DNA of 64,000 nt from positions 26,160,345 through 26,224,344 of the forward strand of contig NC_134028.1 in the NCBI RefSeq assembly GCF_964204645.1, read 5' to 3'. The notes below the pieces were generated by a model that searched no databases, had not been told where the DNA came from, and worked only from the letters and a program-made list of their open reading frames with translations. Positions 1-64,000 of this stretch are shown here, in pieces (position 1 is the first letter of the stretch; each line of letters begins with the position of its first letter). The translations under genes were made by a program, and so were the position numbers. The stretch is from Tubulanus polymorphus (taxonomy: Eukaryota > Animalia > Nemertea).

Positions 1-3000
1 AATCATCCCATTCGCCGGAAATGATTGCGACTGTTGGCAGTATTTACAGATGGCGGGAGTCGGACCACGTTTTTCGAAATGAGCTGAAAATAATTAAAGT
101 TACCAATAAGTTCCATTTCTATATCAAAGTTTTGTTGTTTCGCAAATTAAGGCCAGACACTGGAAAAACATTGATGATTTTGTACTGCCACAGAAGCTTG
201 CTCGGCACGCCGGAGAGAATACAATTTTTACGCAGTTTTACCCTTCGGTTTAAGGTAAAAGAATGTCCTGGCAGCGATAGCCGGTATTCCAGTGATAATA
301 CGCGTGATTTACTAGCGCGATGTTCGTCGGTCAGGACTCCATCGAAAATTAATTTCTCGCTAAAGAGGATCACGGTAAACTGGTCGTGTAGATGAATGAA
401 TGCGACGTGTAATAAAACTAAGAGGATGTGGACTGATTATAGAATGTTAGTAGTAAGCCATGCTGCCCGGACTCGCATTACACCCGAGAATCTTAGAAAT
501 ACAATTAAAAGAAAGGCTCATTCGCCGACAGGTATATATGATAAATCATCCATCTACTCCGTATGACTGCGATAAGCTTCGAGATATAAAAGACGTACGA
601 AATCGTATTAGCTTTATAATTGAACGACACTAGAAGTGACCTTTCCGCCCGATCCCTCTTAAGAAATAGCCCGTAAAACCGGTAATTACTTTTACATCAA
701 ATGTATAAGGAGTTGATCAAGATTCCCTGGACCTTGAAACCAAGCTCTCTGATATATTTCAATGTTATCTGATTGCCTGAAAATAACATCATAACGTATA
801 AACACGGCCGAGTCTCGCGATACCACCAAATACCTGCACGTTTTAAACTGAAGTCTAGAGAAGTCAAACCAAACTGTGCTCTTTTTTGCTTCCATGTAAC
901 AGTTAAACCTGGCGGTGTTTTGTCGCTGCGCTGCTTGCGTGGAATAATGATAAATGGTTTGGGGCAAATTTGACATGAGTTTAAATTGTTACGTATCACG
1001 ATACTAATCAAAACATATTGCTTCTTTACCCAGTAATATCTGTGTCGCTCTATTGTAATTATGCCCAATTTTCAGGCGCAGTCTTGGTATTTTTTTCTTT
1101 CTTAATTAAATCTTCAATAGAAGTAGAACTCGGTTATACGGTTTTTAATATATTAGTATCTCTTTGTGAACGGTACACTCAGTATTCACGGCCATAAATA
1201 CGGTTAATGGAAGTTAATAAAAGGGAATCGTTGTGAGACTTAGGTTACATCGCCCGCTCCGCAAAATCACACGGCGATTTTCCTGCGTTTAATGTTGAGG
1301 CGTTTAGTTGGAAAGTAATCTAGTTGATTGCTCCGTCGCTTCATTAGAGCTATGCACATATAACGGTGATACTGCGCACGACGGGCCAGTCTGTGATACA
1401 CGGTATGGATTTGCACTGAAATCACTGTAAACTTGGTGAGAAGATAAACATCATCAGCAATCAGCATTTCTTAAACGAGCATTAGCTAACTGAATACTTC
1501 CACCAACAACAAACATAGCGGAAAAACAAACCACCCCTTATCTGAATATATCTACTTCGTCTATGGCTACCAGGGTCGTCACTAGGGAACTTTAAAGGGG
1601 GTCAGAATTGATACAAGCGGTACTATATGCCATACTTCGCACTGTACCTGCTCCGCGTACATAAACCGACCCAAATTATCTTCCAAATCAAAATCAAACG
1701 ATTCAAATTTTCCGCGTTAATTTGATTTCGGGACGTTTTAAAGGTGGCTGTATATCGACACAGACGATAGAAACAAGCTCCTCGAAAAACACACGGTCGT
1801 ATGCACAAGTGTCAATTATGAGAGCGGTCTAGCGACAAATTGGCCCTCATACAAAAATCAGAGTTGACGTTTTACCGAAAGGCAAAATAATCGTGAGGGA
1901 ATTTTTCTTTACATTCGTCTACCACAAGCCGTAAAAATCAACTCATGCAATATATCATCGAAATACTTGAGCAGATTCTCTGTGACGTAATACATAGATT
2001 TTAATAGTCGAGAACTGTAGGATATCCGACGAATCGGCTCTGGATAATGGCTCTTATGTTCTTCAATAGCTCCTCGTCATTTATATCGTTTACACAAAAA
2101 ACTCCTAATTTTCAGAAAGGCCCCGAAAGTCGCGCATAGACTGTAGTCTTTATGTACAGATTTTTTTCTATATAACACTAGTGAATATCAAAAATTCGAT
2201 ATTTGATAGAATGCTCTAGTCTGTTTTCTGAGCGCCTTTTTGATACACGTATATGTAATGAATGCATCGAGATGCGACTTCTATTTGACAAGAATAAGTT
2301 GGTTCGAAGTGCTCGGTCGGTTCTGTGCGTTACATCGTAATGGCACAAGACGACAGAGAGCACTCTCATCTTCTTAAGTTTATTTATTACGCCGTAAATT
2401 AATGTTGATGTCTCGTATCAATTCATGTAATCATTAAGTCACATTCTACAAATTGTACAATCGAGCATAAAGAAAAATCTCATTAACTTGTGATTTTCGC
2501 TCTTTTCTTTTCATCTGCTACAACGCGGCTACCGTTACTGGTTCCACGCCGTGTCGCAGCGCTTTAAATGGACAAGGCTTCCCGCACACGATGCTGGGAA
2601 ACTGGGCTATCACGTATAATAATATATAACACACTATACTTATGACAAAATCAGAGGTTGGTCCGGGGTTAACTTGATTGACACAATGAATTGAGGTATA
2701 TATCGGGCAATAGCAAAGTAACTTTCTTTTAAACCCTGTCGCCACCAGGATTCGAACCCACTCGGCCACTGCATCTGGCTCCTGTATTTCGGTAAAACTG
2801 TTCCCTTAAAACCGGGACCCAGTTCGCCCACTATCGTCAGTTTAATTATAATTTATTTCAAATGTTCTTGACCCAAGTTAGACCCAAGAGTTAAACCTCA
2901 ACCCAGAACTTTGGAACTGGATCCAAGTCTCTGAATATCATGTGTTATTTCCAATCAATCTCAGTTGCCAGTTAATCAACCAGTTCGCTTTGATTCCGTT

Positions 3001-3551
3001 GTTTGAAAGAGAGAAAAAAACTCTCAGCCGTTCTATTACGATAAACGTGACCTTCACCTCTAATACGGCGATATTGACAATGTTTTTGATGGATATATGT
3101 GCTGTATGTGTGCTATTTGTACGAATTCATTGTGAACAGTATAATATACGATGTTATCGCTTATTGAAAAACCGACCAAATAAATGGCTTTTCTGTCTAA
3201 GAATATTAACGACGCGCAAAATGTGTCGACACGATTTTTAAGAAGTAGATTATCTGAGAGAGGCGGACGGCGCGGGCGGATTTATGGAATTTTCCAATCG
3301 ACGATTTTTCAGCCGATGGAATTTGTCAAAAGAAAAATGCAATATTCATCATGAATGAGATTTTTGGATAGTGGTATCTCATCTGGGTCGGTCACAGCTA
3401 AGTGTTTTATGAGGCAATGTATCTTGCCTTTGTTCAATTTTTCAAGAATTTTACCGTATCCGAGAAAATTGTGACACACCATAGAAATTTTTACGGTGAC
3501 ATAATCTTCTATAAATTAAAAACATTAGATAGCACGCTACATAAGATATAG

Positions 3552-4565
3552 TTACCTTCTGAAAGCCAATGAGCGAAATTTTTTGCTCGAAAAACAGTAA
3601 ACAAAGAAATTGACTGATGAGTTCAATTGTACGAGTAAGTAACTGATTTCGAACATTCGTAGATTGACTTTGAATTGAATGGCAGTTTTTTGTAACGCCA
3701 TCGGAAACTCGAATAGAATATACGTGGTTATGATTGCGATCGCGAGTATAAAAGCCTGGCGGTCGTTCGGGGCTTTAACGCCTGTCATTAGCTGGCGTTT
3801 CTTCGACGCTTCGGTCAACGACAAAATCAAGATGAAATTCGCCTTGAAGATCAAAGCAAAAGGAATGAGTATACAGAATGCCAAATGAACGAGTTGTCTA
3901 ATTTTCGGTGGATCGATGGGCACATTTTTTGTAATCCACACGTATTTAACTACCGGGCAAATAGTGCGCGCCATGGTTTGGATTCTGAAGAAATAACGCC
4001 AGATTTGAGTTACGATACTTAAAAATACAATACTTAACATGCATATATTACAGTTGGACTTAGTGCAGATGAGTCTAGACTTTAACGGATAGATCACAAT
4101 GATCGCTCGCTCTAAACTAATCAAAGTTGTCAGTAGATTTCTGATCATTTTGAAAATGATTTGAAGGCTCACTGTGTAGTGGTAGATTTGAGCTCCGAAA
4201 AACAACGGCACCGTCAAATACGCCCCGTCGCCGAGTTCTAACAGACCGCTGACGTATCTACCGGAATACGCCAGCGCTGAACTGAGCAAAAACAGATTAT
4301 CAGCGACCGCTAACACTCGTAACAGATGATACGTGACGATAACACGCGATTTGAACCGATATAGAATCGAAAACGTGTAAATATTCAGCAGAAAACCAAC
4401 GATAGAAACTGGCAGCGCTCCGTGTACAAAATATACTATCTTCTGATAGGTTTTCATGTTGAAACTACATTCATCGTTATTGAACGCCTCAGACAAAGTC
4501 GAATTGGTGTCATTTAACTTCATAATGTCGGCTGCATCAGGCGACATATTCGAATTAAAGCCCAT
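3552..4565 (-). CDS. Intronless class A GPCR, FMRFamide/peptide-receptor-like (possibly chemosensory)
   Basis: 337-aa ORF with seven hydrophobic segments. N-terminal N-glycosylation sequons (NMS, NDT, NST). TM1 GFLLN, TM2 LAVADNLFL, TM3 ISLERAIIVIYPLK, TM7 LNSSVNFFVYCFSSKKFR, all typical of FMRFamide-receptor-like 7TMs. Confidence 0.85.
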   Translation of the reverse strand: MGFNSNMSPDAADIMKLNDTNSTLSEAFNNDECSFNMKTYQKIVYFVHGALPVSIVGFLLNIYTFSILYRFKSRVIVTYHLLRVLAVADNLFLLSSALAYSGRYVSGLLELGDGAYLTVPLFFGAQIYHYTVSLQIIFKMIRNLLTTLISLERAIIVIYPLKSRLICTKSNCNICMLSIVFLSIVTQIWRYFFRIQTMARTICPVVKYVWITKNVPIDPPKIRQLVHLAFCILIPFALIFKANFILILSLTEASKKRQLMTGVKAPNDRQAFILAIAIITTYILFEFPMALQKTAIQFKVNLRMFEISYLLVQLNSSVNFFVYCFSSKKFRSLAFRR

Positions 4566-4814
4566 GTTACGCGCATTGTGCGAAATATATTTTCAATTTA
4601 TCTTTATAAAGCCAATGCACATAGTGATAATACAGTATATGGACCTTCAATACACTGACTTAACATTTCATCAAGTTTTTGTGCTATAACTAATGAATCT
4701 TCGTCAAATTCTACCCATGTTGTCTAATTCAATTCGATTTCCATATATATTTTCCTGATGCATCGAGATTAGCTCTAACAAAAACACAATAACCGGGCGC
4801 AATACATATTCCGT

Positions 4815-5360
4815 ACAGTGAAATCCACCTTAGGCCAGTAGCACCAATGTTATTTTGGACTGTAAAAATTTCACCGAGTTGAGAATCAGCGAACCCGGTA
4901 GCGTTGGGACTGCTGTAAATATTTCACAGTGAAATCCACCTTAGGCCAGTAGCACCAATGTTATTTTGGACTGTAAAAATTTCACCGAGTTGAGAATCAG
5001 CGAACCCGGTAGCGTTGGGACTGCTGTAAATATTTCACCGAGTTGAGAATCAGGGAACTCGGTAGCGTTGGGACTGCTGTAAATATTTCACCGAGTTGAG
5101 AATCAGGGAACTCGGTAGCGTGTTGGGACTGCTGTAAATATTTCACCGAGTTGAGAATCAGGGAACTCGGTAGCGTGTTGGGACTGCTGTAAATAGTTCA
5201 CCGAGTTGAGAATCAATGAACTCGGTAGCGTGTTGGGACTGCTGTAAATATTTCACCGAGTTGAGAATCAATGAACTCGGTAGTGTGTTGGGACTGCTGT
5301 AAATATTTCACCGAGTTGAGAATCAGGGAACTTGGTAGCGTTGAGACTGCTGTAAATATT
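4815..5360. repeat. Minisatellite with a 53-55 bp unit (8 copies) and a 111-bp duplication
   Basis: Unit TTCACCGAGTTGAGAATCAGGGAACTCGGTAGCG(TG)TTGGGACTGCTGTAAATAT starts at 4870, 4981, 5034, 5087, 5142, 5197, 5252 and 5307. Confidence 0.95.
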
Positions 5361-5864
5361 AAGAGCAATTCACTTTGAGTTGACCACAGTATATCGAGCA
5401 AGGAGTTGCATCCAACTTATCCAACGCATGCATTTCAGTAATAGTTGCTGATTAAAATGTCTGAAACGTCGTTGATGAGCTCGTGATAATGGTGGTGTTT
5501 AACATTAATATTAATTCCGAGCCTCGTAATGTGATACTAATTCTTAAACTCAACTGCATGACCGCACCCCTTGCAATATAATCAAAATGACACATGCAGG
5601 ACTGACTATTGGGTGTGGTAGGATGCTGAGTTTAAATACAACTTACATTAGATTGTTACCTTCGTGTTTCTCTACGAAATGAACAACAACTTAAGTTCAA
5701 TAAGTTGAATATCAATCCCACTATATTAATGACGTTCATAGTTTATTTGAAGACGATCATGGACGAAAATAAAGAAATGTTTATTTAGGTTCTACCCTTT
5801 ATTTAGGTTCTACCCTAAATTCATTAGTACTAATTATCCCATCAAATCCATGAGGTTAAATCGT

Positions 5865-6031
5865 CCTTTATAACGTCTCATTTCTGATGACGAATCGAAT
5901 ATTTCTGACGGTATTTAAAACTATTCTAAAGACTTGGATAAAGGTGGCGACCACCTTTATCCAGAGCTAAGTCTTTAAAATAGACCGTCAGAAATATTTG
6001 ATTCGTCATCAGAAATGAGACGTTATAAAGG
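5865..6031. mobile_element. Foldback/MITE-like near-perfect palindrome
   Basis: ~48-bp terminal inverted arms with one mismatch, plus nested inner arms TGGATAAAGGTGG-cga-CCACCTTTATCCA. Confidence 0.65.
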
Positions 6032-7148
6032 TTTTCAGTTCAAGTTTACTTCACGAAATGAAACCATACAGATAGATTTTTTTAGAAAAACATTATGCAG
6101 AATTTTCAATTTTTTCACAAGCACAATTACACGTTTTAAGGAGAAAGAATGGCAGTTTTCTGTGTGGGCCAAACAAAACCTAATGGCCGCTTGGAGTCGA
6201 GCTTTGCTGTCTTAACATCGACGATGTCAGCGTGATTTTTCGCCAATAAGTTTATCACCGTTTTTCGTCGTCGAAATCGATAGCGTATGTTTCCAATTTC
6301 ATTAGCCCTATGAGACAGAGGGCAGTCGAAACTACAGCAATGATGACAGCAATGCTGATAGGATATCTATCCGTTTGAAACAAATGCATAATTGGAAAAA
6401 TCAGGAATTCGGGCGGCTTCGACGCGCAGTGGCTATGATACATCGAGAATGAAAGAAGTTATTGGAAAGATAAGAGCGGTAAATAGGAAGATAAGACGGC
6501 TGTTCGAGGTTATAAGTGGACTATTGATGACATTTAGTTTGAAGAAGTAGAGACTCGTGGGGGGCAGGTTGAACTCGAAGGTTTGGTGTAAGCAAACTAG
6601 AAACAGTATGAGTTTGATGATGTATATGAATAATAGAGGACCGTGGAATGTATACCGGTAAACTATGCGTTTAAACACTGAACCAATTAGGTAACACAAA
6701 CATCATTTTAAACTAATGAGAGTAAACAAAAATAGCCGGATTTTATCCGTGAACTTTAAAACTAGATCGTGCTTAACAATTTCGATAAACGCGTTGACGA
6801 AAGGGAAACATTTGATTTCGATTCCAAACATATCTGTTCAGTTTAGGGGCAATTCATTTATCACGTACGAACGTTGGGGGAGGGGCCGAGGTTGGGGTTA
6901 TGCCAGATGCGTACAAGTCTGTACACGGGAGGACGGGGTCGTTGTACGTACGTCTAATACGACCATTGCCTCGAAACTATAAACTTATACTTAAAATGAA
7001 CATGCGCTCGTTTCTGCGCGTTTCTTCGCGGTTTTTGCACGGCATATTGCACGGAATGTTTTGTTTTTTTGTTTACTTGGCCCGAATCAGCCACCACAGA
7101 AGCCCACTTCACGTGTGTATGTATAAATGTATCTACGTATATTTCCAG

Positions 7149-7239
7149 GTTCACTTACATCAACGTGATTTGGTTTTGTTCGAACTGGTTGGCAATGAGT
7201 AATTCATCGTACAATCCATTCATCTACGGATTACTAAAT
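7149..7239 (+). CDS. Leucokinin/lymnokinin-type neuropeptide GPCR, TM7 exon (upstream exons not found in the window)
   Basis: Splice sites ttccag|...|gtaagt. Encodes FTYINVIWFCSNWLAMSNSSYNPFIYGLLN, which has an NPxxY motif and matches the YINxIWFCxxWLAMSNSxYNPFIYG signature of leucokinin receptors. Confidence 0.85.
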
Positions 7240-10200
7240 GTAAGTATTTTGTGTTTGACACAATCGTGGCTTTTAAGGTTCCTCGAGCCTCGTTGACCGT
7301 CCCGTTATGCAGTAATTCCAGTCGTTGACGATCAACGAAATAACTGCTTGGTCATTCATAAGATGAAAAAATTATTGACGCGGGGAACTATAAACGGCGC
7401 GTACCACTTAACGGTCTCTGCGATACGCTTCACTTCTTCTTTACTGTCATAGTGAAACGTTTAAACGCGACATATTTTTGCATAGATGTATAAAATAGGA
7501 TAACAGATAGATGTATTATATGTACGTATTGATTCAGAAGCATTTCTGGCCGTAGATTCCCCCGAGTACACACAGCCCGCTATAGCGTTACGTCACTGTA
7601 ACACCATTAACACCGTCGATGTTTTATTGGCGATTTCACGGCGCTTTGGTCAACCTATTACGTCCAATAAAGCATTAACGGCAGGTAATAATGTTAGTCT
7701 AGCGATGACCGAATTGACAAAAACGGGAATGCGGGTGTTTTTTTCGAGGAAATGCGACAGTAACAATCTGTCTGATGGCGTCTTGGTCAATTCATCAAAG
7801 CTCGATTTACGTATCTCAAATTGCGTCATTTCTAATGCATTGCCCGATAAGACAGGTTTACACTAACAATCTGTCACACGAAAACAACGTTATAGAATAT
7901 CTTTCACCGAGAACCTTATAGAGTCTGTGAACCACAGAGTAACAACCCCGGTGGCGACAGGGTTTCTCGGTCGAATGTTCTCCTCTGGTCTCTCCCCCAT
8001 TGGGAAAAAGAAACATCGAACCCATATAATGCCCTGCCTGGCGCTTAGCGGGTTGAGGGTGTTTAAAAAAAAACATAGTAACAACAAACATGACCCATTC
8101 TCCAGGACTGGGTGAATATAGATTATTTAGACGACGTGTGTTTTTTGCACATGACACATTTTTCCCGAAATTTGTAAATGACAATTAATTTACGTGTTTT
8201 ATTTATTTTTGTTGTCTCGAACACCTACGGGCAAACTATGACGTCACGTCAACTGCGACTTTACTTGAGAATCAATGTATCTTATCGGGGTCGTCACTAG
8301 GACTTTTTTAATTATTTGAATGTGAAAAAACAAAATGTGGAACTAAAAAATGCGGAACTTTAGGGTCGTCAGTACACCCGACCGCCGACGGGCATACTTT
8401 TGTTTAGAAAAGAAATACATTTGTTTAGAACACAGAAGAAATGAACAAATTATGCATGAATACATTAATATATGCAGGATGAATGCGATCAGTAGTAAAT
8501 ACCACTCGCGCTTAACGGTGCACTGTGACGTCATGTGCACGTGGTCTATAGACCCAACGTGGGCACCGTATATTCAAAAAATTGTTTCATTGATTTCGGA
8601 AACAGACTCCTGATGACGTTACATTACGTACATCACGTTCTTAGATCAAAGTACACCCCAGACTGTGTAGTCTGCGGTAGCCATATGACGGTAGAATTAA
8701 TTAGTTTTACTTCATCAACTAATCAAGAAGCAGACAACTACATCAAATACACGTGCACCTGTTCCATACGACGCGCGCACCTGTTTCATCCGACTACGCT
8801 GTTATATGGGATGAATTAATCCTTAAAATCAGCGCAATATTAATCAATATATGATAATCTTTAATTTGAGATGTAATCCGTGAATTAAATCGCATTAATA
8901 TATCGACTTCGATAGAGTTCAAACCGTGGTCATCAGTCCCTCGAGACTGATCAATGAAAAATGATTTGCTTTTCATTTAGAACGAAATTATGAGATATCC
9001 TTTGCATCTCAAATCGGTTGCCAATAATATATCATTCTAGGATTTTCGTTTCGCTTAATTACGAAATTATAAGATTTCTTTCTTTAATCTTATTTTCATC
9101 TTTCAATGACTTCAGATCGGTTTCCACAGTCGTTCGACTATCAATGATTACGAATGAATATTTAATGAAATATCTCATACGAAACTCAGATGATGAAGTG
9201 ATTCTTAGGTCATTCTGTAAGTTGTAATAGCGGGGTCGCTTCCAGTTCGAGTAGGTTACATCGAAAAATGAATTGCCCCAATTTATCATTTCATTTGACT
9301 ACGTCCAGATGGTAGTACTGTGAACGAAATAATGAGAATGTAGGAGACACCAAAATGGGAGAGAGAGAATGAATTATGGAACTAAACATGGTTTTATAGG
9401 TACTGATATGATGTTGGACTGTCCGGCTAAGGTGAAGTACCGTATACGGACTGCTCAGTGTACTGTGAAATTGAATATGAGTTATTATTATGAAATGAGT
9501 ATCATAAAATACTGTTGCACGAAGAGAATTACATATCTATAAGGTGAACGGCCATCAAATCACTAATTAGATATCACGATGAAGAGTTCCCATGTATTAT
9601 GTATGGATTCGACACCACCACTCGTGTTCAATAATATTCCCCTAAACCTTATGTATGTAATTATCATCATTAATTTAATACCGAACTGTCGCAAATAGGT
9701 ATAGATAGATAGAATCGTGATTACAAGAGATTATTGAAATCATGTACGTATTAGTGAAATATAAAGCTATTATCATTGCGTCAGTCAGCTCGAGTGGAAT
9801 TAGAAGTAAATAAATCATGATGAGTTTCGTCTAAAATATATATTTCAGTACAAAATGAACGCCGAATTTCACAATTTTTGTAATGTTATTTTGATACGTC
9901 AATATTGATGACGTAGTGGCTCGCAGAACCATAGTATTTATCAATATATAACAACGTTATTGTAACGGTTTTAAATAAAGGCATCAAATATGGACGTGAA
10001 AATCAGAACTCTAGTTTTACAGGTCCATGAGCCAAACCACCACAACATGAAATATATGACTGAAGGAGTGCTAGTTACTGATGTTAATGGTTTAATTAGT
10101 GAGCGAAAGTAAGACTTCTTCCGTTGACGCGCACGACGGAAATTTAAGCAAGATATTTACAACTCGGGGGCCATTTTTAAAGATTAAGTTAACGATCAAA

Positions 10201-10465
10201 AGACTTATCTAACCTTTTGGTTGAAGTTTGTCGGTTAACTGTTATGGTATCTATCCAATGGTTAACTGTTGAAAAATTGATTATATGTATATCTAATCAA
10301 TGCTGTCTACATAGCAATAGGGAAACGCAAGTACCATAATGACAGTAGGAACCTATCCACTTCTACAATTTACGATCATATTTTCCGATGACATAAAACA
10401 TTCCCGTTATTTCTACCCATTCATATTTCACGCATCTGTAGATGATATTTTTCCTTTCGTTGTAG

Positions 10466-10579
10466 GAGAACTACAAGCGCGGTTTTCGAGCTCTGTTTAC
10501 GAAATGTCTGTGTTGTCCGTGCGTCAAACCGGAAGAACCATACCAGTACAACTATAGATCGAGCGTGCGTTTAGACTAA
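10466..10579 (+). CDS. Leucokinin-type receptor terminal exon A (helix 8 and Cys-rich tail)
   Basis: Acceptor tttcgttgtag, phase 0. Encodes ENYKRGFRALFTKCLCCPCVKPEEPYQYNYRSSVRLD*, continuing ...GLLN as helix 8. Confidence 0.75.
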   Translation, partial: ENYKRGFRALFTKCLCCPCVKPEEPYQYNYRSSVRLD

Positions 10580-10602
10580 ATGTTTTACTACTGTCGTTTT
10601 AG

Positions 10603-10809
10603 GAAAAATACAAGCGAGCGTTCTGTGCTATTCTTTGTGTGCAAAGACCGTGCGGTAGCTCCGAAAAAGAAGTCGGCGACTCGGATGAGAGTCGTAAATC
10701 TACCTCCAGCGAAATGGCGGCCAACCGGATCGTTATTGGCACCAATAGTTCTCGGTTTAAAAGATACCAACGCGTTCAGTATGTCGATGACGATTCAAGT
10801 TTTATGTAA
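10603..10809 (+). CDS. Leucokinin-type receptor terminal exon B (alternative helix 8 and Ser/Thr-rich tail)
   Basis: Acceptor gtcgttttag, phase 0. Encodes EKYKRAFCAILCVQRPCGSSEKEVGDSDESRKSTSSEMAANRIVIGTNSSRFKRYQRVQYVDDDSSFM*. Confidence 0.75.
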   Translation, partial: EKYKRAFCAILCVQRPCGSSEKEVGDSDESRKSTSSEMAANRIVIGTNSSRFKRYQRVQYVDDDSSFM

Positions 10810-12240
10810 ATGTGGTAGGCTTATCAAAGACCCGTTTCGGCAAGATGGCTGCCTCCAGAATAACCAGTCTCGTTACGTATCTACGTTCAAGTCGATCGAT
10901 GACGTCGTTGAGGGCGATTCGTGGAGGCAGCCATATTGGGAGGTTCTATAAATGTTGTCTACCAACCAATGTTTGTATATATCAGCACCAAATATTCACG
11001 ACGATTTATTACGGAGAGGATTGAGAATGTTCGTGTTTTGTGTTTTACCTGAAAATTCGTTCTCAAGTTCATCTTGAGTCGGAGATTTGAATGTTCGATC
11101 ACGAGTGGAATTGAGCGCGCGCGCATTCTTACAGCCCCAAACAGCGATTGAGACGCTGGTGTTTTTCGGTGTTCCAACGCTAAGGTTTGATCCCGTGTTC
11201 CGCTATTAAACCTTTGTTAACCCAACCGATTTTGTGACGTAAACGTAGTGAGGCTTTCGAGAAAAGTGTGTATAACCTTCGTTTGTTTTTGTATAAATCA
11301 TTGAAAACGCTTTATGTAATTACAACGGAAATTGTTGAGAATTTGAAGAATATAGATTTGCCCGTATATTGTATGTAAACAAGAATTGTTCAAATATTAC
11401 TATGTACAAATACTATATTGTTTGTTAACTATAAAGATATTTTCAAAAATGTCCTTTTCAGACAAACTTCGTGTGTTAGTGACGAAATACGATTCGAAAG
11501 ATTAACCCTCTCCCCGTGTGTCTAGTTCAACAGTTTTGAGTTAGAGATCACAATGAGTAAGAATTAGTTCATTTTCAAATTATTTGACTTCGGTTAGATT
11601 CTAACTGACAACTGTTGAACTTTATACAAAAGACGCATGAGTGAAACTACTATTCATGATGAGAAAATACACCCTTTATAACTGTTTAAATTCTGGTTTG
11701 TAAAAAATGAATGTCCCAGCGAGAGCAATTCCCGCATCTACGATTGTGAAAATACAAGTTGTTATATGGATAAGCCGGAGCTTGTTCCGCAGTATTCTGA
11801 GGCGGATCTGCGTACATAACTCACTGCGTCGTTTTCAATCATGAAACGATATAACGAGTCAAATTTTCATTTGTAACACTGTCAAACTGGGTCCTGATGA
11901 CGTACAAAGTGACTCTCCTACAAGTCTGAAAGTTATATACCCCAAATATCCGAGGTTTGGAGTTGTTTCATCTGCTTTTGTCAGTGTGTGTATTAACCGT
12001 ACTTTCTCGATATCAAAGTGAATATTTTTTCAGCCACATCACACATTACTGTGTAAAGATCAGTCACACGCTGTTGTCAATAATTTTGTTAATAAACCAT
12101 TGATAAAATCTGCTGAAATCGCTGAATATTGTTTTCATTTTTTTTTGCAAAGCGGTGAATGCTGAATGGACCTCAGTTGTGATGACTCCAGCAGTGCGTG
12201 CAGAGTTGGGTACTCGAGAGGATGAATGTAATGTTTTGAC

Positions 12241-12475
12241 GACCAGTCACCACACCTGTCTGGTCACCAGTCACCACACCTGTCTGGTCACCAGTCACCA
12301 CACCTGTCTGGTCACCAGTCACCACACCTGTCTGGTCACCAGTCACCACACCTGTCTGGTCACCAGTCACCACACCTGTCTGGTCACCAGTCACCACACC
12401 TGTCTGGTCACCAGTCACCACACCTGTCTGGTCACCAGTCACCACACCTGTCTGGTCACCAGTCACCACACCTGC
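12241..12475. repeat. 24-bp minisatellite, about 10 copies
   Basis: (ACCAGTCACCACACCTGTCTGGTC)n, with essentially perfect copies. Confidence 0.97.
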
Positions 12476-15400
12476 ACTGACCAGATAAACTACCAAACTT
12501 CGTCAATCGCTGCAGTACGCTGTTCTGCCCTTTCCGGGAACATTTTTTTTCAAATGCTTCGCCCACACACAAAACCGTCCCATCAACCTTTAAAATAAAA
12601 GAGGGCATATATTTATGAGTCGTGGCAGATAAATCTTAACAAAAATCCCACCCAGGTGTCCCCAAACTTAGTTTAATGCCTGGAAATTGCACCAAAGAGG
12701 AGTGAATTTTCTAGATGATTTTTCCCGATTGACGTGAATGCTTGTCCGCCCTTTTGTTAAAAGTTGTGCTACCCTCCTTGTTTCTGGTTCGAGCAAGGGA
12801 GTTCGTGCTTAGGGGGTTCGAGGCGACGAAACCGAGTAAATATAGCTACCCTATCAACTAAATATTTCTGTTTTTTCAAGATGTAATTTTGACTAAATTA
12901 TTTTGTTAAGATTTGTAATTTTGATTATCAGTCATACAAGTGTAGTACACACTTTGATTAAGAATAAACTATCATATATACTTAATTATCTTATGATTAA
13001 GATATTTAATTATTATGCGTGGAATTCTTTTAATCGAAACAAAAATAGGTTGAGTCGAACTTTAAGCGCATCAGTAAATACATACATTATATTGATACAA
13101 TCACTATTGGATATAAATGATTTTCCTATATTATAATCCCGTAGCTCATGAATCAATGAATTCGTGAGAGAGATATTTCAGAACATCAAATCACTTTTTA
13201 AGCTCGTTACAAAATCATTAATTTCATCATCACGTTGAAACAAAACACGTCGCTGCAAATAACTAAAATCAGAATCCGATAAGATATCGTAAATCGTTTG
13301 CGTGTGTGTTAAAACAGTGGCTGATTGAAGTGCGGAGACACGAGAATGAAACATTATACCTTTCAACTGCAACGCAATTAAATATCATATTTCAGTGAAA
13401 ATTACACCCTTTAAAGTTGAAAATGACTCTAAACAATATCAAACTAGCAGCGTAACTACACTTAACACGAGTATACGCATACATGTCGTGTGCGTTTATA
13501 GTTCACTCAAGCGAAGTTGAGAACGAATGCTCTTTGAATATCGATAAAACGGTTAGATTGTTTCTTGTGAAAGTTACTTTATTTTTATTAGCCCCTCGTT
13601 TGTACTATATAACAATATCCTCGGGGATACAGGCGTGCCCGAAATACATTGATGAATTTACAGACAGGTCGATAATGACTCCCTGAAATCTTTGAACATT
13701 AAGTTCACTTCGTAATTATTTCCTTCTATCTATTTGATTTGTGAGCGCACAATCTTACAGTGCGTGTTTTGGTCACGGCATCAAGGCTGTAAACAACGAC
13801 ATCAGTAAATTCAAATTAGACCCATAACATTATGCGATGCATTCGATAGATAAATAGTTTCACCAAATCTAACTAAATCACGAAGCAGACTTTCTAATTT
13901 TCGACTACAGAAGTCAATAAATTTCGGGGCCCGATTCCACAGTTTCCACGGATAAGTTCGACGGTCAAAAATCAGTTTATTTCCAATCTCAACAAAATCG
14001 CAACGAATCTACCAATGAATTGGGTCAATCCCTATATTAAGAATTTTATGAATTTTGTCAATTTCATAATTTTTGAGCCAGATCGAGAACAGTGGAACTG
14101 AAGTAACGCGTGGAGGCGTCAGTCTGAACTGTACACGCAGTACGTAGAAGGTACGGGAAGGTCGGTGAATAGAGGTTCACTTCTAAGAGCTAACTGTTCA
14201 GGCGATGAAATAGAAAAAACATATCGCCACGGGTAAGATGAAAGACAATGTAAGATCTAAAGAGAATGGACGACGTGATCAACGCGCAGTGAAAAGCTCA
14301 CATCAAACACGGTGTAATTTAACCAGTCGTTTACGGAGACACGTTACTCACTGTACGATCGGGCATTACTGTTATTTCTATGACGTGTATATTTGTCGAA
14401 CCACGCTCTTCCTGAGCCGCAAATCCTGATCGCAAAACTCGACACCAAATCATTCGCCCGCTTTTATGAAAACGTAAAAGGACACACACATAGCTAAAAA
14501 TCTGTTCTCTTTAAACAAGATATTATTTCATAGGATTGTCTTTTGTTTTCGCCCGGGTGAAATTGTACGCCCTATGTAAGTTGGATGAAACAAAGCTGCC
14601 TTCATCCGGTAATAAGATGACAGATCCGTTCGTTGGATCATGATACAAAGTCCACTAATGGAAAAGACGCGGTGATGTGTAACCCTGCACCCCTCAGATT
14701 ATCGTGACTCTAAGCACGATAGAGTTTAAACCCGTACTTTGAGTAGGTCAATAGTAACCCGTCACATATCGTTGATTTTCTGTATTACATTACATTATTC
14801 TATATATGAAGTTACATATTGTGAATAAAGTCAGATCGTGTTCGGATTCCATCGTTGCGCTCCTTCCTTGTGGTGTCGACGATCACACATGGGCGAACTT
14901 CGGTTTTCGTATCTAGTCGACAAGTGGTCCGAACTAATAACTAGGTCCGAAATAAAGCAACAGTATTCAGAACTTCACCCGAGACATGTTTAATTGAAAA
15001 ATGACGTCAAACATTTTTCAGCACAATATCAAAAACTTATCGTCCACACTTGACACTACATTAGTTATAGTCCGGGATGGGTCGAGGATAGTTCGCTGTG
15101 GATTAGGATTCGTCGAAGATATTTCTATAAAATAGCTAATTACGTAAGAAGGCTAAAATGGAATGATCCATTGCGGTTGGGCGAATTTGCGTGACTTGTC
15201 TTTTCAAGACGAAAGACGGCTGGTATAATCGTGTTAGAAATGTTTCAGTTGATTCTCCGAGAATATTTTCACCGAGCTACGCGTGTGTTAAAGTCGGAAT
15301 AGATTCGCGCATTAAAATTCCATTAAAACGACTGAGACTTCCTGATTTTTAGTTAGTCTGTGACAAGCCATGCTAAGTATGGCCGATGGCACTTTCCAAC

Positions 15401-16888
15401 TATCGCGCGCGGTATGCAATAGAATATCTCATCGAATGTCTGTCTGTTTTTTGATGATGATGGATTCACACTTTTCCTGTGTTCGTAATTAGAATATCAA
15501 ATGTGTCCTGTCTGAGCGTCTCTGTCCTTTTGAATAAGTCTAATTCAATGAATGCTTATTGGGTGGATTCTATTCTTTGATTGTTCGTTACGGATGCGCT
15601 CATCGTGTTGTAAAGGTGCACGGAATGTCAAACTTTACCCGCGAATACGATTGAGTATTTTACAATATGTAGTTGGTCGCTTGCTCTCCGTGGAGAAAAA
15701 TCCCCGGTTCCCTATATCAAGATTCGCTAACCGAAGTTTTGAAGTAGTTTTGAGTGCAATTGTACATTCGTGACTCAAGTCGAAAGGAAGTATTGAATCA
15801 TAAGACGTAGTAGTTGAAGGTTAGCTGTAGAACCAAAATGAGCTTTGACTGGTCTTAAGTTGTCATACTGGTTATAGAACCAACTAAAATGTGCTTAGAT
15901 TAGTCTTTTTAAGTAGTGCCTGAGATAAAAAAAAATTGGTTTCGACTGTTGTTAGGTTGGTTATAGAACCGAGCTTAGACTGGCCTTTTATTACTTGTAA
16001 AACGATAAGTATTGACTGTTGGTTCCTGGGGAAATGAGCAGCAAGATGAAAGCTGAAACCGAAAACCAATAACAGACATCACTGCAGAAGGTAGATATAA
16101 TCGCTATCAGATTCAGAATTCCGGTTCCGGTGCGGATGAGATTAGATGGTAATTAATGATAGTTCGTGCGCTACTTTCATCACCAAATGAGGAAACATTA
16201 AATATAACGATTTGTATAATTAATGGCACCGTCTCAAGAGAAACACGGCCCACTCTGACTCCAGTTACAGTCACCGCGATTCTTAAATGTCTCCTCTATA
16301 TAGTTCCGTTGGATAGCGCGTCATCTGGGCATTCAATGTGACAAGGGACAAACGAACGCCCACCATTTTTTCCGGAAAAAATATTTTTCAAACATATTCC
16401 TTGAATCTTGGGTCCTTGACTTCAACTCGAATCAACCGATCAATTTGAACCAGTTCCACAAAAAATAAAATCATAATTGAATAACTAATTAAAATACATA
16501 TATTTACACGATTCAATCGTACACAACATAAATTAATATAATATATTACATTAATACAATCTGTTATATTACTACTGATGAGATTTATGTTGTATTTTCA
16601 TTACAAAATAAGAACAGTTTCTATTCTATCGATTGGATAATTCTTTTCTTTTCAAAATGATAGAAATTAAGTACATTGAATGCACATTGACAATAATAGC
16701 GCGACACCTTATCCGAATTGAGAATCATGATAATTAAAGGCGTTCCTCAATGAATCAAATTCTCTGATTTAACCGAGTAAAGAGGAGTCGACTGTAATAA
16801 GAATTCTGCACATTATGAATGAGTAGTTCTCTAATCTATTATTAGCACAGTTTTTTTAATGAGTCCTATCTATTGATCCGTCTGTCGG

Positions 16889-22705
<5,817 letters not shown>

Positions 22706-23609
22706 TCTACAAATACATTTATACCAGTTGTTGCTCAGTCGTGGTGTAATTACAACAATGAACATAATATTGAAGCTGGGAATTTCATCATATACGGCAA
22801 TCATTTACCATCGCAAAGAAGGCCATAGGCATAAGTTTGATGTCCTTGTGAAGAACGACATAAATCATTCTTTCTAAGGGTGCTTCCATAAAAATTCAAA
22901 AGTCATACGGCTACTAAATGGGATGTCTTCTTTTGTACATGGTTTTATTTAGCACTTTTAATTAACCCTGATTTTATTATTATTATGGATGGCAGCGTCA
23001 GGGCTGTTGATTCAGACTTCTCGGCTGAGAAAAAAAAGCCGCTTGATGTTTCACTAGTATTGATGTTAATCCTTTCATTTCGTCGGATGTGACATCGCCG
23101 GATTAAACTCGGGAGAAATTCTTTACTTTATTCGTCTCGTAATTCACTGAATTGAATTGGATTTATCATTATCAGCAACATAAAATAAAAAGAAACGAAC
23201 CTCCTATCTGAGCAAAAACATACTCTTCTGATGTGTCTCAATAATGGTCACAATAGCGACAAGTTTATAGTCATTTCAGTCGTTTCAATCCAGTAAAATC
23301 GGCTTAAATTCAATCTTCGAATTATATTTGAGCAATAAATTGACGAATTTGTATTTATGAATATGGACTGGGATCTGGGAACAAACACCGATTTTGTCTA
23401 GATTAGATTCGAATTGGTTCGAATCCCGATATATTGAATTTATTCAGACTTTTTCAAGCTTTACCATTAATAATCTAAGCGTCACAATCATACCAAAGTA
23501 GAGCATTGTTTTAATTTCATAAGTCCGCTACTCCTAAGTTGTATGAATGTAATTAGAATAAAGTCAATAGTGAGTTAGATTTGATCCCCTGTCGAAAAAC
23601 CGACATTCA

Positions 23610-23617
23610 CCCTTTTA
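23610..23617 (+). promoter_or_regulatory. TCT core promoter / 5'TOP-like start site of RPS24, in a promoter region divergent from PARG
   Basis: Pyrimidine run cccTTTT about 30 nt upstream of the RPS24 ATG, as expected for ribosomal protein genes. Confidence 0.5.
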
Positions 23618-23642
23618 GCATCCATATTGGAATACCTACAAG

Positions 23643-25460
23643 ATGGTGAGCTATATTTCCGGCTTTAAATATCGCCTTTCATCCACTATTTAGACTTTTC
23701 TTTTCATGTGGAAAATCTCTTAATAGAAACAATAATTCATAATAGTCACTTTAAGACGTTCACATGTTTCTTAATCCGGTTTTAACTCGAGTAAAATTAC
23801 CCGTAAAGTTACGTGGTCCCCATCCTTCTTCGACATCACTTCCTATAATTTGATTCGTAAGATTTTAATTCGACGATGTTTTGTTTCAGGCTGAATCGAC
23901 AGCGACTCTTCGCACCAGAAAGTACATGTCCAACCGCCTGCTGTCCAGGAAACAGATGGTAAATTATTTACATATTTCAAATCGTAAAATGAAGTCGAAT
24001 TGATGCTGAAAGATTCAATTCAATGTCAATGATGTAAAAATATCCGATATAGGGCTATAATATAAGCAGCTCAATACAACGCAGATGACAAACTATGTAA
24101 AGCTTATCAATGGAATGCAAGATCGTATTTTTAAAATCAGCAAAGTATTGCTTGACATAGTCATAGTTAGCCACTGACATTGACAAGTCGGGGAATTTTC
24201 ATTGAAATGTCTGGGAATTTTGCAAGAAAAAAAGCTATAAGTCGGGGGAAAAAGTGGCCATCCCGATTATATCATTGATTTATTTTCGGTAAATTCAGTA
24301 GATAAATGTTACATTTGATGTATATTTATAGGTGGTTGATGTGTTACATCCTGGACGATCGACCGTACCGAAAACTGAGATCCGTGAGAAACTCGCTCGC
24401 ATGTATAAAACCACCCCCGACGTCGTCTTCGCGTTCGGCTTCAAGACGAAATTCGGCGGCGGACGAACAACTGGATTCGCTCTCATTTATGAAAGTTTAG
24501 ATTTAGCGAAGAAGTTCGAACCGAAATACCGATTGGCGAGAGTAAGTTTGATTCATATTTCAGTGTGTGTGTACACCGCAGTACGGTGTATAAATCGGTG
24601 TTTGGCTTCGCTAGTACATTGCATCGATGTGTATTGATGTTATTAGTAATAAATAGGTTGTTATCAGTATTTTAGTGAGAAATTTGAGCAACTAACAATA
24701 GCAACAAAGACAAACAAACTCCTGGGCTGGGTTTCATAGACTTGGAATGAAAATAGTCCCTGGGAATATTTTGAAATTTGTCAGTTATAACCATGGTTTC
24801 TCATTGTAACTATGGTGGTTGTCACTCAGATTGAGGATTTACCCCCTAGGGATAACTTTGGTACTGAGTCTATGAAACCGGGCCCTGGAGTGGAATTTTT
24901 AAACAATTTCTAATTATCTCCAGCACTGTGCAGTGAAAGGGTTAAGAGAAGTTTATTTTAGTTCATTTTCAATTGAAAATGTTGTGGGTGATGTTCTATT
25001 CGCATCTGAAGTACGATCGAAAGATATCCTTTATAACGCCGCAGTTAGGACCGATGAAAAACAAAGCGTTATAACGAATTAAGCAGCATTATGTGAATGA
25101 AGAAGGAATGGTATTTCCATTGAATTTAATTGAGTTAAAATTAGCAAATTCGTTCTCTGAGAAATTATGTTGGCTTAAAAGTGAGCAGTGGATGGCATCG
25201 TTATAACGGAAATAGACTGTTGTGACGAAGTAGGAAATATCTAAGGGGTTGTAGGGTCCAGGCTTCAGGCCTGGTGTAACCTGCATGAATACAGTGAATA
25301 AATAACTCTGAATTGATTAATTATGTGATTAATATTACAGCACGGAATAGAGGTTGAGAAACCGAAGGGTTCGAGCAAACAGAGAAAGGAGTTGAAGAAC
25401 CGAAGGAAGAAGGTCCGAGGTACGGCCAAGTCTAAGATCGGTTCCAGTGGCAAGAAATAA
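23643..25460 (+). CDS. RPS24: 40S ribosomal protein S24 (eS24)
   Basis: Exons: 23643-23645 (ATG|gtgag), 23890-23958 ([23 protein letters not shown]), 24332-24541 (VVDVLHPGR...[19 protein letters not shown]...EPKYRLAR) and 25341-25460 ([30 protein letters not shown]...KK*). AATAAA near 25503. Confidence 0.97.
24725..24884. mobile_element. PIF/Harbinger-like MITE in RPS24 intron 3
   Basis: TIRs GGCTGGGTTTCATAGACT and AGTCTATGAAACCGGGCC, flanked by CTG on both sides (a 3-bp CWG-type TSD). Confidence 0.7.
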
Positions 25461-25921
25461 TCCAACGGTTCTGAATGTTACATTTGTAAAATACGTATAA
25501 AAAATAAATACCTGAACAAGTGGAATTTTCTGTGTTGTTTCTGTTGAGAGGATTTATTTACAAGTTTAACTGCTGGACCAGAATTGTTTGAAAAGCAACC
25601 ACGGATGTGTTAAGTCTAGAAGATCTTGAGGCATAACTAGAATTTATGGAAACTGCTGGTCAAATCCAACCGGACAGAATTTTCTGGGATAAGCAAAGAG
25701 GCTACCTGTAAGTGATAAGCACTAAGCAGGTCTCCTTGCCAGGGGTCCGGTATCGCTCACGAACTCGAGGAACAGCTTTAGCGTAGTGGGTTCGAATCCC
25801 TTGATGTGTGAAGATGGCCTGACTGGCAACAAAATTGAGTGACTATCGACCGTCTAGTGCTGCCGAAAATTACGGCAAAAAGTGGAACTAACGCAGAAGT
25901 CGGTCATGTGGTTTGTTCAAA

Positions 25922-30296
<4,375 letters not shown>

Positions 30297-31628
30297 TTAG
30301 TTTATAGACTTGTGCGACAAGAATCTTGTGTTTTTATAGTCATTGTAATAAATGAAATTTAATACAAAAAGTCGCGCAAAGTTCTCAATGGTGTCTGCTA
30401 GAAAGTCTTGAAGAGTTTCAATCTTTTCTGAAGTTCGTTGTAACAAGGTTCAACTGCAGCCAGCCAGCATCCCGTCGACCAGGATACACACGATGAAAGT
30501 GCATCTCAATGAAATCTATTAAATGAGCCACAAAATATTCAACGAAGACAAAAAAACTGTAATTATAGTGGAAAACATGTATATTTTAACACGACTCGAG
30601 AGGGACTGACATCAGTCTTATTTACAATACAACGAACACAGCTCTTAAAGCTACATTTCGATTCAGAGCTGTTGCTGATGATGATGGCAATGAGACCTGT
30701 CATTTTGACGAGTCTAAATTGAATAAACTACAAACACACTTTTCAGGCATCATCCATTCACAGTAAATGATAATAGTTAACTTAAGAGCAATGAAAGATT
30801 CGAGATTAAAAAATCCAGGATCAGATTACAGGTTTGGAATTGAAATATGACTCTAGAGGAGTCAACCTTAACAAATCTAAGGAAATGGGTGCGGTATTTG
30901 GTTTTTCAGATAGTTTGGAAATTTAATCAGTCGGCTTTAGCCATGGTTTCAACAGTAACAAGAATTAAATGCCCAAATATTTTATTATATTGCCTGGTTC
31001 GTTATTTTGCCCCGGAAGGTATCCTAAATGGGGGCCAAAAAGTAGACTAACACCAACTTTACTGTATTTGTTGCGACCACTAGCTGAGGTGAACTACAGT
31101 AAAACCTTAAGTTCACCACGAACAAGAAAGTTAGCACCGAGCGCCTTATTCACGTGCACCCTATAAATTACTGGTTTTATTCTAGTCTTTAAAGAATTCA
31201 TGGGATGATTTCGAATTTGAATCTTTTTTTTCTAAACCCGACAATAGATAACTTTTTTCTTGCGTTGATATATTTACCATTACTATTTCGGAATAAATTA
31301 AATAAATAACGTAAAATATATTTTGATATTTAATAGTTATTTTTATGAAGTGTGTTGTTTCCCTGTTGTATCAGAAGCTGCCATAAATCACGACCCCCAG
31401 ACATACATCAACATGAGTACCGCACCAGACAATCACTGTGATTGTGTGTGACGATCACTGCGATTGTGCGATGACGTTTTCAATTTTTAAACTTTTTATC
31501 AAGATTTTCTATAATTTATTCTTTTTAATATAAAAATTGCTATAATACACCGACTGTATAAATTAAAGAGAGAATTCTTCCTTAAATATTTTGTTTCTTT
31601 TTTTTTTGCGGTTATGTTTTTTTTTTCA

Positions 31629-34251
31629 TCATAATCTCTTCAACGTTTTTTTCTTATCTTTTTTCTTTTTTTCGATGAGTTTTTTATCGCCGGCGTGTTT
31701 CTTCGCCATCGGACCTTCGCAACATTTTTCCGTCAGCGACGACGAGGTCGAGGTTGACGCGGAGACATTATCAGGTGAATTCGATTGCCTGAAATATTTC
31801 AAATACATCTCTATCTGACATTTCATAGAACAGGTACCAGTAATTTTGAAGAGAACAGTAGACTACGCCTGTAGCTTTAGCGCTGGGCCTGACAGGATGT
31901 TACCGGTATAGACTAATACCACTAATAAATTTGTTCACATCGATAAACAGGGTCCCTTAGTACGGATGAGTCATTCCTTGATTTAAGGAGTTTTCAAGGA
32001 GAATTTCAAATTTTGAGGAATTGTCTACATCACTTTCATATCCTAATTACTGTAGACTTTTCCTAAATCGGCACTGTTTATCTCGGTAAACCATGAATTC
32101 AGAGGTTTTGTAAATAAATTACACCACTAAACCCGGTTTCTAATTCAGTAACCGCCATATTGGGCAATGAAAAGATCCTGGTCCAAACTGTACTGATTTA
32201 GCGTAATCTACAACCACAAACATTTCTAGTTGCATATTTCTCAAAATTGAAAGAGTTTCATAGGAATTTTGGGCATTATGCTCAGATTACAGGAGTTTCA
32301 AGCACATTTAAACACAGTTTCTATTTAGGAGTTGTTAAGGAATCAAGGAGTTGTAGGAACCCTGTAAACAGTAAGGACAGGAAATCATTCTATTATTCCT
32401 ACCGAAGTGGTTTAGCGTGTATTTCCGTGTACATTTTCGCTCGTTGCGAATAATCGTCATATTTTTCTTGCAACAGTTTTCCGGCCTCTTCGTTCAACGC
32501 CGATTCAGGATTTGGGACGATCAACAAACATTTCACAGTCTGTAGAAATATCGAATTAAATAAAACCGACATCATAAATCTGAGTTATCAAAGTTAGGGA
32601 GAAAAACCTATAATATTTCCTCTGATCTAAACCTACCAATAATATATGCTTTATTCCCAGATCTGCCTTCCAATCTTTTTTCAAAGTGTTCACGCAAATT
32701 TCACCGTTTTTCGACACGTTTGGATGGAATATTTTTGTTACGAAAAAACCTTTCGGAGGCTCGGCGGGGAAGTTCTTCCCCAAGACTAGTTTCATACGAA
32801 AATGTCCGCCAGCATACGGGGTTCCAGCTGCAATCAAAATAAACATTCTTTCATTCTATTCATCTTGAGACAATCAATTACAGAACCACGAACTACAAAC
32901 ATCTGCGGGCAGGTCCAAGCTGAATAGGGGGTGCGGGGTCCAGTAGTATCCACAGCATAGGCCCTATGTAGAGCATCATAGATCAGTGGAAACAACCACT
33001 AGGCCTACCACAAGACTGAGTGAATGTTGAAGGGGATGCAGGGTCCAGGCTGATGGGCGATTCAGTGTCTGTAAGGTAGGGTGCAGAATTCGACTTGAGG
33101 TGATGCAGGGTCCAGGGCTGAGGCGGTGGTAGAGTAAAGGCTGAGGGGGGATGAAGAGTCCACGCTGAGGGGGGACCAGAGTCCAGGCTGAGGGGGGATG
33201 AAGAGTCCAGGTTGAGGGGGGATGAAGAGTAAAGGCTGAGGGGGGATGAAGAGTCCAGGCTGAGGGGGGATGAAGAGTCCAGGCTGAGGGGGGATGAAGA
33301 GTCCAGGCTGAGGCGGTGGTAGAGTCCAGGCTGAGGGGGTTCATTGACTCACCAGGTCCATCGATTGTAGCTTGAATATCAGTAATATCTTCATCATTAA
33401 ACGATATTTTGATACCCTCTGGAGGATCGTTCGTCAACTCTTGTAACTCTTTCACAATTCGGCGAATTATTTGAGGTGAAAAATTTTCAACATTACTCTG
33501 AAAAATACGAAACACATAATTGCCATGAGTCGTGGCCTTGACCTCACGGGGTCATCGTGTAACGCTGGCGGTACAAAACAAAATCAAAGCTCTTCCCCAG
33601 TCACGTATAGAATTACATTTCATACGCTAGAATAAAAGATAAAAGGGATAGAGCTTTTTTTTGGTTTTGCATTCCAGACCAAGCTTTCATCATGTACAGC
33701 TCCTTAAAATACAGTTTAAAATGGACTAAAAATCAAAGTTATAGGTCAACTGCCAGTCAGTCCTCTCTGGTCCTAAGACTTCAATCAGGTATGCACTACA
33801 AAAAAAATGAATGAGCTAGGCCACCTGATGTGCTCTCAAGCAAAGTTGAAATAGACATTTGAAATTATTCTGGGGGGTCACTGAACTCCTATAACCAAAA
33901 GACGAGAGAGAGAGAGCGAGAGGGGTCATTTTCAAAATAATTGACAAATCGGAGTCCCATTACATTACTATTAGATTATATGAACGCACAGCGGTGATGT
34001 TGAATTGCTGGGGTTTGAAGGGTAGCCACACAACTGATCAAAGGCCTATTTGATGATAAGCCCCTATAGCTAATAGGTCGGGTCTGTGTGTGTGTGTGCC
34101 TGTGGTACAAAAAATCTCAAGTATGATGAGTGTATGACAGAGAATTTAAAATCGAAAGAAAGGGATTCCCCGCAGTTTTAGTCAAGTATTCCGTTAATCT
34201 GGCCGAGTTGATCGAGTCATTCCGATAGCTATCGATACTCACCGTGGACAT
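31629..34251 (-). CDS. UBE2S: Ubiquitin-conjugating enzyme E2 S
   Basis: Exons: 34243-34251 (MST), ~33353-33497 ([12 protein letters not shown]...DPPEGIK), ~32637-32827 (GTPYAGG...[22 protein letters not shown], catalytic Cys), ~32403-32539 ([20 protein letters not shown]) and 31629-31788, which ends in the diagnostic [13 protein letters not shown] tail. Confidence 0.96.
33100..33340. repeat. G-rich 24-bp minisatellite in UBE2S intron 2
   Basis: (GAGTCCAGGCTGAGGGGGGATGAA)n, about 9 variably degenerate copies starting right next to the splice donor. Confidence 0.9.
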
Positions 34252-34383
34252 CTCCTGTTTTGAAGCCGAAATTCCAACCAGAATAAGATGAAAAATAGAG
34301 GTTTATCGCCACGAAATTCGACTCAATCCGCGCAACAAATTCGATGGCGTCGATCGTGAATCATGGGAATCCCGACGTTTGAG

Positions 34384-34455
34384 CCAATCAGGGAGCGCGG
34401 TTTATTTGAATAGTTTCGGCCGCTGGCACGCGGGGATCTTCCGCGTTTGTAAACA
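34384..34455. promoter_or_regulatory. CCAAT box, CDE/CHR and forkhead-like site in the UBE2S/ARL6IP1 divergent promoter
   Basis: CCAAT at 34384-34388, CGCGG at 34396-34400, a 4-nt spacer, TTTGAA at 34405-34410 and GTAAACA at 34449-34455. Confidence 0.65.
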
Positions 34456-34761
34456 ACCCACTAGAAAAGCGAGACATTTTACACCACACCTTATTTTAAT
34501 TCAATCTTATAATTTATGATTTTAAATCATTTGCAAATTTACAGTAGCATACTGCGTCGCAAGCTTATTCAATTCTGAGCGACTGTTCCTTTAAGGTGAT
34601 GAGCCATCTCCAGCGTTTTGTTTTACAATATTTTGTATCTACATGTACTTCTCCTTATTTTGGAATTATTTCATGAATTATTATTTGAAATGGATTCATC
34701 TATGTCTACAGGGATTCTACGTTCCTTCGTTTAAAACACCTCACTTTCACAGGGAATCAAG

Positions 34762-36656
34762 ATGGCCGAATTTCAAGAAACTGACATCGATCGTTACACA
34801 GAGGAAGAGGTAAAAACACTCTTAAAATAACCGAAATTTCTCGGGAACAATTTTCTGTCGAAAGAGATTAATTATATCTATATTTTGCATGAAAGTTAGC
34901 GTGCAATAACCCGCAGAATCACAATAAAATAGACTGTAAAAACATCAATTCAATTACAAATAAATTGAATCGCTTGTTTATTGAGTTTCCAATCGAGCTT
35001 GTGGATATACTCTCTCTGAAGATAGACAGAGATTCCCTTTCTCAAATTTCGGATTATTTAACTAGTTTGATTAGTATATGAATTATTCATAAGATCTTTG
35101 ATTAGATCAATTAGAAAAATAATATATTATAGTTAAAATCTAATTGACGGACGCCTCGTTACTACACAGACAGCCATTGATTTGAATTCAACCATAATTT
35201 AAATTTAGAATACACTATGTTTCATGATTCACCGTCGACTACTATGTTGAAAAAAAATTACCCCAAATATATATACAAATTAGGAAGAAGTTTAATCAAT
35301 AAAACTTCCTACTTTCTACAACTGCGTTGATATTTCTCTATTACTAACAGAATGATTTGGTTGCTAAAATAAAGAAAGAACTGGAGGGCTGGAGAGAGGT
35401 TCTGTTACCTATAAATAAAGTACTGACCTGGGAGAAACCTCCGTATCCAGTAATACTCGTCTCTGGAATCACTTTCATATTCTTGTAAGTATTTATCAAT
35501 CCTTTAATGAGCGAACCCCTGACACTCTTCAGGGTGGCCACTGACATCAGGGAATCAGAACAATCTAGAAAATATCGGGGAAAATTTGACAGATTTTGTT
35601 GTATGCAGTAAACCTCGGATTTACTCGGGGAATGAGTGGCGCCACTCTGTTCATTTTCTACTGCTATCATTTGAAAATGATATGAGATTTGAATCGGGAC
35701 TTAATTCAATGAAAATGAATTATAGTGTTAACTCAAACTCCACTGTGGAACTGGATCCCACACATCCACTTCTGACTATTGAAGTTAATTGACGTGTTTT
35801 ATCTGTACTGTTTCAGTCTGATTTGGTATTTCGATCCGTCAGTATTAACGACATTCTCGTTACTGGGACTGATTATTTCACTGGTTGATTATCTCGTGCC
35901 GACCATAGCTTCGAGTTTGTTTAAATCGGACAATTGGTAAGTAACAGGGTTAGATGACTCGCGCTTTGATTTGCTTTTAAAACCAGCGAATAAATGGTTT
36001 ACCGAGATAAACAGTAGGACCACTGATTTATGAGGGGTCTACTATAATTGGGATATAAAAGTGATGCCTATATCCAGGAACAACTAATCTATAGGGAGCC
36101 TGTGACATAATAAGAAGTTGCTGATCCGTTTTTCAGGACTGTCGTTCAGGAAAAAGAATTCGAAAACATTTGTATTCGAATTCACAACGCGAAAGTTCAC
36201 ATTCAGAATCTGCGAACTCAGATTTTCAACTTGAAAACTGAGAAACCGAAAACGGTGAGTACAGACAACGGCGTTTTAATTCCAAGTCTTTCCATCTTAC
36301 TCCTAACATTCATTGATAATCACGTGTTTTATTTTCAGTATTTTATTGCTGTCGTTATCACACTGCTCGTGACTGCTTACATTGGAAATTTAATCGACAA
36401 TTTGTTGCTGACATACTTGATCGGTAAGAGCAAAAATATCCCTCAAAAAGTTCTCCCAGTGTTTCAGAGAATTTTTCATGTACGGCATAAAAGTTTCGCA
36501 CCCTGTTTATACATTGAATTGTTTATTGCAGTTGTATTCTTGGTTCTATTGCCCGGCTTGCGACACCACGGAATCATTCAGAAATACACGTCGACATTGA
36601 CCTCAAAAGTGAAAGAGTTCATACAAAGCAAAACGAAAAAAGCGAAGAAGAATTAA
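34762..36656 (+). CDS. ARL6IP1: ADP-ribosylation factor-like 6 interacting protein 1 (ER-shaping protein)
   Basis: Exons: 34762-34809, 35351-35484 (ELEGWREVLLPINKVLTWEKP), 35817-35936 (LIWYFDPSVLT...LVDYLVP), 36137-36254, 36339-36423 (IGNLIDNLLLTYL) and 36532-36656 (LLPGLRHHGII...KKAKKN*, a dilysine ER-retrieval tail). Confidence 0.92.
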
Positions 36657-39600
36657 TGAGAGACAACTGGAAGAGTTTGGGCTGAACCGTCCTGTCCCGG
36701 GGCTAATGAACAACACTGACTGACTGACATGTAAGCCAGAATCCGAGAGGATATTTTAGGGTTATATTTATAACCACAGATAGATTATTATTATAACTAT
36801 TAAACCCTTCCATATATGAATATTATTTCTATCACCGCGATGTAGATGATTATTAGCGTTCATAATTTTTAGCTTGGAAAAAAGACGATAAAAATATTCT
36901 TGAGAATTGACGATGAACCCTCGATATTCAGGATAAACCCAATAATAAATTCTTTAACTTTGACCTTTAATCAGGTTTATGACTCATGCGTTTTTAAGAT
37001 AAAACTTGCCACTTAAGTTCACACCGTACAAAGGTTGATTATAAAAGAAATAAAAGAGTTACATAATTTTGGTCTGGAATTTACACAGTTTGTCTGCGGG
37101 GCGTTCACTGCCACTGAAACAGCGTTTGTTTTAACTACCACAAATAAAATTTGTTGTGCCAAAAAGCCGAATGTGCTTCTACTAAAGCTGCTTATCTCAA
37201 TATTGTCATGCGTAATAAACCTCTACATTTTCTTCACAACTTTGTGATAGAAAAATTAATAAATGAATATAATTACTCGTAATGAAATATAAATATTCTG
37301 GTGAGGGATGGTTCGGTACTGAAGGGGCTGTTCATAAAGTAGATAATACACACGCGTGAGGGAAACATTCACCACTTGCTCGTGATCGGTCGTAGAGGGC
37401 TACGAAAATAAGCAGCAAAATAATATTCGTATGTACAGTTTAAGTCCATTATAACAACACTATTATCAGGACCGATAAATATATGGCGTTATAAGTTGTA
37501 ATTTGATTGAGCGAATTTTTTTTCCGGAAAATGTCAGCAGCGAGTTGTGGCAATAAAAATGATGGCAGCGTTGTAAAGAACATTGACTGTACTTGTTGAA
37601 CGGCCCCTAATTGTGATGAGCACCTCTTAGTACGGAAATATTAATTACCGCTATACGATATGCGTTGTATTAATTGATTAACATTTGGATGCAACTGTCA
37701 GGGTTCATAGCAGTCGTTGATGAGGCTATGAACCGTGAAATGTGATAGTAGATTTTTACATAATGACGTGAACATTTTTGATATGATGGATATCGATATT
37801 GTATTAATGAAGTGACTATTGTTGTAATCATGTTCAGAAAATCTCTAAAACGTTTTTTTTTCTCTACGGATCGTGTTGTATTTTAGTATCCGATGATTTG
37901 TGTAATTTTTCAAGACTTAAATTTAAAGTTTCATTGGTTGTGAAAATTGCTGGCAGTGATGATTTTTGATGCTCAAGTTTTCATCGATATTCGCTCTACA
38001 TTCAACACTTGTTCCTCAGCTGTAACTATTTCCAATCACTTTCTGTTATCATTCATATACAGTATATGTTGTACTGGTTATAATATGAATGTAGTGAAGG
38101 TCAGAACTATATTTAACTCTCTCTCCTCTCTCTCTCTCTTTAACATACTGTTATCTCGTTCACTCAGCCCAGAATGAAAATTAGTTATCAGTCAATAGTA
38201 GATAAGCTTATTAAATTATGGCCGAAAGTTTTTGTTTTGAAATAGAAGTTCGGGAACACTCCTCGTCATAGCTATAGCCGTTTCAATTCAATATGGTTCG
38301 TATCCGTTCATTTGAAAGCTTATTGTTCATGAACATATCAGATAGCTGAATTGAGCTGATCTGTTCTGTTGCCCTGGCTGTCTAGCTGCACTGGCCTGGT
38401 CTCTGTACTGATATATCGCACATGTTGCATATGTAATATTAGTCATATATATGTTAAACTCTGTATAATTGGGTATATGTAATCTCTATATTTCATATCC
38501 AGGGTTCATAGTGATTCTGCGAAGGGCTTATTTTTTGAAAGATTTGGTAAAGCCCTTAAAAAGTGCTTGCTTACCATAAAAATTCCAAACAGGGCTTTCA
38601 TTTGGCATTTGGTGCCCCAAATTATTTTTTGGACTGTTATGTGTTATGTACATTGACAAAGGTGGCAGTCTAAAATGATAAGTGTCACTCTTGCCTTGCA
38701 ATCTTCTATGAACCCTTTATACTGATTATATATGCATCGGTCTGGAAACTTGATGAAAATATGAATTAGAATATTTATTGATAATATTGAATAGTTCCTG
38801 ACTTCGAAGTAGGGGTTCATTAGTGGGCGTTCATAAAGTATGCGCACATCCATGGAGGAAGGTGGTAAAAAATAATCCACTTTTTCCTCATAGACGCTGC
38901 TGCTGAAATCAGCTCACGATTGCGTATGTTTACGTTATGAACTGTCCTCTAACGGTTTCTCTCACTCAAGAAAGAAGAAAAACTTTTTTTTAACTTGTGT
39001 GTATTAGATACTTGAGATTTTTTTTCGAAACAATTCCAAATGATTGTGGAGATTGCTGAATTGCGTAGAGATTGTAAATATATTTTAAGAATTTGCATTT
39101 TATAATTAATTTATTTGCATGAGTGATGTTTATTTTTTTTAATATAATATGTAGTCGGTTAATAACACGGTGGACAGCGTCCGATATTTATGGTTTTTCG
39201 TAGATCTAATCTAGTCCGTACGTAATATTATGGTATCTTTTTTTTCGGTTCGTTGTTTCGGAAACTAGCAGGCATTCGAATCGTGAAATTTCTGTTTAGT
39301 ATTTTCTATATAAAGTTCATATTCCACTTGTCATGCTAGAATAAACATGACACTCTACGCCTTGTTTTTTAGGAAAGATTACCGGGGATGTTATAATTGT
39401 AAATTTTGTTTATTTTATGCATACGTCATAAATGAACGATTCTCCGTCTTGTACATGTACATGCACATGTACCATATACATTGTACATGTAATTTCGCTC
39501 TAGTAAAAAGTCCGCTTTAAAACATTTGAATGAAATGATTTTGACTCGGGAGTCGAACTATGGATTCGAGTGATCGATGGTGAAAATAATGTTGAAATGA

Positions 39601-40462
39601 TCGACAGGTCTCTAAATGTGAATATTAGGGCAGGGTTCGTAGCGAGTCTAAATCTGAAAAGTGCTGCGTGCTTTTGTAATGATTAGGGATACGCCCTGAT
39701 TAGAAATTGTTTTGCAGGTAAAACCCTGTAAGTGTTGAATAGACCTTACCATGAAATGTCTGCTGGTTTTTGACCTTATCAATTTTTTTTTTACGCTGCA
39801 TTCGAACACAACACAGATAACGGGGGGGGATTGGTCCTTAAACATGTCACAAACAATATAAAGTGGAGCATTTCGATATGTAACCACTAGATGACACCTA
39901 TTTGAAGTCACGTGTGGAGACTCCACTCAAGTCTAGACATAATAACGACAGATTTGGCTAGCTGTTCGTTCTGTGAACTTTGAATCTTCATTTTTATCAG
40001 TCTTTTAATTCAGAGGCTTTTGAAAAGGCTGATCAATCTTTTAAGAGTTCTTGTTTTGTTTGTGACAAGTGGACTATTGAGACAGTGGCCTCAATTCATG
40101 TGGTGTAGTGGTAAACCTTGACAACTTCCCCTCCCTAGTACAATGTACTTTTACCCGAGAAAGAAAGAATAATGATGTGTTTTAGAATTGTTGAATCGAG
40201 TGATTTTAACCTACCCGATAGAAACATACACCTTTTATAGTCTGATGACAAGACTCCCAGCTTGAACCCAACACGATGTGTAATGTGAGCTTTTTATATA
40301 GGGTAGCTTGTTGTAACGCATGGCTTTTTGCAAGAATAAAAAAAATAATCTCATCAATTATGATGTATATTGTGAATTTGACTCTCGTGTTGTTTTATGA
40401 AATGTGGATTCTGTATATTACCGCCTTTTTGCGGAGAGCAGAACAACTAGATGTGAGAACCT

Positions 40463-40727
40463 TGCAGACAGTCCGAGGTGAGAGGCAGAACCCTGTCCCA
40501 GTGAACCATGCAGACAGTGAGAGGCAGAACCCTGTCCCAGTGAACCGTGCAGACAGTGAGAGGCAGAACCCTGTCCCAGTGAACTGTGCAGACAGTGAGA
40601 GGTAGAACCCTGTCCCAGTGAACTGTGCAGACAGTGAGAGGCAGAACCCTGTCCCAGTGAACTGTGCAGACAGTAAGAGGCAGAACCCTGTCCCAGTGAA
40701 CCGTGCAGACAGTGAGAGGTAGAACCT
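40463..40727. repeat. 39-bp minisatellite, about 6.5 copies
   Basis: (CAGACAGTGAGAGGCAGAACCCTGTCCCAGTGAACYGTG)n. Confidence 0.95.
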
Positions 40728-41582
40728 TGCTAAAATGTCCTAAACTAGAAGAAAATGTCTTATTTGTCTTATCAAAATGTCTTATCTCACATGCCCATTG
40801 CCATCGGGAATCCCTTAAGATATCAAATGCCTATTTCTGTGAGATGATTGTTCGTAGGTTCGACAAACCATTTCGGTATTTTCATGTACGTGGTTATAGA
40901 GATCAGTTTCATGTATTGTTTCCTTTTGAATGACGTTCACGATAGTAAGAGGCGCTTGCTCTTGGCCTGACCTTGGAGTAATTATTTACTTCAAGGCCTG
41001 GCTGATCAACTACAGCTAACAGTATGGTTTCAGTGAAAATTATGACATCCTGCTGAGCCGAGGCCAGGATGAGGTGTTGATGATTTTAATGAGATTATTG
41101 AGGGAAGCTTAGCAGGTCATTTTTCAAACATTTGTCATCATAATTTACAATTTGTCATGGTACTGGTTTTGGAAACTTTCCGACATAGATTGGGAAAAAG
41201 TCAAATAGTTATGATTGGGAAAATGACCGTTAGACGGATAGATATATTATGGCCTAGCGGAATGGCTGGAGATACACTAACTAATCATCTCGATGATTGC
41301 TCGTAGCATACAGCGTCATACAATAGGTATATAATACGAAGTCACGACGATACTGTTAGTTCTGATTCTGAGGCAGCTTACATTCTTATTTCATCTTCCT
41401 AGAGATAGACTATTTACACGAAAAAGCCCCTTTTTGGAATGCATTTGAGGGCCGGGTGGCTAGCCACCCTATTCACCCCCTAGATCCGCCCCTGCAAAGT
41501 TTACTATTCAGGACTTTGCTTCTGCATATAAAAATCAAACCGATAATCAGTGGACGTACCGGTATCAAATTAGCAGGTGGTG

Positions 41583-41584
<2 letters not shown>

Positions 41585-41676
<92 letters not shown>
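41585..41676. repeat. (TA)n microsatellite
   Basis: About 90 bp of uninterrupted AT dinucleotides. Confidence 0.99.
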
Positions 41677-41681
<5 letters not shown>

Positions 41682-42654
41682 CAAAAAATATTACCGGGGA
41701 ATTTCGAAGGGTGCTTTAAATCTAAGACCGTATTGGGCAATACGGCTTCAGTCTGAGTCCACCCCTGATGGCTATAGTGACGATCAAAAAGATTGTTAAT
41801 TTCGCAATTACTCTTCGGCAGCTCAACACTCGCTTCTAATCGGTCGACAAGTGTCAGTGTGTCCGGTATAAAGTGGTGCTGTGAATATAGGGTTGAGAAA
41901 AGAGGTGGATTGCAAGCTAATGAAAACCACTGACTGGTGAACTAACAAAGTTCAGAGAAGCTAATTAACTAAACAAATAAAGACTTTCAAAGAATTATAT
42001 TTACTTTCATACAACAATTATACAAAATGCCAGGCGTGCTCGAGGAATTATAATGGAAGATCCCCAAACACGTGGACTGATGTCAAAAACAATCCAATCA
42101 TGGACGTATAAACTATAAACTAAAGTTTATACGTCGATGGTCAAACCATAGACTATTCTATATAGATTTATTCTATTCTCATGACAAAAATTATACCTCG
42201 CTAAATGACAGGTAGGAATTATCATGTAAGTTCCTTGTTAACAAGTGAACCGTATTTTAAAATCAGCTCAACATAAAAGCATTCAAACTAGAGACAAATC
42301 CTACTGTCTGTCACACCTACTCTCCGTGCGACGTTTTGGTCCGTAATTTCGTTAATAATCGGTTTATCTACCTTTATTATGCATCAATTTGTTCAGCGAG
42401 GAATTTGCATTCAGAAATAAAGTTTTCCCCATATATATTATACCAGATAGAGCCCTAGACACTATTTTATACATCTTTCCCCCAGGAATTCATTAATGCG
42501 ATGGGTAAAAGTAACTTAAACTTAACTTTCAGTATTGCTGAGTTCAGTGTTCTTTTTTCGCCATCTTCTTCATTGTAGTCGCCTTCAGCATCTTCTTCTT
42601 CATCTTGCGAGTCCTGAAATGAAAAAAAAGAGAAGAGCGATGAAAACCTGGTAA

Positions 42655-43344
42655 GGAACAAAACTAATGTTCGAAAGCTTTTCAGCTCTCCGTCGCCTGT
42701 CACATGCCGAGAACACCAGACAATGAGCCAGCCAGGAATATACTGCCCTCTACACGCCCTAACACAGAACGCGAAACCCAGGATGAAGACACCTTACTTT
42801 CACCATTTACCGACAGGGTGTGCCGGGTGACGTCAGTAACTGACATACCTGCAAGATTGTTTGTGACAAAAATAGAGTAGCGCAACTGGATTGCCCGCAC
42901 TAGCACTCAAAGGAAGGCAAGACTTATCCCTGCCCGAAGCAACCCACTGGGAATCAATGAATACTAACACTCAAAGGAAGACAGGGAAATTAATCCCTGC
43001 CCGAAGCAATCCCTTAAAAGGAATCAATGAATGCTAGAACGCAAGGGAAGGCAGAGAAAAATCTTTGCCCGAAGCAATTCCTGAAAAGGAATCAATGAAT
43101 ACCAGTAGACAGTCCAGCTTTACCACTCCATTTTCACCGCAAACAATCCGACAGATCTGCCAGTCATTGACGTCACCTAGCACACTGTTGATAGGTGGGG
43201 AGAGTGAGGCCTCGTCATCTTGGATTTCGTGTTCCATATGAGGGCGTGTAGAGGGCAACCATTTCCTGACCGACTCTTTCTCTGACATCCTCGACACGTG
43301 ACCGGCGAAGGAGAGCCGACGCTTTCAGACATTAGTTTTGTTCC
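42655..43344 (-). ncRNA. Candidate long hairpin RNA: inverted repeat with a structured triple-repeat loop
   Basis: Arms at 42655-42895 and 43108-43344 are reverse complements with about 75% identity. The loop contains three copies of a ~65-nt unit. The inverted repeat is certain; transcription is inferred. Confidence 0.5.
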
Positions 43345-45206
43345 AGCAAACGTTGAAATTCGACAGAGAAATCGGCCCTGAAAAATAAAACGGGTTAGAA
43401 CCTGCAAAAAAGAACGGGTTAATAAACACAGAACAGTGCAGGACAGCACAGAGACGAACAGTAACACATAAAACATAAAGACGTCGTTCCTCAGGAAGCA
43501 GGAACAGGAGCAGGAGCGGGAGCGCAGCGAAAATCGCCAGGAGGAGAAGGTAGCATGTTCACAGTGTGAGTGTGCAGAGGTGAATGGCCTATGCTTGTGT
43601 ACACCGTGGTCAGCCGGTGACGTATTCAATAGCGCGTAGAATGCTATCAACAACTTTGAAAAACCTCAATTGTGTCTCTATTGTTGAATTGAATTTCAAT
43701 TGAGAGCTTATAGAAGGTTCTACTGCCGGGTTGTACGCGCCAGTAGCCAGCTGAACAATATCGTGGAACTTTAAGGCCATATAAAATAAATTACTCGATT
43801 CTCAACAGCTCGTCTCTCGAATTTAGCGCCGCCTGGTTTTTTCAGTCTGTTCCGGTCGTTTTTTATATGCTACACTCTTCGAGCGTCAAGTTGATCGTTC
43901 GTCTGGGGTCCTAATTAGCCTGCTGGGCATGAAAAATGAAACCGAGTTCTATTTAAAGGGTCACAGTCATATAATAAACACAGAATTAAATAAACCTTTT
44001 AAACGGAGCAGTGACTTAGACCCGGACGCCGCCAACACAGACTCCGATACCGCCTAAATTGACAGAGGAATTCAGTCATAGTATTAACTATTCAAAACAA
44101 AAATTAGTCTCAGTTGCGTTTTCATTGCTTTCACGCCCAGTTTACAGTTTCAATTAGTGAAAGATTTCATATGATTACTTCTAAGAATATGGTCACCACT
44201 CTGACAAGACAATTAAACTATCTGATAGTGTCTATCATAATAATTCGGTGGGGTAGGGCTAGCCTGGTTGGTTTAACCTACGATCAAGTATCTAACTATT
44301 GCTTGTAGGTTTAACACGCTTGCTAGAGAGCTGCTGGGTTCGATCTCTGGATGGGCTCGAGTTTTTTTTCTAATAATCCGAATCCCAAGGTATCATCGTA
44401 AGTGATGTGAAAACCTGGTGACCTGCGTGTGGTTAGTTTCACCTAAGAGCAATTATCAAATAGATTAGATAATTGCTCGTAGGTTTCACGATCAAAATCC
44501 CATCCATTCTTTTATAAAAGCTTTTAGCACCATAACGATTAGGTAACTAATGATCTAATATGCTAGACCTGGTAATCCTGCAATCAAGTTGTAAACTCTC
44601 AGACGAGCTCTGATTATCTGGCATCGGGTGATGGTGAAAACACTCTCGACAGTGAAATATATTTTGGCTCATTTCATTCGAGGATTAATGCGATTTCTTT
44701 CCATTAAAACATTACAACACTCCTTTTTTCTTCCCCTTCAAACCGCAACGGTCCTGGGCAAATAGCAATATAGTAATTATACAAAGTATATAATACATAT
44801 CTAAAGTCTGAAGGACAGATCGTATTTCTGTAATTAATTAGCGCAGGAAAAAGTCTTTCTTTTCTCTAGTGCATTTTCCAAACAGGGGATAAGATTTCAA
44901 TGAAGTAAAGTAGGACTGTGTTTAAGTAATATGATACACAGCTGCCATCACTAAAAATGCTGTGGGGGTGCCAGTGCATACATAGAACACCGCTCACTGT
45001 GTAGACAGTGAAAGCGGAGTCTGAGAGCTGCAAAATAGCATCACGTGCTACAGCCCTCCAATCAGCTAGTCCATCTCTAAAACATCAGCAACTGGGGAAG
45101 ATGCCAACACAAGAAAGTTCCTACGAGAAAACTTTCTGAACTATTTTTACGGAGCGGTGCAACAGGAAATTGACGACGGTCCGGCGAGGATCGAATCCAG
45201 GTAAAG

Positions 45207-47225
<2,019 letters not shown>

Positions 47226-48558
47226 GAAATCGGTAGACCGTACCAGAAACCCGTTTACAGAGAGGTCTAGACACTTTCCAGAGTCAGGATGACAAAGATA
47301 TATTGAAGTTATGAGATTTATATTCCCATCAATGAAAAAAAGTGAATCCTCTATAGTTTTCAATACATTTTAGCTTCATTATTTCTATCAACCATACCGT
47401 GTATAATAACCTCTTAGAAACACAAGGTAATTCTTCATAAACTCTGGAAGGCGAAGAACATCCGATCTTCAGTTAAGGGGTTCCCTTATTTAAGAACCGC
47501 TGCAAGTTAATTAAATCTGGTTTTAGGTTTCATAATCCTAAGCAAGTAAGCAAGTCTAAGAAGTTATATTAAACTCTGAAGTTTTCTAATAATTCTTTGT
47601 AGATAAAAAACGTATAGATTATAGATTTTAGTTCCCGAATATCTATCCTTATACTCTATTAAATGAATGTGTATTTGATTTTATAGTGTTGATCCCTTGT
47701 GCCGGGATGGTGTTGGTATTATGCATGCTCAATATATTATGGCGTATAGCTCCATATGTTATAGGTAACAACGTCGTATTATTATTTTCAGTCTATTGTA
47801 TGTAAATTTTTGCTGGTTTCTTCTTTTTAAAATTGACCAATGAGAAATAGATAAATTAATGAGATTATGAAAGACATGTATTTGTGTATATTTGGCAAGT
47901 TATTAATTATACAGTTATTAATTAAAAAAAGCGAACTGAAAGTTCTTCTACTAATTTGTAGCTTTTTGTCGTCGATTCCAAAAATCTCTGAAATCGTTTA
48001 TGATTTTATGAGTTACGAAGAAAATAGTTTTAACACACACACACACACATACAAATAAGTGATCAAAATCGTTTTAATTAAACTGATTCTGTGAAATATA
48101 TATATTTGAATTGGGTTGTATCGGGTGGATGGGAGAAGATAGGGTCTTGAGTGAATGCAATCTGGATTGATGAAATAACTATGAAATACAGTGGTTGTGA
48201 ATTTAATGATCATGAAAGTATTCCAGCGTTTTGCTTTCTGTATATTATAGGTTTTTCCGCTGTGGTTTTTTTTCTGTATATATTTTAGTTTGATGATATA
48301 TGAGTTATAATGATATTATTTGCAGTGAAGGATGTATGAATATGTGTATTTTTAGCTGTTAAGTGTATCGTATCAAGTTCTGCTGCAGTTGCTGCTGTAT
48401 GATGATACAAGCCACTACTGATGCGGTGTATTTGGGTTATCATTCAATTTCAACTGATACATGAATTTATTCAGGGGTTTGTTTTATAGATAGGTATTAT
48501 ATTTAACCTGGTTGGGGATGGGGGTTAACTCAATTGAAAATGAATTGAGTTAGCCCTG

Positions 48559-48665
48559 GGCCCAGTTTCACAAAAAGGTTTAACTCTTAAATCGATTTAT
48601 TTAATTCATTAATTCAGTTTATCTTAAATTGATTTAGGCCTTAATCCTTCTTGTGAAACTGGGCC
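48559..48665. mobile_element. Harbinger-like MITE in the putative ZCCHC24 3'UTR
   Basis: TIRs GGCCCAGTTTCACAA and TTGTGAAACTGGGCC, with flanks CTG and TTG. Confidence 0.7.
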
Positions 48666-51600
48666 TTGGGTAATGAAATTGAGCTTAACCCGAGATAAAG
48701 ATAATACCAGTCTATAAAACTGGCCCCTCACGTATATATCATACATTGAATGTCAAATATTGCCTAAAATGCCTGTATGATGTTTTTCTTGATATGTATT
48801 TGATAGAAGATGAAGGCCGATCGTATTGCAATTTACATATAGTTATTCTTAAATTGTATCCAAGAAAAGTTTATTGTTCATTTTTATATCGAGTGTCTTA
48901 TCAACTGTCTATCACTGAGTGCAGAACAATTGCTAATCTTCCAAAGACCTAATATATGTGTCAGTCTGAGGAAGATTTTGACTCGGGGCATGGCTAAGAC
49001 CAGCGTAAGATGGTAGTTGATTCTATCGCCAATCTAACAACTTGAATTTAAGACTATTTTTGGTCTATAATCACCACTGTACAACTGGGCCCGAACCTTA
49101 AGTGGTGACTGACTCTAGCATTTTCTCTTGGTCTACTTTTTGAATGAGGAACTGATAGATCATCGGCGTGAACCAGGGTTATAATCTCATCTACGGACTG
49201 AATGCTAAGTTCCATATTCAGATCATGAATGTGGATTTGTATACACGATGGGTTTCAGTCCCAAGTTGATGTGGATGGTCATCCACATGTTCATCCATTG
49301 TGCAGATTTGAACTTGTGGGTAGGAATCCCACGTTAGACTGGCTATCGAACAAGGATGGTCATTGTTGTAAACATTTGACAAATGATTACTCCAATGATG
49401 GTCTTACTGCTGTCAAATCTGAGACTCTCGCCCCTGGTCTGGTTTGTCAATATTTGCCTCATAGGATATTCAGCTTTATGTAATTCTGTCACACATCAGG
49501 TTAATTCTGCTTGGTTATCGGTTAGATAATGATTTTCTATAATATGTGTGTATTTTGTAATGATGTAAATATTTAACTTATTAGTTTTAGATTATGTAAT
49601 TGTTTACGTGTTTCCGAGAATGAAACATGTAGAATGAACTGGTTTATTGGTGCTAAGTATGAAATGATATATGATATTTTGTGTGTAGATTCTCAGATAA
49701 TGAATATCCACAATATTTTCTTCATTTAAATATCTGGAATGAACAATAATTTGCAATAAATTATTGACAGCTGGTGTTTTGAAATTTAAGAGCGTAATGT
49801 TAGTTTGTACTTGAAACTATGAATAAACATGAACTAGATGGAAGGCACTTGAGAATATTAAAATCAGCTAAGTTTGTCCCCAGCCTATGAGTTCATACTA
49901 TAATCATTTTGAATGCACATCTGGATCTTAATCTATTATAATAATCAGGGGAAATTCTCTTGAATGAGGTAAAATATTGTGTAATATTTGCTGGATCTAA
50001 AATACATTGTACAAGACAATCAATCATAAGGATATATTATGCAAATAAAGTAAAATTATTACTTCATTATGAAACATGGACTCATTGTTTATATTTGTTT
50101 GGCAGTCACTTTGAGGAAATTGGGTCCCAAATCACCTGATTTACAATTATTTGAGATATCGTAATCAATGATTGGGCATAACTCTATTTAATGTTTTAGG
50201 ACAGGGCAGGTTCTCTAGTCACTCAGTCCATAAACAGGCGAGGGGCTTGATTGTCCTTTTCTAGAATATGGAAAGAGTTTTAATGTCCTGATTTGTTTGT
50301 ATTGGCACGGAGCCAAAACTCACCAGCTGCACAGGTACGTATGATGAATCCAAGAGAGGCAAGTCCATCAGTCAAAGAAGTGCCCTTTGAATATTTCTCT
50401 GGAGAATGTTCAAGAACCCTATTTTCCTTGGCGCTTGCCTATTCAGGGTTTATGAGATACATGTAACTGGCTTTTTAATTTGTCTGGGCCCGGCTGTGAT
50501 CCTTGTGACGGTGGTAACCATTGTTCAAACGAGAATCCTCAATCACCCAACTGTAGAACTAGTGGCTCTAGATTACCTGTTCCTCCTGGGATTTAGAGCA
50601 TGTATTCAAGATGGATCACTGGACTTCATTCTAATCAGATAATGAACGTTATTTTTGGGAATCAGAATATTGGTGGGAACCTGAGCATGTTGATAATAGT
50701 TCATACAAACAGTGGGCCTCCCTTGAGGACATGACATTGATGAAGGGAAGTAACCCAGCTGCAATAGACTGCAATGTTTGTAGTTCCTCATCTATGAAAT
50801 AATCAAATCATAACAAGCCATGTTTTATTGTGAAGAAATGTCATTTATTTGGTCAAATAGGTCGTTGACATGAAAAAACTTTCGTTTTTCTTTAGCGTTT
50901 AAACTCACAGCATTTTGAAGACAATCAGTATTTGTATCATCATCATCAATCATTTAATTATGATCAGTATTTTTTTTATTCAATTTTATACCAAGCTGGA
51001 AATACACAGATATATAGATTAATGTAAACAATAACGAAAGCTGTTGCGTTACAACTATAGAATCATTACACCTTTATATCTACTATACATCATTATTATT
51101 ATCATCATCACTTTCAAAAAGCTAAACATTTAATTCGAAGCCGCGAGTCGGAGTTTACTTCTACTACATTACACTAACGGTTTCTTCATGCAAAGCGGAC
51201 AATCTTGTTCAAAGACCAGAGCTTTTTTTCTCATTAAGAACGGAAGATCATCGCTGTACTATTAATCGTTTTCGTATATTACTATATTTATGATATTATC
51301 AGACAACAGAATTTTCGACAGAATGATTATTTATAAATTCAGAGCTGATCGATGATCTTATCGTATGATAAAATAGATTATATTCAGTGTAACCAGATGG
51401 GAAATGATCTGATCCCGGCACCCTAGTACCAATCGGTGATCCAACTCCCGGTACCCTCCTAGTACCTAATCCTGGCACCCTAGTCTACCCCAGAATACCA
51501 GCCATTATCAACTACCAAAAAACGCTGAAGCTCTAGATGGTGAAAAACATTATTAAAAATACATCTATTTATCATTTCTACATAGAATATGAACCGGCTC

Positions 51601-52737
51601 GGGTTGGTGGTTAAACAGCTCGGTATTTAATTCGTTTTATCCATATAAATATTTCAGATCTGATATCGCGGAGTTTAGGGTAGCTTCCACTCGGTGCCAT
51701 CGTCAGTGGCAGATAAATGCATAAATGAATGAATGAATGGAACATCGAATATTATTCAAATAGAGAATTCGACAATGAAGTTGACTACATGTATTTATTG
51801 TAAGGGAAGCTATTGAAGCTTCCATTATTAGTGTAGACTATAGTAAACTAGTCGTTCATCTTTATACATAGACACACACACACACGTAAAGCGAATTATA
51901 AGAAGATGATACCATGAACCAATGATGAATATCAGGATATAACAAACGATCACAGCATCACATATTCTATGATAATAGTCAATTATATAATAATGATAAA
52001 AACGTAAGTTTCGGAAATAGAAAGAATATAAAGACATGCATTGATTGAATATCACTCAAGGAGGGAATGCTTTACTCATTCGCAATGACCACTGTGCACC
52101 GTGTATATATATATATATATATACCATATGTACGAACCCTGATGGCGTCTATGTGTAATATGGGTCGAATTCAAGGGTTTGGACGTTAATTTATCAATCG
52201 ATTCATAAAATCTAACCATTATTCGTCAACTCTTTTTTTTTATACACAAGAAACCGTTAACAAAAACATCCCGGCAGGCGGGCCGGGGATGGCACAATAA
52301 TCGCACAACGACTGAACGTACCGTGTACGCGTTTACAAAAATACTTTTTAAATCGTTAACGAAAACTAGCAATCTTTTTTTCCAAACGTCCAAATGACGA
52401 ATGTTAAATGCAAATCGAATTTGGAAAGGTTTCATTTTATTACCAAAGTACAAAAATATCTGGGGTTGAATAATAATGCGTTAAGTGGGGAGTAGTAGTT
52501 CCGTATCGATATACTAACAACTTAAACAACAGCTATTGACGAGCGCTTAAATGCTTGAATAAGAAATTTAAGGGGCGAAGGACAACAAAAACAGCCCAGA
52601 CAACGAAGCAATCGGGGCCCGATAACACAAAATCAGATTAACTCAAAATCTCATGACTTAAGATAAGAACTGAAATAACGTAAAGATTAAATCGATTGAG
52701 GCGTTAAATGTTTTTTTGTGCAAAAAACTAACCCCGT

Positions 52738-52924
52738 GGCAAAAGTATGCGAAGTCATTTTTCGGTCAAAATCAACGCGTACAACAACTGTATTAAATCA
52801 TTCTCGATTTCTTTCACGGTGAATGTTTATATCTATCTAGTGACAAGTTTAACGTAAGTTTACGTAGACTTTCGCATCAAAATCTTCCTCAATTCGTCAA
52901 ATATGCGCTTCACATACTTTTGCC
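52738..52924. mobile_element. MITE-like element
   Basis: 17-bp inverted ends GGCAAAAGTATGCGAAG and CTTCACATACTTTTGCC with one mismatch. Confidence 0.5.
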
Positions 52925-53382
52925 GTCATCACTTTCTCCAAATAATTTTAAACAATGGAAATGTATAATCAAGAGAATGCATTATCTCAAGCAGAAGTAA
53001 AAATGTTTGTTAATGCGCACTATAAACTGGTGCCATTAATACGATAAACAATGCTTTCATAAAGCAACAGTGTCCACAAATCGGTACAAAACAAACAATC
53101 CCCGAAATGAACTAACACTATACAGAAAATGATGAACTGTGCGAAATTTGAACGATGATGAGCTTTGTGTCCGCAATCACACGGAGAAGTAAAATTTTCA
53201 TTTCTTTTCGGAATCACAAAAATAATTCTTTAGTTGTCGTACCATTGCGAATAATAATCATCATACGCGAAAAAATAGTTACAATAATTTAGATAAAATA
53301 GAATCGACATACGGACGATCAGCTGTAGTTAGATGTTATCATCAACGCGCCATGAACTCGGCAAACATTCTCAACTCAACGA

Positions 53383-53443
53383 GTTATAAACATTCTCAAC
53401 TCCACGAGTTATAAACATTCTCAACTCCACGAGTTATAAACAT
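53383..53443. repeat. 25-bp tandem repeat, about 2.5-3 copies
   Basis: (AAACATTCTCAACTCCACGAGTTAT)n. Confidence 0.85.
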
Positions 53444-53635
53444 GTGAAACAATAGATCGAGTTGTAGTGTAATAATAATAAGATCAAATTCATTTCATTT
53501 CATTTTTAAATTTCCATTGAAACATGATATATTCAGAGAACATGTATCAATATGAAACAGTCCGTGCTGCTGCTGCTGCTGCTAATATGAATTCTTAGAT
53601 AGCAACATTTGCTAACAGTTCCGCGTAAACACATC

Positions 53636-53934
53636 GGGGCTTATTGCACAGTCATGACATTAGTCCAAAAATAGTCTTAGCCAGGTCTTTGGTTGTAAAA
53701 CTGGCTATAGAATCAAAATGAGCTTAGACTGGTCCTAAATTGTCAGATTGACTATAGAATCAAAATGAGCTTAGACTGGTCCTAAGTTTCGTAGATAGCT
53801 CATAGAGCCAAAATCAACTTAAGACTGGTCTGTTCAGATTGTTGATTGGCTATTTTGTGGTTTTGTTTGGTTGTTAGAATGGTTATAGAATAGATTAGGC
53901 TTAAGTCGAAGCCTTGACTGTGTAACTAGCCCCC
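53636..53934. mobile_element. MITE with internal ~50-bp subrepeats; related copies near 15820-15990 and 59340-59545
   Basis: Ends GGGGCTTATTGCACAGTCA and TGACTGTGTAACTAGCCCC. The internal GCTATAGAAYCAAAATGAGCTTAGACTGGTC repeats are shared between the three loci. Confidence 0.65.
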
Positions 53935-56019
53935 TGGTATCCATCTGTTATAATTATGAAGCCATTTTTAGTAGTTGAAATCATCAACAATTTTTGAAAT
54001 AATCGCAATTTTAACATTTCTTATTAATCTCTGTGACCATTTTTCACTAAAGCTGTTTACGACGAGGAATAAAGAAGAACAGTTTTCGATTTAGCACTTT
54101 CCGGCGCGGGTAAAAAAAAACAGCCCATTAACACTCGCAGAACGTCGCCTTTACCCTAAACATACTACAAAATTCCAAACCGACACTGCGCTGGTAAAGA
54201 ATACAGTTATCAGAAGCTATACGCGACACAGTTTAAAGCACCTAAAGGTAAATAATGAAAATGCGCGAAAAAATGAACTGGCAGGAGTAGGGATCTAACC
54301 TGCACCAAATATCTATAATATCATATATATATATATATCTATATACATACCGTACATCGTCATTAAACCATCAGTTTTATAGTAAAACACTTCATAATTG
54401 AAACGTGTAAAAATCTACACACATCGACGACGTTTACAGAATTTGTGCATAGAAAATGAAAATGATTACGCAACGACGACGACGACGTGCGTCGTTCATT
54501 TCAGTTTTCGTCAATGTAAAAATCGTATATACCGTTTACTTTTCGAGTATTCACGTGCTGAAAAGCGATAGTCGACGCATCCTACCGCGGTAGGAATTCC
54601 CACCCGATGGCATTGAGACTCGCCACGCATTAGCCAATCACAAATCACGTTTTATATTCGCATGGGTTTTTCAATTTATAGTTTATCCGTGAAATTTGGT
54701 GATTATACAACAAGCAATCTGATTGACGCCGCAAGTTCCCTCGCAGCAGACCCGCGCATGTACCTGCGCATGCGGTCTAGTGTGGCAGGGGTTCGTGCCG
54801 TGGCTGAGTCTCGCCATGCCACCATCGGGTTCGAATCCCTGCCGAGGGACGATGTAGTCAACACGACAAATCACGACCAAGAACTAATTATCATTAAAAA
54901 TTGATAACATTTACCGCGCACTATAGAGATAAAGAAAGTACAATCGCGAGTAATGGAAGCAGTATTTTACAAAGCAAAAAACACAAAAATATCATCGTCA
55001 TTATCATCGGTTTAATTTCACGTATCACGAGAATTATCTCAATGTATGAATCGACACGGGCAGCTGCGACAACACGACAGACGCGAGATCATTAACTATT
55101 TAACATCCCTAAATCCACGTCCCCCTTTTTAACGGAATCAGCGGGATTAGCAGAAAATCCAGCAGCGTTACATAGACATACATAGAGAAGGCCTGCGCGG
55201 TGTATGCTTACTATCACCAATATTATGCCAATCATTGCGATAACCTAGAACCTACCGATAGGTGAAACCTTCTAGGTTTTACCGATCAGGGGGTCGTAGA
55301 CACAACCAGGACCTACTAGACTATTACTGATCAGAGGCTTGTAGATGGCAGGGGGGACGTATGTGATCAGATGTTATTGCCCGATTATTATTACAGGTAT
55401 ATACTAGAGATCCCCTCCCAGAACACACTAATCATTGATCAGTCAGTACGCATTTAGACAACAATGATATTAACGACATACTAATCAATTTCTGAAACCC
55501 CATCGACAAAATGCAATATTCGATAAATCATTCATTTCTTGCGTTACGAAATTAGAAAAGCTCAGTGTGAAAATTTCCGCTACACGACGCACGCAAAAAT
55601 AACTACAGAGTGAATCATTGAATCAAGTACTACAGAGTGAATCGAACATTACTAACGAATCAATGAATCAAACAACTGAGTGAATGAATCAATGAATCAA
55701 ACACTACCGAGCGATTCGACGTATAATGAATCTCAACTGAATCTAACGAATCTAAATAATTAATCAGTTATTAATAATCTACGCGCGTAAAAATAGCAAA
55801 TATTTACTACTACTATGGTATGATGATGCTTCATGTTGACCGAATCAAAGCGATAGACAACATTTACATACATTACATCAACGTCTCAATGTTCTAAAAC
55901 TGCTACTAAAGTAAATCTACATGTATTTTCATAATTATGTTATTTTGTCTTCGCGTCATTACGAATCAGGTCTTTTTCTCTTGTCTCTTGCGTTTTGTTT
56001 CGTTCTCCTCTACTCGACG

Positions 56020-59000
56020 TTAAGCTGGTATTTCATCTGATACGCAGTTGTTTGGTTCATGCGTCTGAAATAACACAACAAAGAAAAACGACTTTTAAAA
56101 GCGCGAGTTTTTTCTTTTAAAGTTATGCACAGATTTTCAAGCAGCGATGTTTATTATGCCTGCCATGCATTGATAAAGCAGATTAATTTGATATTTGATT
56201 TGAATTTTGATTATCGGATCATTCTATTGTAGCAAATCAGGTTAATATGATTACATAAATGCAGCAAACAGGTAGGAGACCCAGCTGAATGTGGAGGGAA
56301 GGTACGCAGGAAGGGGTACACACAGCCGTGAACAAACCCCCTTAATCTTAGTTTCCAAAAATCCTGAAACCCGCCGACACCTCGAAGCCGAAACCAACTT
56401 CAAACGATGAAGAAATGAATTCGATTAAAATCCAGAGTGATTAAAAACCAACGAATAACTTTTAAAACAGCCGAGGACGGAACATTAAAAAAATAGACAA
56501 AACACCGCAGTAGATATTGAGGTGAGATTCTACTGAAGACTCGAACAGATCATTTCATAAATAACAAAGTGCAAGAATAGATGAATGAACACAGATATAT
56601 ATATATATAATGATGAGAATAGTATAATATTAGTATTATTCACCCATCAGCATCGGCTTGCTCCTAATACAGGTGCAGCATTGTATTTAAATAATACACA
56701 CACTTATTAAACATCATATCTTACAGTTCACTAACGCTGTGTATATATGCGCTCATGCTTATATGGTTTAAAGTTTTCAGCCCTGTTAGAAGGGTCGCGC
56801 ATGCTTCGAGCTTCTTCGATCAATTCATGCAAGACTCGTCTCCATGGATCGTTATCCATTAAACTTTACCCATAATTTATATCTAAATAATATAAGCGAT
56901 CTTTCAACCCTGATTAGGGGTGAATTCTTTAACAAACGATGCACAGAGCTTTTCTCTGATTAACTTCCTTTTACTATTCTAAATATAAAGTAAATTCGTT
57001 TCTAAATCCATGAGTAATCCTTTCACTCAGTAATCTTTAGTAGGGATAACCGATTCTGCTCTGAATATCTATGCTTCATCTTGGTTGCAAACACTAGGGG
57101 GTCTGGCATAAAGTTTGTTCGCTAACCATTGCCCGAATGTTGCTCCATACATCATACCAATTAAAGGCAATTAGGGGATTTACAAACTTTCTGGATCTTT
57201 CATGTAAATCGCATGTCACATTTTGCGAACCAATCAGAGTCATATCGAAAACTCTCATTGGGGTAATTTTGACCCCTGTCTGAGGTAGGCATTTACCGTC
57301 GGCAATATGTCTACGAAGAATAACTCTTTTCTGATATAACAGCGCGAATTCTCACCTCGATATCGTTCAGCTTAGCCTCTAACTGTTTCTTCAGGTCAGC
57401 TGGGTCGTCGTCGGTGACCACGTACGTCTCGGACGTAGTGTTTGTTTTTATATCCGTATCTAACAAAAACATAAAGCGCGTTCAAAAATAATGCAGCAGA
57501 ATCATTCACGAACATACAAACAATATCAATCATTCATTCGATCTAAACCCAACACCAAATTTTACAATTCGTCGCAATGCTAATTATAAATCCGACCCAG
57601 CGCATCATCATCATCTGAGCCACGTTTGTTCCCAGGTTTTGTTATCAGAATCATGCAGGTTCAGCCACACAGCAGCAAAACAAATATCAACAATTACAAC
57701 GGCCTAAGTCAGATATGAGTCAAAATAGTGCACACTATAGTCAACTAACATTTACCTTAATGCAAACCCATACGTATGCACATTAATGATATGCACTATG
57801 TTCCACCTATATCTGACTTAGGCCATTATTTGTTGCAACGTTTTATGAGGTTGCTGGCTACATAGGTAACTAGACAGCTACGTTAGGTAGGTAGGCAGAT
57901 AGGAAGGTAGGCAGGTATGTGCTCCAAACATACAGGATAAACCAACACAACAACTTTCATAATAAGCCGATAAAAAAAACAATTTTCATGCATCAAAACA
58001 AAGCAGATTATTATCAAGTGTCAGCAAAAAGAATTTCAGTGCTGCAGCAATGAAACTGATGGAGTGCCAGCAATATTCAAAGGTCAGATACACCCCGAGA
58101 TAGCTAGTACCAGGTTTATGTAATAGATGGCAGAAGTGGGGATCCCCAGTTGTGAGGTACAATGACCTGACTCTGCAGTTCCTGGTTAAATCCAACGTTT
58201 CAAATGTTTATACTTCCTATTTATAAGGTTGCTATTTTTTACTTGTTGAGTCAGAAGAGTAAAGCAGGAAGCTGGTGAAAGCCGAGTCCATAGAAGGTTG
58301 AATTAATAGAATTGGTTCGTTGAAAACAAAAGCGAACATTATCAGAAATATGATTCTGAACAAATTTTTCTTTATCCAGAAATACATCGTCCTTCTTTAT
58401 AGATACGATCGAATTGACTTCTGCAGTTATCTGTTGTGTCCCTCAGACACTTCCCTTAAATTTGAAATCTATGACATATAGTTGGATGATAGGTCTATAT
58501 CAATTACAATAACAATGTATGGTTCTAATGAAGCGCAATATCTGCGTTTATCCGAAGCCTACCGTTAAATCCTAGGCGAGAACAATGGAACTGAGATGGC
58601 GAGTAGAGGTGGTAAGGTAGATAGATGCAGGGTGGCCACTTCCCCTGATTTTTCCACATGATTACACTAAATTACCCGAGGTAAGTGAATCACGTATTGA
58701 TAAAGAATCATTGTTTTCAATAAGAGCCAGGTCCCAGGTCTCAGACCTGTCTGTCGTTTGTAAAGGACCCGCCTGTTTTTTCAAACCAGCTTTCGTTTCA
58801 GGGACTGTGACATATTATGGGACCCTCCTGTTTTTCAAAGGGACCTGGCTGGTTAATTTCTTATTGAAAACGCTGAGAATCATGCGGTCAATAATAATAT
58901 GTGAATTCCCAGAGTATTTCAGGTTTTTGTCAGAATTTGTCAAATTCCTTCAGTTTCCCTGATTTGTTTCTGATTCCCCGATTTGTCCCTGTTTTTGAGG

Positions 59001-62000
59001 TTAAGTGGTCACCCTGATTAGGTAAGTAGGTAGGTGAGGAGATACTGACCTCCGTCTTTGATCTCCTCAGTAGTGGTTGTAGTAGTCGATGATACTGTAA
59101 TTGTTCCGTCGAGTTGTTTTTCAGTTGATTCCGATGATATCGTACGGGTCGATTGAACCGTAGTGCGTTCAACAACCACAGATGTATGAGCTTCACTGTT
59201 AATTAAATAACAACACAAGTCAGTACGAGAAATCACATCGCCGCGCATTGGCTTTAACCTACAACAGCCTGGATTTTCTGGAGTCCTTTAAAACTACACT
59301 TTAAACAGGGCTCAGTAGCAATCAAGGCTTAAATTAAATTTAAGACAAGTCTAAGACCATCTTGATTCTATTGCCAATCTTACAACTCGATAATAATGAT
59401 TGTATTTCTGGCCTTTTCACCAGCCGGTTTCATAGCCAAGACTTAAGTCAAATGCGGTTCTAAATCATAAGACTGGTCTTAAGTTGTAAGATTGGCTATA
59501 GACCTTAGATAGTCTCAAGTCTAAGCTATGACTATGGAACCGGCTGCTGACCAGCATCTAGCCTCAAGGATTCCGCCTGAGCCCTAAACTAATTGATAAA
59601 TCTTCAAAACCCTCATTATGTCAAAAATGTGACAGGACCCTTTAGTTCTTGCATCTCAAGTCACAGATTCAAATATAAGCCTATTATGAGATCTATAGCC
59701 GACCAGTGATTGTATTAAAATCACGTATAAATACCTGGATGAAGTCATATACTCTTTCACGCTATCTATAGTAATATCGGTAGCCGGTGTATCTTCTGCT
59801 TTAGAATCGTCGAGTGTAGATTTCTCGAGGCCCTCGGTCACTTGTTCAACATCGTCTGTTTTCTGTTCTCCACTTGTTCCCTCGGCAGCTCCGTCGGTTC
59901 TATACGCGTTAGTTAGAAAGGCAAATAATATGAGAGTCAAATCAACGCCTCATGGACCAGTTCCACAGTCAAAGCTTAGATTTAAGACCAGTCTTTGCCC
60001 AACTTGGTTCTACTGTTTAAGAGGTATTTGCAGGCCACATCGGTGGTCAAGTCAATGTCAGACCCTTGAAGTTGGTAAATTGCCAGGGGGCAGTTTTATA
60101 GACATTTAAGTCTAAAAACATTCTCTCTGATTTTAGCTTTCTAAAGAAATTTGCTGATTTTTTTAAAGAAAAGAAAATTCCTCGACTTTCTCTGATTTCA
60201 AGTTCGTGTCAATTTTCCGAGAAAAAATTAAGTTGTTGTCTTACTTGTCTTCTTCATTGGTCGCTGGTGTCTCTTCGACGGGTTCCGGTTTCGGAGGTCT
60301 CATACCTTCCTTCAACTCGACGCTGCAGTCCGGTTTAACGGCGCGGTAAGTCGTCAACGCGAAACGCGTGAATTCTGATGGCGAACTCAAATAGAAACCT
60401 TGTCCATATTGATCGAATACACACGACGAAATACCGCTAGAAAATACGTAAATACATTCTCAATTATACACTCGCAAATTTTTACAATTTTTTCATATCT
60501 TCTAAAAGCTGGCGTTTATTTTTTTTCATGACAAGATTTTCAGATAATGTAATTTTTCTGGACAGATTAGAATAAGATTTCTTAAACTTTAAAACAGTTC
60601 GCGTATAAATTCTGAGCTCTACGGTATATGGCATAAGAATTTGACGAGACACTTCTCTTAAATTTTTCGCAGATTTTCATTATTCTGATTTTCATGAGGT
60701 TTAAAGGCTCGAGTAGCCTACAATAGCTGTATATACTTAACTATACTATGATTCGTTAAGAGGCTTTTCAGAATTTCTTATCAACAACTTATTTCCAAAT
60801 GAAGGTTTAACATTCAACAAATTAAATTAGAAGTACAAAGCGAGACTCAATAGAGACTATTTAACCGAGATAACTGTACACAGATTAAAGAATGTTTCAC
60901 TTACATGAGATTTTCCTTCTTGATGCAGCTGTTTTTGCTCTGCAGACTCAGATGCGGAATCGTGTAAAGACTCACTTCACCGAGATTGCTCAACGTAGAA
61001 ATACCATACGAAATATACTCTTCATCTGGAAGAACACCATCAATAATCAATCACATGATTCTGACAGATGTTAATTCACAAATCGATTGTAATAGTCTGC
61101 GCTTTATAGCAGTAAGGCTTCAGCAGGTTGGCCACATTCCGCATATTGACAAATCCCCTGAGTTTTTAATGTTACGACACAAAATTCCTAAGGAATTTCT
61201 TAGTTTTTGGTGCATAAGAATTGGCACTTTAGTAGTGAAATGCACCCATGTGATAGAGATATAGGCATAGAGATACGTACCATTTCGACTGCAGATATTA
61301 ACAACTCCGATTTTACGAACTCGAGATCCGTCCAAAGCTGTGATCTTCTGCTTGGTTTTAGCTTTTAGGTTCGGCAGGGAGAAAATCTAAAACACAAAAT
61401 AGATATTTTCGATTTTCACTCCAGTGGCTTATTTTAGATTCCCCCAGATAATAACGATCTTATATTTTTCTTACCTTCATCTGCTCCTCGGAACAGATCA
61501 ACAATGAATGCCCACCGGACATATCGGCTTCTTTAGCGATGCCTTTTGTAATTTCAATCGATTTCGGTAGAATGTGTCCCTGTTTGTCGAGAACGCTGAT
61601 AGCAATAACCGGAGCGCGGTGTCGTAATTTAATCTCTTTACCTGTAATTATCCAATATCGTTGATTGAAAGATTTTCAAATCATATTTGTCAAAGTCCGC
61701 AGCAGTCGAACACTATTTCATGAATACTAAGTTCACAACATTTTTGTAAATCAATGACAAAGCCACGACATAAAAAAAGCATTTGCAGTCAAAATTTAAA
61801 ATAAAATCGGCTACTTTAAATTTCGACTAAATTGTCCCATTTCATCACCTTCAGGACCGTGCCTGTAAATAAGGCGCTTATCAGGCTCTATCCTAAGTTT
61901 TACACAAAAAGTAAACACTTATCGGAATTTTCCAAGACTCGCGCTACAAACCCTGGTTATTCAACAAAATATAATTCAATTTCTTGGAGATAAAACTTAC

Positions 62001-63835
62001 AGAGGTCGCATTGTACGGTCTCCGAGGCTCTCTTCTCTCCCTCAGGAATCACCAGTTTATAAACGAACACGAATCCTCCGTTAGTTCCGACCCATAAACT
62101 CGGGTGATGAGTCGACGCTGCAAATAAAACAACGTTTCTTACGGATCAGGTAAACTAAAATTCCTTCATTTTCTGGGACCCATTGTAAGATTGTAAGATA
62201 TAGAATGCGGGGACTATAATTTCTAATCAAAGAGGTTCCTTGTACCACTTGGTCACCAGCACAAACAACAATGTACCAAAAATTCCATTTTCTACATATT
62301 TACAAATACCCAGATTATTCCATGATATAACACAAAAATCCCTCTGAATAAATCTGAAGAATTTTCAGGTTTAAAATATTCCATTTCTTTATGAATTACG
62401 TATTGATAAAGAAACACCTGGTCAATATCCGAATTCCTGGAATTTTCATCTTTGTAAAGACACTTACGTTCGAGGATGAATGTTTCAGCGAAGTGGAACA
62501 ACCTGACGACGCTATTCATACTATCATCAGCCGCACGAGCTTCGATCTTTCTCTCTTCCGGTTTCACCTCAGCTGCCGCAGCTGCTTCTGCTTCTTCTTT
62601 CTTGTCTTCGGTCGGAGATGCGGTAGCGGATTCCGATTCAGCTGCAGCTGCGGCTGGTTCCTCTTCGCTTTCCTTCTTCTCGACCTCCTTCACTGGCTCT
62701 TCGCTCGTTTCTGCAGGTTTTTCCTCTTCAGTTGGACTGAAAAAAATCATGTTCAAAATCATAAATGATGAGGATTATAGGAATGAAAGTTTCCTGAAGT
62801 TTTCCTGATTCCAGGTAAGTAGCCACCCAGCGAGGATCCACCAGGTGGCGCTAGAAAAACGATTTCAGATTTCTCTCGAGATTAAATTAAAATCTGTATC
62901 AACAATTTCCTAACATTAAACGAATGGCTAAGAGTTGTCCTACTGCCTGGCACGCCATCTGGTGAGATAACCCGGTGTTCTCATTACCTTTCTTTCTTTT
63001 CTTCTTCTTTCTCCTCTTTAGTTTCCTCCTTTGTCGCATCCTCTTTCGACGGACTCTTCGATGGACTCTTTTTCGGCGATCCAGCCTCTTTCTTCGTGGT
63101 GATGGTGGCGCCACCGTGTCTCTTACGTACGCGCAGACGACGGATCGATTCGCGCAGCGACTTTTTGAATTTCTTGCCGCGAGACATCGACGATTCCTGC
63201 ACGTGTTCTTCAGGGTTCAACGTACAGTTCGTGAGAACTTCTTTCTTCTGCGCGTAATCGAACACGGTGAATCCGTGAGCCGTTCCTGCTACTAGTCTAA
63301 TATACACAATATACAACGTTTTAGTTTTAGGTAAATATTACATTTTCATGGGTCTAATTGAAGAACTCTGGGATTTTCATATCCTTTCAATCGGTTTTAT
63401 TGCTTTTCACAAGAAAATAATACAAGGATTTCAACTTTTTTCCCCAGATTCTAGAAGAACAGATGCAGCCGTTCAATAGATTCAATAAATTGCAGAAATA
63501 ACTTACATTTGCCATTCAGGTTGGAATGTAAGAGCTGTAGTAGCTGCCGGTGGGAACACCTGTAACACGACCGTCGGCTGGAATCCGGCTGCGAATTTAA
63601 TCTCGCCCGATCTCGCTTCCAGGGCCTGATGTCCCTTCCAGACGAAACTGTCGCGATCGCTGACGATGTTACTCTGTACGGTGGCGACCTCTTTAGTCGT
63701 CTCTTCGCCTTCGATGTTCATCATGACGACCTGACCGGCGCTGCCCCCGACGACGAGGGTCTCGCTCAACGGACACAGTTCGATTCTCTGTATCGCTAGA
63801 CGAGGATCGTCGCTGAACGGATCGTACGTACTGAC
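56020..63835 (-). CDS. LLGL: Lethal(2) giant larvae homolog, 3' portion (5' exons lie beyond the window)
   Basis: Exons: 63507-63835 ([13 protein letters not shown]...WKGH), 62988-63296 (GTAHGF...[12 protein letters not shown] polybasic domain), 62468-62736 ([12 protein letters not shown]), 62001-62117 (SLWVGTNGG), 61475-61641 ([11 protein letters not shown]...LICSEEQMK), 61281-61386, 60905-61025, 60245-60436 ([12 protein letters not shown]), 59735-59899, 59050-59195, 57356-57459 and a last exon at 56020-56064. All splice phases are compatible. Confidence 0.93.
58629..59016. mobile_element. CAGGGTGGCCAC-family non-autonomous DNA element in an LLGL intron
   Basis: TIRs CAGGGTGGCCACT and AGTGGTCACCCTG. 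The same terminal motif occurs near 20890, 24255, 35530 and 62820. Confidence 0.6.
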
Positions 63836-64000
63836 CTAATTAATATCAACAACTTCAATTAAATTACGACTCCAAAATAGAAATGATTTCAGTAAAGAAA
63901 CGACTTTTGCTTAGTAAATTGTCGAATTGGAAATACAAATTGGGACTCGAGAAATTCAGATGACTTCAGTTAATGGGAGGATTTGTGGAAATAACCACTC

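What the first reader, a model, noticed from the sequence alone, without database searches (positions are those of the whole stretch)
42655..43344. Candidate endogenous long hairpin RNA with strand-biased G:U compensation
Seen: two ~240-bp arms (42655-42895 and 43108-43344) are diverged reverse complements with only two small indels. By hand count, about 33 of the transition differences form G:U pairs if the minus strand is transcribed. About 13 would do so on the plus strand, and about 14 differences are transversions. Neutral decay of a DNA inverted repeat should be roughly symmetric. Known: Drosophila hpRNAs are G:U-rich long foldbacks processed by Dicer into endo-siRNAs. Inference: selection acts on a minus-strand RNA duplex, so this could be an hpRNA-like gene or ADAR substrate, possibly transcribed divergently from the ZCCHC24 promoter about 1.7 kb away. 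The arms do not preserve a protein (MSRMSEKESVRKWLPSTRP vs MPRTPDNEPARNILPSTRP).
Basis: partly seen in the sequence, partly recalled or inferred. Interest (0 to 1): 0.85.

Follow-up and report, generated by a model that had tools for sequence, protein, structure and literature searches.

The report
Giant RNA hairpin in multicopy repeat
A ribbon-worm repeat present in roughly 150-230 copies carries a 690-base inverted repeat whose mismatches favour G:U pairing on one strand, so it is likely a mobile element whose RNA folds into a long selected hairpin, not a single-copy small-RNA gene.

Summary
Arms 42655-42895 and 43108-43344 align over 237 columns: 176 Watson-Crick, 33 minus-strand G:U, 13 plus-strand G:U, 15 transversions (p=0.0045). 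The minus RNA folds at -397 kcal/mol, the plus at -307. The loop is 2.9 tandem 68-bp units, each able to fold as a three-way junction. The window is from the nemertean Tubulanus polymorphus. The hairpin is thus the internal core of a repeat of about 2.1 kb with roughly 150-230 copies, seen once in this window, and loop-unit number varies between copies. It is not a single-copy hpRNA tied to the ZCCHC24 promoter. Nor are the arms MITE termini: there is no TSD, and depth runs through the arm ends. Variants among copies mostly keep minus-strand pairing, while the family-wide mutation spectrum is near symmetric (126:115), which favours selection over mutation bias, though only modestly. There is no Rfam, Pfam or protein match, and transcription is untested. 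Best reading: a non-autonomous, probably LTR-type element with a selected RNA rod (0.45). Rivals: a multicopy hpRNA-like gene family (0.25) or biased decay (0.2).

The parts
41676..43779 (-). Multicopy repeat unit of about 2.1 kb that carries the hairpin; candidate ends TG...CA flanked by TATA on both sides (right end supported, left end weak)
   Evidence: X7 depth 135-1,258x over 41700-43813, 460 at 43758, 19 at 43868; TG..CA/TATA is 1 of 2 hits among 180 pairs tried, about 1 expected by chance
43097..43344 (-). 5' arm of the minus-strand hairpin
42655..42908 (-). 3' arm of the minus-strand hairpin; holds the two best donor-like motifs of the unit (42848, 6/7; 42797, 5/7)
42908..43102 (-). 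Apical loop: 2.9 tandem copies of a 68-bp unit, each predicted as a three-way junction with near-invariant linkers (CUUCGG in all three); other copies of the repeat carry an extra unit
   Evidence: (TRF); joint 43045 to 42951 in X1, X2 and 69 X7 reads
43378..43425 (-). Two tandem 3' splice-site-like motifs (43402, 43378), each with a branch-point motif, just before the 5' arm
   Evidence: motif match only, use not shown
42527..42640 (-). Strong polypyrimidine/AG motif (42614) just after the 3' arm, then an 87-nt purine-rich exon-like segment ending at a GT (42526); many copies diverge from the window 7 nt past that GT
   Evidence: loose end at 42519 (531 X7 reads, 0.92 agreement)
42301..42421 (.). 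Truncated piece of a separate, higher-copy short element (MITE-like) lying inside this copy
   Evidence: X7 depth about 2,030; low-agreement loose ends at 42300/42301
41585..41676 (.). (TA)46 microsatellite abutting the candidate left end
45207..47226 (+). Neighbouring single-copy ZCCHC24-like gene, used as the depth baseline; not part of the repeat

Best explanation
The hairpin is the internal core of a repeat of about 2.1 kb with roughly 150-230 copies, which is likely a non-autonomous mobile element copied through RNA (probably LTR-type) whose minus-strand transcript is predicted to fold into a 250-bp rod capped by a variable number of three-way-junction modules. Shown: the inverted repeat, the G:U bias, the high copy number, the variable loop-unit number, and the absence of any protein or Rfam match. 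Inferred: an old inverted duplication arose in the element's lineage (arms 74% alike, while 11,571 of 14,703 laid reads are 90-99% like this copy, so the arms diverged before the family spread). It was then kept paired at the RNA level, which tolerates G:U on the transcribed strand only. Inferred, untested: the rod decides the fate of the element's RNA. It would bury the two donor-like sites in the 3' arm and sit between strong acceptor-like sites, keeping the full-length RNA unspliced, while the loop modules would serve as protein-binding (packaging-type) signals. Dicer or ADAR action on the stem would be a likely side effect.
For: Copy number: X7 depth 1,132 and 1,258 on the outer arms against 7.8 (mean of 13 flanking bins) or 5.4 (from a 358-Mb genome), i.e. 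145-233 copies; X1 contigs show the same shape. One copy only in 64 kb. Sharp right edge between 43758 and 43868 and candidate TG..CA/TATA ends. Bias 33:13. Of the 21 variant rows listed inside 42655-43344, 12 are transitions at paired positions: 9 keep minus-strand pairing outright, 2 keep it if the partner carries its majority change, and 1 depends on the register. Spectrum across the whole laid stretch near symmetric, 126:115 (p=0.52). Arm differences are transition-rich (46:15 vs 241:198, Fisher p=0.002). Loop units keep stems while loops vary. No coding signal.
Against: No RT, integrase, PBS or second LTR in the window. The TG..CA/TATA ends are no better than chance given the (TA)46 flank (2 of 180 pairs, about 1 expected), and only 24 X7 reads crossed either end of the laid stretch, so the left end is poorly shared. 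Depth is uneven (82-1,258x), as in a mosaic or a gene family. Splice-like motifs fit an ordinary gene equally well. Three of the 33 G:U pairs are CpG changes almost private to this copy; without them the bias is 30:13 (p=0.014 against 0.5, 0.065 against 0.55). Read naively against the window's own partner base, 3 of the 12 transitions give A:C (9 of 12, p=0.15). Three listed transversions break a pair unless the partner also changed; the reads cannot phase the two arms. The RNAalifold covariation term for the three loop units is about 0. The table showed 40 of 454 variant rows.
Confidence: 0.45

Rival explanations
1. A multicopy Pol II gene family (spliced non-coding RNA or short peptide precursor) in which the rod is an exonic or intronic structure; if cut by Dicer it would be an hpRNA-like source of endo-siRNAs.
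For: 2 of the 12 strongest minus-strand acceptor motifs in 64 kb lie within 60 nt of the two stem ends (zone chosen after the fact, nominal p=2.5e-4). Many copies diverge 7 nt past the GT that ends the 87-nt exon-like segment. Drosophila hpRNAs are often spliced and change copy number fast (PMC10317233).
Against: 150-230 copies is far above the 9-20 tandem copies reported for Drosophila hpRNA clusters. Frame-shifting indels occur in many copies within both exon-like segments (table 4). No protein relative or target gene was found.
Confidence: 0.25
2. An old, functionless inverted duplication inside a repeat; the G:U excess comes from strand-biased mutation (deamination of the minus strand, or ADAR editing fixed by reverse transcription), not from selection.
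For: All 4 listed transitions that are nearly private to this copy go towards minus-strand G:U, 3 of them at CpG (p=0.06 one-sided). The bias loses significance at an expected share of 0.6. The per-base spectrum already gives 0.55.
Against: Family-wide spectrum 126:115. Six other inverted repeats in the window give 13:10 in total, with no common direction. G:C/G:U/A:U series at loop stem positions 43068, 43051, 42933, 42917. Outer stems are the best-covered part of the family on both arms.
Confidence: 0.2
3. The arms are the terminal inverted repeats of a MITE or foldback DNA transposon.
For: Long inverted repeats in a multicopy sequence; other MITE-like inverted repeats occur in the window.
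Against: No TSD of 2-12 bp at the arm ends. Depth is unchanged across the outer end of the right arm (1,258 then 1,247) and no loose-end pile is listed at 42655 or 43344 (6 X7 rows shown). DNA-level pairing gives little strand preference.
Confidence: 0.05
4. A single-copy hpRNA gene driven divergently from the ZCCHC24 promoter.
For: Orientation fits: a minus-strand transcript would be divergent from the plus-strand gene.
Against: The sequence is multicopy. This copy carries nearly private changes that weaken the stem and an inserted foreign fragment.
Confidence: 0.03

Closest known systems
Drosophila hpRNAs (hp-CG4068, hp-pncr009 family, hp-tHMG; PMC10317233, passages and section 7 read)
   Same: Long imperfect foldback; splice-like signals; copy number in flux.
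   Different: Those are defined by Dicer-2-dependent 21-22-nt siRNAs and often by homology to protein-coding targets, with at most 20 tandem copies in the passages read. Here there are about 150-230 copies, no target was found, and no RNA data were available.
Non-autonomous LTR elements (TRIM, LARD, solo LTR; ta-TRIM of Echinococcus, PMC4558846, passages read)
   Same: Non-coding, multicopy, in a spiralian; a structure-only packaging signal is proposed there; transcripts from those elements are sometimes cis-spliced.
   Different: No paired LTR, PBS or PPT is seen here; the termini and TSD are inconclusive; a 250-bp internal duplex is not described in the passages read.
C. elegans rncs-1 and edited long dsRNAs (PMC4408787, passages read)
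   Same: Long, nearly fully paired endogenous RNA, an ADAR substrate. Branched ends that hinder Dicer are recalled from memory, not from a call.
   Different: rncs-1 is treated as one gene with shown expression; this is a high-copy repeat with untested expression.
Revolver and Superior transposon-like gene families of rye (PMC2851119, passages read)
   Same: Dispersed 1.3-3-kb repeats with exon-intron structure or predicted RNA stems that blur the line between gene family and transposon.
   Different: Plant elements; no sequence relation was tested; Revolver encodes a protein.

Membership tests
hpRNA (endo-siRNA precursor) | Long imperfect foldback on one strand | tested here: met
   88% of 237 columns pair on the minus strand; longest helix 22 bp
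hpRNA (endo-siRNA precursor) | Transcribed on that strand | not testable with these tools
   No RNA holder listed; none of the four runs laid is on record as RNA
hpRNA (endo-siRNA precursor) | Dicer-dependent phased 21-22-nt siRNAs | not testable with these tools
   No small-RNA run offered
hpRNA (endo-siRNA precursor) | Homology of the arms to a target gene | tested here: inconclusive
   No protein relative, no codon periodicity; no genome held
hpRNA (endo-siRNA precursor) | Single or low-copy gene locus | tested here: not met
   145-233 copies
MITE / foldback DNA transposon | Inverted repeats form the element termini | tested here: not met
   Depth continues past the arm end
MITE / foldback DNA transposon | Target-site duplication beside the arms | tested here: not met
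   0 of 11 lengths (2-12 bp) match
Solo LTR / non-autonomous LTR element | TG...CA termini with 4-6-bp TSD | tested here: inconclusive
   41676-43779 with TATA; 2 of 180 pairs, about 1 expected; right edge agrees with depth
Solo LTR / non-autonomous LTR element | Paired LTRs with PBS/PPT or gag-pol in some copies | not testable with these tools
   No second copy in the window; no genome held
Solo LTR / non-autonomous LTR element | Multicopy and non-coding | tested here: met
Known structured RNA or self-cleaving ribozyme family | Match to an Rfam model or hammerhead core | tested here: not met
   0 hits at gathering score in 64 kb; 4 hits with E 2-5 in 42400-44000; one core-like motif at 41818, outside the hairpin, with no flanking stems on reading the sequence

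The most novel reading that the evidence does not exclude
An undescribed family of about 200 mobile or amplified units whose RNA is a 690-nt rod with an expandable array of three-way-junction modules: a structured-RNA class with no Rfam relative that uses one fold both to gate its own splicing and to feed or evade the RNAi and ADAR machinery in a nemertean.
Probability: 0.15. Interest if true: 0.8.

Novelty: new variant of a known kind. Interest (0 to 1): 0.5.

Why it matters
Long endogenous hairpins kept by selection are documented mostly in flies and nematodes. A family of about 200 copies in a ribbon worm supplies its own alignment, so covariation, editing and Dicer processing become directly testable from one assembly and a few RNA libraries. 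If the element reading is right, it shows a mobile element keeping 250 bp of dsRNA that should expose it to silencing, which needs explaining. If the gene-family reading is right, it extends hpRNA-like loci to spiralians. If it is biased decay, it is a caution that G:U asymmetry alone does not prove RNA function.

Tried and rejected
No whole genome is held, so copies could not be extracted. Run search: no RNA holder listed; this is no evidence on expression. Only one read-laying result exists (4 of the 10 listed runs), so the full variant list of the arms and the runs X3, X4, X6, X8, X9, X10 were not seen. Rfam: nothing. ARAGORN: 0 genes. Pfam on 7 frames: only UbiA at E 0.1, below cut-off. 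Homologue searches: arm frame none (46-149 aa only); hydrophobic frame none (42-135 aa only); acidic exon-like frame 2 hits at 28-35% identity, one of them a repetitive protein on inspection, both taken as chance. Atlas: no usable hit (the 85-aa frame scored recognition 2588, which the tool says does not show a real gene). Pattern scans: viral contigs 0 and 0; metagenomes 74 loci, 0 of 74 with a BLASTN match; phage records none. Earlier findings: nothing. Coding origin of the arms rejected: no period-3 signal (p 0.83 and 0.24). A Helitron 3' end was looked for by eye only and not seen. Flank folding: 43345-43779 ordinary (z -0.9); 41676-42654 mildly structured (z -3.5, 20 shuffles). Paper searches with no hit; this library lacks most subscription papers, so absence from print is not established. 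No supplements were read.

Full report
Observation. The inverted repeat is the longest in the window. A global alignment of 42655-42895 with the reverse complement of 43108-43344 gives 237 columns and two 2-nt indels: 176 Watson-Crick, 33 differences that are G:U on the minus strand, 13 that are G:U on the plus strand, and 15 transversions. 33 of 46 against 0.5 gives p=0.0045; the stem extends to 42908/43097 with 37:13. The minus strand folds at -397 kcal/mol and the plus at -307, with 51 G:U among 284 pairs on the minus strand; as ssDNA the strands differ by only 13.5 kcal/mol. The arm differences show no codon periodicity.

The loop is a tandem array, 2.9 copies of a 68-bp unit. Aligned, the three units fold on the minus strand as a three-way junction with near-invariant linkers and variable hairpin loops; of 25 predicted pairs one has a two-sided change, and the covariation term is about 0. 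Only the middle unit folds better than shuffles alone (z -5.3; the others -1.5). In the whole-hairpin MFE the units pair across each other instead, so the register is open. Splice-like motifs bracket the stem on the minus strand: acceptors at 43402 and 43378 with branch motifs before the 5' arm, and 42614 after the 3' arm; donors at 42848 and 42797 lie inside the 3' arm. Two of the 12 strongest minus-strand acceptor motifs in 64 kb are these flanking ones (zone chosen after the fact). These are motif matches; use is not shown.

Organism. An LLGL exon of the window is 99% identical to a Tubulanus polymorphus protein, a palaeonemertean with a genome of about 358 Mb by flow cytometry (PMC8468679, passages). 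The neighbouring plus-strand gene has the 3CxxC zinc domain and starts at 45207.

The decisive result. No genome is held, so I laid 4 of 10 listed runs on 41700-46200. In the raw genomic run X7, depth is 1,132 on the outer left arm, 1,258 on the outer right arm, 1,247 just beyond it and 302-404 on the inner stem and loop, against a mean of 7.8 over 13 flanking bins or 5.4 expected from genome size: 145-233 copies at 88% identity or more. X1 contigs show the same shape (8,763-13,502 against 38.7), and a 1,893-nt X1 contig over the flank shows that the organism is in that run. 11,571 of 14,703 laid X7 reads are 90-99% like this copy, so the arms (74% alike) diverged before the family spread. A joint from 43045 back to 42951 (X1, X2, 69 X7 reads) shows copies with an extra loop unit. 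Depth is 460 at 43758 and 19 at 43868, so the right edge is sharp; the left edge is not resolved (only 24 reads crossed either end). There is one copy in the window. The baseline depth is low and noisy, so the copy number is an order-of-magnitude figure.

Is the bias selection? For: of 21 variant rows listed inside the hairpin, 12 are transitions at paired positions; 9 keep minus-strand pairing outright (42791, 42860, 42907, 42917, 42931, 43051, 43103, 43236, 43327), 2 (42933, 43068) give A:U with the partner's majority state, and 1 (42928) pairs only in the within-unit register. Two more rows (42761, 42787) are mismatches here but Watson-Crick in most copies. The spectrum across the laid stretch is near symmetric (126:115, p=0.52; 0.55 per base), six other inverted repeats in the window give 13:10, and arm differences are richer in transitions than family variation (p=0.002). 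Against: only 5 of the 9 are independent of the window's own G:U pairs (5 of 5, one-sided p=0.03). Read naively, 3 of the 12 give A:C (9 of 12, p=0.15). Three transversions (42777, 42896, 43162) break a pair unless the partner changed too; the other 4 of the 21 rows are unpaired or register-dependent. Three of the 33 G:U pairs are CpG changes nearly private to this copy; without them the bias is 30:13 (p=0.014 against 0.5, 0.065 against 0.55). The table showed 40 of 454 rows and cannot phase the arms. I judge selection on a minus-strand RNA duplex likely (about 0.75), not proven.

What kind of repeat? Not a MITE with these arms as termini: no TSD and no drop in depth at the arm end. The stretch 41676-43779 begins TG, ends CA and has TATA on both sides, matching the right edge in the reads, but 2 such pairs among 180 were found with about 1 expected, and the left flank is a (TA)46 tract. 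No coding relative was found for any frame tried, and both exon-like segments carry frame-shifting indels in many copies. No Rfam family, tRNA or convincing ribozyme core; no relative in viral, metagenomic or phage collections.

Mechanism. I commit, at 0.45, to a non-autonomous element copied through RNA, probably LTR-type, whose minus-strand transcript folds into the rod. Replication through RNA explains why an internal duplex would be kept with G:U on one strand across a lineage. The placement of donor-like sites inside the stem and acceptor-like sites at its base suggests that the fold keeps the full-length RNA unspliced, and the expandable loop modules would suit a packaging-type binding signal; both steps are inference.

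Comparison. Drosophila hpRNAs are defined by Dicer-2-dependent 21-22-nt siRNAs and reach 9-20 tandem copies (PMC10317233, passages and section 7); this works like one in shape but fails the low-copy feature and is untested for processing. Non-autonomous LTR elements of Echinococcus are non-coding, sometimes cis-spliced, and are proposed to carry a structure-only packaging signal (PMC4558846, passages). C. elegans rncs-1 is a long edited dsRNA (PMC4408787, passages). Revolver and Superior are dispersed gene-like repeats of rye (PMC2851119, passages). Stable inverted duplicates are common and enriched in repeats in mammals (PMC5398296, passages), which tempers surprise. Searches for a prior description of such an element found nothing (one search listed 12 papers on the species, none on repeats by title), in a library that lacks most subscription papers.

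Verdict. Real feature, correctly measured, wrongly placed: a probable RNA-level structure inside a high-copy repeat. New variant of a known kind; interest 0.5, limited by the lack of any expression data and of the other copies' sequences.

Noticed in passing
window 42301-42421: 121-bp piece of a separate element at about 260-380 copies, with one true end at 42301 (diverse flanks) and a shared continuation beyond 42421 in most copies; an opposite-strand joint suggests terminal inverted repeats.
   Followed up: partly
window 42099-42139: Small hairpin with a stem of about 15 bp inside the multicopy unit, in a region of raised depth.
   Followed up: no
window 43325-43558 and 42527-42613, minus strand: A hydrophobic frame without an in-frame start in this copy, and an acidic 29-codon exon-like segment with a dibasic site, resemble pieces of a short secreted-peptide precursor; both are low-complexity, have no homologue, and carry indels in many copies.
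   Followed up: partly
window 5865-6031 and 48554-48670: Shorter inverted repeats (48 nt at 98%; 46 nt at 83%), probably MITE-like elements.
   Followed up: no
window 43814-44266: Depth of 2-8 copies extends beyond the main right edge, so a few copies share further flank.
   Followed up: no
window 4815-5360, 12242-12474, 17743-18088, 19010-19423, 33102-33339, 40478-40726: Several minisatellite arrays of 24-111-bp period, some apparently in introns.
   Followed up: no

What the first reader, a model, noticed from the sequence alone, without database searches (positions are those of the whole stretch)
42898..43105. Three tandem copies of a three-way-junction RNA motif in the hairpin loop
Seen on the minus strand: each ~65-nt unit reads AGYAUUCA-UUG-[AUUCC..GGRU stem-loop]-GCUUCG-[GGCAG..UGYC stem-loop]-UUCCYU-UGAGUGYU, and the outer segments pair (weakest in the first copy). 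The junction strings are almost invariant, while loops and stem interiors vary but largely keep pairing: GGCAAAGA-uuuu-UCUCUGCC, GGCAGGGA-uuaauu-UCCCUGUC and GGCAGGG-auaag-UCUUGCC. Conserved junctions with variable loops suggest a functional RNA fold rather than a satellite. The unit lacks the hammerhead CUGAnGA/GAAA core and matches no family I recognise. Inference: a repeated protein-binding, export or processing module, or an unknown ribozyme.
Basis: partly seen in the sequence, partly recalled or inferred. Interest (0 to 1): 0.8.

Follow-up and report, generated by a model that had tools for sequence, protein, structure and literature searches.

The report
Branched RNA cap of worm repeat
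The three look-alike units are the branched tip of a roughly 245-base-pair fold-back hairpin inside a roughly 2.5-kb multi-copy repeat of a ribbon worm; they likely act as a protein-binding RNA handle for a probably mobile element, match no catalogued RNA family, and have not been shown to be transcribed.

Summary
Three 64-70-nt units lie at 42902-43103 on the minus strand, as reported. They are the tip of a ~245-bp imperfect hairpin (42655-43344) whose G·U pairs outnumber A·C 37 to 13 on that strand (p=0.0009). Contigs of four public runs show that hairpin and units belong to a ~2.5-kb multi-copy repeat (about 41677-44169) of a nemertean; a window exon is 99% identical to a protein labelled Tubulanus polymorphus. 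In other copies, 7 of 8 stem substitutions in the units keep pairing, loops vary freely, unit number varies, and one unit type lacks the second hairpin. No Rfam family, hammerhead core, terminal inverted repeats or transposase was found, and expression is untested. Best reading (0.45): a copy-number-variable, protein-binding RNA cap on the transcript of a non-autonomous mobile element, built like retroviral export elements but not one of them. Rivals: small-RNA precursor hairpin (0.2), fold-back kept by arm-to-arm copying or editing with no selected junction (0.2), ssDNA structure (0.1), ribozyme (0.05).

The parts
41677..44169 (.). Multi-copy repeat element, about 2.5 kb; ends approximate; begins TG after an (AT)n tract and ends CA; no terminal inverted repeats
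   Evidence: 304-1019 contigs per run laid on 41700-44700; summed depth in X1 up to 11,775-14,474 in core bins against about 39 for the unique contig that starts at 44141; no TIR between the ends; end letters read. Left end not bracketed by any contig.
43096..43344 (-). 5' arm of the long hairpin
   Evidence: 179 of 244 aligned positions Watson-Crick, 37 G·U, 13 A·C, 15 other
42655..42909 (-). 3' arm of the long hairpin
43036..43103 (-). Unit 1 (weak own P1; its 5' strand is predicted to extend the long stem by pairing with unit 3's 3' strand)
42966..43035 (-). Unit 2, the one predicted to fold as a full three-way junction; no substitution row in the laid copies
42902..42965 (-). Unit 3
43378..43422 (-). 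Two tandem branch-point + pyrimidine tract + CAG sites (3' splice-site-like), 40-80 nt before the hairpin, in one of the most deeply covered parts of the family
   Evidence: 2 of 14 such sites in the whole window, both on the minus strand here; depth; use not shown
43861..43867 (-). TATA-like box (sequence motif only)
   Evidence: similar motifs also occur on the plus strand, so weak
43789..43796 (-). 5' splice-site-like motif (sequence motif only)
42167..42378 (-). Two AAUAAA motifs (42378 and 42172) downstream of the hairpin
   Evidence: AATAAA also occurs 6 times on the plus strand of the element, so weak
41585..41676 (.). (AT)46 tract abutting the element's left end; possible insertion target

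Best explanation
The three units are a tandem expansion of one Y-shaped tip on a ~245-bp minus-strand hairpin inside a ~2.5-kb multi-copy repeat, and they likely work as a protein-binding RNA cap on the predicted transcript of a probably non-autonomous mobile element. SHOWN: units, hairpin, strand-specific G·U excess, multi-copy context, variable unit number, and mostly pair-preserving variation among copies. INFERRED: (1) the element is transcribed on the minus strand (splice-site-like, TATA-like and poly(A)-like motifs); (2) the long stem folds the RNA into a rod and presents the tip; (3) because each unit starts and ends with the two strands of the closing helix, slippage or unequal exchange adds or removes whole units without breaking the rod, changing the number of binding sites; (4) a host or helper-element protein binds the P1-P2(-P3) junctions and routes the RNA (export of unspliced RNA, germ-line transport or packaging), as the long-stem-plus-branched-head of retroviral export elements does. 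Steps 1-4 are untested and the protein is unknown.
For: G·U:A·C = 37:13 between the arms, p=0.0009; 17:3 outer and 20:10 inner; the other 8 inverted-repeat hits in the window have at most 10 such mismatches each and show no common direction. Multi-copy family. Of 15 arm substitution rows among the 40 shown (of 310), 7 turn a window mismatch or G·U into Watson-Crick, 3 turn Watson-Crick into G·U, 5 break singly, and 3 of those 5 are restored by letters seen on the partner arm. In the units, 7 of 8 stem rows keep a pair, 2 of them through a partner change in the same contig, so P3 pair 3 is seen as G-C, G·U and A-U; 6 of 7 loop rows are transversions against 1 of 8 stem rows (p=0.01); 6 of 14 unit-3 rows fall in 10 of 64 loop bases (p=0.014). 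A joint seen in X1 and X3, with matching loose ends in X2 and X4, shows a further unit type with P1-P2 only between unit-2-like units. Splice-site-like pair on the structured strand. Nemerteans lack DICER2 and one sampled species lacked the endo-siRNA signature (PMC11114477, passages), which lowers the siRNA rival.
Against: No RNA evidence at all. No binding protein, helper element, transposase or reverse transcriptase was found (12 element frames, no Pfam hit at cut-off). Only unit 2 is predicted to fold as a junction in this copy. Covariation among the window's three units is not significant. About two thirds of random transitions at paired sites keep a pair anyway (78 of 116, computed with two P2 anchors off by one), and variant rows share ancestry. 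All four runs are one study and at most two samples, and the tables show only the best-supported rows. Depth over the units is far lower than over the outer arms (343-1,616 against about 12,000 in X1), so most family members have a different or more diverged tip. Whether the partner-arm changes lie on one molecule is not shown. Mobility (polymorphic insertions, target duplications) is not shown.
Confidence: 0.45

Rival explanations
1. The element is an amplified hairpin-RNA (small-RNA precursor) gene: a spliced Pol II transcript whose long stem is cut into small RNAs, with the Y-shaped tip as a stabilising cap or processing signal.
For: Long imperfect fold-back with G·U bias; 145 of 235 21-nt windows have 18 or more pairs without a gap; splice-site-like motifs. 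Drosophila hpRNAs are spliced, capped, polyadenylated and can be multi-copy (PMC10317233, passages). Most nemerteans sampled keep an siAGO (PMC11114477).
Against: No DICER2 in Nemertea and no endo-siRNA signature in Notospermus (this species itself not checked). Inner-arm sequence changes between subfamilies while pairing is kept, which fits a structural rather than a guide role. No target found: the 162-aa frame over the 5' arm has no relative and arm differences show no codon periodicity (27/19/19, p=0.37).
Confidence: 0.2
2. A fold-back repeat whose arms are kept alike by arm-to-arm copying (gene conversion or template switching), with the G·U excess written by strand-biased deamination or A-to-I editing of an intermediate; the units are a minisatellite of a self-complementary tip with no selected junction function.
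For: Arm-to-arm copying explains multi-letter matched changes such as 43141-43143 with 42860-42862. A-to-I editing followed by copying would raise G·U and remove A·C without selection (established biochemistry; inference here). Unit number varies and P3 can be lost. Two of three units misfold in context. Three of four window-private C-to-U changes on the minus strand lie in CpG context (my reading).
Against: Arm copying does not reach the small helices inside the units, where stems take transitions that keep pairs and loops take transversions. Window-private arm changes seen are not A-to-G. Unit 2 shows no substitution row despite deep cover.
Confidence: 0.2
3. The structure acts in single-stranded DNA, as a replication or transposition signal of a DNA element, with G·T wobble instead of G·U.
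For: No joint in the DNA-like runs removes a putative intron, so copies were not made from spliced RNA. DNA-parameter folding also favours the minus strand (-150.2 vs -136.6).
Against: The hairpin is internal, 0.8-1 kb from either end. Splice-site-like motifs lie on the same strand. The strand gap is much larger under RNA parameters.
Confidence: 0.1
4. Each unit is an undescribed self-cleaving ribozyme that processes the element's RNA.
For: Size, three-helix layout and near-invariant junctions resemble small ribozymes in general; tandem ribozymes occur in animal retroelements (recalled, not from a call).
Against: No Rfam hit even at E 10; no CUGAnGA...GAAA in the element (0 of 5 window matches); junctions are U/C-rich; a common unit type lacks P3; cleavage of every unit would cut the rod apart.
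Confidence: 0.05

Closest known systems
Retroviral and retrotransposon RNA export elements (HIV-1 RRE; CTE-type elements such as MPMV CTE, MusD MTE, the SERV-K MER11 element)
   Same: A long bulged stem topped by a branched head that includes a three-way junction, lying in an RNA with splice sites (RRE architecture from PMC4488727, passages; CTE diversity from PMC11379458, passages).
   Different: No sequence relation tested or seen. The stem here is about 245 bp, longer than the whole-RRE stem; the head is a tandem array of variable number; junctions are pyrimidine-rich where Rev sites are purine-rich; no cognate protein or retroviral gene is known; function untested.
Drosophila hairpin RNAs (hpRNAs) that give endo-siRNAs
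   Same: Long imperfect fold-back in what looks like a spliced transcription unit; multi-copy (PMC10317233, passages).
   Different: Those depend on Dicer-2, which Nemertea lack; no target or small RNA is shown here; a conserved, repeated branched tip was not seen in the passages read.
Non-autonomous LTR derivatives (solo LTR, LARD, TRIM) and retrozymes (recalled, not from a call)
   Same: Gene-less repeat of a few kb, TG...CA-like ends, promoter-like and poly(A)-like motifs, strong RNA structure.
   Different: No second LTR, primer-binding site or internal region seen next to this copy; no hammerhead; target duplication cannot be read because of the (AT)n flank.
Dada DNA transposons
   Same: Lack terminal inverted repeats (PMC3706591, passages).
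   Different: Dada elements sit in small-RNA genes with 6-7-bp duplications; no such gene flanks this copy and no transposase is present.

Membership tests
Hammerhead ribozyme | CUGAnGA and GAAA core around three helices | tested here: not met
   0 of 5 window matches lie in the element; no Rfam hit
Any Rfam family (twister, HDV-like, pistol, hatchet, cis-elements included) | covariance-model score at gathering threshold | tested here: not met
   0 hits in the window; 4 hits at E 2.4-5.4, all far below threshold
Self-cleaving ribozyme (unknown class) | site-specific self-cleavage | not testable with these tools
   needs an in vitro assay
Drosophila-type hpRNA | long imperfect intramolecular duplex | tested here: met
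Drosophila-type hpRNA | spliced, polyadenylated Pol II transcript | tested here: inconclusive
   sequence motifs only
Drosophila-type hpRNA | Dicer-2-dependent phased siRNAs with a target | not testable with these tools
   no small-RNA data; phylum reported to lack DICER2
RRE/CTE-type export element | long stem with multi-branched head | tested here: met
   predicted fold only
RRE/CTE-type export element | purine-rich widened-groove binding loops (RRE) | tested here: not met
   junctions read UU, GCUUC, UCCYU against the description
RRE/CTE-type export element | promotes export of unspliced RNA; cognate protein | not testable with these tools
   needs a reporter assay
MITE / TIR DNA transposon | terminal inverted repeats | tested here: not met
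   longest match between the two end regions 8 nt, none at the termini; ends are approximate
Solo LTR / LTR derivative | TG...CA termini with 4-6-bp target duplication | tested here: inconclusive
   TG and CA are present at the inferred ends, flanks TATA and TATG; left end not bracketed; AT tract obscures the duplication
Solo LTR / LTR derivative | other copies flank an internal region with PBS, PPT, gag/pol | not testable with these tools
   host genome not held
Dada transposon | insertion in an snRNA or tRNA gene with 6-7-bp duplication | tested here: not met
   no tRNA or Rfam RNA gene at the flanks

The most novel reading that the evidence does not exclude
An undescribed kind of animal mobile element: a gene-less, intron-bearing transcription unit that travels as unspliced RNA by means of a 245-bp rod capped with a copy-number-variable array of three-way junctions, a new RNA motif that recruits a host or helper-element transport protein, with the number of junctions tuning how well each copy spreads.
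Probability: 0.2. Interest if true: 0.75.

Novelty: new variant of a known kind. Interest (0 to 1): 0.48.

Why it matters
Structured cis-elements of non-autonomous repeats are known mainly from vertebrate retroviruses, flies and plants. A compact 70-nt junction motif that is naturally present in varying numbers and variants across many genomic copies is directly testable: the genome itself supplies the alignment for covariation, and unit 2 is small enough for probing and pull-down. It would also show what a long G·U-rich duplex does in a lineage reported to have lost DICER2 but kept an siRNA-type Argonaute. If the neutral rival holds, it is an ordinary fold-back repeat with a minisatellite tip.

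Tried and rejected
Own-genome search: no genome held, so no full copies could be aligned. Pattern scans: viral contigs 0 hits twice, prokaryote genomes 0, metagenomes 5 hits that lack the unit's flanks and fold and score at most 14 bits with the model: chance. Phage records: one 54-nt match, 2% cover: rejected. Coding capacity: 12 element frames, no Pfam family at cut-off (best UbiA E 0.1); the 56-codon frame at 43610-43780 has no homologue among 30-98-aa proteins, one 22-residue viral match not examined further (L006), and Atlas look-alikes at 0.87-0.93 without alignment, a lead only; the hydrophobic 77-aa frame scored 0.76; the 162-aa frame had 0 hits in 1.84 billion proteins. The GPCR search for host identity found nothing; the Lgl exon did. 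HDV-like and twister folds on the plus strand and an alternative cUUCGg hairpin were considered by eye from recalled motifs; none was supported and P3 variation favours the drawn P3. A splice-acceptor role for the P2 loops was rejected because the AG of unit 3 is changed in all X1 depth at 42948. One search used P2 anchors off by one for units 1 and 2; corrected. Earlier findings by place and sequence: none. Paper searches listed no description of this repeat or motif; Dfam, Repbase and the host's RefSeq RNA annotation could not be searched.

Full report
Observation. The three units are real. They lie head to tail at 43103-43036, 43035-42966 and 42965-42902 on the minus strand, 64-70 nt apart. 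Each can be drawn with three helices and short U/C-rich junctions, 59 of 62 cells pairing. A covariance model built from them finds only these three in the window. No Rfam family matches at threshold or at E 10 in any credible way, and no hammerhead core lies in the element.

What the window alone does not support. Among the three copies there is one two-sided change, which is no more than shuffles give (274 of 500; covariation 195 of 500). Only unit 2 folds better than shuffled sequence on its own. In context only unit 2 keeps its junction; the 5' strand of unit 1 pairs with the 3' strand of unit 3 and so continues the long stem. Three separate junctions cost about 24 kcal/mol against the free fold, and a fold that keeps every P2 and P3 costs about 10. 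The layout therefore reads as one Y-shaped hairpin tip that was duplicated in tandem.

The hairpin. The units are the loop of an imperfect inverted repeat of about 245 bp (42655-43344). Of 244 aligned positions 179 are Watson-Crick; of the transition mismatches 37 read G·U and 13 A·C on the minus strand (p=0.0009). The minus strand folds to -384.7 kcal/mol and the plus strand to -294.7. A neutrally decaying DNA palindrome has no reason to prefer one strand, so either the minus-strand fold is selected or a strand-biased process acted on an intermediate. Arm differences show no codon periodicity.

Host and context. The window is from an animal: one exon is 99% identical to a protein that its source labels Tubulanus polymorphus, and the next of the 76 hits is at 68%. 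The genome is not held. Four public runs of one study and at most two samples hold 20-30% of the words. Their kind is not on record; they behave like DNA, because an intergenic flank is covered by one long contig and no listed joint has splice ends. Laid on 41700-44700 they give 304-1019 contigs each. In X1 the summed depth is 11,775-14,474 over the outer arms and the splice-site-like region, 343-1,616 over the units, and about 39 on the unique contig that begins at 44141. The tool warns that summed depth is no copy number; I take it only as showing many copies, with tens resembling this tip. A unique 2.5-kb contig abuts unit 2 at 43014, which points to a truncated copy elsewhere. The right end is inferred near 44169 from where the unique contig stops; the left end is placed at the (AT)n tract at 41676 without a bracketing contig. 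The inferred ends read TG and CA. There are no terminal inverted repeats and no transposase or RT frame.

Variation in other copies. Arms: of the 15 substitution rows inside the arms among the 40 shown (270 not shown), 7 improve a window mismatch or G·U to Watson-Crick, 3 change Watson-Crick to G·U and 5 break a pair singly. Three of the 5 (43141-43143) are matched by letters on the other arm, seen as a variant row and a loose end, giving three Watson-Crick pairs; phase is not shown, and arm-to-arm copying would give the same picture. Units: of 18 substitution rows, 8 are in stems, 7 in loops and 3 in junctions. Seven of the 8 stem rows keep a pair, two through a partner change in the same contig, so that P3 pair 3 occurs as G-C, G·U and A-U in both unit-1-like and unit-3-like copies; one row (42930) breaks a pair. 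Loops take transversions (6 of 7) and stems do not (1 of 8; p=0.01); unit-3 rows are enriched in loops (p=0.014). These p-values ignore shared ancestry, and about two thirds of random transitions keep a pair, so this is moderate support. Unit 2 has no substitution row. A joint from 43045 back to 42951 with 12 other letters (X1, X3; loose ends in X2, X4) shows a further unit type between unit-2-like units: by my reading of tables 5c, 7 and 8 it keeps P1 and P2 and lacks P3. Unit number and type thus vary between copies. One X4 contig with 7 substitutions and 2 gaps carries the only change in the UU junction and looks decayed; it is counted in the rows above.

Transcription signals. On the structured strand there is a TATA-like box at 43867, a donor-like motif at 43794, two tandem branch-point-plus-acceptor motifs ending at 43402 and 43378, and AAUAAA at 42378 and 42172. 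The acceptor pair is 2 of 14 such sites in the window and lies in a deeply covered part of the family. TATA-like and AATAAA motifs occur on the plus strand too, so they are weak. No joint removes a putative intron, so copies did not arise from spliced RNA. Expression was not tested.

Mechanism. I commit to the reading that the tip is a protein-binding cap on the RNA of a non-autonomous mobile element (0.45). The shown parts are the fold's strand bias, its conservation pattern and the multi-copy context. Transcription, mobility, the protein and the route (export, transport or packaging) are inferred by analogy with the RRE, whose long bulged stem carries a branched head with a three-way junction (PMC4488727, passages), and with CTE-type elements, which share no sequence but are multi-stem folds (PMC11379458, passages). 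It is not a member of either: its junctions are pyrimidine-rich and no cognate protein is known. The hpRNA rival (0.2) fits the long duplex and splice signals (PMC10317233, passages) but Nemertea are reported to lack DICER2, and Notospermus small RNAs lacked the endo-siRNA signature, though siAGO is kept (PMC11114477, passages). The neutral rival (0.2), arm copying plus editing or deamination, explains the arms but less well the small helices; an earlier AI note on a bacterial repeat (e1-8140813) raised arm copying, and another (e1-9997189) describes a bacterial fold-back with an unexplained forked tip; neither is support. ssDNA structure (0.1) and ribozyme (0.05) are less likely.

Novelty and verdict. 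Six paper searches (listings and abstract starts only) showed no description of this repeat or motif; Dfam, Repbase and the host's own annotation could not be checked, and no supplements were read. Dada transposons were compared from passages of PMC3706591 and rejected. The finding is a real, partly conserved RNA-like motif with no family, in an apparently undescribed repeat of uncertain class: a new variant of a known kind, interest 0.48. The boldest reading not excluded, a new kind of RNA-routed element with a tunable junction array, has probability about 0.2 and would merit 0.75.

Noticed in passing
window 42300-42421: A 120-nt stretch inside the element is about 84% alike to a far more abundant repeat (summed depth 67,727 in X1; contigs run on unlike at both sides): probably a piece of another repeat family.
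   Followed up: no
window 43610-43780 (-): 56-codon ATG frame just downstream of the TATA-like box; protein-like by Atlas recognition (2706) with weak SCP2-family look-alikes, but no Pfam or sequence homologue. Indels in other copies fall inside it.
   Followed up: partly
window 43325-43558 (-): Open frame without a start codon whose first part is strongly hydrophobic, like a signal or membrane segment; no family match. Copies differ by indels in this region.
   Followed up: partly
window 42526-42612 (-): Acidic-codon-rich stretch right after an acceptor-like site at 42614; a 5-nt deletion in part of the copies argues against a constrained frame.
   Followed up: no
window 45207-47300 (+): Multi-exon gene with zf-CCHC_2 and Zn_ribbon_3CxxC_2 domains, ZCCHC24-like by recall, starting about 1 kb from the element's right end on the opposite strand.
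   Followed up: partly
window 44250-44370 (+): Stretch with A-box- and B-box-like motifs and a T run, like a tRNA-derived SINE (by eye, recalled motifs); ARAGORN calls no tRNA.
   Followed up: no
window 3552-4592 (-): Single-exon 7tm_1 receptor frame of 346 codons with no relative at E 0.001 in the word-seeded search.
   Followed up: partly
window 5865-6031, 28346-28444, 48559-48665, 44441-44484: Other short palindromic repeats, MITE-like in size.
   Followed up: no
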